Shown here: positions 1-64,000 of the stretch, piece by piece
Layout: each line of letters begins with the position of its first letter
Numbering within the stretch: position 1 is the first letter of the stretch
Source of the DNA: Octopus vulgaris
Lineage: Eukaryota
Direction of reading: 5' to 3'
NCBI GenBank assembly: GCA_951406725.2
Contig: OX597814.1
Location: 223,696,001-223,760,000 of the forward strand
DNA: 64,000 bases
Notes under the pieces: generated by a model
What the model saw: the letters and a program-made list of their open reading frames with translations, nothing else
What the model was told of the DNA's origin: nothing
Databases searched by the model: none
Program-made: the position numbers and the translations under genes

Positions 1-232
1 GGGTACCAAACAGCAACCAGACCGTTGCAAATTTGCTCCCCCGAGAAATAAATTTTATAGTTGGCAGGTAGTCCCCCAACTCTTTCTCTATAGTATTCTT
101 GTCGAAGAGGGCAATGGCTCCACGCGACCTAGAATAGGTTCGTAGGACCACCGTCCTCTTCTCAAGACTTTCAATCCACTGCTTTGGTGGGACGACCTCC
201 CATTCCAAAGCGGTGGTTTCTTTTGTTGCCAT
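1..232 (-). CDS. L1/Tx1-type ORF1 (RRM-like + CCHC knuckle), N-terminal part, unit 0
   Basis: ATG at 232-230 (MATKETT...). This copy has 5 C at 38-42, which keeps the frame through ISRGSKFATVWLLFG. Runs off the window edge. Confidence 0.75.
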   Translation of the reverse strand, partial: MATKETTALEWEVVPPKQWIESLEKRTVVLRTYSRSRGAIALFDKNTIEKELGDYLPTIKFISRGSKFATVWLLFGT

Positions 233-982
233 GTTTTTTTTTTTGTTTTTTTTAAATAAATGTATTTAGAATAAAACTAAAAAACGAGAAGAAAAGGAAA
301 TCCGAAGAATGTCACAATGAAAAACGGAGAGAGTCAAATAAAGTTGAAAAGAAAGTCAAATAAAGTTAAAAAGAAAGTCAAAAACACAGCAAAATCCTTT
401 TGGCCATTTGGTACTCCCGGCCTAAATCGAACCAGGATCGCACAACTTCCACAAAAATTGGTGTAAAATTGGTAGTTCTTCACAGCACCATACAATTTTC
501 ACAATTCGAAGACGGATACGCCCCCCAAAATTTTCTCAGCGAGAAAATATATCTGCCACATGTCGGCAGAATCAGAATTCTGAATCCAGTAGGACTTCCT
601 GCATGTAAAAAATAATTCTCAACAAAAACTCCCACTGGACCCAGAAAACAGAATCTTACCTTACATGGGGCTTCCAAAGTTTCAATTCAAGACGGCTTCA
701 AAAGCACATCTTCACTGCTTCAGTAGCAAACACAACACTGACTCGCACATGCGCAGTTAGCAAGCTACTTTATTTTAAATAATTTGCCACTAGGGCAGCA
801 CACAGAGTAGTAGCTACGGGCTGGACAAGGACATTAATGGATGATGGTGGTGGTTGATGAAGATGGTGATGGGAGAAGTCGAAAGCGCCCGCCGACTTTT
901 GCTTCTCTAAAACAATGTTTCAATAAATACATTTAATAAACAATGATTCAAATTGCATAAAAATGTTCAACAATTCTTCTCG

Positions 983-2227
983 TCAGGTCCCCGAAGCAAA
1001 TTGTCTTGCCGCCTGCAGACAACTCTGCGACGACAAGTCGGGGCCTGCAAAGAGAAGGTAAAGTCTTTCTTTTCAAAGGTCTCTGCGACCCTTGACAAAG
1101 TATCTTCTGTTACTTTCTCCGCAGCTACCTGCGGAGGCCATAACGGACTCCTTGAGCCGACCGTGTCCTTACGCTCTCGGTCACCCAAGCCAGTCAAGAA
1201 TCTTTCAACCTTCTCTCCCTTGTGGTAAAGGAGGAGAAGCATCTCCTCTTCACAGGGAGGGACCTCACACTCCTCCGTCGGTGGCACACTTCCCACTGGC
1301 GGAGCCTTGTCCGCGGGTGGCACACATCCCACCCGCGGCTCCGTCGGCGACACAGAAACGTCAGTCGTCCGACCTCTCCTTTTCTCCTCCTTCTTTTGGG
1401 GGAGACTGCTGACCCAGGGGACTCCGTCACCAGACACGGGGGATTGCTATCCCCCTTCGCCCCCTGAGCGTTCTTTGGCGGGCAACCATTGTTGCTCGCC
1501 TTTCTCTTTCTTTTCGTGGAGGCAACCTCCTCCACGACTTCCATCGTCTCCCCCTCCAATGAGGGGGCGGCGGGCGCCTTTTCCCCTCTCTGCTCCGGGG
1601 CACCACTACGGCCCCTGGGACAATTCTTCCTGATATGTCCGGGCTTCAGGCACAGGTGACACTTGGGGGGGCGACCCTCGAGTATCACCGGGTACCTGTG
1701 CCCAGCCATTCTCAGGAAGTCCGGGAATTTCATTTGCCCCACGGCTACCGGTGTCCACAGGGTCAAGGTTGCCCTCGACCCCTGCCAGGCGACCGCGGGA
1801 GCCACCTTCACACTTAGCAGTCTGGGTCCGCTATCCCCCAGGCCTCGCCGGATGGTCTTTTCGATCCATTCCGCCTCCGTGCCCGGGGGCAGCCCACACA
1901 CCCAGGCTCTTTTCACTTTTCTGCCACAATACGAGGGGAGGAACAAAATTTCCTCTCCCTCCAGTGGCTCGCTAGCAAATCTGCTAGCTTCCTCGGGGGT
2001 ACCAAACAGCAACCAGACCGTTGCAAATTTGCTCCCCGAGAAATAAATTTTATAGTTGGCAGGTAGTCCCCCAACTCTTTCTCTATAGTATTCTTGTCGA
2101 AGAGGGCAATGGCTCCACGCGACCTAGAATAGGTTCGTAGGACCACCGTCCTCTTCTCAAGACTTTCAATCCACTGCTTTGGTGGGACGACCTCCCATTC
2201 CAAAGCGGTGGTTTCTTTTGTTGACAT
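983..2227 (-). CDS. L1/Tx1-type ORF1 gag-like protein, unit 1 (split by homopolymer indels)
   Basis: ORF pieces 1913..2227, 1194..2012 and 967..1437 join into one protein with motif ILEGRPPK-CHLCLKPGHIRKNC (CX2CX4HX4C) and VCGLPPGTEAEWIEKTI (RRM-like). Start variant MSTKETT. Confidence 0.8.
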
Positions 2228-2984
2228 AAGTTTTTTTTTTGTTTTTTTTTTTTTTAAATAAATGTATTTAGAATAAAACTAAAAAACGAGAAGAAAAGGG
2301 AAATCCGAAGAATGTCACAATGAAAAACGGAGAGAGTCAAATAAAGTTGAAAAGAAAGTCAAATAAAGTTAAAAAGAAAGTCAAAAACACAGCAAAATCC
2401 TTTTGGCCATTTGGTACTCCCGGCCTAAATCGAACCAGGATCGCACAGCTTCCACAAAAATTGGTGTAAAATTGGTAGTTCTTCACAGCACCATACAATT
2501 TTCACAATTCGAAGACGGATACGCCCCCAAAATTTTCTCAGCGAGAAAATATATCTGCCACATGTCGGCAGAATCAGAATTCTGAATCCAGTAGGACTTC
2601 CTGCATGTAAAAATTAATTCTCAACAAAAACTCCCACTGGACCCAGAAAACAGAATCTTACCTTACATGGGGCTTCCAAAGTTTCAATTCAAGACGGCTT
2701 CAAAAGCACATCTTCACTGCTTCAGTAGCAAACACAACACTGACTCGCACATGCGCAGTTAGCAAGCTACTTTATTTTAAATAATTTGCCACTAGGGCAG
2801 CACACAGAGTAGTAGCTACGGGCTGGACAAGGACATTAATGGATGATGGTGGTGGTTGATGAAGATGGTGATGGGAGAAGTCGAAAGCGCCCGCCGACTT
2901 TTGCTTCTCTAAAACAATGTTTCAATAAATACATTTAATAAACAATGATTCAAATTGCATAAAAATGTTCAACAATTCTTCTCG

Positions 2985-4231
2985 TCAGGTCCCCGAAGCA
3001 AATTGTCTTGCCGCCTGCAGACAACTCTGCGACGACAAGTCGGGGCCTGCAAAGAGAAAGGTAAAGTCTTTCTTTTCAAAGGTCTCTGCGACCCTTGACA
3101 AAGTATCTTCTGTTACTTTCTCCGCAGCTACCTGCGGAGGCCATAACGGACTCCTTGAGCCGACCGTGTCCTTACGCTCTCGGTCACCCAAGCCAGTCAA
3201 GAATCTTTCAACCTTCTCTCCCTTGTGGTAAAGGAGGAGAAGCATCTCCTCTTCACAGGGAGGGACCTCACACTCCTCCGTCGGTGGCACACTTCCCACT
3301 GGCGGAGCCTTGTCCGCGGGTGGCACACATCCCACCCGCGGCTCCGTCGGCGACACAGAAACGTCAGTCGTCCGACCTCTCCTTTTTCTCCTCCTTCTTT
3401 TGGGGGAGACTGCTGACCCAGGGGACTCCGTCACCAGACACGGGGGATTGCTATCCCCCTTCGCCCCCTGAGCGTTCTTTGGCGGGCAACCATTGTTGCT
3501 CGCCTTTCTCTTTCTTTTCGTGGAGGCAACCTCCTCCACGACTTCCATCGTCTCCCCCTCCAATGAGGGGGCGGCGGGCGCCTTTTCCCCCTCTTTGCTC
3601 CGGGGCACCACTACGGCCCCTGGGACAATTCTTCCTGATATGTCCGGGCTTCAGGCACAGGTGACACTTGGGGGGGCGACCCTCGAGTATCACCGGGTAC
3701 CTGTGCCCAGCCATTCTCAGGAAGTCCGGGAATTTCATTTCCCCACGGCTATCGGTGTCCACAGGGTCAAGGTTGCCCTCGACCCCTGCCAGGCGACCGC
3801 AGGAGCCACCTTCACACTTAGCAGTCTGGGTCCGCTATCCCCCAGGCCTCGCCGGATGGTCTTTTCGATCCATTCCGCCTCCGTGCCCGGGGGCAGCCCA
3901 CACACCCAGGCTCTTTTCACTTTTCTGCCACAATACGAGGGGAGGAACAAAATTTCCTCTCCCTCCAGTGGCTCGCTAGCAAATCTGCTAGCTTCCTCGG
4001 GGGTACCAAATAGCAACCAGACCGTTGCAAATTTGCTCCCCGAGAAATAAATTTTATAGTTGGCAGGTAGTCCCCCAACTCTTTCTCTATAGTATTCTTG
4101 TCGAAGAGGGCAATGGCTCCACGCGACCTAGAATAGGTTCGTAGGACCACCGTCCTCTTCTCAAGACTTTCAATCCACTGCTTTGGTGGGACGACCTCCC
4201 ATTCCAAAGCGGTGGTTTCTTTTGTTGCCAT
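2985..4231 (-). CDS. L1/Tx1-type ORF1, unit 2 (frameshifted)
   Basis: Same protein in four ORF pieces; indels fall in C/G runs; stop at 2985-2987. Confidence 0.8.
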
Positions 4232-4983
4232 GTTTTTTTTTGTTTTTTTTTTTTTAAATAAATGTATTTAGAATAAAACTAAAAAACGAGAAGAAAAGGA
4301 AATCCGAAGAATGTCACAATGAAAAACGGAGAGAGTCAAATAAAGTTGAAAAGAAAGTCAAATAAAGTTAAAAAGAAAGTCAAAAACACAGCAAAATCCT
4401 TTTGGCCATTTGGTACTCCCGGCCTAAATCGAACCAGGATCGCACAGCTTCCACAAAAATTGGTGTAAAATTGGTAGTTCTTCACAGCACCATACAATTT
4501 TCACAATTCGAAGACGGATACGCCCCCAAAATTTTCTCAGCGAGAAAATATATCTGCCACATGTCGGCAGAATCAGAATTCTGAATCCAGTAGGACTTCC
4601 TGCATGTAAAAATTAATTCTCAACAAAAACTCCCACTGGACCCAGAAAACAGAATCTTACCTTACATGGGGCTTCCAAAGTTTCAATTCAAGACGGCTTC
4701 AAAAGCACATCTTCACTGCTTCAGTAGCAAACACAACACTGACTCGCACATGCGCAGTTAGCAAGCTACTTTATTTTAAATAATTTGCCACTAGGGCAGC
4801 ACACAGAGTAGTAGCTACGGGCTGGACAAGGACATTAATGGATGATGGTGGTGGTTGATGAAGATGGTGATGGGAGAAGTCGAAAGCGCCCGCCGACTTT
4901 TGCTTCTCTAAAACAATGTTTCAATAAATACATTTAATAAACAATGATTCAAATTGCATAAAAATGTTCAACAATTCTTCTCG

Positions 4984-6231
4984 TCAGGTCCCCGAAGCAA
5001 ATTGTCTTGCCGCCTGCAGACAACTCTGCGACGACAAGTCGGGGCCTGCAAAGAGAAAGGTAAAGTCTTTCTTTTCAAAGGTCTCTGCGACCCTTGACAA
5101 AGTATCTTTCTGTTACTTTCTCCGCAGCTACCTGCGGAGGCCATAACGGACTCCTTGAGCCGACCGTGTCCTTACGCTCTCGGTCACCCAAGCCAGTCAA
5201 GAATCTTTCAACCTTCTCTCCCTTGTGGTAAAGGAGGAGAAGCATCTCCTCTTCACAGGGAGGGACCTCACACTCCTCCGTCGGTGGCACACTTCCCACT
5301 GGCGGAGCCTTGTCCGCGGGTGGCACACATCCCACCCGCGGCTCCGTCGGCGACACAGAAACGTCAGTCGTCCGACCTCTCCTTTTTCTCCTCCTTCTTT
5401 TGGGGGAGACTGCTGACCCAGGGGACTCCGTCACCAGACACGGGGGATTGCTATCCCCCTTCGCCCCCTGAGCGTTCTTTGGCGGGCAACCATTGTTGCT
5501 CGCCTTTCTCTTTCTTTTCGTGGAGGCAACCTCCTCCACGACTTCCATCGTCTCCCCCTCCAATGAGGGGGCGGCGGGCGCCTTTTCCCCTCTTTGCTCC
5601 GGGGCACCACTACGGCCCCTGGGACAATTCTTCCTGATATGTCCGGGCTTCAGGCACAGGTGACACTTGGGGGGGCGACCCTCGAGTATCACCGGGTACC
5701 TGTGCCCAGCCATTCTCAGGAAGTCCGGGAATTTCATTTCCCCCACGGCTATCGGTGTCCACAGGGTCACGGTTGCCCTCGACCCCTGCCAGGCGACCGC
5801 AGGAGCCACCTTCACACTTAGCAGTCTGGGTCCGCTATCCCCCAGGCCTCGCCGGATGGTCTTTTCGATCCATTCCGCCTCCGTGCCCGGGGGCAGCCCA
5901 CACACCCAGGCTCTTTTCACTTTTCTGCCACAATACGAGGGGAGGAACAAAATTTCCTCTCCCTCCAGTGGCTCGCTAGCAAATCTGCTAGCTTCCTCGG
6001 GGGTACCAAATAGCAACCAGACCGTTGCAAATTTGCTCCCCGAGAAATAAATTTTATAGTTGGCAGGTAGTCCCCCAACTCTTTCTCTATAGTATTCTTG
6101 TCGAAGAGGGCAATGGCTCCACGCGACCTAGAATAGGTTCGTAGGACCACCGTCCTCTTCTCAAGACTTTCAATCCACTGCTTTGGTGGGACGACCTCCC
6201 ATTCCAAAGCGGTGGTTTCTTTTGTTGCCAT
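4984..6231 (-). CDS. L1/Tx1-type ORF1, unit 3 (frameshifted)
   Basis: Longest open piece 5075..6016 (313 aa) includes the zinc knuckle and basic KRRRRKRR tract. Total span 1248 nt = 415 aa + stop after correcting one -1 and one +1 indel. Confidence 0.8.
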
Positions 6232-6984
6232 GTTTTTTTTTTTTTTTTTTTTTTTAAATAAATGTATTTAGAATAAAACTAAAAAACGAGAAGAAAAGGA
6301 AATCCGAAGAATGTCACAATGAAAAACGGAGAGAGTCAAATAAAGTTGAAAAGAAAGTCAAATAAAGTTAAAAAGAAAGTCAAAAACACAGCAAAATCCT
6401 TTTGGCCATTTGGTACTCCCGGCCTAAATCGAACCAGGATCGCACAGCTTCCACAAAAATTGGTGTAAAATTGGTAGTTCTTCACAGCACCATACAATTT
6501 TCACAATTCGAAGACGGATACGCCCCCCAAAATTTTCTCAGCGAGAAAATATATCTGCCACATGTCGGCAGAATCAGAATTCTGAATCCAGTAGGACTTC
6601 CTGCATGTAAAAATTAATTCTCAACAAAAACTCCCACTGGACCCAGAAAACAGAATCTTACCTTACATGGGGCTTCCAAAGTTTCAATTCAAGACGGCTT
6701 CAAAAGCACATCTTCACTGCTTCAGTAGCAAACACAACACTGACTCGCACATGCGCAGTTAGCAAGCTACTTTATTTTAAATAATTTGCCACTAGGGCAG
6801 TACACAGAGTAGTAGCTACGGGCTGGACAAGGACATTAATGGATGATGGTGGTGGTTGATGAAGATGGTGATGGGAGAAGTCGAAAGCGCCCGCCGACTT
6901 TTGCTTCTCTAAAACAATGTTTCAATAAATACATTTAATAAACAATGATTCAAATTGCATAAAAATGTTCAATAATTCTTCTCG

Positions 6985-8229
6985 TCAGGTCCCCGAAGCA
7001 AATTGTCTTGCCGCCTGCAGACAACTCTGCGACGACAAGTCGGGGCCTGCAAAGAGAAAGGTAAAGTCTTTCTTTTCAAAGGTCTCTGCGACCCTTGACA
7101 AAGTATCTTCTGTTACTTTCTCCGCAGCTACCTGCGGAGGCCATAACGGACTCCTTGAGCCGACCGTGTCCTTACGCTCTCGGTCACCCAAGCCAGTCAA
7201 GAATCTTTCAACCTTCTCTCCCTTGTGGTAAAGGAGGAGAAGCATCTCCTCTTCACAGGGAGGGACCTCACACTCCTCCGTCGGTGGCACACTTCCCACT
7301 GGCGGAGCCTTGTCCGCGGGTGGCACACATCCCACCCGCGGCTCCGTCGGCGACACAGAAACGTCAGTCGTCCGACCTCTCCTTTTTCTCCTCCTTCTTT
7401 TGGGGGAGACTGCTGACCCAGGGGACTCCGTCACCAGACACGGGGGATTGCTATCCCCCTTCGCCCCCTGAGCGTTCTTTGGCGGGCAACCATTGTTGCT
7501 CGCCTTTCTCTTCTTTTCGTGGAGGCAACCTCCTCCACGACTTCCATCGTCTCCCCCTCCAATGAGGGGGCGGCGGGCGCCTTTTCCCCTCTCTGCTCCG
7601 GGGCACCACTACGGCCCCTGGGACAATTCTTCCTGATATGTCCGGGCTTCAGGCACAGGTGACACTTGGGGGGGCGACCCTCGAGTATCACCGGGTACCT
7701 GTGCCCAGCCATTCTCAGGAAGTCCGGGAATTTCATTTGCCCCACGGCTACCGGTGTCCACAGGGTCAAGGTTGCCCTCGACCCCTGCCAGGCGACCGCG
7801 GGAGCCACCTTCACACTTAGCAGTCTGGGTCCGCTATCCCCCAGGCCTCGCCGGATGGTCTTTTCGATCCATTCCGCCTCCGTGCCCGGGGCAGCCCACA
7901 CACCCAGGCTCTTTTCACTTTTCTGCCACAATACGAGGGGAGGAACAAAATTTCCTCTCCCTCCAGTGGCTCGCTAGCAAATCTGCTAGCTTCCTCGGGG
8001 GTACCAAACAGCAACCAGACCGTTGCAAATTTGCTCCCCGAGAAATAAATTTTATAGTTGGCAGGTAGTCCCCCAACTCTTTCTCTATAGTATTCTTGTC
8101 GAAGAGGGCAATGGCTCCACGCGACCTAGAATAGGTTCGTAGGACCACCGTCCTCTTCTCAAGACTTTCAATCCACTGCTTTGGTGGGACGACCTCCCAT
8201 TCCAAAGCGGTGGTTTCTTTTGTTGCCAT
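6985..8229 (-). CDS. L1/Tx1-type ORF1, unit 4 (frameshifted)
   Basis: ORF pieces 7915..8229, 7817..8014, 7431..7931 and 6985..7434. Confidence 0.8.
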
Positions 8230-8980
8230 GTTTTTTTTTGTTTTTTTTTAAATAAATGTATTTAGAATAAAACTAAAAAACGAGAAGAAAAGGAAATCCG
8301 AAGAATGTCACAATGAAAAACGGAGAGAGTCAAATAAAGTTGAAAAGAAAGTCAAATAAAGTTAAAAAGAAAGTCAAAAACACAGCAAAATCCTTTTGGC
8401 CATTTGGTACTCCCGGCCTAAATCGAACCAGGATCGCACAACTTCCACATAAATTGGTGTAAAATTGGTAGTTCTTCACAGCACCATACAATTTTCACAA
8501 TTCGAAGACGGATACGCCCCCCCAAAATTTTCTCAGCGAGAAAAATATATCTGCCACATGTCGGCAGAATCAGAATTCTGAATCCAGTAGGACTTCCTGC
8601 ATGTAAAAAATAATTCTCAACAAAAACTCCCACTGGACACAGAAAACAGAATCTTACCTTACATGGGGCTTCCAAAGTTTCAATTCAAGACGGCTTCAAA
8701 AGCACATCTTCACTGCTTCAGTAGCAAACACAACACTGACTCGCACATGCGCAGTTAGCAAGCTACTTTATTTTAAATAATTTGCCACTAGGGCAGTACA
8801 CAGAGTAGTAGCTACGGGCTGGACAAGGACATTAATGGATGATGGTGGTGGTTGATGAAGATGGTGATGGGAGAAGTCGAAAGCGCCCGCCGACTTTTGC
8901 TTCTCTAAAACAATGTTTCAATAAATACATTTAATAAACAATGATTCAAATTGCATAAAAATGTTCAACAATTCTTCTCG

Positions 8981-10225
8981 TCAGGTCCCCGAAGCAAATT
9001 GTCTTGCCGCCTGCAGACAACTCTGCGACGACAAGTCGGGGCCTGCAAAGAGAAAGGTAAAGTCTTTCTTTTCAAAGGTCTCTGCGACCCTTGACAAAGT
9101 ATCTTCTGTTACTTTCTCCGCAGCTACCTGCGGAGGCCATAACGGACTCCTTGAGCCGACCGTGTCCTTACGCTCTCGGTCACCCAAGCCAGTCAAGAAT
9201 CTTTCAACCTTCTCTCCCTTGTGGTAAAGGAGGAGAAGCATCTCCTCTTCACAGGGAGGGACCTCACACTCCTCCGTCGGTGGCACACTTCCCACTGGCG
9301 GAGCCTTGTCCGCGGGTGGCACACATCCCACCCGCGGCTCCGTCGGCGACACAGAAACGTCAGTCGTCCGACCTCTTCTTTTCTCCTCCTTCTTTTGGGG
9401 GAGACTGCTGACCCAGGGGACTCTGTCACCAGACACGGGGGATTGCTATCCCCCTTCGCCCCCTGAGCGTTCTTTGGCGGGCAACCATTGTTGCTCGCCT
9501 TTCTCTTTCTTTTCGTGGAGGCAACCTCCTCCACGACTTCCATCGTCTCCCCCTCCAATGAGGGGGCGGCGGGCGCCTTTTCCCCTATCTGCTCCGGGGC
9601 ACCACTACGGCCCCTGGGACAATTCTTCCTGATATGTCCGGGCTTCAGGCACAGGTGACACTTGGGGGGGCGACCCTCGAGTATCACCGGGTACCTGTGC
9701 CCAGCCATTCTCAGGAAGTCCGGGAATTTCATTTGCCCCACGGCTACCGGTGTCCACAGGGTCAAGGTTGCCCTCGACCCCTGCCAGGCGACCGCGGGAG
9801 CCACCTTCACACTTAGCAGTCTGGGTCCGCTATCCCCCAGGCCTCGCCGGATGGTCTTTTCGATCCATTCCGCCTCCGTGCCCGGGGGCAGCCCACACAC
9901 CCAGGCTCTTTTCACTTTTCTGCCACAATACGAGGGGAGGAACAAAATTTCCTCTCCCTCCAGTGGCTCGCTAGCAAATCTGCTAGCTTCCTCGGGGTAC
10001 CAAATAGCAACCAGACCGTTGCAAATTTGCTCCCCGAGAAATAAATTTTATAGTTGGCAGGTAGTCCCCCAACTCTTTCTCTATAGTATTCTTGTCGAAG
10101 AGGGCAATGGCTCCACGCGACCTAGAATAGGTTCGTAGGACCACCGTCCTCTTCTCAAGACTTTCAATCCACTGCTTTGGTGGGACGACCTCCCATTCCA
10201 AAGCGGTGGTTTCTTTTGTTGCCAT
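8981..10225 (-). CDS. L1/Tx1-type ORF1, unit 5 (frameshifted)
   Basis: ORF pieces 9983..10225, 9193..9945 and 8981..9436. Confidence 0.8.
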
Positions 10226-10973
10226 GTTTTTTTTGTTTTTTTTTAAATAAATGTATTTAGAATAAAACTAAAAAACGAGAAGAAAAGGAAATCCGAAGAA
10301 TGTCACAATGAAAAACGGAGAGAGTCAAATAAAGTTGAAAAGAAAGTCAAATAAAGTTAAAAAGAAAGTCAAAAACACAGCAAAATCCTTTTGGCCATTT
10401 GGTACTCCCGGCCTAAATCGAACCAGGGTCGCACAACTTCCACATAAATTGGTGTAAAATTGGTAGTTCTTCACAGCACCATACAATTTTCACAATTCGA
10501 AGACGGATACGCCCCCCAAATTTTCTCAGCGAGAAAAATATATCTGCCACATGTCGGCAGAATCAGAATTCTGAATCCAGTAGGACTTCCTGCATGTAAA
10601 AAATAATTCTCAACAAAAACTCCCACTGGACACAGAAAACAGAATCTTACCTTACATGGGGCTTCCAAAGTTTCAATTCAAGACGGCTTCAAAAGCACAT
10701 CTTCACTGCTTCAGTAGCAAACACAACACTGACTCGCACATGCGCAGTTAGCAAGCTACTTTATTTTAAATAATTTGCCACTAGGGCAGTACACAGAGTA
10801 GTAGCTACGGGCTGGACAAGGACATTAATGGATGATGGTGGTGGTTGATGAAGATGGTGATGGGAGAAGTCGAAAGCGCCCGCCGACTTTTGCTTCTCTA
10901 AAACAATGTTTCAATAAATACATTTAATAAACAATGATTCAAATTGCATAAAAATGTTCAACAATTCTTCTCG

Positions 10974-12219
10974 TCAGGTCCCCGAAGCAAATTGTCTTGC
11001 CGCCTGCAGACAACTCTGCGACGACAAGTCGGGGCCTGCAAAGAGAAAGGTAAAGTCTTTCTTTTCAAAGGTCTCTGCGACCCTTGACAAAGTATCTTCT
11101 GTTACTTTCTCCGCAGCTACCTGCGGAGGCCATAACGGACTCCTTGAGCCGACCGTGTCCTTACGCTCTCGGTCACCCAAGCCAGTCAAGAATCTTTCAA
11201 CCTTCTCTCCCTTGTGGTAAAGGAGGAGAAGCATCTCCTCTTCACAGGGAGGGACCTCACACTCCTCCGTCGGTGGCACACTTCCCACTGGCGGAGCCTT
11301 GTCCGCGGGTGGCACACATCCCACCCGCGGCTCCGTCGGCGACACAGAAACGTCAGTCGTCCGACCTCTTCTTTTCTCCTCCTTCTTTTGGGGGAGACTG
11401 CTGACCCAGGGGACTCTGTCACCAGACACGGGGGATTGCTATCCCCCTTCGCCCCCTGAGCGTTCTTTGGCGGGCAACCATTGTTGCTCGCCTTTCTCTT
11501 TCTTTTCGTGGAGGCAACCTCCTCCACGACTTCCATCGTCTCCCCCTCCAATGAGGGGGCGGCGGGCGCCTTTTCCCCTATCTGCTCCGGGGCACCACTA
11601 CGGCCCCTGGGACAATTCTTCCTGATATGTCCGGGCTTCAGGCACAGGTGACACTTGGGGGGGCGACCCTCGAGTATCACCGGGTACCTGTGCCCAGCCA
11701 TTCTCAGGAAGTCCGGGAATTTCATTTGCCCCACGGCTACCGGTGTCCACAGGGTCAAGGTTGCCCTCGACCCCTGCCAGGCGACCGCGGGAGCCACCTT
11801 CACACTTAGCAGTCTGGGTCCGCTATCCCCCAGGCCTCGCCGGATGGTCTTTTCGATCCATTCCGCCTCCGTGCCCGGGGGCAGCCCACACACCCAGGCT
11901 CTTTTCACTTTTCTGCCACAATACGAGGGGAGGAACAAAATTTCCTCTCCCTCCAGTGGCTCGCTAGCAAATCTGCTAGCTTCCTCGGGGGTACCAAATA
12001 GCAACCAGACCGTTGCAAATTTGCTCCCCGAGAAATAAATTTTATAGTTGGCAGGTAGTCCCCCAACTCTTTCTCTATAGTATTCTTGTCGAAGAGGGCA
12101 ATGGCTCCACGCGACCTAGAATAGGTTCGTAGGACCACCGTCCTCTTCTCAAGACTTTCAATCCACTGCTTTGGTGGGACGACCTCCCATTCCAAAGCGG
12201 TGGTTTCTTTTGTTGCCAT
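10974..12219 (-). CDS. L1/Tx1-type ORF1, unit 6 (frameshifted)
   Basis: ORF pieces 11905..12219, 11186..12004 and 10974..11429. Confidence 0.8.
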
Positions 12220-12741
12220 GTTTTTTTTTGTTTTTTTTTAAATAAATGTATTTAGAATAAAACTAAAAAACGAGAAGAAAAGGAAATCCGAAGAATGTCA
12301 CAATGAAAAACGGAGAGAGTCAAATAAAGTTGAAAAGAAAGTCAAATAAAGTTAAAAAGAAAGTCAAAAACACAGCAAAATCCTTTTGGCCATTTGGTAC
12401 TCCCGGCCTAAATCGAACCAGGGTCGCACAACTTCCACATAAATTGGTGTAAAATTGGTAGTTCTTCACAGCACCATACAATTTTCACAATTCGAAGACG
12501 GATACGCCCCCCAAATTTTCTCAGCGAGAAAAATATATCTGCCACATGTCGGCAGAATCAGAATTCTGAATCCAGTAGGACTTCCTGCATGTAAAAAATA
12601 ATTCTCAACAAAAACTCCCACTGGACACAGAAAACAGAATCTTACCTTACATGGGGCTTCCAAAGTTTCAATTCAAGACGGCTTCAAAAGCACATCTTCA
12701 CTGCTTCAGTAGCAAACACAACACTGACTCGCACATGCGCA

Positions 12742-12776
12742 GTTAGCAAGCTACTTACCACACAGCCACTCCTGCG
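12742..12776 (-). mobile_element. 5' head (A-box part) of tRNA-derived SINE family A, interrupted by the array
   Basis: Reverse complement cgcaggagtggctgtgtggtaagtagcttgctaac is identical to the start of the full SINE at 52134-52168. Confidence 0.92.
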
Positions 12777-15039
12777 TATGTGTGTGTGTTTTGTTTTGCT
12801 TTTGTTTTTGTTTTTTTGATGGGGACCGTTGACTTAACATTTTAAAGGCTAATGTTGATGAAATTAGTCGATAATATATCGTCAGAATACCCGCCAAACA
12901 GTCAGCACCACTAAGACTCTGAGCCGTGTATTTAATGACAAGTAAGACAGAACCATTGATAGTTAACTTTTTGTCAATTGTTCAGGTTCTACCCTTTTGT
13001 GATGGATCTATTTAGTTGGGGTGATAAGGTTCACCAGCAAAAGTAATTGATATGCTTACTTGGTGATTCATAAGAATAAGAGCAATGCCCATGACTTTCG
13101 CATCCTTTCCCAAATTAGAAATATACGGCTATCTGTTCTGAACGTTAACAGACCAATATCAGCAGATGAAAGGGAATTATAAAGGAATTGAGAATCTGGT
13201 AGGGAAAGCCCCAGAGAAAACTCTACTAAAAAGTACCCCCCAAATTAGTTGCTAGTGTTAAATTGTATGACATTCAACGGGAGATAATTTCACAAAACGA
13301 GGCTAAAGTTCCGTACACTAAGAGGTGTTTGATCCGTATCTTAAACTAATGGTTAAGGCAGGGATCAAAACATTGGCCTTGCATGTAGTTCAGAGAAGGT
13401 AGAATCTATCCATTCAGTTTTTCGCAGGACAAATACTTTCTCTGCTGGCGAAAAATATGCTTGTTTATCACTATATGTTTAAGGTACTTATAATTTTAGC
13501 TATGGAATTATTGCTCACTATAACCAGTATATACATATCATGATTGATCAACAGTGCTATCATACTTCTTTATGCTATTGATTGTTGTTTACAGTAATCT
13601 TTATATTTATTTTTTCTAAAGAATTTGTTTGTTTTCTTCTCTTCATCCGCTTTCTTTCAAATATGCTTGAATTTGCTCTGAGACAACATTTCTTTCAAAA
13701 CATACCAAACCGTTTTAAAAACAACGGACACTTTGGATAATGTAGTCTTAGATAAACTAAATAAGATTACTCGAACGTATTTGATTTTATAATTACTCGA
13801 TCAGAACTGGTCTAGTGTTAAACAACAGCAAAGAAATCTTAGGTGCCTCTACCCAATAAAACTTATATAATTTGGAATATAGGGAACACATATCTAGTTA
13901 AGGAAGATTTAATTCCATTCCTGTTCAAACAGCTTTACTGCTGTTTTATTAACAAACGTGATCTTAACTAACTGTTTAAGATTATAGGAAAGAGTATGTT
14001 GTGACGTTCATTATTCGGAGCGACAAAATAATTAAAATGTGTTCAACGTTGTTTATTGGTCGTAGTTATCTGACCGCATACCAATAGCTCACGCCAGGCT
14101 AGACTTATGTTTGTGTGTGTGTGTGCGTGCGTGTGTGTGTGTGTGTGTGTGTGTGTACCAATTTCTTAGAAGTTATCACATGGGCATAATTTATTCCAAA
14201 GCGGTCAATGTCATTCTACTGAATGAGAGCAAAATGAGTGAATATATTCATGGTTTTGAATATGAAAAGCCAGCTAGTGGAACTGAAGACATCTTCAAGA
14301 AAAGCCATAAAAATTCTGCATGTATAGAAGAATGAGTTATTCTGCTTAGATTACTCTATTTCCAAAGAATCTTCTAAGCAAAAGAACCGGTGAAAGAATA
14401 GATTGAAATATCGAATACAATCCTGACAATTCCACAGCTTTTAAGTCAATATTAACACACTCCGGAAGGCATCTTAATATTCAAATGCGTATTCTTCTAT
14501 AATATACATATATTTCCTGTTCAAATACTTTTATTCTGTCTAAATACCTTATATAGCTCAAATATATGAAACCAAGAAAAAGTAATTAATATAAGTAATA
14601 TGATTAAGTTTTCTCTTTTTTTCTTTTATTATATATTAAAGTTGTCTAACCTCTTTAGAAATCACGAATGACATTGTGATGAAAAGGTTATGTGAAAAGA
14701 TAAGACGAGATAAGTCATACATATTTGTAATTAGTTATCATAATGATTTCCTGTTGAGGAGATCGAAGGAAGCGTCAAAGTGGAGTTAGTTTCCAATTGA
14801 ATGCATCGTGTAGCAGCAGGAAAAGTAATATGAAATGTGCTTTTATTTGTAGTTTTTTTTTTCAATTACACATTGGAACCATTTGATATTAATCTCAGTT
14901 TTTTTTTTATTTTGTTACGTAAAAAGTTATGAGAATTTAATAAAAAAAAAGGCGAAACATTTAATTTCACTTTTCTCCGACGCTAATATATACACACACA
15001 CTTATAAGCACACATGCACTGATGTGTACACGTCATTAT

Positions 15040-15056
15040 ATATACATATATGCGTG

Positions 15057-15095
<39 letters not shown>

Positions 15096-15231
15096 ATGTA
15101 CGTATGTATGTATGTATGTATATATGTATGTGTGGGTATGTATGTATGTATATATTTATATATATATATATATATTCATATATATATATATATATACATG
15201 TATATGTTTGTGGGCATGTGTGTATATGTTG

Positions 15232-15275
<44 letters not shown>

Positions 15276-15370
15276 TTATGTATGTATATATGTATATATA
15301 TATGTATGCATTTAAGTATGTATGTATGCACGCATGTACGTGTATATATGAATATAAATATAAACATGTA
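15040..15370. repeat. Compound (TG)n/(TATG)n/(TA)n microsatellite
   Basis: Seen directly. Confidence 0.95.
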
Positions 15371-16156
15371 TATGTAGAAAATATTGTCTTATACTGAATT
15401 ACATTGCATTATTTTATATTATATTACATCATATTAAATGATATAATATTACATTATCTTATATGATATTATATAATATCATAAGTGTGTAAGTATGGAG
15501 TGACAGAAAAACAGATTTAAAGAAAGTGTGAAGATTTGAAATTATAATAATTTATTAATGCATTAGAATGTTTAAAGGGAAAATGGAAGCTGTGATGTTG
15601 AAATATCTCCCAAGTCTAATATATCCGAATATAGTCTTTGTCCCATTTTATTATCCAAATGCAATATAGCATGTTTATGTATACATGATTTATAGATAAG
15701 ATGGAGCACAGATTTATAAATATCATTGAAATTGCGTTTCAATAGACTTGTTGAGTTAAAAGGAATATATTCAAGTGCAATGATGAGAAATGTATTCATG
15801 CGGTGTTGGGAGATTTTTCAATATTATTGAGAACAATGTGTACGTCTCGCGTATACGTCATGCATCGTTCTTCGGCAACCAAAGGGCTGGGCTATAATAA
15901 CATATGTCATCGTCAAAATAGCAGGGGTCGGAAATTATCAATGATAGTTCACCAGCCACTAAGCGGCAAAGATTGTTCAGAAATATAATTAATTGTAACA
16001 CATAGTCAAAGACATGTAAGTTGATATTGATATACATATGCTTGAGCCTTTGTGTCTGTATGACTTTATAAACACACACACGTACATATAAGTGCAATTG
16101 CCTAGTACTGGCTTCAGTCACTTAAGTACAGTCATTATGAAATCATATCAAAACTA

Positions 16157-17035
16157 CAGGAAGTTCGCACTAAATTTGACGGATTTTTATGTCTTCTTTC
16201 TTCAAGAACAATTTGATGTATTGGTGGACAGTCAATGGAGTTGGTGAGCATAAAGATTAAAGTTGTAGTTGAGAAAAAATTAGCAGACATGGAGGCCTGG
16301 AAGCGATCTGAAGATTAGAAAAGAGTTACTTGTATCATGATGATTCTCGCCGGGTATTAAAATGCCGATATCATAACAACTGCTCAGTGCTCTGTAAACA
16401 CTGTAAAGTCTGTAAGACGTAACAAAGGCAGCTGCAACGGAGACTACGAAGCCGTAACAAGCAGGAAACGACACAGCAGGCATTCTGACTGCGTGCGCAC
16501 GCCAGGGTCCATCCAGCAACAGGGCCTTAGGCTCAGTTTAGATGTCTGCTAAAGACTGTGATCAATCCATGGCTGAAGGAGGTTACTGCTGCAAGGCCAC
16601 ATATGTGACGGCAATATTCGGCTCCTTGACATACGTCCAGAAGGTGTCAGAAGCGGTTATCGGAAATTTTTCTACGACTTCACCGAATTTCTGACCTCCT
16701 AATTCCTCCAATTCTAATCGCATGGATTTCTATGCATGAGGCGCGGTTGAAAAAGATACAAACCGCTCTGTATGCAACACCAAGGCCGAGCTGGTGACCA
16801 AGATCAAGGAGGTGTTTGAAGATTTCCCCAGTGTCACAGGGCAGAACGCATGCGCTAGGTCCAGGAGCAAATTTGAGGGCCGCAGTGGAAGCTGAGGGCC
16901 GTTTCTTTCAGTAAACTTTTATCTCCCAATCATAATTTCGTTGATTTTTATTGTTTAAACATACTTTTACTTTTGGATGACACATAGTGTTTACTTTCTT
17001 TTGTATAAACTGTCAAATTTAGACCGAATACCCTG
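16157..17035 (+). mobile_element. Decayed Tc1/mariner (DD37D/maT-like) DNA transposon
   Basis: Imperfect TIRs caggaagttcgcactaaatttgac / gtcaaatttagaccgaataccctg, both flanked by TA. Internal remnants resemble QQDSAPxH (~16610) and WPPNSPDLNPMD (~16690). Confidence 0.8.
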
Positions 17036-17129
17036 TATAATAGGATCATATAGTCACATACACAATATACTCATGAGGGTATACTACTACATATGTGTCT
17101 ATATGTGCATATGTGTATAACGTGAAGAG

Positions 17130-17490
17130 GTCACTGTTGGTCTACGACGGCAAGATTTGAGTTATGTAAATCGATAAAACGTGTTCAGTGAACTTGCCGC
17201 GAGGTGTGCAAAATCCAACGTTTCGGACAATGTCTTTCTTCAGAGAACATTTGGGGGAAGAGAAATAAATGAGGGCCTGAAAAGTTTTCCATACTCTAAA
17301 TAAAACGACGAGCTGCAGTTGATAAAGAACATAGGACAACGTGAGAGTCATACGTGAACAAGAAGTAGTAGGAGAAACAATGCGAAAGAAGAAGGAGTGA
17401 GAAATGGGATGATAAGAAGCATGTAAAATTGAGAGTGAGGTGAAGGGAAAATATGAAGGGAGAGTGGAGTTAAAAAAATAGAAATACCTT
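17130..17490 (-). mobile_element. Penelope-like terminal-repeat remnant with degenerate hammerhead motif
   Basis: Pyrimidine-rich tract followed by ctgaaga-aagacattgtcc-gaaacgtt on the minus strand (17213-17248). Confidence 0.4.
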
Positions 17491-17502
17491 AATGAACTAA
17501 GA

Positions 17503-19236
17503 GGGCGTATCCGTCTTCGAATTGTGAAAATTGTATGGTGCTGTGAAGAACTACCAATTTTACACCAATTTTTGTGGAAGTTGTGCGATCCTGGTTCGAT
17601 TTAGGCCGGGAGTACCAAATGGCCAAAAGGATTTTGCTGTGTTTTTGACTTTCTTTTTAACTTTATTTGACTTTCTTTTCAACTTTATTTGACTCTCTCC
17701 TTTTTTCATTGTGACTTTCTTCGGATTTCCTTTTCTTCTCGTTTTTTAGTTTTATTCTAAATACATTTATTTAAAAAAAAAAAAAAAAACATGGCAACAA
17801 AAGAAACCACCGCTATGGAATGGGAGGTCGTCCCACCCAAGCAGTGGATTGAAAGTCTTGAGAAGAGGACGGTGGTCCTACGAACCTATTCTAGGTCGCG
17901 TGGAGCCATTGCCCTCTTCGACAGGAATACTATAGAGAAAGAGTTGGGGGAATACCTGCCAACTATAAAATTTATTTCTCGGGGGACTAAATTTGCAATG
18001 GTGTGGTTGCTGTTTGGTACCCCCGAGGAAGCTAGCAGATTTGCTAGCGAGCCACTGGAGGGAGAGGAAATTTTGTTCCTCCCCTCGTATTGTGGCAGAA
18101 AAGTGAAAAGAGCCTGGGTGTGTGGGCTGCCCCCGGGCACGGAGGCGGAATGGATCGAGAAGACCATCCGGCGAGGCCTGGGGGATAGAGGACCCAGACT
18201 GCTGAGTGTGAAGGTGGCTCCCGCGGTCGCCTGGCAGGGGTCGAGGGCAACTTTGACCCTGTGGACACCGGTAGCCGTGGGAGAAATGAAATTCCCGGAC
18301 TTCCTGAGAATGGCTGGGCACAGGTACCCGGTGATACTCGAGGGTCGCCCCCCCCAAGTGTCACCTGTGCCTGAAGCCCGGACATATCAGGAAGAATTGT
18401 CCCAGGGGCCGTGGTGGTGCCCCGGAGCAGAGAGGGGAAAAGGCGCCCGCCGCCCCCTCATTGGAGGGGGAGACGATGGAAGTCGTGGAGGAGGTTGCCT
18501 CCACGAAAAGAAAGAGAAAGGCGAGCAACAATGGTTGCCCGCCAAAGAACGCTCAGGGGGCGAAGGGGGATAGCAATCCCCCGTGTCTGGTGACGGAGTC
18601 CCCTGGGTCACCAGTCTCCCCAAAAGGAGGAGAAAAAGGAGAGGTCGGACGACTGACGTTTCTGTGTCGCCGACGGAGCCGCGGGTGGGATGTGTGCCAC
18701 CCGCGGACAAGGCTCCGCCAGTAGGAAGTGTGCCACCGACGGAGCAGTGTGAGGTCCCTCCCTGTGAAGAGGAGATGCTTCTCCTCGTTTACCACAAGGG
18801 AGAGGAGGTTGAAAGATTCTTGAATGGCTTGGGTGACCGAGAGCGTAAGGGCACGGTCGGCTCAAGGAGTCCGTCATGGCCTCCGCGGGTAGCTGCGGAA
18901 AAAGTAACAGAAGATACTTTGTCATGGGTCGCAGAGACCTTTGAAAAGAAAGACTTTACCTTTCTCTTTGCAGGCCCCGACTTGTCGTCGCAGAGTTGTC
19001 TGCAGGCGGCAAGACAATTTGCTTCGGGGACCTGACGAGAAGAATTGTTGAACAATTTTTGAACATTTTATTAAATGTATTTATTGAAACATTGTTTTAG
19101 AGAAGCGAAAGTCGGCGGGCGCTTTCGACTTCTCCCATCACCATCTTCATCCACCACCACCATCATCCATTAATGTCCTTGTCCAGCCCGTAGCTACTAC
19201 TCTGTGTGCTGCCCTAGTGGCAAATTATATAAAATA
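17503..19236 (+). mobile_element. Solitary, inverted, 5'-truncated copy of the array element
   Basis: Collinear with the reverse complement of an array unit, lacking ~245 bp of the 5' end. Ends ...ggcaaattatataaaataaa followed by the SINE motif variant aagtagcttggttacc (19237-19252). Confidence 0.95.
17791..19035 (+). CDS. L1/Tx1-type ORF1, solitary copy (+1 and -1 homopolymer indels, one 3-nt deletion)
   Basis: ORFs 17791..18573, 18461..18724 and 18583..19035. The N-terminal ~190 codons are open (G5 run intact). Confidence 0.8.
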
Positions 19237-19252
19237 AAGTAGCTTGGTTACC

Positions 19253-19912
19253 TAAGTTGCTGACTTCCGTTTAACATACTTCCTGTTTGTGTCTTCAGCT
19301 GTTCAGAAGCGCATTTTTTGTTCTGTGGATTACCTGTTTTCTATGTGGAGTACCTGTCTAAACTGTCTCTTCTATTCAGATTATTATTTGTGAATTTTTT
19401 CTGACGCCTCCCAGAGCGGGAAGGTAAGAAACATTTTTTTGAAAATTTCTGTGCAAAAAAAAACTGAACTTTATTAAGCCGTTGTAGGCTTTTTGTTGCG
19501 CCCCGCCCCCAAGTGGGGAAGGGATTGGAACTACCATCTTTTGTTAGGCTTAGTGGAAGCTATATTACGTTTTTTCTTAACATTTTCTGAACTATTATTA
19601 TAGGCTCCCACTTTTGTGGGGGTAATACATTTGTTTTTTGTTGTGTGAACGAATTATTGTTGAACCGATGTAAAGCTTTACACCGAACCCCACCCCCAGT
19701 GGGGGTAGGACTTGAAACATTATCCTCCCTAGAAGGAAAAACTCTGTCTTGTTTCTGACTTTGTTAATTTCGGCCGTGTATGTTGGTCGAAATTATCAGA
19801 AATGTACCCTCGAAGAGGGAGGTGTCAGTGCTAGCAATGGTGCCACCACTGCTAACAAGTTTGTGGCTGTTTCAGCCGTTGCAAAAGATACAATTAATAT
19901 TCCCCTAGAATA
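19253..19912 (+). mobile_element. Unidentified element 5' region lying at the same SINE target motif (putative sibling family)
   Basis: Starts immediately after the SINE motif. Contains ETS-like acttccg/acttcctg, an AAG|GTAAGA donor-like site (~19423) and four C-run/G-run hairpins. Followed by the SINE 3' half. Confidence 0.5.
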
Positions 19913-19919
19913 CTTATAT

Positions 19920-20146
19920 ATGTATGTGTGTGTGTATATGTTTGTGTCTGTGTTTATCCCCCCAACATCGCTTGACAACCGATGCAGGTGCGTTTACGTC
20001 CCTGTAACTTAGCGGTTCGGCATAAGAGACCTATAGAATAAGTACTAGGCTAACAAAGAATAAGTGTCGGGGTCGAATTGTTCGACTAAAGGTGGTACTC
20101 CAGCATGGCCGCAGTCAAATGACAGAAACAAGTAAAAGTCAAAGAA
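19920..20146 (+). mobile_element. SINE family A, 3' half
   Basis: cgcttgacaaccgatg...cagcatggccgcagtcaaatgacagaaacaagtaaaag matches 52330-52535. Confidence 0.9.
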
Positions 20147-20848
20147 AAACCAACCCCAGGCCTTGCTCACTAACGTGCAGTGTCCCTTACTCTGCCGTCT
20201 CTACTGCTACTTCAGTAGCATCTACTCCTCAGAGATGGTAGACTATGGGCCATTTACTATCAAATTCGAAAAGAGAATTGACTCATCCGTCTCCCCCAAT
20301 GCCGCCTCCTCTCATGCCTCACATTGACCATGAAATCTAATACTTTCCTTTTTAGTCATAACTCATATTTGTCCTGCAACCATCGACATGCTCTAAAACC
20401 GAGCGAACACTAACATTATAATTCTCTCAAGTCACAAGGAAAGGACCTTCCTTCAATTCAAACAACTTAAAGAATAGGTGTGTGTTTTGTGTGTCTATCT
20501 ATCTGTCTGCGTGTGTGTGAAGGTGTGTGCGTGTACATGTGTATGTATGTATGTGTGTGTTTAGTACGTTTATTTATGCATATAACCAATTGGCACACGC
20601 CCAGGCAATTAGAGAGCTAGTCAGATGTACAAATACATATACTTAGCTCAGAGTGTTTGTCACTGACGACACCAGAATCAGATAAAAAAAACACCCCTTG
20701 TTTGATGCTGCTGGTGTTATTCTGAGATTATTGTGTGTTTTTAACACATAAAGACATAAAGTCTCTTAAGTGAAGTTTCTTTGAGAAAAATATTACAGCT
20801 CGCACCGTTCTACGTTTGTATGTACATCTTAAGTGTTATACACATTGT

Positions 20849-20899
<51 letters not shown>

Positions 20900-21909
20900 T
20901 ATATATACATATGTGTGTGTGTGTGTGTGTGAGTGTGTGTGTGTTTGTGTGTAGACCGAAACAAAAGCAGACATACAGACAGATTTACGCAGATGTGTAG
21001 TTATTTCATATATGTGCATGTGTAGGAATAGATGCATATGAACGCCTACACACAAACATTCAGATATGTATATATATGTATGTATGAATGTATGTATATA
21101 TACATCATACATGCACATATACATTTATATATCTGTATGCGTGTATGTGTGATATAATTTTATATGTAATATAATACATGATGTATCATATTTAGCGTTT
21201 CTTTTTAACGAAGCTTAATGGCGTTATAATTTTAGGGGATGGAAAATGCGATACTGTTTATGCTTCTAGGCTTTAATAAATTCAATTGCTATGTTAGCCA
21301 ATTATAATAATAGCGTTAAATCATGATTCAAAATTGCATACAGTTCTCAACTCTACAGTTAACTAAGATGACAACTACAGCAAGTTCACTGATTCTGTAA
21401 ATCTGTTAAGATTCTCGATCGGAATCAATTCTTCTTCGTGTCTACTACCAATACCTTTAGGAAAAGGCATAGACATCAGTAAATCTATTTCCTCTCCTTA
21501 AAAATAGATATAGGCATGCGCGTCTTGTCACATGAAATCAATACTCTTCTTATAACCGTTTCGTTAATATCAGTCTTGATCAAATTAAACCGTCACTTAG
21601 ACGTCGATTTTATACAGTTCCTTTCCTTCTATTTTCAATACTAAGTTCTCTTTATACAGCATTTCGATTGACGTCATATAATAGTGGTAGTGGTGGTGGT
21701 GGTGGTAGTAGTGAAGGTGGTAGAAGGGTTGTCGAAAAGGAAAGGATGAAATTCCGGATGAAGCTCCTTACATTCTGATCTCAATAACATCAATTGTCAG
21801 AGAAGCTTGATACTTTGAAACAATAAAAGGCTTGATAAAGTTGCACTACTACCACTACTACTGCTGTTGATGATGATGATGATGATGATACTAATAATAT
21901 ATTAAATGT

Positions 21910-22040
21910 GAACAGCTAAGTCGACAGAGTCGTTAAAGTATTGAACAGAGTTGTGGTTATCGTTCTGGCTCTCTACGCTCATAGTTTTAATTCCACCAAA
22001 GTCAACTTTGTCCCCAAGTTCGATAGATAAAGTACCAGTC
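21910..22040 (+). mobile_element. SINE family B, diverged
   Basis: agttttaattccaccaaagtcaactttg...gataaagtaccagt resembles the reverse complement of 48470-48560. Confidence 0.55.
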
Positions 22041-23639
22041 CTGTACAGGAGACAGTTCCGCTCTCTTTTCTTTTATTTTACTTTCTGTTTATCTGTCTTT
22101 CTGTCTTCTTGAAGAAATAGGCTGTGGTTAGATGAGGAGGTGACTGGGCTCCGCCAAACCTAAAAAGTAACCTGAGAAACGTTATATGGCAAAATGGTCC
22201 CTCAATGACAACATCAAGTTATTGAGAGCCCAGGACAAAGCAAAGCATGTGAACTGAACCGTGACAAGATTTTCCTGCACCAAGTTGTTAATCTCTTCAA
22301 GCTAAGATATCGATATTGTTTCAATTCTCGCAATAAACTTTTTCGGCGTGTCCTTCAGAATATGTAAGAATTTTATACACCAGTTATTCTTTAAGAACTG
22401 GTTGTTTCGATCAAATTGTTGAAAGTTATAAAATATACTACGTAGTTGCACAGTAGTAAATTTACCTTGTTTGAGAAGTGTTGAAAAGCAGTAGAAATAA
22501 TACTCTTCGGTTTTAAATGGTTGAATTCTAAAGAAGAAAAGGTAAATATCCGGACATACAGATATTGCGATATAATTTCAGTTCGTAATTGAAGTAATTT
22601 TAGTCCACTTAAACCAATATAATATACTTTGTGAAAGGTATTAACAACGTGCTATATATTTCCTTGTTCCACTAAACTGTAACGGTTTTGTGTATGATAA
22701 AAATCAAATACTGTATTCACATTATATAGAATTTCCGATTCTTAACAACCATACTATCAATTTTCATTAAGTAAAAGTATTTATTGATTTTTTGTTCCTC
22801 CATAGTGTCAATACGTCAACTCAAAACTGTTCAAATAATTTTCTCGAACGTTGATTGCTAAAGAATAGGTTAAACCGCCCTTAAATGTATTTGAAATCAG
22901 ATCTCCTGTTAACCATTCGATAACGACTTCTGATCTAACTGGATGTTTCATATTACCACAATTCAACGTCATTTCTTTTTATTTCTATCTTCTAATTTTT
23001 TTCTCTTGCTTCTCTTTCATGCTAACAAACTATTGTTATCTTTCCAGACCAAACACACCCAGCCTCTAAGATAGCAACACTTAAGTACAACAGCATAAAT
23101 ATTCAGGTTGAACCTTTAAATAGAATGGTTGAAGGCAAAATGATTCACAAGAAATGACTGCTGTTCTTTTTCTTACGCTGAGCATAAATGGTCTTCCGTC
23201 CATAACTACCTCAGTTTATCTTCGGTTTTTTTTTTTTCTTAAAATTTGTGGTATTTAAGAATACATTAGTTATTGTGTTTTTCTTTTTATTTGAAGGGTG
23301 TGGTTTAAAGATTATTTCGCTGTCATCACGTCCAGTGACGGTTAAATCATACCCTATACCGCAGTGTATTCTGAGTGTCATAAAGGATATCTAGATGTAC
23401 TTCAGATTCTGAAAATATGATTTACTGGTTTAGAAAATCCTTATTTATTCTAGGATGTCTAAAAAACGTTTAAGTCAAAATTTGTATTGCAGAAATATGA
23501 TCAATATAATAAAGTAAACAACAGCTCACAATATTTTGTTAAAACTGTTTAACTTTAAAACATTGCACCAATAAGCTTTTATATATAATCTTCAGTACGC
23601 CATAAAATCAAAACATTTGAAAAAGACTGGCGTTGAGAC

Positions 23640-23960
23640 CCCGTCGTTGACAGGCTGGTTTCATCGAAAAAATTCGAAGACAGAATGGAAAAGGATTTCG
23701 TTCAAATATCTCAGATCACTTGATCGTCTTATGGAACATGCTTCAGCTTATATGAAAGGCATCAGACCAGCCGAATGAACTCTAACAAACGCCGGAAGAG
23801 ATACTCTTGAGGAGACATGCCTGGAGATGAACGTAGAAATAAGAATAAAGAGAGAATGAAAAGTACTGACAAAGACAACACTGGATAGGAGTGATGAACT
23901 GTACCGAAAGCAGCGACAGAAATGAACAGCTACGTAAGATGGTGTTGAGTTATGTGCATT
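23640..23960 (+). mobile_element. Decayed RTE-like LINE fragment
   Basis: Weak resemblance to RTE reverse-transcriptase and 3' end motifs; heavily degenerate. Confidence 0.3.
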
Positions 23961-24135
23961 GAAGCTTAAATCATTTCTAGAATGGGAAAGGAGACACGTA
24001 GTTCATAAACAGTTTAATAAGGGAGTGTTTATAGAATGTAGGTTAGTAGAAAACTTGCTGATCTATAAATAGCCTATGAACAATTTTTCTCCTTACGAAA
24101 CTGTAACGGAATAAAACTCATTAACATACTTATTT

Positions 24136-24449
24136 CTTTTTTTTTTCGCCCTTTTCAAGCTTAGCCAAGCTCATGGGCCCGGTTTCCCGGCTTCTGTGGC
24201 GTATGTGTTCCCCTCAGCTGGACGGGACGCCAGTCCATCGAAGCGTTACTCAAGAAAAAGGAAGAGAGAGTGAAAGAAAGTTATGGCGAAAGAGTACAAC
24301 AGGGGTCGCCACCGACCCCTGCCGGAGCCTCGTAGAGCTTTTAGGTGTTTTCGATCAATAAACACACACAACGCCCGGACTGGGAATCGAAACCGCGATC
24401 CTGCGACCGCAAGTCTGCTGCCCTAACCATTGGGCCATTGCGCCTCCAC
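24136..24449 (-). mobile_element. tRNA-derived SINE family C with poly(A) tail and 13-bp target-site duplication
   Basis: Minus-strand head tggcccaatggttagg...ggtttcgattccc (A/B boxes); poly-T at ~24137-24146 on +; TSD aacatacttattt at 24123-24135 and 24450-24462. Confidence 0.88.
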
Positions 24450-26993
24450 AACATACTTATTTACTCTAATACAAATCTTTCATGATCTGGACACTGTTTT
24501 TGCTCTTTGAAACATCAAAGAGAAGATGTGTAGTTGTTTAAGTGATATAAGCAACGAAAACGCAGTTAGATGAGTGAAACTTGGGTAAATTGTAAATCTA
24601 TAGAAGATGATTTCTTCGCAACAGTACCTTTTTATATATGCATGGCATTTTTTTTCCGTTTCGTATATGAAGAAAGTTTAAAGAGCTGGGCGTAGAGCCA
24701 ATTAAATAATCACCTGTATATCATAGACTCTTATTTCATCAACTTCAAGAAGATGAAAAACAAAACTTACTCGAGCAGGATTTGAAACAAGAATGTAGAA
24801 GATTGAAATTGATATATTTTATGCTGTTTTTGATAGTTTACTACCGTTTTCTATGTTTCTATGTGTTTCTATACATAAGAAATTCAGTATATTTTAGCCA
24901 AGAAATGTTTTCAATGATTGCTGTTTACCACAAAAAAAAGTAATATTGTGCAATGTTTATCGTAACAAAATTATAGTCGAAATTACTCTTTATTCTCTAT
25001 AACTACCCATATTCCAGTTACCTTAATAAATTTATATGTGTTAATGTGATATTACTTGAGGTTTTTGACATAAAGTTATTTACATATCTTACATAAACCG
25101 ATTTGGACAAATAGAAAAGCTACCTGTACATATTTGAAAACTACTTACATTTCTTTCTATACTTAATTTTTCTTGTTACTGTACACTGTTATATAGTTAG
25201 TTTCCTTCATATTTATTTACTTATTCTGTTCCCTTTTGAGAGAAAAACTACCGCCCCCATCCTGATGTAGTCGATCCGATAAACACCAGATAATCACCGA
25301 TAATTAGTTTATACAACGCCGTCGTCGATGTCGATATCATCTTCGTCATTGCTGTTACTGGTTTGCTGTTGTTTCTGTTGTTGCTGTTGTCTGGCTTTAA
25401 AACAGGCCTAAAACAAAGCAGACCTGTGAAGCTTAATGTTAAATAGTGTATCTAAAACTACTGTATTCACTGTTATTTCTTTTTGAAAACAGCCGAAGCA
25501 AGTTTGGGTAGGATATCACTGCTTCTTCTAACATATCAAGTAAGCATTTTATTCTCAATCGAAGGTTCTCTTTTCTCTTCGTACTTAAAACTTTTGTGGA
25601 TAGAAAGGCGAAAGTTAAGGGACACAAAGATTCTCCACCAGAATTTTTCTTTATGCTTTATCTAAAATATAACTTTACTTGGTTTAAGCCTAGATTTCCT
25701 TCTTTCCGATGTTAATAAATGGCTCTTGTCCTGTATTTTATGCTCTAGCATTTCTCTACAACCAACATTTATTTAACTCTTCGTAATTTGAGGAATTTCG
25801 TTGATATCTCTGCACAAATCCTCATTTCTCGGATGCAGTCATGATAGTTATGTTTATGTTTTCCAGTTTCAGCTCTTGAGCTGTGGCCATGCTGGGGCAC
25901 CGCCATTGTTATATTCAAACTATTTTCAAATCTCCGTTGACTGAAACGATACACTGTTGTATAGCATCAATGTCGGATACTATTAGTTGCATTTAGTTTC
26001 CAGGCATAATTTTCATATTGTGTGTGGGTTTCCCTTAATGACTATGTAATCTACGTATATGATGACATGTCTACAATTACCAAATGTCCTTATTGGTTCT
26101 CTTTTCAATCTCTCTTTCATTTTTTCGCAAGCGAACAGACGACGACACGCACAAAGAACAATTATGTGCATATTTTGATAGTTAAGTCATTGATAGATGT
26201 AAGCCTCAAACTTTCTCCAACAGACTTAGATTTCTTGACATGATTTTGAAATATATTGAATAATTTAACGGTTTCCATAACGAAAAACGATGGCAACATA
26301 GTTCTACAACAAAAGCAATAACACAGTAACTCGTAAATTCACCAATAGCAGCGACGACAATCATAACAAACTATGACAAAATACGAAAAAAATCAATATA
26401 AAAGCGTTGGGAAATGCTCTCTTGAGGTGGCTATCTTATCATTTGAAAATCAAACATTAATACGTATTACCGACCAATTTATTTTCTCATTATTATAGCA
26501 TTTTCTCTAGAGTAATTGAAAAAAGATCGATTATATATTACATAGACAATAATAGAATGTATAAACTGTATAATGTATAAGAAAAATGAATAATAGGATA
26601 GAAGAAATATAAATGAGAATGTCCGCAGAAAATAAATTCATATGTCCGCTAATCATTCAATATGATTCTTGTGTCATTAACTGGCATATGACATTGAATG
26701 AAAACCTATTTCAAACATAATGACGTCTTAGAGCTAGTCTTTTCATAACTTGACAGACTAAGTGAAAAAATAATAACCTTATTTATTTAAAAGAAGGAAG
26801 TGTGGATTTAGTATATTTTACATCGAAAAGGAAAATAATTTACTTTTGATGTTTGATTCCCAGTATCGAGTCATTTCCTTTATATATTTCCTCTATATAT
26901 CTCGGATTTTGTCTAAATATTTCCAATTGTCTTGGAGTGTACTATGCTACTTACAAGGATGCATTTTTCTCGATCTTACGTGAATATTGTCTT

Positions 26994-27138
26994 GTGTGGC
27001 TAGAAGTTTGCTTCCCAACCACATGGTTCCGGGTTCAGTCCCACTGCGTGGCACATTGGACTAGTATCTGCTATTATATTCTCGGGCCAATCAAAGCCTT
27101 GTGAGTGGATTTGGTAGACGGAAACAGAAAGACACCTG

Positions 27139-27183
<45 letters not shown>

Positions 27184-27413
27184 TGTGTGTGTGTGTTTTT
27201 TTTTATCTGTGTATGTTTCCCATCACCGCTTGACAACTGGTGTCGGTGCATTTATAACTTAACGGTTCGGCAAAATACCGATGGAATAAGTACCAGGCTT
27301 TTAAAAAATAAGTTCTGGGGGTCGATTGTTCGACTACAATTCTTCAAGGTGGTGCCCCAGCATGGTCGCAGTCTAATGAATGAAACGAATAAACGATAAA
27401 GACAAAAGAAAAA
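26994..27413 (+). mobile_element. SINE family A, near full length
   Basis: ccaaccacatggttccgggttcagtccc head, (TG)n middle, cagcatggtcgcagtc tail. Confidence 0.9.
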
Positions 27414-28171
27414 GATGTGCGCAAATATGGACGTACGTATATAAGTTTGTTTAAATTTACGTAAATATATGCTAGTATATGTCCGCGTATTTGAATTTAC
27501 TTAGTTGAAATGATTATGTTAGATGCTGTGCGTGAATGATGCATCTGAAGACAACCAAAGAATAAGCCATCTGCAACAAGATATAAATTTTATAATGCAA
27601 AAGGAAAGTTGGTGAACTTAAAGCCTGGAGTAATTTTTAAAAATGTATAACTAATACGATAGCAGTCTCTCGCAGTCGGAGTAAGACGGTTCTGCAATTT
27701 TTTGCTGAACATCTTGCAGAAGTGATATGTTTATTGCGATCAAATCTTTGTACATTGTACATTAGGTCACTTTCTCCATCAAAGCGACGTTGCCTGAACA
27801 GGTACACGGTGTACCATGCATCAGGTGTCGAAATGAGATGACGTGTTTTGTTGAAGAACATAATGTACCACGCGGCCCATGAATTGAAGCCAGGATATCG
27901 CCATCGTGAGTGCAACACCTTTGCCTTCATTTAACGGCTAATATAATCCCAGCGTAAATATCTCCTCTTTGAACGTGTATGTGTGTGTGTGTGTGTATCT
28001 TCATATCCCTTACATTAACCGTTTAACAAAGACACTTTCATTGAATGAGCATTTTCATTGAAAGTCGAATTAGATTGTAAGATCGACTAAATCCTTGAAG
28101 ACAAAACGTCAGCATACCTACATACATTCTTATACATACATATACTTGTGCGCGCATGTGTTTGTGCGTAT

Positions 28172-28385
28172 ACGGGATGATTGGGTGATTGAGGAGTAAC
28201 ACTCTATTTGGAAATAGTTATAAATTATACATTATAATCTTTTCTTAAACTTTTTGTGTTTGATTTTTGAATTTTAAAAACCTCATGCTAAAATCTTTCC
28301 TCTTTACCTATTTTTTTGTAAAAATTACAATTAATAACTAATTTATAATTATTTTAAAATATGGAGTTACTTTTTAATCACCCTG
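28172..28385. mobile_element. Tc1/mariner-type MITE
   Basis: Imperfect TIRs gggtgattgaggagtaac / gttactttttaatcaccctg, with TA at the right end. Confidence 0.55.
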
Positions 28386-28405
28386 TATATATATATATAT
28401 ATAAA

Positions 28406-28534
28406 ATTCACACACAAGGTTTTGATCAGCCCGAGGCTATAGTTGAAAACATTTGACCAAGTTGCCACGCAGTGGGATTGAACCCGGAATCATGTAGTTG
28501 GGAAGCAAGCTACGTACCACACCGCACGCCTGCG
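28406..28534 (-). mobile_element. SINE family A, 5' half
   Basis: Reverse complement matches the head at 52134-52265. Confidence 0.85.
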
Positions 28535-30131
28535 TTTATGTATACAAATACATAGACATCCATGTTAAATACATGCAAATATGTATGTGTATGTGTGCAA
28601 GTATTTAGGATGGATGTATATATGAATATATGTGCATGTGTATATATGTATGTGGGAGGTATCTTTTTTAAACGTAGTATATTGTTTTACCGATAACATA
28701 ATTATGTTCCACAGATTTTGCGTATTTTTGTTCGTATACTCGTATCCGACTCTTTTTATTTGTTAGGGACAATAAACTTCCCAAATTTATTTTTAACAAC
28801 GTTTTCAAGCCATCGCAACCCCATCTTCAGATACGGAATTGTGACAACCTCCCTTCTTTTCCTTTCTATAATGGGTGGTTCTACTTAACGCATAATTTAA
28901 AATCAGAACCTTGCTTATGCAGATTTACAACCAGAATTTAGCTGTTAGAGCGATAGAGTTCCTCATTACTAGATTCATATTCTGCCCATTGAAATTTTAT
29001 GATGTAGAATTCTAACCTTCTAACGGCCAAATTCTGATTGTACAAACTACATAAGCAAAAGTCTTGCTGTAAACTCGGTATAAACAAATGACACACTCTA
29101 TAAAACGGGGTATAACAGAAACCAATACCACCCAATATCCTAAAGAAGGGGTTGACCTGGTTAACCTGGAAAGGTCGATAAACGAGAATTATGGGACTTT
29201 GTTCTAAACAAGGTACAATGTTTTGGTACACAGATACGAAGAAAAACAAAATAAAAACGATTAAATTAGAGGACAGTCGTGCTTTCAATGTGTGAGCGTG
29301 AGTGGGTTTCTCTCTCTTTCACTCACACTCTGTCTTCCTCTCTCTCCCTCTCTCACTCTCTGCCTTCCTCTCTCTCTCACTCACTTTGTCTTCCTCTCTC
29401 TCACTCTCACACTTACCCTCTGTTTGCTTTTTTCTCCCTCACTCACTCTTTGTGTATGTGAGTGAATCTCTCTCTCTCTCTCTCACTAACTCTCTCACCC
29501 TGTGTATGTGAGTGAGTCTCTCTCTTTACCTATTTATCTATCTCTCTCTCTCTATCTCTCTGCGTATATGTGTGTATAATTACTCCAATGTTTTCACCAT
29601 TTTAGATATTATATGACAGGCAAAATCCGTTACATCTCCGTTCACTGATCTGTTGCCGTTGCTATTGTCATATCCGAGGCTCTGGATGTAAATCTACCAG
29701 CAGACAACACAACAGTCCCTCTGAACATCTGTAGATATCTCTTAAGATTCCAGCGCTGGACAAATCCTGCGTTGATCAAGTAAACAGCAGCAAAATAATA
29801 TTGAGTTGCATATTCCCTTGAAACACAAAATGACAAAATATTAAGTAATACTCATGAAGTTATAACATTGAATCAATGCTTTGATATGCATGGGTATTAA
29901 TATGTGGCGGCGTACGATGGAAATAACAAAGTGCCTTCATGTTGCTAAATGTTACTAAGTGCGATTGCGTTGACGTACATTTGTACATACTTAGATAGAT
30001 AGATTGATAGTCCATAATCTGGAGTGAGTGCTTTATTGAAAATACTCTATCTTTGTACCCTACCAGAACCTTACATTATATATATATATATATATATACG
30101 CACACACACACATATATATATATGCATATAT

Positions 30132-30170
<39 letters not shown>

Positions 30171-30172
<2 letters not shown>

Positions 30173-30255
30173 TACAACTCACCCAACAAGAACTCACTAC
30201 TTGAACAAAACTGGATACAACTCACCCAACAAGAACTCACTACTTGAACAAAACT
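30171..30255. repeat. 43-bp perfect tandem duplication
   Basis: gatacaactcacccaacaagaactcactacttgaacaaaact occurs twice. Confidence 0.9.
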
Positions 30256-30344
30256 TGACTTAAACAGGATTCGAATAATCCTATCAGGTGGTGCTATTAA
30301 GTTAGACATGGCCTGGACCAATCTCTGGTCGAAACATATCTAAG

Positions 30345-30392
<48 letters not shown>

Positions 30393-30425
30393 TATACACA
30401 CATACATGCACGCACATACACACAT

Positions 30426-30473
<48 letters not shown>

Positions 30474-30653
30474 GAAATAGAAAATGGGACGAGAACGCAA
30501 AACATCCGGACAACTAGGTGATACAAAAAAGGACAACAAAACATCCAGATAGACGATACAAAAAAAACAAGGAAGCTTTCTATCTTCAGTCAAGAACCAG
30601 ATCATCCTCGCAATTTCGGCTGATTAATATATATATATATATATATATATATT

Positions 30654-31242
30654 ATTTAATGATTTATCAGTGGCCAGCATACTAAAAGTACCAGAATGGT
30701 CCATTCATATTAAAATTATAATAAGAGTGTTGAATGATTACAACTCTAGTCTGCTAGAAATTGACCCCAAATGGTCTATGAACCATTTAGATTATTATTC
30801 CACTACACAAGGTTGCAAGCGAGAAAATTAGACAGTGAAAATTTATAACATATTTTGGATAGTACCGTATCTATAGATTTCACGGTTTGAGTTATTAAAA
30901 TCCCTTTCCAATTGTCAGTGGCAACATACCGAACGTAAATAAATGAAAAATACATTATACATTTGGCCATAAGCGCAAATGATGTACATGCATTTCGCAT
31001 TGAAATCCAAGCGCCTTTTTCAACCATTTGCTTATTTACTCGGAATAGTTCTGCTGCAAATATGTTACAACCTTGTGTCGTGGAGTAATAATCTTAGTGG
31101 TTCATAGACCATTTGGCGTCTATTCCTAGCAGACTGGTGTTGTAATCATTTAACACTCTTATTATAATTTTAATATTAATTAACCATTATGGTATTTTTG
31201 TATGCAGGCCACTGATAAATCATTAAATGACTTTATCCTAAT

Positions 31243-31288
<46 letters not shown>

Positions 31289-31589
31289 TTCACTCCTATA
31301 ACATATTTGCTGCTGAAATATTCTGAGTAAATAAGCACATGGTTGAAATATGCGCTTGGATTTCAATTCGTGAATACGTGCGAAATGTATGTATACTTAT
31401 GGCAGTATGTATAATGTTGAAACCGTGAAATTTATAAATATGGTACTATCCAAATTATTTTATAAATCCTCGCTGTCTATTTTCCTCGCTTACAACCTTG
31501 GTGTCGTGGAGTAATAATCTAAGTGGTTCGTAGACCATTTGGGGGTCTATTTCTAGCAGACTGGTGTTGTAATCATTCAACACCCTTAT

Positions 31590-31592
<3 letters not shown>
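30654..31592. mobile_element. Long-TIR MITE (30654-31228) plus an inverted partial second copy (31298-31592), embedded in (TA)n
   Basis: 30654-30813 is the imperfect reverse complement of 31069-31228. 31298-31592 is the reverse complement of ~30720-31068. Confidence 0.75.
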
Positions 31593-31661
<69 letters not shown>

Positions 31662-32110
31662 ATTAAGGTAGCTAGCAGCAATTTAAAACCAGTAAGTAAA
31701 TAATTCACCGACGCTAAGAGTCACAAGGGTGCAATGAGCACTAGCATTACTAGAAATAGAAGTCGTAGACTCCTTAGCCACAAAAAGCACATGGTGACTT
31801 TGTAATGACAGCGGAGAAAACCCTCCCCACCATATGTATATGTACATATATATATAAATAAAAACTTGGAGAAGAGAAATAGAGAAATAACGCGTGCGTT
31901 CGGTCATATAGTAATATAATAAATAAATAAAGTATATGCACATATACATACATATATGTACATACTTACATCTACATGTACATATACAAGCATACATACA
32001 TATATATATATGAGTACAGGACACCACAAATAAACGTAGAACACAACGAGAGACGAGAACATAAAATCAAACAAGAAAACGGACTTTTTTTAAACAACGG
32101 AAAAAACAGA

Positions 32111-32156
32111 GTACAGGACAAACAATTCAAGGAAAATTCCCCTTCATCAGCTGTCC
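32111..32156 (-). ncRNA. Degenerate type I hammerhead ribozyme-like motif
   Basis: Minus strand: acag-CTGATGA-aggggaattttcctt-GAAt-tgttt-GTC-ctgt; stem I acag/ctgt, stem II agg/cct; GAAA core mutated to GAAT. Confidence 0.45.
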
Positions 32157-32469
32157 CTGGTTCGACTCAAAGTGTATACAACATACATACATAGATTTTT
32201 TCGTTATAATCAACAGGGCAGAAACGGGCATCTATTATTCACACCACTGCTGCAGGAGAAAAATAAATAGTGATATTTTGGGATCATTTAATATGTACAC
32301 TTCAGTTCAGCGTAATATTTATAATAGGAAATGAATATTGTAGGTAAGATAGATTTCCAATTATGTATGATTTACGCAGACATAAAATGCACGCATTAAA
32401 TGAATTGAAAATAGCACCATTCCGTTTGACTTCACTATTGCAACTTACGTGTATGTATTTGTGTGTATG

Positions 32470-32786
32470 GTTCTGTGTGTGTATATATGTGTGTGTGCGT
32501 GTGTGTGCGCGCACTCATATATATATGTGTATGTATGTATGTATGTATGTATGTATGTATGTATGTATGTATGTATGTATGTATGCATGCATGCATGTAT
32601 GTACGTATGTGTGTATGTATGTATGTGTGTATGTATGTATGTATGTATGTATGTATGTGTGTATGTATGTGTGTATGTATGTGTGTATGTATGTCTGCAT
32701 GCATGTATGTGTGTATGTATGTATGTATGTACTTGTATGTATGTATATATGTGTGTATGTATGTGTGTATATAAGTATGTATGTAT
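32470..32786. repeat. (TATG)n/(TG)n microsatellite
   Basis: Seen directly. Confidence 0.95.
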
Positions 32787-33109
32787 GGGATATTCCGTCA
32801 TCAGAGACAAATAGGGAAAAAATAGAGAAAAATCCTCTGTTGACGGAATATCCCATACTCGGCGATATCCTAGAAACAGCTGTAAGACTGGATTTTTTGC
32901 CAATAATAATATTGCATTCGACTTGAGATGTTTGCCTTGCCTTAATTTTTGTTGTTCCCTTTAACAATTATATATCCGCTGCATCGGAAATCTGCAATTT
33001 CTCCATAACAACCGTCTCGGGTGTAACCTTGGGGCCCAATTAATCCGTTACAGCACTTACTTAGCGTACCTATTCGTTTAGATCACCTGTGAGATAAATC
33101 CTCATACTT

Positions 33110-33150
<41 letters not shown>

Positions 33151-33300
33151 ATATTTAGGAGCCCTTAATTATATTTCTACATGAATAATATTTTTCCATA
33201 TGAATAATATTTTGTCTAATGACTAATTCGTCTTTTGTGCTGGGCCACTGGTAGTAATCTATATTATTACCCATTTGATTATATTCACACACACACACAC

Positions 33301-33348
<48 letters not shown>

Positions 33349-33507
33349 AATATATGTCGCGGTTTGAAGGTGGAGGTTGTGAACAAAGCTTACACAGGCA
33401 TTGACTGAGTTGCTTACAGCACTAACACCCCTCCGCCCCCCCCGCTTATTGAGATTAATTGGTTCACGTTCTAGATTCAGATACAGAGCATTTTATTTCC
33501 TCCATAT

Positions 33508-33543
<36 letters not shown>

Positions 33544-33664
33544 CATGCTTACATATACATATACCAGTGTGATATATTCGTTTATAATATGATTATACGC
33601 TCGCACAAGCACATGTACACACACGTAAATATGGAATATATTTATTTAATGTATTCTTGCAGAT

Positions 33665-33709
33665 TTATTATTATTAATATTATTATTATTATCATTATTA
33701 TTATCATTC

Positions 33710-33750
<41 letters not shown>

Positions 33751-33832
33751 ATTATTATCATTATCATTATCATTCTTATTATTATTATTATTATTATTAA
33801 TATTATTATTATTATCATTATTATTATCATTC

Positions 33833-33864
<32 letters not shown>

Positions 33865-34012
33865 ATTATTATCATTATCATTCTTCTTCTTATTATTATT
33901 ATTATTATTATTATTAATATTATTATCATTATTATTATCATTATCATTATCATTCTTCTTCTTATTATTATTATTATTATTATTAATATTATTATCATTA
34001 TCATTATCATTC

Positions 34013-34053
<41 letters not shown>

Positions 34054-34078
34054 ATTATTATCATTATCATTATCATTC

Positions 34079-34112
<34 letters not shown>
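33665..34112. repeat. (ATT)n microsatellite with higher-order repeat structure
   Basis: About nine cycles of AAT-(ATT)n-(ATC ATT)n-CTT-(ATT)n. Confidence 0.95.
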
Positions 34113-34113
<1 letters not shown>

Positions 34114-34429
34114 TTGAAGAACGACAAAAAATAGAGGAAATCAGATCAAATATATAAATAAAATCATTATTTATCAGGAATTATTATTATTATGTTCATT
34201 ATTTTCATTTTTATGATCATTATTTACAGTCTTATTGCCGTTGTTGTTGTTGTTGTTGTTGTTGGTCTTGTTTATATTAATATCGACTTCTGCGTTATTC
34301 TTGTTGTTATTCTCTTCTCCTTTGTTCCGTTTTTTATTGTTGCGAAGCCATGTATTGAAGATGCATTCCTTTTCCTGGTTTATAATATATAGAGGGTAAT
34401 AATATATGTCACCGGTAGAATGACTTAAC

Positions 34430-34505
34430 ATACACACACAAACACACCGATATGCATATATATATATATACACACACATATATATATATATATATACACA
34501 CATAT

Positions 34506-34548
<43 letters not shown>

Positions 34549-34697
34549 TGCATATTTATAAATATGTATAGTATACATTCAAAATCATATATGCATATGT
34601 ACGTGTATATGCACATATATGCGTGTACATAAACACAATTTTTTATATATGTGTGTGTGTGTATGTATGTATATGTATTCATGTGCCTTTATAAGTA

Positions 34698-34737
<40 letters not shown>

Positions 34738-35232
34738 TATGCATATGCACATGCTCATGTATATATATATATATATTTATATACATATAGGTATACGCAT
34801 GTTTGTGTATATGCATGAATGTACATATATATACATATATATATATTATAAAGATATATACATAATAATTATAAATATATACGTATGTACGTGGGTATGC
34901 ATATTTATACGTGTACATATGCGCATTATATGTACATATATATATATTTATGTGCCTATATATATATATACATACATATATACATATATATATATATACA
35001 TATATGCATATATAGAGAGAGAGTGAGAGACAGACAGACAGATAGATATATATATATATATACAGATATATAGATATATATAAAGAGAGATAGATAGATA
35101 TAGATATACATAAATATATACATACATATATATACTTATATATACATACACGTATGCGCATGAATGTAAGTGTGTGTGTGTGCGCGCGCTTGTGTGTGTG
35201 TGTGTGTATGTGTGTGTCTGTGTGTGTGTGTG
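34430..35232. repeat. Compound (TA)n/(CA)n/(TG)n low-complexity tract
   Basis: Seen directly. Confidence 0.9.
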
Positions 35233-35634
35233 CTTATCCTACCGCTTAATTGAATTTTAAACTAACGAATCCTTCCCTTTGCGATATATATATATAATGA
35301 AATGATAGCGAAACGAGGCCATGGATCTTTTTCTCATCATTCATTTTTGTTTTGCATGTTTTGTCTTCTTTCTGTGCTACTTTAAATATTTTATCTCTCA
35401 ATACGGCTGTCTGTATCAATTCATAAGTATTTGTATGAATATGTGATGCGTTTCTCTCTCTCTTGTATGAGTGTTTTTTGCCTTTTCTTTCTGTCTGGTG
35501 GATGAGGTCAATAGCTGCTTTTGTATACTCATGTGAATAACTATGATAAATTGTTTAATTCTTTTGTGCTGTATGAGTTTTATGTTAGCAAACGCCTACG
35601 CAAACGTACATGTATAGAAATATAAGACACTGGT

Positions 35635-35845
35635 TACAAAGTTTGGCACAAGACCAGCAATTTCGGGAGTGGGACAAATCGATTACTTCGATCCAAGTGC
35701 TCGACTGGTACTTACTTTATCGACGCCGGGAGATTAAAATGCAAAGTTGACCTCGGTGGAGTTTGAACTTAGAACGTAAAGACGGACGAAATGCTGCTAA
35801 CCATTTTGCCCTATGTGCTAACGATTCTGCCAACTCACCGCCTTA
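35635..35845 (-). mobile_element. SINE family B
   Basis: actggtacttactttatcgac...gttgacctcggtggagtttgaac...gctaacgattctgccaactcaccgcc matches 48480-48618. Confidence 0.8.
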
Positions 35846-35864
35846 TAGAAATACATTATATTGT

Positions 35865-36094
35865 GTTGTTATGAAACTCGCTCTGCAGCCACATGGCTTC
35901 GGGTTCAGTCCCTACGATTGGCCCCTTGGCCTACTGTCGTCTAATATAGATCAGGGCTGACCAATGCCTTGCGTGGGAACTTGATAGACGTTAACTGTGA
36001 GGAATGTAATTGTAGAAAGATAGATAGAAAGATAGATAGATAGATAGATAGATGTATATATGCATTTATATGTATATAGACATACGTATGTGTG

Positions 36095-36129
<35 letters not shown>

Positions 36130-36250
36130 GTGCACATATAAATCCTATGAGGTTTGTATTTCTCCCAACACTACGCGTGACTACTAGAGTTGGCTTGCTA
36201 ACGTCTATGTAACTTAAAAGATTAAGTACTGGGAAATAGTTGTACGACTA
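35865..36250 (+). mobile_element. SINE family A, old and diverged
   Basis: ccacatggcttcgggttcagtccc head and ccaatgccttgcgtggg segment. Confidence 0.65.
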
Positions 36251-37174
36251 AAACTGATATTATGAATTTTAGTTAAGAAATAGTCAAGAGCCATTTTATC
36301 ATGAGTGTTCCGTTCATCGCTTAACTAAATTTCTAAGATCATGGATACAGCTTGTAACTGATTAAGTTCTACAGATCGACGTGTGCAATCCTCAAGTGGA
36401 ATATGTGGCTAACCTTTGTATTATAGGTTCAATCTTTTAGATGGGCTTCTACATAGTTTCCGTCTACTTCACTTGGCCCACAAGTTAAGATTGATCTGAG
36501 GCTATGCAAAATGGCGTTTGCATTGTTTACAAATGAAGATGAAGTATTCATTATATAAAGTTGAATTTGTACAATCTATTAAATATCACGTTTTCCTCAA
36601 TTTCTAGATTCGTGATGCCGGTTTTTTCAAACGATTGAACTTGAGAAGCGGTGTAACAAAAATTAGGTAAAAGTGTGTCTAACCACATCAAAATCTGTTT
36701 ATCTGTAGAGATTTTATTCGTTACCAATAGAAAAATGTTAAAAATGCATCATACATTTATCTAGTCAATTTGATATTTTAATTTATTTAGACACAAAATG
36801 CATGAAATTTTCATGTATTCAATATCATATGTGTAAAACACACAAAATCAAGGCCATCATATATCGCGTCATGAGATATTGAAATACTCCTGCTCTCGAT
36901 ACTAAGCTACATTAACAGTAGCTCCCTCCCTTGCTTTTGTGTGATTAAATACATGGTACTGAATACATGAACATACCATGTAATTTTGTATGCTAATAGA
37001 GGAATACTTCATATGTACTACGTATGACAACTGAAGATACAAGTGAACAAATCTAAAGCTCTAAATATATTTCAACATATTTTCTAATATGTTTATTGTA
37101 TATAAATTGTTTTACATAGCGTTTCAAGAATCAAAATGGTAATTATTCAAGAAGGCTCTCTATTATAATAATAC

Positions 37175-37211
<37 letters not shown>

Positions 37212-37706
37212 GCAGAGATAATCACATGAACAGTAGACGAACTAAACAACTTAGAAAGAAAAACAAGGAAGTTGCTAACTAGATATGGGACACTCCACCC
37301 AAAAAGGACACAGACAGACTGTATGTACAAGAAAAAGAGGGGAAGAGGACGTATTGGATGCGAACACAGCATTAGAGCACAAGAAAACAACATAGATTGG
37401 TATGTAAAAAATGCCACAGAACCGCTATTATTAGAAGTAGGAAGGTCAGGCTTGTGTAGGATGAAAGATTGCAAAGATAAAGCACTGTACAAGAAATTGA
37501 AAACGAATGAAACTGAAAATAGGTGGATAAAGAAAAGAATGCGTGAACAATTTCATAGGGATGTTGAAGATAAGACAGACATAGAAAAAAAAGGCTGTGG
37601 GTGACTAAAAGTGATTTAAAACCAGAAACGGAGGCTCTAATTTGTGCTGCCCAAGAGCAAGCACTAAGAACAAACTACATAAAATACGGAATAAACAACA
37701 CAGCAG
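37212..37706 (+). mobile_element. R4/Dong-clade non-LTR retrotransposon fragment next to (TAA)n
   Basis: Translates as RKTRKLLTRYGTLHPK...GRGRIG...LKPETEALICAAQEQALRTNYIK, typical of the post-RT region of R4/Dong elements. (TAA)n at 37177-37210. Confidence 0.8.
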
Positions 37707-37807
37707 AATTTAAACTCAAAACGTATAGACATACAAAATGTTTAGTAGCATTTAGTATGCAGTGCTAACAATTCTGCATGATCGCCGCCTTTTGATCGGC
37801 AGTTATT

Positions 37808-37835
37808 ACACACACACACACACACACACACACGC

Positions 37836-37923
<88 letters not shown>

Positions 37924-37988
37924 GCGCGCGCACGCACGCACGCACACACGCACACACGCACACACACACATATATATATATATATATA
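37808..37988. repeat. (CA)n-(GCAC)n-(TA)n microsatellite
   Basis: Seen directly. Confidence 0.95.
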
Positions 37989-38089
37989 GCCTGCTCGCTT
38001 AGCCAGCGAGGTGGCGTCGTTCGAAGGCTAAAACAATGCGAACGCATTGTGACCAGCGATGTGTAGCAACATCTGATAGTCTGGTCGGT

Positions 38090-38134
<45 letters not shown>

Positions 38135-38653
38135 AGACTGTTTGTTTAATATTTTGTATGGTATAATTTCTTAGGTTTCTTAAAATAAGGACATCAATTA
38201 AAAAAGAAAAGTAAGGTATAATCGAATATTCCCTCTCCAAAGTATTTGTTTTCGTTATTTCTAGTTGATAATATTATTTTTAATTATGTCTGTCTTTCAG
38301 CACGATTTTTGTCGATTCAGAAGAGTTGGCAATGACATATTACATCTTCCGTAATCATAGACTAATGAAATGATAGATTTTGTGAAGCTGCAGGCTTTAC
38401 CAAATATAGAGAGCAATAGCAAAAATAGATTGATCAGTTTTTAGCATAGAGTATCTTTTATGCAGTTGGCTACGTTCTAGAAAGACGGAAAAGGATGATG
38501 TTGACGCAGAAGCTCACCGCCTCTCCGACTTTTTATATCTCCCTCACGGTCATTCTTTTCATTTACCTCAGTTCTAAAAATGCTTCCCGATCAATTCCTC
38601 TCTCTTGTTCACTTTCTCTCTCACCATCCCTCTCTCTTTCTGTCTCTCTCTTC

Positions 38654-38697
<44 letters not shown>

Positions 38698-38824
38698 AAC
38701 ATATATACATTACATGTAAATATGTAAATATATACTTATATATGCACACACAAGTAAATACCTACCTACGTACATACATAGATATATATATATATATATA
38801 TATGTGTGTTTATGTGCATATGTG

Positions 38825-38879
<55 letters not shown>

Positions 38880-39149
38880 GTGTGTATGTATGTATGTATG
38901 TATGTATGTATGTATGTATACATGTGTTAGTCTATTGCCCTATCCTTCGCCAGCATTCTGGCTTGCTTTATCTCAGTCCCCGCACTCAATGCCTCTCACG
39001 AATTATGTTTCTCTGAATAACAACTAAAGTTCTATGGAGTCGCATTTCTTTATGTTTAAAGTTATTATATTCAGCTAACTACAATGTTGAAAAAACAGAT
39101 ATAAATTTATTTTTTGTTTCTTTTCTATTCATACAAGGCACAAACATCG

Positions 39150-39725
39150 ATATGAATGTATGTATGTATGTTTGTATATATATATGTATATATGTATGTG
39201 TGTGTGTATGCGTCTGAGTGTGTATGTCTGTGTATGTATAGACACAAAAACACATGTGTACGATTGTACGCATAATTATAGATTAACACAAGCATACATA
39301 TCTGTCTGTGTTAATCTACGTATATAAGTATATGTATGTGTATATATGTGTGTGTATATATGTATATGTGTATATACATATGTGTATATATATGTGTGTG
39401 TATATATATGTATATATATATGTATATGTGTGTATGTATATATATATATATATATACATATATGTGTATATATATATATATACACATATATATATACACA
39501 TATATATATACATATGTGTATATATATATATATATATTTACATATGCATGCATGTATATATATATATTTACGTATGTACTAATATATATATATTCATATG
39601 TATGTATATATATATATTTACGTATGTACTAATATATATATATTCATATGTATGTATATACATAGATTTATTTGTTTATCTGTTCTTATGCATATATGTA
39701 TATAATTATAAATATGTGTGTGCGT
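39150..39725. repeat. Compound (TA)/(TG) low-complexity tract
   Basis: Seen directly. Confidence 0.9.
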
Positions 39726-40375
39726 GTGTGCGTTTAAATATATTCATAAACAAACGCAACTGCATACGTTTACGTCTACATGTATATATGTACGTGTGTT
39801 AGTGTATTTTAATGGTACGTTCATGCAAAACTTTTTCGTATATCAACTGCATATTTTCCCATCAGAAATAATAGTTCAAATCCACCTTCTTTGTAATAAG
39901 AAAAAAATATATATTAGGAACAACAACAACAACAATAATAATAATAATAATAATAACAGCAACAACAACAATGATAAATCAATATTATAAAAGAAGGTAA
40001 TCTAAAAACTGCCGTAGCTAAGATATTTATTATTAAAGAATTGTTTTTAGAACCCATTTTCATTATTAGATCTAAAATACAGTGAGGAAATTTTTTTAAA
40101 TAACGTTTTGAACATTCAATTTCCTATTTTTTCTCTTTTTATTCAAGATTTTTGCTTACTTTTTTTTAATATTATCTACTTATTCAATCTACACTGCAAT
40201 TATTGCAAAAACATGTTGTTGATGTTGTTGTTGTTGTTGCTGTTGCTGCTGTTAAGAAATAAAAATTGAAGTACAATAGCAAAATATTAAGCCTACGTAC
40301 GAAGATTTGTCTGTCTTTTCCTCTCTCTTCTTGTAAGTACATACACACATACACACACATATATATATGTATATG

Positions 40376-40406
<31 letters not shown>

Positions 40407-40421
40407 ATATATATATGTATG

Positions 40422-40464
<43 letters not shown>

Positions 40465-41899
40465 GTATATGTATATATATATGGGATATGTATGCATTAA
40501 CCACGAGATGATTTCTAAATATTCCATAATTTCTTTTTGCGGTATATATAGTTGTCCATTCTTGCCGGTTATTTTATTGGTATAGACATCATATCATCGC
40601 TACTTGCTTAGCACCTGCTACTTGCTTAGTTGTTGTGTTTTCTCGATGTTTTGATGTGGCACTTAAATAATCTATATTTTCAGTGTCAAAACTCACGTGC
40701 ATCTACCTAAAACAAGGCTCCCCAACAGTGGCGAAAATAAATTTTGGGCAGAAATCGGAAAAAATCCAACTCATCGATTAAATTTTATTTAGTTTGGAAT
40801 TGCCCATCAAGGTTTTAAATTTCTATTCAGAGTATGTGTATTGTTATCAATGACGTTAAAGAGTATTGGTCAATGAGAATTGCAGTGGGACAGAGTAGTC
40901 TTTCGAAGCCTTCTGTAACGCTTGGTTTAATGATGCTTACACATTCAGTACTCTGTGCTCCCTGAAGGACCCTAGTGGGGCTTATATTTTTACGTTATTA
41001 TTTATTAGCATCGTTATTTTTCTCCAGTTTTTATTTTTGTTCCTTTATCGAATCCGAAAACAATGACTTCGTTGTCACTTTTCTAGTCACTTCATTTAAT
41101 TATTCAAGTGGTGCTTGTACTACTTTAAAAAGCACCTATTGGTAACATTCTTATAAAGCAAAAAAATAATCATATAATTATTGCTAACACATGCATGAAT
41201 GTAACTATATTTGAAAATGTTGCAATGCTTAGGATTAATGTTGACTTATTTTAAAATGAGGCTACAGTAATTTAAAATTAGGCTTGTTCTACTAAAATTG
41301 TAGAGCAATTATTATCTTTAGTCCGCTTTAGTACTTTTTAGCCACCAAATTAGTGCCATTATATTTTTTAATATAGAAGTAATCTGACGGTTTCAATAAT
41401 TATGAGAAAATAGCATCGTGTATAGCTCATAGCGTCATAACAAAATTAAACCTCAATGATTAAGGTTGTCACCGTTAGTTGAATAGACTTATTTAGAAAT
41501 TGAATAAGAAAGGTAAAAACTGTGTATCTGAGATGGCAACTTTTGAGTACCTACTTCATAACTTTTCTGATAACACATTTAAGTTTTTCCCCAAATTTCA
41601 CTTATTTTTAATATTCTTTATGACAATTTTTATTGTAATAGCAAAACATACAAAAGTCAATAAATGATATTAAGTTTAGCAACGAAAATGTGTCACCAAT
41701 ATCATGTAGATACCTGCTTCATGTATTTACTGAAAGCCGCTCGATCAAAAATATCTATATGCATTTTTTATCATAGTAGTCTTTGAATGAATCTTTAAAA
41801 TCATCCCAATAAAGCTTAATAAGACCGTTTACTATTGCAAAATACTGAAAATCAATATTAATCAGCAATCCCACACACTTCGTATAAAAAGATATCAAA

Positions 41900-42780
41900 T
41901 TAGATTAAATCCAATACGGTATGCGATAGCAAAGATCGTTACAAAAATGACAGCAGACTTACAATAACTGAGAAGGTCATAAAGACTATATGAGATACTG
42001 CTTTTTCAAACGAAATGTGTGAATAAAATCCAGGTATCTTGAAATATTTACTATTAAGCAAACGATACGCTACCTGGTAAAGTTGATGAAATTTTTCGGC
42101 GATTATGAAATAAAAGCTAGTTCAAATATTGAGAAAAAACTGAACTCTCATTCAGATTAAGTAGATAACAAAGCCTTTCCCGCAGTGTGTATGCGATATT
42201 TCAATGATGATTGACCACCGAAAGAAAATATATATTTGCAAAAATACTTGGAAATTTATGCTAGTTGGGTATCTATTTTCATTGCTTTGAGGTCTTGGTT
42301 TGGTGAAAACAAGTTCCATTAGAAAATTTTTATATCGATTGCAACTAATGATGTTGCATCAATGGTCGAAGGCGTAAGAAATCAATTTGTCCAGGAATCA
42401 TTGCAATACATTGCAATGCAAGATTTATTCTAATGATAATGAGCGTTTTATTCTAATGTTAATGAGCAGTACGTAAAAATTATTTCACATTCAGAAATAA
42501 GATGGATTTCCAAAGAAAATTTCTTAACACGATAAACCTTTTTGATAGCATACTTAACTTTCTAGAAAGTGAAAGGGATGGAGATAGTTCTGACAAAAAG
42601 GGGGAAAAAACACAAAAATAGCATATATTATTTAACTTGGGTATTCCAAAAGCTTAATGATGCATCACTTCTACTTCAAAGAAAATTCACTTCACTGACT
42701 GATTGTAAATCAGTATTAAAAACATTGAGGGAAAAACTGGAAAATTTTCAAGCAAATTGACATTAAAAGATTATTCAAAA
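41900..42780 (+). pseudogene. Decayed hAT (Buster/Charlie-like) transposase
   Basis: Fragments LSNDT...VDE (~42055), IATNDVASMV (~42340), IHC (~42405), SEIRWISK (~42490) and IYYLTWVFQKLNDASLLLQ (~42625) match hAT transposase motifs in order. Confidence 0.65.
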
Positions 42781-44639
42781 CAAAAATGAAAGTAAATAGA
42801 AAATGGGAATTGTGAAGTTTGAAGTGTTAAGCAATTAAGATTTGAAGAAAGAATTCCATTAAAGTAGAAGTTATAGAGAATTATTGATACAGTGGAAGGT
42901 GAGAATACATTAAAGGATGGAGAAAATAACCATTCGCTGGATCATTATTTTATTGCATTTCTTATTGTGTCAGTATTAAAGTCATAATGTAATCACAGAA
43001 TCTCTAATTCTTATTGACTCAACAGACCTTTCGCCCTTTATATTTTAAAGATAGGAAGAAATCTGGAGTTCGCGGTTGTGGTCTTCGTCAACAACGATTA
43101 GTCCATAGAAGAATGCATAAAATATTTTAAGTTCAAGTGCCTACACAAGAATCGCCAGTTCTAGCTTCCTTCCTGCATTGTTCACGTCCCCTCTAAACGT
43201 ATGACAATCGCACATCTCGCTTTCTGTCTCACTTTCTCTCTCTCTTTCTCTTGCTGTCACTTTCTTTCACTTTCTCTCTCTCTCGCTGTATTACTTTCAT
43301 ACGAATGGTAAGAGCCCCAGACTTCAGACACGACAGTAAACACTCATGTCAATTCAACGTATTTATCTCGTCCATCGGCAGTGTCACGTCGGAGGAAGAG
43401 CTCCTTATGCAATGTAGTGTTTTCTAACACATTCATATGTTCACACAAATTCGCATGCAGACACACTCGTATAAATGCATATATATATATATATATATAT
43501 ATATAGGTGAACTTGTTGAAAATGCACCTAAATTTGAAAAACTTATTTATTTACATATATACCAAACTAGTTTCAGCAATATTTTTGTTTATCAATGCCA
43601 AAAAAAAAATTTAGAATTATGAATTAGAAAAACATGTTTAAAAGTTTCAATGTTGACAAGTTTAAATGTTCATAACAGTAAATAATATAAAAACTGTGGA
43701 TCATCTTGTTTAAATGCACAAAATTCAATAGGGTTAGTAGAGGTCGACAAGAAATGAATATCATCAAAGTTTTAGTCATACTGAGTTTTAAGAGGGAGAA
43801 AAACAAGGGAGAAATGAAGATAGTGAAAAAAAAGAGGGTTGGTTTACAGTTTCTGTGATTCTCTTTCCGTCGTCAGCAGGAACTTTCGTTTGTAACGGCG
43901 TTTATTGGAATCCAGTGTATTTATAATGATTTCCACGAACGGATCTGATTTCTGATTCATTAAAGAACTGGTGGCGTTTTGTTTTTCTGGTGGTTAAGTT
44001 TTTCCTTCTGCCTGTTTGGTTTCCTTGTGGAGAAGGGTCATCAGCCGTTCCAGTTGTTTGATTCTCTTAAAGGGTCATTTTATTGTACTTTCTGAGGTTC
44101 GGTTTTAATCGGAGGTAAAATTTCCTTGGTCTTGAGTTAGGTGATGTCAGCAACTGGTGTTCATATGGTGTTATTGCATGGTGATTTGGAGTTGCGGTTT
44201 CGAACCCCGGGCGGAAGACTGTTAATAAAGTTTTTTAAATTGTCTGTTGCATCTGGTTGTTTTTGTTTTTTTTGTTTTAGTTTTTTTAAGAGAAATTTAG
44301 TCTTTTTTCCTTTTTCTATTTAGTGTTTTTTCTTCTTTCTAAAGGATATTCAAATGTGGTGTGTATTGCTTAATGAGTAAATTTTCCTTAAGTGTTTCAG
44401 CTTTAAAGCTGCGGTAATGATGATATATTATATAGGCTAAATACATATAATATATAAATGCAATAGAGGACAATAAAAACATTCGGACAGATAGACGATA
44501 CAATGGCGGACAAGAGAAACAACAATTAGAAGGACAGGCAAAAAAAAGACGGGTCATTCGTGGCCTTCTTTCTTTAGTCAAGTACCAGACGTCTCAACCA
44601 ATTTGGGCAGTTACAGTTGAAATGGTTCTATCTGGTTGC

Positions 44640-44995
44640 CCGTTGGCCTCTCACTTAACTGAGCACCACTCATAATAATCACTCCAAACACTATGATGTT
44701 GACTGGATATTTGATTTTTATCACTCTCGGTACATGTTTTGGGGACACGGCAAACACTCAGATTGACACCCAAACACTCTGATGTTTTCGTATTGGAGCT
44801 TCCGACGCGAATGCCAAGCAGTACAGCATATCGTTTCCAAATTTCTGGCAGAGTAGGTTGTGTCATGGTGCTGTTTTCTCACAGACGTTGCCCAACTGAC
44901 TCTACTATATTCTGTAGTCAATAAAATCAAAAGCAAACAACGCGCATGCGTGGGATCAAAACTATAAAATGGAGATAATTTACCCTTCGCACCCT
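44640..44995 (-). mobile_element. Tc1/mariner element 5' end with decayed transposase N-terminus
   Basis: TA-cagggtgcgaagggtaaattatctcc terminus at 44997-44970; ORF 44651..44866 resembles an HTH N-terminus. Confidence 0.55.
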
Positions 44996-45022
44996 GTATG
45001 TGCATGCATATATACATGTATA

Positions 45023-45056
<34 letters not shown>

Positions 45057-45122
45057 CGTATATATATATATATACATATATATATATTATATATTATATA
45101 TATATATATATACTCACACTCA

Positions 45123-45167
<45 letters not shown>

Positions 45168-45329
45168 GTTTCATTATGTCAAGCCCGTAAACCTTACACA
45201 TTTTAATTCTCTCTCCGTTCTTTTGGTTTTTCGTTCTCTCCATTTTTCCCTCTCCATCCTTTCTATAAAAGTATGTAGTTAAGTATGAAAACGTTATTAA
45301 TTTCAGTTGTATTTTGGCATTGTTAACAT

Positions 45330-46900
45330 TTTTAGCATAAATCATCCACAAATATATTATGGGTTACTTTAATATCTCTTGCACTTGCAGACCCTAGCAT
45401 GTAGTCGTATGTTTTTTGTAGTAGGAATGATAATGGATTTAACGCCAAAATTAACAGAAGTACAGAGAGACTATCTCTCTGGAATATTCCCTTTGAAATA
45501 TTTATGGCATTGGAGACGATCGTTCCACTCTCTGTTGTAAGTGTGAGGAGTGTGGTCCAGGTCTTTGTGACCCTCTCAATGACAGCAATTCAGGTAGCAA
45601 GCACTTGAAGACACTTCAGCAGACATGAATGAGGAGTAGAGTCAAATGCCTTCGTATAATTAAACCATACTGTTGTAAGGCTCCTGCGATGGCTTTTTCC
45701 TATTTTGCTTTGTTCTTTTACCTCAGACTATACAGCCTTGTCAGAAATTGCTCAGATCATCCTCACACTTTCTTCTTTCCACCGGCTGCTCATCTGTCAA
45801 TATGCTGTTGGACTTACAATGATCTTAGAGGAATTGGTTGAAGCAGCCTGTGTACAGTCTATACATATTTAGGCAAGCAATAGGCCGTAGTTCTCAAGCA
45901 CTTCGGTGGTTTTATTCTTGGCCACGATTTTGGTATGTCAAACTGACTTTCCATAGTAATTTTGAATATAGTTATTAAGGGTTTCCTGTAAAATGTTAGC
46001 CTCTTATACCAGTATCCAACTATTAAGTCCCTTCCAGGTGCCTTCCCATTATGCAGTTTGCCTACAGCTATGGTAAAAAATATCCTGGTCACTTGCATAT
46101 GTTTTACTGTTGATGTTGGTACAGTATTCTCTCTTTACTTCATTTAGCTACGATACATTGAGGTTGAGATTTTTTTCTTTCCAGAATGATTTAAGACCTT
46201 CTTAAGAGGGGGCTTTCTTAACGGTAATATTATCCTTCTTTATCTCTCTACATAATGTTTGTGTGTTAGAAAAAAATTGTGTGATTTATACAGACTCAAC
46301 TCATCAAAAAATTCGTTTGCGGAATCGAAGATTTTCGCTCTGAGCTCTGAGTTCATGTTTAGAGTTATCAACTTCCCATCAAGAGCTTGTTGTGAAGGGT
46401 TACCATACAGTTTTGCTAATTTGTTTCTAAGATGTGACTGATGAGGTGTAAACTCACTGTTATTATATTTATTACCATTGTTATCCGTCCAAAATGGCGG
46501 AGTAGATTGTTGATGTTTTCTTCAAGTTTTGTTTGTTTTCCATTTAGGATGTTTTGGTTTAGTACTTTCATTACTATGTATACTGCATATTTTTCCCAGG
46601 TGTTCTTTAAGAGTTATAGCAGCTGTGTATATGAGAGTATTCATACTCCAGTAATTAACATTACATGATTCCATGTGCTCTCCAGCGATATCGTCGATAA
46701 CATTCAATATTATAGCTGTTGGATTTTCTCTTAATCTTAAAAATAGCCTGTTACTTAACGATAGTTTTGAAAAGGTAGAAAAGTTTTCTATGAAGTGTGG
46801 AGAGACACGAGTATTTAGTGATGGTGGCGGCGTGTATACATTATTTTCGATCTTACTTTGGCAGGTTTTAACCATTTCTCAGTGTTTCGCATCGCGAGAG
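45330..46900 (-). pseudogene. Decayed R4/Dong-like reverse transcriptase ORF
   Basis: Minus-strand remnants in order: YWSMNTLIYTAA, KLHNGKAPGRDLIVGYWYK, WFNYTKAFDSTPH, and HNIFVDDL (catalytic FxDD). Confidence 0.75.
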
Positions 46901-48404
46901 CAAGTCATTTTTTTTTCTTTAAAAAAGAAGCTTGTTGTTGAAGTTGCTTCGCAGTAACAGTGCTTAATTTGGGGTAAGATTTGTCCCAGGAATTTTTTAG
47001 TCGCTTCATATATCTGATAGAAGGGTCTTCACGGGTATTTTCATAGTATCAAAGTAGATCTTGGTTTAGATGTAGAGTCCAAGTAAAATGAGAGGAGTAC
47101 TTACGTCTTCTTAGATAGCTTACTGATGCTGTAGTGTTGTTTTTGTCGGTGGTAGTGTTGTTAGTTTCAGCCATAACCGAGTTAGCGAAATTCCGAGGGG
47201 TATAAGGAATATTTTTAAAATCCGGTCTGAATAATACTACGTTAGTAGATAAGAGTTGTTTCTCTTGTCTATATTGGGAGAAATAGACCAGAGAAATAGT
47301 TACTGACTTAGGCTGAAGAGCAGGCATAATGTAGAAGGGAACTTTCAAGAAATATTTTTTAAAACGGCCTTCTGCGTCTCCTCATCTGATGTTGACGGCG
47401 CCGTATGTATGCATGTATGTATGTATGTATGTATGTATACGTTGGACTTAAATGTCTTTAAAAACAGTGGCAGTGACTTCAAATTTCGTCTCAGTCAAGC
47501 AAAAAAACTGCTTTTATATACCACGATCAGCCACTGAAAAAAATGTTCGATTAAATATTAAACAGCAATATTTGGAAAATCGAAACCAATGTAATAGCGA
47601 AATAACAAAACCAGAATCTTTTCTTCTTCTTTTTTTTTCGTACAACCGGTTCTAGAGCATGAATATAGCACCCAACATCACGAGAAAAGATTTTAGCTTT
47701 GATCAAAACTATTTCCTTCCATCAATGTTATTTTTCTTTGAGTTTGAGTAATTAAATTATTTGTTCCGATCAGATTTCTTTAAAAACAATCAATTGATAT
47801 CTATTTAGAAGGAAAATTTAATAACTAAATATTTGGTCTGATTCTTTTCTATTATTCTTATCCTTTTCATCAACACTGTCGACACTTATTTTCAATAGTG
47901 TCGGCTTTAATTTGTACCATTCGTTCTGGTCTATCACCAATAGATATCCCTTTGTTTTAAAGGTTTGACTTGGTGAACTACTATACATTTTCAATAAAAG
48001 TCAGATCTAGAGACTATCCAAGTGGAAAAAAATATCACCTATTCTGATTTCATAATCTCTTTGAGAATCTGTTTCTCGAATTTCGTGATATGAACTGAAG
48101 GATAATTATGTTAAGTTATTGACGGTATGGAATGAGTTAACTCTTGGAGTGAATAATGCTTTTGTAAGCAATCTCGTTATATTATACGGTGACACTTATG
48201 CTACAAACAATATGTGGTTTGCGCCATTATACAGCCGACTCAAAATCGTTTTGTTAGATGTAAGCAGACTTCCTTGATTTAATATAAGATATTATAATGG
48301 CCAAAATTCAGATAAATCCGTGTTAAAACAAATTTCAATTTGAAAAGATTTTCAGATTTAAACAAACACACACACACACACTATGCATATAAGTATATAT
48401 ATAT

Positions 48405-48620
48405 TTCTTTACTACCCACAAGGGGCTAAACAAAGACAGACAAACGGATTAAGTCGATTACATCGACCCCAGTGCGTAACTGGTACTTAATTTATCAACC
48501 CCGAAAGGATGAAAGGCAAAGTCGACCTCAGCGGAATTTGAACCCAGAACGTAACGCGGACGAAATACGGCTACACATTTCGCCCGTCGTGCTAACGTTT
48601 CTGCCAGCTCGCCGCCCTTA
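48405..48620 (-). mobile_element. SINE family B
   Basis: Reverse complement ggcggcgagctggcagaaacgttagc...ggttcaaattccgc...ttaagtaccagt with A/B-box-like head. Confidence 0.85.
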
Positions 48621-48669
48621 TATAAATATAAGTATGTATGTGTGCGCGTACATGTAAACATATATTTTT

Positions 48670-49400
48670 TTACCATGTAACCAGCCATGTGTTTTCTCCA
48701 GACTCCCCGTTTTTTCCTCTTTTTCTTCTCTCGACTTCCTTCAACCATCAGACCAAGATCCATATCCAAAATGCCATGGTTTTAGTTTCAATTTTCTATC
48801 TCTACGTCCATTTGACTTCAGTTATTTTTCTTTCACTTCTTGAAGTCGTGTTTTGACACCAACTTGCTCCTCAGCATAACCCACACCCCGCCCTTGCTTT
48901 CCCCACTCTCGCCTTCCCCACCTCCCAACACCATCACACCACTACACCATACACCACCATACCACACAACACCACATCACATCCCATCACACCACCAAGT
49001 ACACACTAGCACTGACCACTTCCCAGCCCCACATCCACACACCCACACATACACATACACACACAAACGTCAAGGTCACCAGCCTTCTTCCACATGCACA
49101 TACATACTCTCTTATACACACACATGCGCACCTTCGTTTTGGGATCACCACTACTTTATTATCTCCCCTTCTTCCTAGCTCTCCGGTGTGACCCCTCTGT
49201 CCAGCATTCACCATGATAGATCGCTAGCCACTACACATTCTTTATTTTCTCTCCTTGTTTCCTTCTGTGTTCCTTTCTGTGAAAGAGCGTAGGCTCGAAA
49301 CGTTAAAGACTTCTTCACTTCCCGAGCGTTAAACTAATACATTTGTTTGTTGTCTACACCACCTGTCTTCGTGTTTTGCTTTTTTGTGAATTCTCCCATA
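48670..49400 (+). mobile_element. Penelope-like terminal-repeat remnant with hammerhead-like motif
   Basis: C/A-rich tract, then ctgtgaa-agagcgtaggctc-gaaacgtt at 49272-49310 (gagc/gctc stem). Confidence 0.4.
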
Positions 49401-49505
49401 TATATATATATATATTTGTGAATACATACATACATACATGTATGTGGAGAGAGAGTATGCATACAATAAAATTCTAATATACTGAAGCAACATAATCCAT
49501 AAATG

Positions 49506-49564
<59 letters not shown>

Positions 49565-49885
49565 CAACCATGTGTATATATATAAACAAACTTCTACGAT
49601 ACAGAGAAGAATGTGAAATTTTCGATGGCAGCATTGCCGTTAAAACAGCAGAAATTATTGGTAATATTAACCTTACAAGGCGAAAAAAGTTGTCAACAAA
49701 CGATCGTGGGAATTTAACCCACATCCCACAAGACACCGATTGAGTGTTTTACCATTAAGCTAAGCTGCCTGCGTCGATGCTGCGTTCGACAATTTCCCCT
49801 TCTTCTTTGTTTCGTACAATACACATTCGACGCTTCTAATAAAAACAAAATATACATAAGTGTGTGTGTGTGTGTGTGTGTGTGC

Positions 49886-49944
<59 letters not shown>

Positions 49945-51619
49945 TATATACAATTATTGAAATAACCGTTTCAGTCTCAAAACTTTGACTTTCGAATTTC
50001 AAAGTTACATATGTCGCTTAAATACAATTGCCGGTCGATGAAGGAAAATCTTATAATATAACATTTTAAATTTACAGTGACACTATATAACGTATTCTTG
50101 TGAAACAAATGATAGCAACGAAACAGGTGGAACTAGAGGCAAACAAATCTAATATGTACATACGCACACCTCTCAATAGACAAATTTAAATGGATAATTA
50201 TTTGTACTTACTTAATGACCAAAATATTAGATCAAAGTTTGAATGATATATTCTGTAGAGTACCTTATTGATATAAGAATGTAATTGCAGCTGCAGTTTT
50301 CGATATTTTGAGATGAAAACCTGGAGACTCAAAGGGTTATTTGTACGTATTTGTACGTATTTGTGATGCTGTTTCAGTATATCTAGATATTTGACTATAC
50401 ACATGCTTTAGTTAACTCTATTGCAGTGGATCATTCGCAGTCGTAAAGTTAGCATTAATTTATCAGTAATACATCGCATCGTATATATTGAAAGATAACC
50501 AGGTCCAACCTTTATATCTTCTTAATGAAGTAGAGCACTTCGTGATACTAATTTATATACATTTATTCTCCGAAAGCTATCATGGCTATTAATTTATGTA
50601 TTTCCTTCATTTATGGTCATTCTGTTGTCTGCAGCATTTTGTTTCTTTTACGAGAATTGCATAACACATAGCTATAATAAATTTGATATGTATATTCTAT
50701 AAGACCGTTCTTCTTTGGTTATGATTGTGTGTGTAACACATGAAACACTGATATATCAAATTTTGGAGTCTCGTTATGGTCACTATGTTTAGATAGTTTA
50801 TTCAGCAAATATTGTAATTAGCTCTGTCTGAATATATCTAGTAATATCGAGGCATCACCATTGTTATATCAATAAATATATCATCGTATAATACATGAAT
50901 TAGTTTTCTGTACGCTTGTGTGTTGTGCTTGCGTGTGTGTGTGCCCAAATGTGCATGTGTGGGCATGTATGCGCGCGGGTGTGTGCGTATGAGCTTCATA
51001 AGAGACCTGTCTGAATTCTTTCCTTTGATGCCCCTTGTACTTAAAAGGGAATGTAAACATGTCCTCTTTGTATTGAAGTGAGATCAATAATTTTTGTGTA
51101 ATACTAATACTCATTCAACAATATGGAAAGATATTAAAACCAACTTTGAGTTCATTAAATTTTCAGTGAAATTTTCTAAATGAACAATGAACCAACGTCT
51201 AGCAACTGAGGGTTATTTCAGCGTGATGTCTCACGTAATCTCTGTATCTGAGAACAAAGGAACTACAGCGCTCTGAAGATTGAATTGTTTATATAACACG
51301 CACAGAGCTATTGAGTGAATAGCGAAAAAATATAATATACCTCGTATTAAATATGTTAACAATTATTTTTATGTGTATGGCTTATAGGCGTCAGATATTT
51401 TTTTATTCTCAAAACAATTTTATTTTTCTACACCAGCCAGTCTTCAATTTTTTTGTATATTTACTTAGTGATTCCTGCTTTCACTACCTCGCCATATACA
51501 ATGAAGACTATTCTTTGTTGATGGAATCATAAATAAGCCCAAAACATGGCCAATGTTGTTTCCCATACTTGTCAAAATATCTAAAATAATATTAAACAAG
51601 TGTCTCCTACTTCAGCTAC

Positions 51620-51962
51620 GAGCCGACTTGTGAAAGAATTTGATAGACAGAAGCCGTGTGAAAGTCAGTGTGTGTGTGTGCGCGCATGCGCGTACATGTG
51701 TGTGTGTGCATGTGTGTATGTTGTATGCGTGTGTCTGTCTCTGTGAATATTTTGGGGTCTGTGTTTGTCCCACCCCATCGCATGACAACCACCTTTGGTT
51801 TGTTTACATCCTCGAAACTTAGCGGCTCAGCAATAGATACGGATAGAATAAGCACCAAACATTAAAAAAGATAAGTACAGGAGCCGTTCTGCTTGACTGA
51901 AGTACTTCAAGGCAGTACCCCAGCATGGCCGCAGTCCAGTAACTCAAACAAGTAAAAGATAA
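51620..51962 (+). mobile_element. SINE family A, 5'-truncated and diverged
   Basis: acttagcggctcagc...cagcatggccgcagtc tail. Confidence 0.8.
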
Positions 51963-52131
51963 CAAATATTGATTTTTTTTCTTCACCTCATAATGATTGC
52001 CAGTTTAAATATGTTTGCATCGAACAGGCTAACACTAACTTGAAATTTAATTTTCTGGTGGGTGATGATTCGGAGTTATTAAACATATGGCACATCCTAA
52101 ATATCACAAAAATTCCAATAATTCTAATATA

Positions 52132-52540
52132 GGCGCAGGAGTGGCTGTGTGGTAAGTAGCTTGCTAACCAACCACATGGTTCCGGGTTCAGTCCCACTAC
52201 GTGGCACCTTGGGCAAGTGTCTTCTGCTATAGCCCCGGGCCGACCAATGCCTTGTGAGTGGATTTGGTTGACGGAAACTGAAAGAAGCCTGTCGTATATA
52301 TGTATATGTGTATGTGTGTGTATGTGTTTGTGTGTCTGTGTTTGTCTCCCTAGCATTGCTTGACAACCGATGCTGGTGTGTCTACGTCCCCGTCACTTAG
52401 CGGTTCGGCAAAAGAGACCGATAGAATAAGTACTGGGCTTACAAAGAATAAGTCCCGGGGTCGATTTGCTCGACTAAAAGGTGGTGCTCCAGCATGGCCG
52501 CAGACAAATCACTGAAACAAGTAAAAGAGTAAAAGAGAGA
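52132..52540 (+). mobile_element. SINE family A, full length (uninterrupted copy of the array's target)
   Basis: A-box tggctgtgtgg, B-box ggttcagtccc, internal (TG)n, 3' tail gtaaaagagtaaaagag. Confidence 0.95.
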
Positions 52541-52879
52541 GTATGCGAGAACCGTGTTGTAAAATGTTTGCAAAATATTAACTCGTGACAGAAACCAATG
52601 GTTTTCCCGCAACTGTATCAAGTTCTGTTGCATACTTTTAACTTAATGTATTCATTCCATCAGATTCTCATCTCACTCCTCGTACGGTGTTTGTCTCCAA
52701 AATGTCCAGAAAAATCTTTGAACATATTCCATTTTCTAGTTCTTTCCCCGCATGTAAGGTATTCCTTTCTCATTGCATCCATCCATCCATTTCCACTCCC
52801 CACTATCCCTGAGAAGGGTAGAATCCTCTGGTACCTTCTCTACAGGGTCCTCTCAGAAATAACCGTCATTTTAGTCTCC

Positions 52880-53230
52880 GGCTAGATTCCCAAACGTGAC
52901 CAGCTAAGAGTTTGGATATTGTATAACCATCTCGTTCTTGGTCTACGCCTAAATCACCTGCCGGTTAATACAGTTTAAAGAATCCATCTTGTGAATGTTT
53001 TCTGCAACATTCTAATCAAATGTCCTCAATACCGGAGTTGTGACCTTTCAACACGGACAAGTAAGGAGGCTCGACTTGCAGAGACGTCCTGATCTCCAAG
53101 TTATGCATCCTATCGAGTAACGTTACTCTAGAGATCCTTCGGAGGAAATCCGTTTCGGACCGCTTATATTCACGATCGTACTCTTTCAGTCATTACCCAA
53201 TAATTATGATCATAGATGAGAACAGGCAAA
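52880..53230 (-). mobile_element. Decayed RTE-clade LINE fragment
   Basis: Minus translation LIYDHNYWVMTERVRS..., resembling the RTE motif LTYGHExWVMTERxRS, followed by VEPPYL-like and GHLIRML segments. Confidence 0.6.
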
Positions 53231-54069
53231 AACACCAATTCTATCATCCAATTCAGCTTCACGCCACTAATCACACCTCTAGTATTCTTTGGATTTATTT
53301 AGCTCCAAAACATATTAGTATACATTCTTTCAAACTTTCAATTTTTCGATTTTTAATATTTTTCATTTTTAATACTATATTCCGGTTCGCAAGAAAAGTG
53401 TTTGTGCTATTATAGCAACCTAAAATGATTGCTTCTTTTAAAAAAAAAATACCGTAAAGATATGTTATTTTCAATTTGAACTTCACTGTTTCTCAAAATG
53501 CAAATATAACCCGAAATTGATCAAGCTGAGTATCAGCTACGTCTCTTGGTGAGACTAAGATCACAAATGTGCAGCGGCTCCTCCTATACTGAATACTTTT
53601 TTTTTTATGTTTCTAACAATGCACAAATACTTTCTAAATAAGAGTACTCACCTCAGGATTTAAAGTACGGAGCTTCCAAACGTAGTCGCATAAACTAAAT
53701 ACAACGACGAATGGAAGCGCAAACACGTGTGTACATGAAAGCACAAACATATGTAACAAAGTAAATCAAGTCCACTTGGTACACAAATCTTCATTCGGTA
53801 TTCTGTCTCCTTTTTGTATAGCTTAGTCAGGAGGAAAGGAAAGTTTCTATGACCCTGATCCTTTACTAGGCATCCGAAATTGCTGGGAGAGCAGGAGAAA
53901 GCTATCTTCAAACAAGAAACTTAACTCGAGTGCTTGCACCGGAGCGGAGTGCGCTAAAGGCTCCCAAGGACCAGGAGCAAGTGTTAAGCCAGACACCATA
54001 TTAAGTCTACATTCAAATAACGTAAAGCATCTAGTTCGACAGTCTACATTACTGCCATTCTATCGTTCT

Positions 54070-54220
54070 GTATTAGTACTTAATTATCGACCCCCAGAAG
54101 GTTGAACGGCTCGGTTGACCTCGCCCTGGAAGGATGAAAACCAAAGTTAGCCCCTGCGGGATTTGAACTCAAAAGGCATGAAACCAATATAAATACCCAC
54201 CCTCTAACGACTCTGCCAAA
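54070..54220 (-). mobile_element. SINE family B fragments
   Basis: agtacttaattatcgacccc...ggatgaaa...gggatttgaactc. Confidence 0.65.
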
Positions 54221-54969
54221 TATATCTATAACCTCTCCGACAGCTACTACAAATATACGTGATTCTCTAATTCTACATCGACTCAGTGAACCTGTCTTTC
54301 CTTCAGTTTAATTTTCCTGTTATTAATTAATGTTTACACAATCTTTCTTTCCCGGAGAAGTGAATCGCTTTCAGCAATTCGCTTCTCCATTCGAACTTTC
54401 TCATCAAGTGCTAAATCAAAATGAAACAAATATTTCCGCCCACCTCTTCTTTCACTACAGTCTAAGCTGTCTCCATTGCAGAACACAAAAAGAAATCCTG
54501 CCTACTCGCCTTAAGTTACTAAGCAACACATTTAAAGAATTTTTGACCCAAAAGAAAAAGCTCTGAAACTAAAAGCAACAACAACGACTAACGGTGATGA
54601 TTATGGTGATGATAATGAAGATAAAGGAGAAGGGGAGGGTGGGTGGGAGAAGACGAGAGAAAAGGTGGAAGAGAGGTGGGGAGGGGGAGGGAGGAGGATA
54701 TGGAGGGCGTAGGAGGATGGGGATGGAGAAGGGAGAGGGGAGAGAAAGAAGAGGGGATGGAGGAGGAAGGAGAGAGGAGGAGGGGAGAAAGGTAAGATGA
54801 GAAGACAAAGAAAGGAGAGGAAAAGGGGAGGCGGAGGAGGAAGAAGAAGAAGAAGAAGAAGGAAGAGGAGGATTAGGAGAGAAAGAATGAAGGTATCAGA
54901 TAAATAATGATCGTAGTATAAAGAGTAAATGAGGCTTACAGTAAAATGCTAACGTTGCTTGGAAGTTCA

Positions 54970-55372
54970 TTGTGATGATTACGATATAGATGACGATGGT
55001 GATGACGATCACGACGACAATGATGACGATGGTGATAATGATAATGGCGATGATGCTGATGATGATTATGATGACTATGATGAGGATGATGATGATGATG
55101 ATGATGATCACGACGACAATGATTACGATGGTGATAATGACGATGAAGATGATGATAATGACGATGATGATGATGTCGATAATGACGATGATTACGACGA
55201 CGATGACGATGATGATGATGATGACGACGACGACGGCGATGATGACAGTCATAATGCCGACGACGACTGCTGTTATGATGATGGTTACCATGATGATGAT
55301 GATGATCATCATCATCATCATCATCATCATAATAATAATAATAATAATTACCATCGTCATCATCATCACCCG
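54970..55372. repeat. Degenerate (GAT/GAC)n tract switching to (CAT)n/(AAT)n
   Basis: Seen directly; strand switch at ~55305. Confidence 0.9.
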
Positions 55373-55842
55373 AATCATATACGACATTGCTAAACGAAAG
55401 CAACCAATGATTCATTGATTAAGTTTAATGTTTTTTACTTCATTTTAACGAGAATAAAAGTTAATGGTTGTTATAGTAACGCCTATATTGCGATTCATTT
55501 TTTTTTTCTTTTTTGGTTTTCTTATATTTATTTACTTAAATTTCTTGTTACTAATACACATGATATTTTTTGGGTGGTTGTTGTTAATTCTATAAAAATA
55601 TTTGTCTTTTCTATGTAGATTGGATTGCTATTTTCAGTTTGCTTTGAGGTCTTTTATGAAGCTGGTTCACAAAAAAAATGCCGAGTATTTCTTCAATGCT
55701 CTCCTCATTAAAAGTACTTCATCTCCATAGACTGTCGGTAAAAAGGTTTTTTGATACAACTTTATTTCATTCATATACCAAGTTATACTGGATTCTAATA
55801 GCATTTTATGCCCGTATCCATGTGTGCTCTGACGATTGTGCA

Positions 55843-55881
<39 letters not shown>

Positions 55882-55914
55882 GTGTGTGTGTGTGTGTGTA
55901 TATCTATATATCTA

Positions 55915-55947
<33 letters not shown>

Positions 55948-55960
55948 TGTATATATACCA

Positions 55961-56132
55961 TATACCTTACATATAAATATATACATATTATATATTATAT
56001 ATATATGATTCATACATATATTATATATATTGCATATATATATATGTATATGTAATATATATTTATATACAATATATGTATGAATCATATATATATAATA
56101 TATAATATGTATATATTTATATGTAAGGTATA
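55961..56132. repeat. Perfect 62-bp inverted repeat with 48-bp spacer
   Basis: 55961-56022 is the exact reverse complement of 56071-56132. Confidence 0.9.
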
Positions 56133-56226
56133 TATATATATATAATATATTATGTATATGTATGGATACATATATATATACACACACACACTTATATATA
56201 TATAGTTTTAACTAAATGTATTCATT

Positions 56227-56261
<35 letters not shown>

Positions 56262-56450
56262 GTGTATGTGCGTATACATACGTATGTATATGTGTTTGTG
56301 TGTTTGTGTGAGTCTGAATGTGTGTGGGTGCGTCCGTGTGTTATTTTTTATCAGTTAGTTTTGAGGTACAAAACAGGAAAATAAAATAAACACACCCGTT
56401 TGTATGAAGTGTACAGAGGCTGATGTATGTGTGCTTATGTATGTGCACGT

Positions 56451-56486
<36 letters not shown>

Positions 56487-56849
56487 CTGTGTGCGAATAG
56501 GTACTGATATACACAGTCTTGCATATGTTTGTGTGATATGTATGTTTGTATGCATTGATTTTGAGCATATCCTTAGGTGTATATATTTATCAGCTTATAT
56601 ATGTATGTGTGTGTAGGCATATATTTGAGTGTAAGTGTTTATGTATAGATAAATACAGACATGTATCCGGCTGATGGGCAAAGCGTCAGATAGATTATTT
56701 TCACTGCCCTGAGTATATATGCTCAGAGTTCAATTCCTGTCGAGGTTGACTCTGTAGTTAATTTATTCAGAGTCGATAAATAAATTTCCAATTTTGTACT
56801 AAAGTCATTTCTTTTCTTCCTTCTTTTATCTATATATATACATGTTAAA

Positions 56850-58450
56850 CCTATACAGTGAAGGGCTCACCGACAAAGACTAGGACTATATGACCAATTT
56901 CAAAACTAAAACCAGCCAATTTTACGGTATTCCCAAGATACACAAAAGTGAGAAAATAAGTAACGCATGCAAGATAGTCACAGACATAATAATCAAAGTC
57001 CCTACTCCTAATGACCTATAATAGCAGGTCCCGTATGCGAAACCCACCGCCTCAGTAACTTTTTAGATACCCTCTTAAAACCACTCCTCAAACATGTCAA
57101 AAGCTATATAAGGGACGACCTGGATATGCTCAATCACTTGCCTAAAACAATAAACAAAAACACCCTACTAGTATCCTTCGATGTAGTCAACCTCTATTCC
57201 AATATCCCCCACAACCTAAGAATAGAGGCAATTCAATTCTGGCTAGAGAATTACGCCAACGAACTGCCACATCGCAGAAAAAAAAGAATTCGTGACAGAA
57301 GGGCTACAATTCATCTTGGAGAATAACTACTTCGTTTACAAAGACTTCTATCGACAAAAATCAGAGACTGCGATGGGTACGAGAATGGCCCCCTTCTTTG
57401 CTAACCTAGTCATGGGATGTCTAGAAATTAGTCCTTATCGTAAGGTTCTAGAAACATACGGCAGTCCATTCTCCCTCTCTTTACTCTTTTTACTCTTTTA
57501 CTTGTTTCAGTCATTTGACTGCGGCCATGCTGGAGCACCGCCTTTAGTCGAGCAAATCGACCCCAGTACTTATTCTTTGTAAACCTAGTACTTATTCTAT
57601 CGGTCACTTTTATCGAACCGCTAAGTTACGGAGACGTAAATACACCAGCATCGGTTGTCAAGCGATGTTGGGGGACAAACACAGACACAAACATACACAC
57701 ACACATACATATATATAGACATATATACGACGGGCTTCTTTTAGTTTCCGTCTACCAAAACCATTCACAAGGCTTTGGTCGGCCCCAGGCTATAGTAGAA
57801 GACACTTGCCCAAAGTGCCACGCAGTGGGACGGAATCCGGAACCATGTGGTTGGTAAGCAAGCTACTTACCACACAGCCACTCCTACGCCTAGATAGAAA
57901 ATAACTGGAAGAAATAACTGGTTGACTGTTTCATTCTTTGGCATAAAAGTATAGAGAGACTTAAAAATTTCAAGCACTTTTGGCAAGAGACAGCCCAAAT
58001 CTATGAAAAGTCTTCTAACACAAGCCCGAATACGCTCAAGAACAACACTGAAGCCGTCAGTAAAAAAATGCGGAAGACCCAACTGTGTGATATGTGTCAA
58101 TTTAATTGAGGGATCCGGGTTCTCCTTGAAACAGGGACAACGTTTCACAGAGAAAAGCAGCTTTACATGTGCTTCGGACCTGATATACGCACTAACATGC
58201 TCTGGGTTTCAAGAGCAATACATAGGCCAAACAAAACCCAGTCTACGTTAAAGGATGGCTCTGCACAGATCCCAGATCAAAATTTAAAAAAAAAAAAACA
58301 GAAAAAAATATCATTCAGCCAAAACATCAACATTTGCGCCAATAACAAAAATCCAAGCTTCAGAATTTTTCCCCTCTATCAATTCAGGGACGATACAACC
58401 TGTAGCCAACGAATTGGTAAAGAGTCTCTTTATTATAAAATACAGACCCA
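56850..58450 (+). pseudogene. Penelope-like element RT + GIY-YIG endonuclease, decayed and interrupted by a SINE
   Basis: FYGIPKIHK; LLVSFDVVNLYSNIPH; FYRQKSETAMGTRMAPFFANLVM; then CGRPNCVIC and FTCASDLIYALTC...YIGQT. Confidence 0.88.
57476..57890 (-). mobile_element. SINE family A, full length, inserted into the Penelope ORF
   Basis: Reverse complement ggcgtaggagtggctgtgtggtaagtagcttgcttaccaaccac...gtaaaagag. Confidence 0.95.
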
Positions 58451-58911
58451 TTTTGAACGCATCTGCAACAAATTACATACCAACCACGACCTTAGAATAA
58501 CACACACGCAAATATTAAAAATGATACATTCAAAAGAGATACCCAAGAATTCATTAAAAAACAGATCCAAACACTACTATAATCCACAACGAACCACTTT
58601 TAGGTCACCATTTAACCATTTAACATCCTACCACTATCATACCACTCACACATTCTTTTGTTATTCTTTCTCTTCTCCTCTGTCTCCTTCTTCGTCTTCT
58701 TCTTCCTCTCCGCCACCTCTTCCTTACTTTACTACTATTGCTGTTTAGAATAACACCTACGCAATTATAATCAATACATTCAAGAGATATCTCAAGAAAT
58801 CAGTCACTACTACCATCCACAACAAGTCACTTTCAGGACACTTGACCATTTAACATCCTACTACTATCATAGCACTCCCACCCTTTCTTCTTCTTCTTCT
58901 TCTTCTTCTTC

Positions 58912-58977
<66 letters not shown>

Positions 58978-59039
58978 TCTGTCAAGAATTCACAACAACC
59001 TCGAACCCACAAGAGAGACAGAGACAGGCAGAAACAACG

Positions 59040-59214
59040 AAAATGTCCCTTTCTATTTGAATACTATGCAAATATTCTTTTAAAATGTTTTTCATTTAAT
59101 TTTTCCCAAATTTAATTGTTTTCCATACTTACTGTTGAAAAAGTTTCAATAACCGAAACCGGTACTGAAATGTTTTTTATAAAATTATTTTAGCATTTTC
59201 TACCTTGACTTCTT

Positions 59215-59258
<44 letters not shown>

Positions 59259-59372
59259 AGATATATATATATATATATGTGTGTTTGTGTGTGTGTGTAT
59301 ACATATATATACATATTATATACATATGTATCATATGTATATATTATATATATTATATATATATATATATAA

Positions 59373-59410
<38 letters not shown>

Positions 59411-59810
59411 CAGAGAAATACATACATAGGTGCAGGAGTGGCTGTGTAGTAAGAAGCTTCCTTCCCAACCACATGGTTCCGGGTTCAGTACCAATGGGCC
59501 GACCAAAGCCTTGTGAGCGGTTTTGGTAGACCGAAACTGAAAGAAGCCCATCGTATATATGCGTGTGTGTATACATATATATGTGTAGAATGTTGAAAAG
59601 TAACACACGAGTTGATATGTATAAGGAAAATAAGACAAGGTAGAAAATGCTAAAATAATTTTCTCATGAAGAACATTTTAGTACCGGTTTCAGGCTTTGC
59701 GATGTTTTCAACTTAGAGTAAAGCATGAAAAACAATTAAATTGTGGAAAAATTACATGAAATATTTTTCTTAGAATATTTCCATAGTTCTCAAATACGTG
59801 GGACACATTT
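59040..59810. repeat. Inverted pair of ~170-bp repeats (59040-59207 / 59636-59810), third partial copy at 60861-60966; probable Penelope terminal repeats
   Basis: gaaaccggtactgaaatg...ttttagcattttctaccttg versus caaggtagaaaatgctaaaa...cattttagtaccggtttc. Lies directly 3' of the Penelope ORF. Confidence 0.6.
59428..59555 (+). mobile_element. SINE family A, 5' half with internal deletion
   Basis: ggtgcaggagtggctgtgtagtaag...gaaactgaaagaagccc. Confidence 0.85.
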
Positions 59811-59855
59811 CTCTCTCTCTTTCTCTCGCTCTCTCTCTCTATATATATATATATA

Positions 59856-60240
59856 CTAGCAGTATCGCCCGGCGTTGCTCAGGTTTGTAAGGGAAATAAC
59901 TATAAAGCATCTTTAGAGAGTTATAGCCAAAAAATAGCAAAAAAATGGAAAAAAAATGATGGTAAATTTTTTTTTGAGAGTAAAAAAAGGTTGAGTTGCG
60001 TCCCCTAGACAGTCTGTGGTTTGTTTTTTTTTATTCTCGACCCCATGTCGAATTTATCGATTTTTTTCAGAACTGGGGGAACTTTTCAAAATTTTCGCTG
60101 CGTTAGTTTTGAATTATGACATTGGGCTATGCGTGTGTCAAGTTTCATCAGAATCGGTTGAAAGCCGTGGTCAGGGTGAGGGTACGAGAAAACAGACACA
60201 CAGAAACACGCACAGACAAACTGCCGTTTATATATAGAGA
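59856..60240 (-). mobile_element. Non-autonomous Helitron (Lep1-like)
   Basis: Minus strand starts TCtctatatataaacggcag with a (CTGT)-like repeat and ends cctgagcaacgccgggcga...CTAG followed by T; sits in an AT dinucleotide run. Confidence 0.75.
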
Positions 60241-60477
60241 GATATATATATATATCACACTTTAATGAAGGCTCGGAAGTATCAGATCTGAAGAAGTATT
60301 TTAATATGAGGGATGTGGATTTTGGGTTTTGATTGTTTAAGAAGCAGTAGCCGAGGAAGAAGATACATACACGCACACAATTTTTACATACTTGGACATA
60401 CACACAGACGCACACACACACACACACACACGCACGCGCGCACACACAGAGTAACGCACATTTACGCCACAGACATA

Positions 60478-60845
60478 TATGGCTGTGCGATAAGTAGCTT
60501 GCTTACCAACCTCATGGTCCTGGGTTCAGTCCCACTGCGTGACACCTTGGGCAAGTGTCTTCTACTATAACCTCGGGCCGACCAAAACTTTGTGAGTGGA
60601 TGTGGTAGACGGAAACTAGAAGAAGCCCGTCGTATATATGTATATATATATATGTATGTGTGTGTATATGTTTGTCTGTCTGCGTTTGTCCCTTAACATT
60701 GCTTGACAACCGATGCTGGTGTGATTGCGTCCCCGTAACTTAGCGGTTCGGCAAAAGACACCGATTGAATAAGTACTAAGCCTACAGAGACTAAGATCTG
60801 GGGTCAATTTGCTCGACTAAAGGCGGCGCTCCAGCATGGCCGCAC
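60478..60845 (+). mobile_element. SINE family A
   Basis: tggctgtgcgataagtagcttgcttaccaacc...ccagcatggccgca. Confidence 0.9.
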
Positions 60846-60990
60846 TACACACACACACATACATTTTAGTACCGGTTTCAGTCTTTGTGGCTTTTTCAGA
60901 GAAAAGCATGAAAAACACTGATTTTTAAAAATATTTCCATACTTTTCAAATACAAGGGACATTTTCCTTTTCTGTCTGTGTCTCTCTGTT

Positions 60991-61071
<81 letters not shown>

Positions 61072-61245
61072 CTTGTGAAGGCTTGGTAGTAAATAGTAGC
61101 CGTCCTAAAAGACTATTTGATTTGAGGGATGCGAGTTCTCCGTTTTGATTGTTTAAGCAGCTGTAGCCGAGGAAGGGGTGGCGAAGAAGAAGAAGAAGAA
61201 TATATATATTCTCGTTTTTACTTCTTACCACATAGCCACGCCTAC

Positions 61246-61297
<52 letters not shown>

Positions 61298-61298
61298 C

Positions 61299-61329
<31 letters not shown>

Positions 61330-62604
61330 CAAACAGATAGATAGATAGATAGATAGACAAACAGATAGATAGATAGATAGATAGACAAACAGACAGACAG
61401 ACAGATAGACAGAGGGACAGACAGACATGTGTGAGTGCGTGTGTGATAACGTTTTATCATGCTTTCTTTTATCTGAAGCGACTGAATGCATTTGCTATGT
61501 ATATCGGATTTTGATCTTACCTCATCTCTATGCAGTACCGTTTAAGAGGGAAATTTTCTGGTAAGGGCCAATTTATTGTATTTATACAGTTACCTTCCCG
61601 TTGAAGTTGGGTTATGGCTGAAAATTTGTGAGCCATTTTATCCAAACAACGGTTGTGAGCTTTTATATCCAGTTTAATGCCCGAAATATTTTAACACCCT
61701 GTTAGCATAAAATTATCCTCAAAGAAGATAAGGGACTTCCTTATAAGAATACGCTCCCTCTACTCCACATAATACAACAAAAATATTTAATAAAACTTCT
61801 GTAAAACTCTCTTTCGTAGCATAGATTCACAAATCTTTAACCATAACCATAAAGCAAAACGTGCAACACAACGCAACTACTTTAATCTGAATGCAAAGGT
61901 AGAAATACAGTAAACCACCCACAACAAAAACATCTGTCAAAAGCAGTTGTACATAAAGCAAATGTAAGATGGAATTAGCATTTATCGGGTTAACAAGGAA
62001 TCACCGCAAATTCCCTTTGCATAGGAACGCCTATTCACAATCAAATATTTGAGAAAACTAACTACACTTCATTATCACAACACATATGGCACCTCAAAGG
62101 CGGATGAGACAACAAATCCATCGTAGAATAGAGTATTGACAAGAAACGAAAGCGTTACAAAGGACATGGCAGCAGTTGCAGATTATGCTGAACTAAAAAA
62201 GTTTCAAGTGCTAACAACACGTTTAATATTCTGAATAATGAAGCAGGATTTTTTCTGCATTCGTTTCCACATAAAGATATTGTCTCGAATCGTTTAAACA
62301 TATCATTATAGCAGTCACATTTGAATAAGTAACCAAGTATACAGCGAAGTTAAAATCTGAATGTTTGCAAAGTGACACAGAAAATCATCTACTTTTGCGA
62401 TGTCAAACAAATGGTTTTACAGTGATTTCCACGAACAATTATTAATATCGTTTACATTGTGCATTATCTCCCGCTGTAGGGGATCCAACTTTTCTTCCCT
62501 GTTTTGATTATATTTCACAAGCAATAAATTCTATATTTTAAAAAAATGTAAAAACTGCATTATATTACAAATTACCCCTCCATTAAACAGACATACAGAC
62601 AGAC

Positions 62605-62650
<46 letters not shown>

Positions 62651-62777
62651 TGAGAGAGAGATAAATACAGTGAGACACAGAAAGAGAGATTGACTTAGAT
62701 AATTGTATTATATATATATATATGCATATAAATATGTGTGTGTGCGTATGTCTGTGTGTGTGGAGAGAGAGAGAGAG

Positions 62778-63020
62778 ATGCGTGGCGTAGTGGTTAGTGT
62801 GCTGGCCTCATGATCGTAAGGCTGCGGTTTCGATTCCTGGACCAGGCGATGCATTATATTCTTGAGCAAAACATGTCATTTCACATTGCCCCAGTCCACT
62901 CATCTGGCAAAAATGAGTAATCCTGCGATCGACCGGTGTCCCGTCCAGATAGGGGACGGGACACAAAAAGCGGGAAGCCGGCACTATGAGACTATATTAC
63001 TCACGAGGAAGCTTTAATAC
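62778..63020 (+). mobile_element. tRNA-derived SINE (CORE/Meta-like body)
   Basis: A-box tggcgtagtgg, B-box ggtttcgattcc, then ttcttgagcaaaaca...cagtccactca. Confidence 0.75.
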
Positions 63021-63200
63021 TTGATATTGATAGATAGATAGATAAATAAATAGATAGAGAGAGAGAGAGAGAGAGAAACAGAGTAATAGATACCGCGAAA
63101 TATCTATATTTATATGTATGTATGTATATATGTATGTATGCATATACACATCTATGAATGTAAACATATATATATATACCTAAATTTATAGATATATATC

Positions 63201-63238
<38 letters not shown>

Positions 63239-63241
<3 letters not shown>

Positions 63242-64000
63242 CTATCGCAACATGTTGAATATCCGACAAGGCATCGGTCTGTGCAGCAGCCATCTATGCT
63301 AGATCTGGTATTCTCCCGCTATCCAAGATCAGTGTCAGACGTATCTGTGTGCGCCCCTCTTGCCAAGAGTGATCATGCGGTCCTGAAGTTCGTCATGCAC
63401 ACAACTTTTTCCACGCCCACGATTACTTCGCTGCCACGTAGAGTCTTCTCTGCAATTAATCTTGAAATTCTAACCGAGGCTTCCGCGCTTCTGGACTGGC
63501 GATCCCTGATGACGTTGTCCTCAGTTGACGAACTATGGTCATCCCTCAAAGCATATGTAATCTGTTTGACTGACCAGGCAGTTCCCGTTGGGCTTCCCAA
63601 GAGAAAGAAACACAAGCCCTGGGTGACGAAGAAGGTTAAACGAGAACGTCGACTCAGAGATATTGCTTGGGCTGAATTCAAAAATCTGGATTCGACTGCA
63701 GCTTTTGAGGTGTACAAAACTCAACGAGAGCGAGCCGTGAAAATTGAAAAGAAAGAACGCTTCAGTTATGAATACAAAATCGCGGCAAATGCCAGTAGCA
63801 ATCCAAAAACCTTCTTTGCCCATGTCCAGCGGAATTCCCGCTTGAACAACCAGATTGCAACGTTGGTAGACTCAACAGGCGTATCGATTGAGGACCCTTA
63901 TCAACAGAGTCAATTATTTGCCGAGGCTTTTTCAACTATTTTCAAACAAGATGATGGTCGTGAACCCCCTCCATTTGATAGATCGGTACCTCCAATGCTT
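63239..64000 (+). mobile_element. CR1-group LINE ORF2 (APE C-terminus and linker), 5'-truncated, open to window end
   Basis: Stop-free frame of 254 codons: QHVEYPTR...SMLDLVF...LAKSDHAVLKF...KPWVTKKVK...NPKTFFAHV...LFAEAFSTIF. Begins immediately after a (TA)n tract. Absent from the ORF track because it has no stop in the window. Confidence 0.9.

What the first reader, a model, noticed from the sequence alone, without database searches (positions are those of the whole stretch)
1..12776. ORF1-only retroelement that appears to insert site-specifically into a tRNA-derived SINE and stack into tandem arrays
Seen: each ~2-kb unit is 5'UTR + one ORF (RRM-like region, CX2CX4HX4C knuckle after a ILEGRPPK motif, basic/low-complexity tail) + short 3'UTR ending in AATAAA, with no RT or endonuclease. 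All units are separated by the identical 15-mer AAGTAGCTTGCTAAC (minus strand). At the right edge this 15-mer is continuous with the SINE head CGCAGGAGTGGCTGTGTGGT-AAGTAGCTTGCTAAC (compare the intact SINE at 52134). The insertion point lies between the SINE's A and B boxes. Known: Tx1-clade LINEs are often target-specific (snRNA, tRNA or 5S loci, other transposons) and make ~10-20-bp target-site duplications (TSDs); HAL1 and Drosophila HeT-A are ORF1-only non-autonomous elements. Inference: the 15-mer is a TSD that regenerates the target, allowing repeated insertion. That would make this a parasite of a parasite, mobilised in trans by an unseen Tx1-like partner. I am not aware of a described family combining these traits.
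Basis: partly seen in the sequence, partly recalled or inferred. Interest (0 to 1): 0.92.

Follow-up and report, generated by a model that had tools for sequence, protein, structure and literature searches.

The report
Helper-dependent jumping genes stacking inside SINE
In an octopus-like genome, a small jumping gene that cannot copy itself inserts at one exact spot inside a very common short repeat and piles up there in rows, nearly always next to an element that landed earlier, although empty spots vastly outnumber used ones.

Summary
Confirmed and extended. Left of the window the array ends as predicted: SINE head, seven 2-kb ORF1-only units (family A), a 5.45-kb endonuclease/RT partner (family B, Tx1-like), then the SINE remainder. 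Targeting is strict: 57 of 58 A ends and 30 of 30 B ends are followed by the target, and other ORF1-only families share it. The ORF1 (two RRMs, one CCHC knuckle) is under purifying selection.

Two corrections. (1) The 15-mer is a hybrid, not a plain duplication: about 9-10 bases come from the target, the (T)GCTAAC part comes with the element (1 of 21 variant targets copied faithfully). (2) Target regeneration alone cannot explain the stacks: empty sites number at least 71,412 against 778 used, yet 33 of 35 full-length A copies sit directly upstream of another element. Units in one array come from different sources, older ones lie 3', and a junction variant follows the locus, so sequential insertion beside the SINE head fits best; why used sites are preferred is open.

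Each part has a precedent (Tx1-Mar/SINEU-3, R1 arrays, HAL1); nine paper searches found no description. Repbase/Dfam could not be checked. The scan noted similar stacking in other genomes.

The parts
12757..12776 (-). 5' head of the host SINE, left in front of the array; the cut that primes insertion falls between GTGTGGT and AAGTAGC
   Evidence: identical to the head of the intact SINE at 52134
12742..12756 (-). first 15-mer: target-derived AAGTAGCTT(G) plus element-carried (T)GCTAAC; the same junction recurs at 10747, 8754, 6758, 4757, 2758 and 756
10762..12741 (-). family A unit 1 (inferred most recent insertion); 0 substitutions from unit 2
10974..12219 (-). ORF1 region of unit 1 (two RRM-fold domains, CCHC knuckle, low-complexity tail); frameshifted in homopolymer runs in this copy
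11612..11653 (-). CX2CX4HX4C zinc knuckle codons of unit 1
   Evidence: zf-CCHC matched in 7 of 7 aligned ORF1 proteins at E up to 0.1
10762..10797 (-). terminal motif shared with the autonomous partner: TGCC-N5-GGCA hairpin, then AAATA (A has TAAAATA, the other families TGAAATA)
8769..10746 (-). family A unit 2
6773..8753 (-). family A unit 3; identical over 1233 compared columns to a copy on another contig (G000:C4, 76.2 Mb)
4772..6757 (-). family A unit 4; groups with unit 5 and a unit of the array on G000:C10
2773..4756 (-). family A unit 5
771..2757 (-). family A unit 6
1..755 (-). 5' part of family A unit 7 (ATG at 232). It continues to G000:C1:223694773 and is followed by a 15-mer, the autonomous element B (G000:C1:223694757-223689319, minus), AAGTAGCTTGTTAAC and the SINE remainder
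17503..19236 (+). separate, 5'-truncated, older family A copy (96.6% to unit 1); no SINE head found in front of it
19237..19251 (+). variant junction AAGTAGCTTGGTTAC, followed by a non-SINE sequence (called F) with no relative among the loci fetched
52132..52330 (+). intact host SINE (empty target at 52154-52168); six further SINE copies or pieces in the window

Best explanation
Family A is an ORF1-only, non-autonomous non-LTR retroelement that borrows the endonuclease and reverse transcriptase of a Tx1-like partner (family B or a close sister). Shown: all share one insertion point in the SINE (GTGTGGT^AAGTAGCTT) and a 35-nt terminal motif; the ORF1 is conserved; the upstream 15-mer is a hybrid. 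Inferred: the partner nicks the bottom strand at that point and starts reverse transcription at the terminal hairpin; the top strand is cut about 9-10 bases on; the cDNA ends in the complement of (T)GCTAAC and joins by a 0-2 base overlap, giving TTG or TTTG. This rebuilds a standard target right behind the SINE head. Later copies insert there one at a time and push older units 3'. Used sites must be strongly favoured over empty ones, most of all by A. The likeliest cause is that the 5' promoter of a young resident copy keeps the rebuilt site open; this last step is untested.
For: Far end as predicted. Specificity: 57 of 58 A 3' ends and 30 of 30 B 3' ends. Partner domains APE, RT, zf-RVT; 61 of 150 scored RT matches are 96-100% identical over the whole query. 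Shared hairpin in 18 ends, compensatory changes in 2 of 4 pairs. dN/dS 0.11-0.23 over residues 1-205 between three ORF1-only families at dS 1.3-1.9. Hybrid junction: first 9 bases equal on both sides in 29 of 33 first insertions, whole 15-mer equal in 1 of 21 variant targets; TTTG is followed by an element in 28 of 30 places read, of 45 in the genome. Sequential order: TTTG upstream in 15 of 18 units that sit on a TTTG junction against 2 of 24 on TTG (p 9e-7); units of one array group with units on other contigs and older subfamilies lie 3' in three arrays.
Against: Trans-mobilisation and both cut sites are inferred from sequence only. A and B ORF1 are only 29% identical, so B is identified as partner by target and terminal motif alone. 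With pairs of different families only, the TTTG test weakens to 4 of 7 against 2 of 16 (p 0.045). Neighbouring near-identical units (units 1-2, 4-5, 6-7; an XYXY pattern on C5) fit local duplication as well. Ages of A and its downstream neighbour are correlated (rho 0.80, 10 pairs), which a single-event model also predicts. Open chromatin should attract B and C equally, yet B is stacked in 4 of 30 and about three quarters of C ends lie directly in the SINE (162 matches against 212, patterns not strictly nested). One 5'-truncated B copy has a 16-base duplication (L076), so the second cut is not fixed.
Confidence: 0.62

Rival explanations
1. Stacks form in one insertion event by template jumping: the RT finishes one RNA, and the cDNA end pairs with the read-through 3' tail of the next RNA. 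Family A would be a hitch-hiker captured on cDNA ends, perhaps because its changed end (TAAAATA) starts insertion poorly.
For: 33 of 35 full-length A copies lie upstream of another element. A and its neighbour have correlated ages. AATAAA is completed by the target, so transcripts should carry target bases at their 3' end (inference).
Against: The TTTG variant follows the locus, not the source subtype: closely related A types sit on TTG in the window and on TTTG on C5 and C10. Old and young subfamilies are ordered within arrays. Two full-length and ten other A-type ends lie directly in empty SINEs.
Confidence: 0.17
2. The long homogeneous runs come from unequal crossing-over or local duplication after one or two insertions, or partly from mis-assembly.
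For: Units 1 and 2 have 0 substitutions; units 4-5 and 6-7 differ by 1 of 1233 columns; the C5 array has an XYXY pattern.
Against: Unit 3 equals a copy on C4, and units 4-5 are nearer a C10 unit than their neighbours. 28 of 41 A runs end on a different family, which duplication cannot create.
Confidence: 0.12
3. Composites (A plus a downstream element) are transcribed by read-through and moved as one piece.
For: No poly(A) tail separates the units; A+B and A+C recur on several contigs.
Against: At least six different downstream partners. The A copies in three A+C loci differ by 9-11 substitutions, and one of them equals window unit 3, which is followed by A.
Confidence: 0.06
4. One reading: a faithful 15-bp duplication with random choice among all sites.
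For: Identical 15-mers throughout the window; faithful duplication in one truncated copy.
Against: 1 of 21 variant targets is copied faithfully. With 1.1% of sites used, 28 of 41 stacked runs has p about 1e-45, and about 3e-27 even at 5%.
Confidence: 0.03

Closest known systems
Tx1-Mar and SINEU-3 of crocodilians (PMC4494074; passages read)
   Same: Tx1 elements and a non-autonomous passenger prefer one site in another transposon (Mariner-N4_AMi); 16-bp TSD; tandem copies sandwich a TSD and are ascribed to sequential insertion.
   Different: Here the target is a SINE, the passenger codes a conserved ORF1 and has no poly(A) tail, stacks reach 7-9 units of mixed families, and part of the apparent TSD is element-carried.
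Tandem R1 arrays in Drosophila 28S rDNA (PMC2718515; passages read)
   Same: Copies separated by the 14-bp TSD; new copies enter the TSD at the 5' end of a resident copy; in one species all tandem R1A lie upstream of R1B; some R1 transcripts carry target bases that anneal at the 5' junction.
   Different: R1 is autonomous and of another clade, and 8-75% of its target units are already used in the species tabulated, so stacking needs no strong preference; here about 1% are used.
HAL1 (half-L1) (PMC5753468; passages read; the primary paper was not held)
   Same: Non-autonomous derivative that encodes only ORF1p; arose several times.
   Different: HAL1 derives from mammalian L1; this ORF1 is the two-RRM plus CCHC type, and the element is sequence-specific. 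That HAL1 inserts without a fixed target is recalled.
R2 5' junction by annealing of target bases carried on the RNA (PMC3774820; abstract read)
   Same: Target-like bases at the RNA 5' end give uniform 5' junctions.
   Different: R2 uses a ribozyme and 9-36 upstream bases with a different endonuclease type (the type is recalled); no ribozyme reached an Rfam threshold in unit 1.
Kibi and Keno (Tx1 clade; described in PMC4494074)
   Same: Sister autonomous families in this genome (ORF2 65-67% identical to B) end in a (TC)n tract, like Kibi, or in one case at a U2 snRNA gene.
   Different: Family B itself has switched to the SINE.
Drosophila HeT-A (recalled, no call)
   Same: ORF1/Gag-only element, head-to-tail arrays that grow at the 5' side, dependent on an RT-bearing partner.
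   Different: Telomeric, Jockey clade, no endonuclease target or duplication.

Membership tests
Tx1 clade (partner B) | ORF2 with APE endonuclease, RT and C-terminal zinc knuckle | tested here: met
   PF03372, PF00078, PF13966 above cut-offs; catalytic motifs present in a copy with an open 1133-aa frame
Tx1 clade (partner B) | RT groups with named Tx1 elements in a tree | tested here: inconclusive
   No tree with curated references. phmmer gives 315 bits to a full-length fish protein named transposon TX1 149 kDa (234-284 to two partial ones) and 311-339 to three close fish relatives, against 229 to human L1 ORF2p
Tx1 clade (partner B) | Type I ORF1 (RRM plus CCHC), as described in PMC5203782 (passages) | tested here: met
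   Model of A ORF1 matches tandem-RRM proteins, best E 1.8e-5; A and B ORF1 align at E 2e-22; ZCCHC3-like RNA-binding clusters at score 0.90, a lead only
Tx1 clade (partner B) | Target sequence preference (more than 20% of flanks, criterion of PMC4494074) | tested here: met
   30 of 30 B ends
HAL1-type non-autonomous LINE | Only ORF1, no ORF2 remnant | tested here: met
HAL1-type non-autonomous LINE | ORF1 kept by selection | tested here: met
   dN/dS 0.11-0.23 over residues 1-205; 0.45-0.73 in the tail
HAL1 proper | Derived from mammalian-type L1 (Transposase_22 ORF1) | tested here: not met
   No Transposase_22 match in 7 ORF1 proteins
HAL1-type non-autonomous LINE | Mobilised in trans by the partner | not testable with these tools
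   Inferred from the shared target and terminal motif
tRNA-derived SINE (host) | tRNA-like head with A and B boxes | tested here: inconclusive
   Box-like TGGCTGTGTGG and GGTTCAGTCCC flank the site (consensus recalled), but ARAGORN and Rfam find no tRNA and the head does not fold better than shuffles
tRNA-derived SINE (host) | Short, dispersed, high copy | tested here: met
   71,412 exact matches of a 33-nt pattern; seven copies or pieces in the window besides the split head
Existing Repbase/Dfam family | Sequence match to a curated entry | not testable with these tools
   No repeat library is offered

The most novel reading that the evidence does not exclude
Family A is an occupied-site specialist. 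Its own conserved ORF1 protein, or its 5' leader, steers the RNA-protein particle to SINE sites that already hold a young element, or onto insertions in progress. A protein-coding passenger would then choose among identical DNA targets by their history, and each insertion would rebuild the site with element-supplied bases.
Probability: 0.3. Interest if true: 0.85.

Novelty: new variant of a known kind. Interest (0 to 1): 0.66.

Why it matters
It gives a young natural system with hundreds of junctions for two open questions: how APE-type LINEs join their 5' ends, and what ORF1 does for an element that has no ORF2. The polymorphic SINE target marks which bases come from the DNA and which from the RNA. 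The roughly 1% occupancy makes the preference for used sites measurable, which rDNA arrays do not allow. Close sister families aim at a SINE, at (TC)n and near U2, so the set also suits study of target switching in a sequence-specific endonuclease.

Tried and rejected
Random dispersal: rejected; one search was biased because its query held the 15-mer, so specificity rests, whose queries stop before it. Invariant internal 15-mer: rejected, the downstream copy varies with the SINE. Faithful 15-bp TSD: rejected for full-length copies (dropped before counting: L121, L137, L142 as truncated or unclear, 3 of 36). The junction sorting used too loose a pattern and was redone; only its binomial, Fisher and Spearman lines are used. 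Growth at the 3' side: disfavoured by TTTG runs on TTG targets and by subfamily order. Ribozyme or known RNA in the unit: none at threshold; leaders fold no better than shuffles. A second 3' UTR helix in the A-like families shows no compensatory change. Expression: no RNA holder listed on record; the runs guessed to be RNA prove nothing. Sister RT families at 79% and 72% were checked as alternative partners and use other targets. ORF1 search found one relative only (lengths 228-727 aa searched). Earlier scan notes: nothing by sequence or place. The HAL1 primary paper was not held. Not all loci could be read in full: 23 A loci are known only near their 3' ends.
Full report
Observation. The array is real. 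Seven exact minus-strand 15-mers lie about 2.0 kb apart from 756 to 12742, against 0.11 matches expected, and the units are 98.8-100% alike. The SINE head runs into the first 15-mer as in the intact SINE at 52134. Units 1-6 carry homopolymer frameshifts. Unit 7 and two copies on other contigs have an open 415-aa frame, and short-read contigs of four runs carry the bases missing at two of the frameshift sites of unit 1. The organism is an octopod by inference: the only ORF1 relative found is an Octopus sinensis protein (66%), and a close ORF2 relative is from Argonauta. I did not establish the species.

The far end. The window lies at G000:C1:223696001. Left of it unit 7 ends, and a 5454-bp element follows (family B), then AAGTAGCTTGTTAAC and the SINE remainder. 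B has an ORF1 and an ORF2 with endonuclease, RT and zf-RVT domains. This copy has a stop in ORF1 and an ORF2 about 70 codons short, but 61 of 150 scored RT matches are 96-100% identical over the query and several lie in frames of 1133-1150 codons; one copy has both frames open. ORF2 scores 315 bits against a full-length fish protein named transposon TX1 and 229 against human L1 ORF2p. That makes B Tx1-like, without a tree.

Specificity. With queries that stop before the target, 30 of 30 B ends are followed by the 15-mer (26 by the SINE remainder, 4 by another element). Of all 58 exact A ends, 57 are followed by it: 12 by the SINE remainder, 17 by A, 28 by another family; one is unclear. GAAATA plus the start of the target occurs 1337 times against 79 for the control; of the first 30, 28 lead into the SINE, 1 into another element, 1 is chance. 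Clustering of 71 units gave A (32), B (21, plus 1 split off by a gap in the joined sequence), two further ORF1-only families (4 each) and several singletons.

The ORF1. A model of the A protein has two confident domains (pLDDT about 70-87 over residues 11-200) and matches tandem-RRM proteins (best E 1.8e-5). The A, C and G proteins are 49-70% identical with dN/dS 0.11-0.23 over residues 1-205 at dS 1.3-1.9; A and B ORF1 are 29% identical. The ORF1-only lineage is therefore old and its protein is maintained. G shares A's tail almost unchanged (dS 0.13), a sign of recombination between families. At the DNA level A and B share only the 15-mer and the last 30-35 nt: a TGCC-N5-GGCA hairpin, kept in most of 18 ends with compensatory changes in 2 of 4 pairs.

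The 15-mer is a hybrid. In 33 full-length first insertions (36 found, 3 dropped as truncated or unclear) the first 9 bases agree on both sides in 29, but of 21 targets with a variant right part only 1 is copied identically. B and C always show TAAC upstream, even on GCTTAC, GTTTAC or GATTAC targets, with intermediates such as AAGTAGCTTGT-CTAAC. An extra-T form, TTTG, is in 7 of 33 upstream junctions and 0 of their targets. Head+TTTG occurs 45 times in the genome, and 28 of the 30 read are followed by an element. One nearly full-length copy keeps 10 target bases (L121), short-read joints of truncated copies keep 10, 9 or fewer, and one truncated copy keeps 16. The simplest reading is a second cut 9-10 bases on and an element that begins with (T)GCTAAC. 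Target bases carried on the RNA and annealed at the 5' junction are proposed for R2 (PMC3774820, abstract) and for some R1 (PMC2718515, passages).

How stacks grow. Units of one array are not one clade: unit 3 equals a C4 copy (0 of 1233 columns), units 4-5 group with a C10 unit, and older subfamilies lie 3' on C1, C5 and C10. TTTG passes from a junction to the next one upstream in 15 of 18 cases, against 2 of 24 on TTG. On C5 the original target is TTG and all seven junctions above it are TTTG. This fits insertion one at a time behind the SINE head, each copying the local DNA, as described for R1 arrays (PMC2718515) and SINEU-3 (PMC4494074). Against: the test weakens to p 0.045 for mixed pairs, near-identical neighbours fit local duplication, and neighbour ages are correlated (rho 0.80; partner more diverged in 8 of 10 pairs; different regions compared, sampling incomplete).

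The unexplained part. Exact empty sites number 71,412 and exact used ones 778. Yet 33 of 35 A copies with the full A leader sit directly upstream of another element, and 28 of 41 A runs end on another family (p about 1e-45 at 1.1%). B is stacked in 4 of 30, and about 162 of 212 C ends lie directly in the SINE (patterns not strictly nested). Regeneration of the target permits stacking but does not predict this. An open promoter at resident copies is my preferred cause (several leaders begin with GCGCATG-like or ACTTCCG words that resemble NRF1 and ETS sites; recalled, untested), but it does not explain why A differs from B and C. Steering by A's ORF1 or leader, or capture by template jumping, remains open.

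Known or new. Nine searches listed no paper on this family, and the target sequence was found in no text. A 2026 repeat annotation of Octopus vulgaris (PMC13282606; first third read plus term search) counts 13 recently active L1-Tx1 families and has no occurrence of 'target' or 'nested' in its main text; its supplements were not opened and may hold the consensus. Octopus tRNA-derived SINEs of Ohshima and Okada 1994 were seen only as a citation in PMC4758252 (passages). PMC5203782, PMC5753468 and PMC11203168 were read as passages. Subscription papers and Repbase are outside these searches, so a prior entry is quite possible. Earlier notes of this scan report Tx1- or L1-like elements that target other transposons and stack in three other genomes; I did not check them.

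Verdict. A real, young, target-specific system: a Tx1-like LINE and a group of ORF1-only passengers that share one site in a SINE. Each ingredient has a precedent. The combination, the hybrid junction and the measured preference of family A for used sites appear undescribed. New variant of a known kind; interest 0.66.

Noticed in passing
L231, L233-L237 (G000:C6:37.28 Mb and others): A young sister autonomous family (ORF2 67% identical to B) ends in AATAAA(G/T)AAATAC followed by (TC)n in 5 of 6 copies looked at; the sixth was interrupted before its end. Kibi-like microsatellite targeting.
   Followed up: partly
L238:545-601; L232, L239, L240: A third sister family (65%) ends in AATAAAGAAAATTT followed by [CT]ATCG in 4 of 4 copies. 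One copy abuts position 1 of a U2 snRNA gene (Rfam 71.8 bits); two lie in another repeated unit, one in an unknown sequence.
   Followed up: partly
L049, L050, L036, L143, L165: Chimeras that swap 5' leaders and bodies between families (C leader on A body, A-like leader on C-type end, G leader on C-type end, one leader used by both a 2.1-kb element and an RT-bearing one).
   Followed up: partly
L122, L137, L138: 5'-truncated autonomous copies join the SINE head with no duplication or with a small deletion of the target.
   Followed up: partly
window 19252-19910: Sequence F after the second A copy: starts like an element leader, has no relative among the fetched loci and no terminal motif; followed near 19915-20140 by a high-copy repeat that matches sequence next to many SINE remainders (probably the SINE's 3' part).
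   Followed up: partly
window 10845-10900 region of each unit (3' UTR): A conserved GTCGGCGGGCG ... CCAGCCCG pair in eight A-like families, absent from B and D; could form a long-range helix, no compensatory change seen.
   Followed up: partly
window 12214-12375 and equivalents: The 5' UTR ends in an A-rich run just before the ATG and holds a 22-bp tandem repeat of 2.5 copies.
   Followed up: no
L037/L036 (G000:C10:101.17-101.19 Mb): A nine-unit stack of four families, with one 977-bp internally deleted A unit that keeps both ends.
   Followed up: partly
window 16200-16900 and 46500-46900: More GC-rich stretches that look like decayed transposon coding pieces; not examined.
   Followed up: no

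Follow-up and report, generated by a model that had tools for sequence, protein, structure and literature searches.

A lone ORF1-only retroelement at a fixed SINE site in Octopus vulgaris and the probable source of the target motif in front of its relatives

Elements at the locus

We analysed a window of 64,000 nucleotides from Octopus vulgaris (GenBank assembly GCA_951406725.2, contig OX597814.1, positions 223,696,001 to 223,760,000 of the forward strand; window positions count from its first base). It holds an array of retroelement units of one family (family A), a lone copy of the same family, and SINEs of the type that these elements target (Table 1).

Table 1. Features of the window, in order of position.
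Feature	Position	Strand	Remarks
Family-A array	1..12741	-	head-to-tail units of ~2 kb, extending past base 1
5' motif of the array	12742..12756	-	GCTAAC allele
SINE head remnant	12757..12779	-	precedes the array
Old dispersed repeat	17135..17504	.	~70% identity to many copies; broken mid-element at the left junction, GG overlap
Lone family-A copy	17503..19236	+	ORF1-only non-LTR retroelement lacking its first 232 bases; no poly(A)
ORF1 of the lone copy	17791..19035	+	frame broken by small indels, some within homopolymer runs
3' terminus common to all families	19210..19236	+	TGCC-N5-GGCA inverted repeat, then AAA...AAATA
Target motif AAGTAGCTTGGTTACC	19237..19252	+	SINE bases 29-44; at this locus it forms the left junction of an older family-D insertion
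Family-D 5' UTR	19253..19914	+	ends ~30 bases short of its ORF1; 82-88% identity to two other loci
Host SINE, 3' half	19915..20149	+	same orientation as the lone copy
Intact SINE	52127..52545	+	TAAC allele, empty target
Intact SINE	57484..57899	-	TTAC allele, empty target
SINE	60480..60844	+	TTAC allele, worn head

In its form the lone copy agrees with a first-pass annotation made from the letters of the window. It lies on the plus strand, opposite to the array units; it begins at unit position 233; it is more diverged (96.4-96.8% BLAST identity to the units, against 98.8-99.9% from unit to unit); and its 3' UTR is altered by an 11-bp gap as well as by substitutions. The motif behind it, AAGTAGCTTGGTTACC, is one mismatch from the TTAC SINE allele (60492 on the plus strand, 57868 on the minus strand), and the SINE head is absent from its 5' side, both as annotated. 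The family-A ORF1 has 415 amino acids in intact copies and shares 30% identity with the ORF1 of the autonomous partner described below. A CCHC zinc knuckle lies at 18359-18400 of the lone copy, and no Pfam domain was found in two pieces of its ORF1. A frameshift in a G run of ORF1 is scattered over the family-A tree and may be a homopolymer error.

Past base 1 of the window the array goes on with a seventh A unit and a 5.4-kb autonomous element of family C, and then comes a SINE body (L183). The GCTAAC allele is present, as the annotation had it, at all six internal junctions of the array in the window and at the junction with the SINE head. The SINE body at the array's far end reads GTTAACC, so the GCTAAC at the array head, which had been taken for the host's allele, says nothing about the host SINE. 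In the SINE head we noted by eye motifs that resemble A and B boxes; ARAGORN found no tRNA in the SINE copy at 52127. Elsewhere, SINE head fragments of 180 bp form a tandem row (L039:2722-3617).

The 662 bases that follow the motif of the lone copy belong to family D rather than to the SINE body, and they match the genome at only two other loci, both directly behind a SINE head, where they lead into the family-D ORF1, which shares 53% identity with the ORF1 of the autonomous partner. Family D is old, with three known copies that are 12-18% diverged. The lone copy landed on the left junction of this older insertion inside a SINE. The earlier proposal of a SINE target holds in that the insertion lies within a SINE locus, and fails in that the motif is the left junction of family D, not a fresh SINE site. 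The original order at the locus would have been head, A, motif, D, motif, SINE body, with two pieces lost since.

The missing 5' end had been read as a sign of target-primed reverse transcription (TPRT). At this locus, however, the head is gone, the flanking repeat stops in mid-element and overlaps the copy by two bases, and on the right there is a second deletion. The remainder of the flanking repeat was sought in the window between 15.5 and 23 kb and was not found there. Among truncated family-C copies the SINE head is kept in six of nine and absent in three. Given the loss of the head, the cut through the old repeat and the retention of heads at most truncated C copies, deletion is the simpler account: the 5' loss was probably a deletion, and it offers no evidence of TPRT here. 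Further to the left, at ~16400-17040, lies a repeat shared with L124 (70% identity) that terminates in CCCTGTATA and that we presume to be a Tc1/mariner remnant.

Target specificity and the autonomous partner

In the genome (2.8 Gb, 227 contigs), the motif follows all of the best 30 matches to the last 137 bases of the lone copy, and since the query excluded the motif this adjacency is not due to chance. Exact 3' ends number 58 for family A, 217 for B and 108 for C. Behind 57 of the 58 A-type ends lies AAGTAGCT, and behind the remaining one AAGTAG only. Together with the 5.4-kb partner C, which abuts the same motif, this bears out the target specificity suggested from the window. Perfect empty SINE heads carrying the two common alleles number 27,434 and 24,932. 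Rare 3' junctions lie off target (L242, L222, L241, L237), that of L242 at an AAGTAGC look-alike, apparently on the opposite strand of the SINE.

Family C encodes an ORF1 of 467 amino acids and an ORF2 of 1133 amino acids with Exo_endo_phos, RVT_1 and zf-RVT domains. Among solved structures, its ORF2 is closest to human L1 ORF2p (E = 3e-62), with R2 at 7e-20. The zf-CCHC match in its ORF1 scores 20.7 bits, just below the cut-off of 20.8, and a CCHC pattern is present in the ORF1 of A, B and C alike. Tx1-clade elements typically have a zinc-knuckle ORF1 and lack a poly(A) tail. Other traits of that clade found here are an APE endonuclease, a reverse transcriptase, a C-terminal zinc motif and sequence-specific insertion into a multicopy target. 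Partner C is assigned to the L1/Tx1 group, with membership of the L1 group based on similarity and a tentative placement in Tx1. The system is not R2, having an APE-type enzyme and a SINE target instead of a restriction-like endonuclease and 28S, yet it resembles R2 at the 5'-junction step. No ribozyme family, and hence no HDV-like ribozyme, was among the 40 Rfam matches listed with E up to 1; a pattern search, run without a control, gave three loose matches.

Several further ORF1-only families, among them B, E, F and G, use the same SINE site; every family has the shared short inverted repeat and AAATA at its 3' end and lacks poly(A). Family A is HAL1-like, with an ORF1, no ORF2 and a 3' end in common with an autonomous LINE, and it likely borrows the endonuclease and reverse transcriptase of partner C in trans, as the shared target and tail suggest. 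The families are mosaics, with 5' UTR, ORF1 and 3' end swapped among A, B, F and G (L046, L047, L048, L164, L167, L190). AGCTACT-like words antisense to the target motif occur in 3' UTRs, at window positions 19190-19201 and in the tails of B and C (9/9 bases in C); with at most two mismatches, the antisense 9-mer is present in 194/200 tails against 97/200 control windows, although the copies fall into about three families.

Stacking at occupied sites

Families that use one site differ in what lies behind their 3' ends. For family A (n = 58) this is another element in 45 cases (17 A, 28 of other families), SINE body in 12 and neither in 1, and when A-A junctions are left aside occupied sites still account for 28/41. 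By contrast, among the first 100 of the 217 B ends, 97 lead into SINE body and 3 into an element, and among the 96 C ends classed from the first 100 of 108, the counts are 86 SINE, 6 element and 4 neither. Family A thus prefers occupied sites, for which open chromatin at the promoter of the earlier element, pairing of the A RNA and template jumping are candidate causes. We tentatively describe A as a parasite of parasites, which picks a rebuilt head-plus-motif although ~52,000 perfect SINE sites stand empty, these being the kind taken by its helper C and its sister B; we regard this as possible rather than probable. If true, the endonuclease of an APE-type LINE system would not choose the target alone but the cargo RNA would have a say in it, and arrays would be time-ordered stacks of different families that grow at their 5' side, the RNA-borne motif regenerating the site each time.

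Stacks might instead form in one event, in which the reverse transcriptase finishes a B or C RNA and jumps onto an A RNA, so that A rides with its helper. Such jumping would account for the rarity of solo A and for the composition of the elements behind it, 19 of the 28 from other families belonging to the young families B and C; template jumps by the R2 polymerase are reported in an excerpt of PMC2718515. We nevertheless consider it unlikely. At the lone copy, A precedes a member of the old family D, and since the nearest kin of this A copy are only 1.1% apart from it, a young A in front of an old D points to a later, separate insertion rather than a joint one. Private or odd alleles have also been carried from the downstream to the upstream junction (L172, L185/L049, L036, L148), at L172 with one private host allele running through three junctions, and the units within one array belong to different lineages.

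More doubtful still is the idea that A-B and A-C pairs are read-through transcripts that moved together, with A-A arrays produced by local unequal crossover. Both kinds of pair do recur, and two adjacent array units in the window are 99.9% identical. The partners behind A form no clade, however: on the B tree, those that lie behind A are intermingled with solo copies (10 changes against 10.4), the A copies that precede B come from many parts of the A tree, and the paired A and B trees are incongruent for 11 sampled loci. Single-locus clades are also rejected for three arrays (p-AU = 2e-6, 6e-4 and 7e-3), in tests weakened by possible mis-polishing or gene conversion of near-identical units. 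Some local duplication is possible alongside the separate, successive insertions that we prefer.

Source of the motif in front of full-length copies

To trace the source of the upstream motif, we retrieved 80 loci through the 5' junction (40 of the 85 listed for B and 40 of the 68 listed for C), of which 42 were picked for odd alleles and the remainder taken as listed. Another 40 were retrieved through the 3' junction, on the grounds that the host allele was odd or a 5' match was missing. Combined with loci already at hand, these yielded 93 solo full-length insertions, purposely enriched for odd alleles, of which 90 are usable at base 13 of the motif. Where the host carries T at base 13, the upstream motif carries A in 35 of 36 solo loci of families B, C, G and F2. 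One-base indel alleles occur in 37/93 upstream motifs and on no host side, and family F has its own one-base-shorter upstream allele in 6/7 solo loci. The unselected genome lists give the same picture: for family C, T13 is present in 2/68 upstream against 20/72 host motifs listed, and extra-T alleles in 23/68 against 0/72; for family B, extra-T alleles are present in 14/85 upstream motifs against none of the 100 host motifs listed (of 162). Among intact SINE heads such extra-T alleles number 9, against 27,434. The two element-type extra-T alleles are found in intact heads at eight listed sites; these may mark places from which an element has recombined out through its two motifs, or may be due to chance.

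On the B tree, copies with one of the extra-T alleles group together (4 changes against 6.8 when shuffled, 0/500). On the C tree the extra-T alleles are unclustered (6 against 5.7 and 7 against 8.9 changes) and so may arise afresh at each junction, or some of the T's may be untemplated additions. Homopolymer error was considered as their source and rejected, given that they are absent from the host sides and that two of the three indel alleles are not changes of run length.

Truncated copies serve as a control, being unable to carry a 5' motif. Two of them (L144, L153) repeat 15-16 bp of their own host, T13 included, and five others, of seven truncated copies with a head, have only 1-11 duplicated bases. 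At full-length copies some host contribution is visible as well. Of 53 non-consensus hosts, 4 have their allele repeated upstream over 15 bases (L061, L154, L170, L171), and the host allele is likewise retained at one of the two informative solo A loci (L189); at L071 base 7 is that of the host and base 13 that of the element; and the upstream head allele follows the host (9/11 against 29/70, p = 0.02).

Such retained alleles and the true repeats at truncated copies are what a plain target-site duplication would give, both motifs stemming from the host SINE and differing by later mutation. As a general account this is very improbable: it is at odds with the A found upstream at host-T loci, with indel alleles that no host side carries and with an allele specific to family F. 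Plain duplication is contradicted for full-length copies, and holds only for truncated copies and the first bases of the motif. The upstream motif is element-derived at bases 12-16 and of either source at bases 7-11. That its distal 4-7 bases are borne by the element can be said firmly, and the RNA-borne part may be only these 4-7 bases.

For the earlier view that the motif comes from the target and not from the element, the outcome is divided: it stands for the motif behind the element and falls for the motif in front of full-length copies. Agreement between the alleles on the two sides, which the first-pass annotation had put forward as a check, is mostly absent at full-length copies, and the upstream motif of these copies tracks the element, the result it had named as speaking against its view.

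Several further features were observed in the 5' UTRs. Splice-donor-like sites (G/GTAAG or G/GTAGG) lie 60-190 bases into the otherwise dissimilar 5' UTRs of six families, at window position 19424 (plus strand, D), at ~12640-12648 (minus strand, A), and in B, C, F and I at L033, L110, L164 and L197. A joint from splicing of the putative 5' UTR intron was absent from the contigs of four presumed-RNA runs that cover family A; such contigs cannot give a transcript start. TTGCT(T) recurs 5-35 bases after the motif (window 19253-19262, L115, L077 and L040; TTGCTTACC in C) and could be an RNA pairing partner of the motif or what is left of a motif captured earlier. Hairpins between motif and 5' UTR are present in many families, with z-scores of +1.5 to -2.8 under a crude shuffle. 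At the element starts (window 12730-12741, minus strand, and 19263-19280) are words that we take to be NRF1-like (TGCGCATG) and ETS-like (ACTTCC) promoter elements, and these would fit an internal promoter that fires just upstream, within the motif.

Independent origin of the lone copy and a model of insertion

Across the 1.73 kb that can be compared, the lone copy has 19-22 differences to copies on other contigs (L040, L033, L049, L036, L185) and 39-46 to the seven array units, in line with the independent insertion that had been claimed for it. A segmental inversion-duplication of the array, which the array's opposite orientation at a distance of only 4.7 kb might suggest, is next to impossible, since the lone copy differs from the array units about twice as much as it does from the other-contig copies and its flanks and downstream neighbour are unlike those of the array. 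A clade of array and lone copy is rejected (p-AU = 8e-46), although not specifically, the array alone being rejected too.

We regard the lone copy, with good though not full confidence, as an independent insertion at a fixed base of the SINE head, likely made by the enzymes of partner C; the RNA of such elements likely carries a target copy, which becomes most of the apparent duplication in front of full-length copies. The starting points of this reading are the fixed 3' junction, the shared terminus, the intact partner at the same site, the upstream motifs that follow the element, the true duplications at truncated copies and the use of occupied sites by family A. In the model, the bottom strand would be nicked between SINE bases 28 and 29, and C's ORF2 would carry out TPRT in trans. 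Were transcription to start inside the previous motif, the cDNA would end in target-like sequence; after a top-strand cut at most 16 bases downstream of the bottom-strand nick, this end could pair with the top-strand overhang and prime the second strand, mismatches close to the primer end being trimmed. Head and motif would thereby be rebuilt ahead of each new insertion, and arrays would extend at their 5' side through later insertions. At the window locus, A would have entered in front of the old D, and later deletions would have taken the head with the 5' end of A, and most of D. That the element RNA carries target sequence is likely, as far as DNA can tell.

Implications and comparison with known systems

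Of all steps in LINE retrotransposition, the joining of the 5' end is understood least. Targets in rDNA are too uniform to reveal which strand supplies the junction; with two common target alleles, in 27,434 and 24,932 perfect copies, the octopus genome amounts to a natural marking experiment. An apparent target duplication can be borne by the element, which calls for caution where insertions are dated or assigned by such duplications. The use of occupied sites by 78% of A ends against 3-6% of B and C ends, likely with one shared enzyme, is a testable sign of steering by the cargo RNA, and a site-specific APE-type LINE with thousands of dispersed sites offers a model for targeted insertion.

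Every part of the system is known from elsewhere, but in the papers searched we found no match for the way the parts are combined, for a SINE as the target or for stacking that is specific to one family. Within that literature no description of a SINE-targeting octopus element was found. A 2026 annotation of octopus repeats gives 13 recently active L1-Tx1 families, and the words "target", "nested", "site-specific" and "non-autonomous" have no occurrence in its text (PMC13282606); the present families may be named in its supplements or in Repbase.

Non-autonomous LINEs that retain an ORF1 are a named class, which includes HAL1, HeT-A and Ag-Sponge (excerpts of Kojima 2018, PMC5786205). Family A is like them in keeping only ORF1 and a 3' end as in the autonomous partner; relative to the class as excerpted, the octopus differs in having several diverged ORF1-only families at one SINE site, with an A ORF1 at only 30% identity to the partner's. 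Tx1-clade LINEs target other repeats, among them Tx1 in Tx1D, Tx1-Mar with SINEU in Mariner-N4_AMi, Keno, Kibi and Koshi (excerpts of Kojima 2015, PMC4494074). There, too, an APE-type element with two ORFs has a defined insertion point within another repeat, and dependents share the target and occur in tandem. In the octopus, unlike the elements in those excerpts, the target is a SINE head, the dependents encode ORF1, and nearly all copies have one-base specificity.

In the passages of Stage and Eickbush (2009, PMC2718515) on tandem R1 arrays in Drosophila 28S genes, an APE-type element stacks by entering the 14-bp duplication that precedes a copy already in place, much as octopus elements stack in front of theirs, and the ancestral R1 is argued to have carried hardly any target bases, if any, at the 5' end. 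R1 sites in rDNA are few and largely occupied, whereas the octopus has more than 52,000 perfect empty sites and one family stacks all the same. The nearest parallel for the 5' junction is R2 of earwigs, in which, according to the portion of Eickbush et al. (2013, PMC3774820) used here, all 5' junctions have a 22-bp copy of the downstream target with three substitutions, and a model is given in which the cDNA pairs with target DNA and the RNA passes on variants of the junction. In the octopus, too, the motif copy at the 5' junction is unlike the target and goes with the element. R2 as treated there has a restriction-like endonuclease, a 5' end made by a ribozyme and a uniform rDNA target; the octopus system is of APE type, no ribozyme having been found, and its polymorphic target reveals, base by base, which source won.
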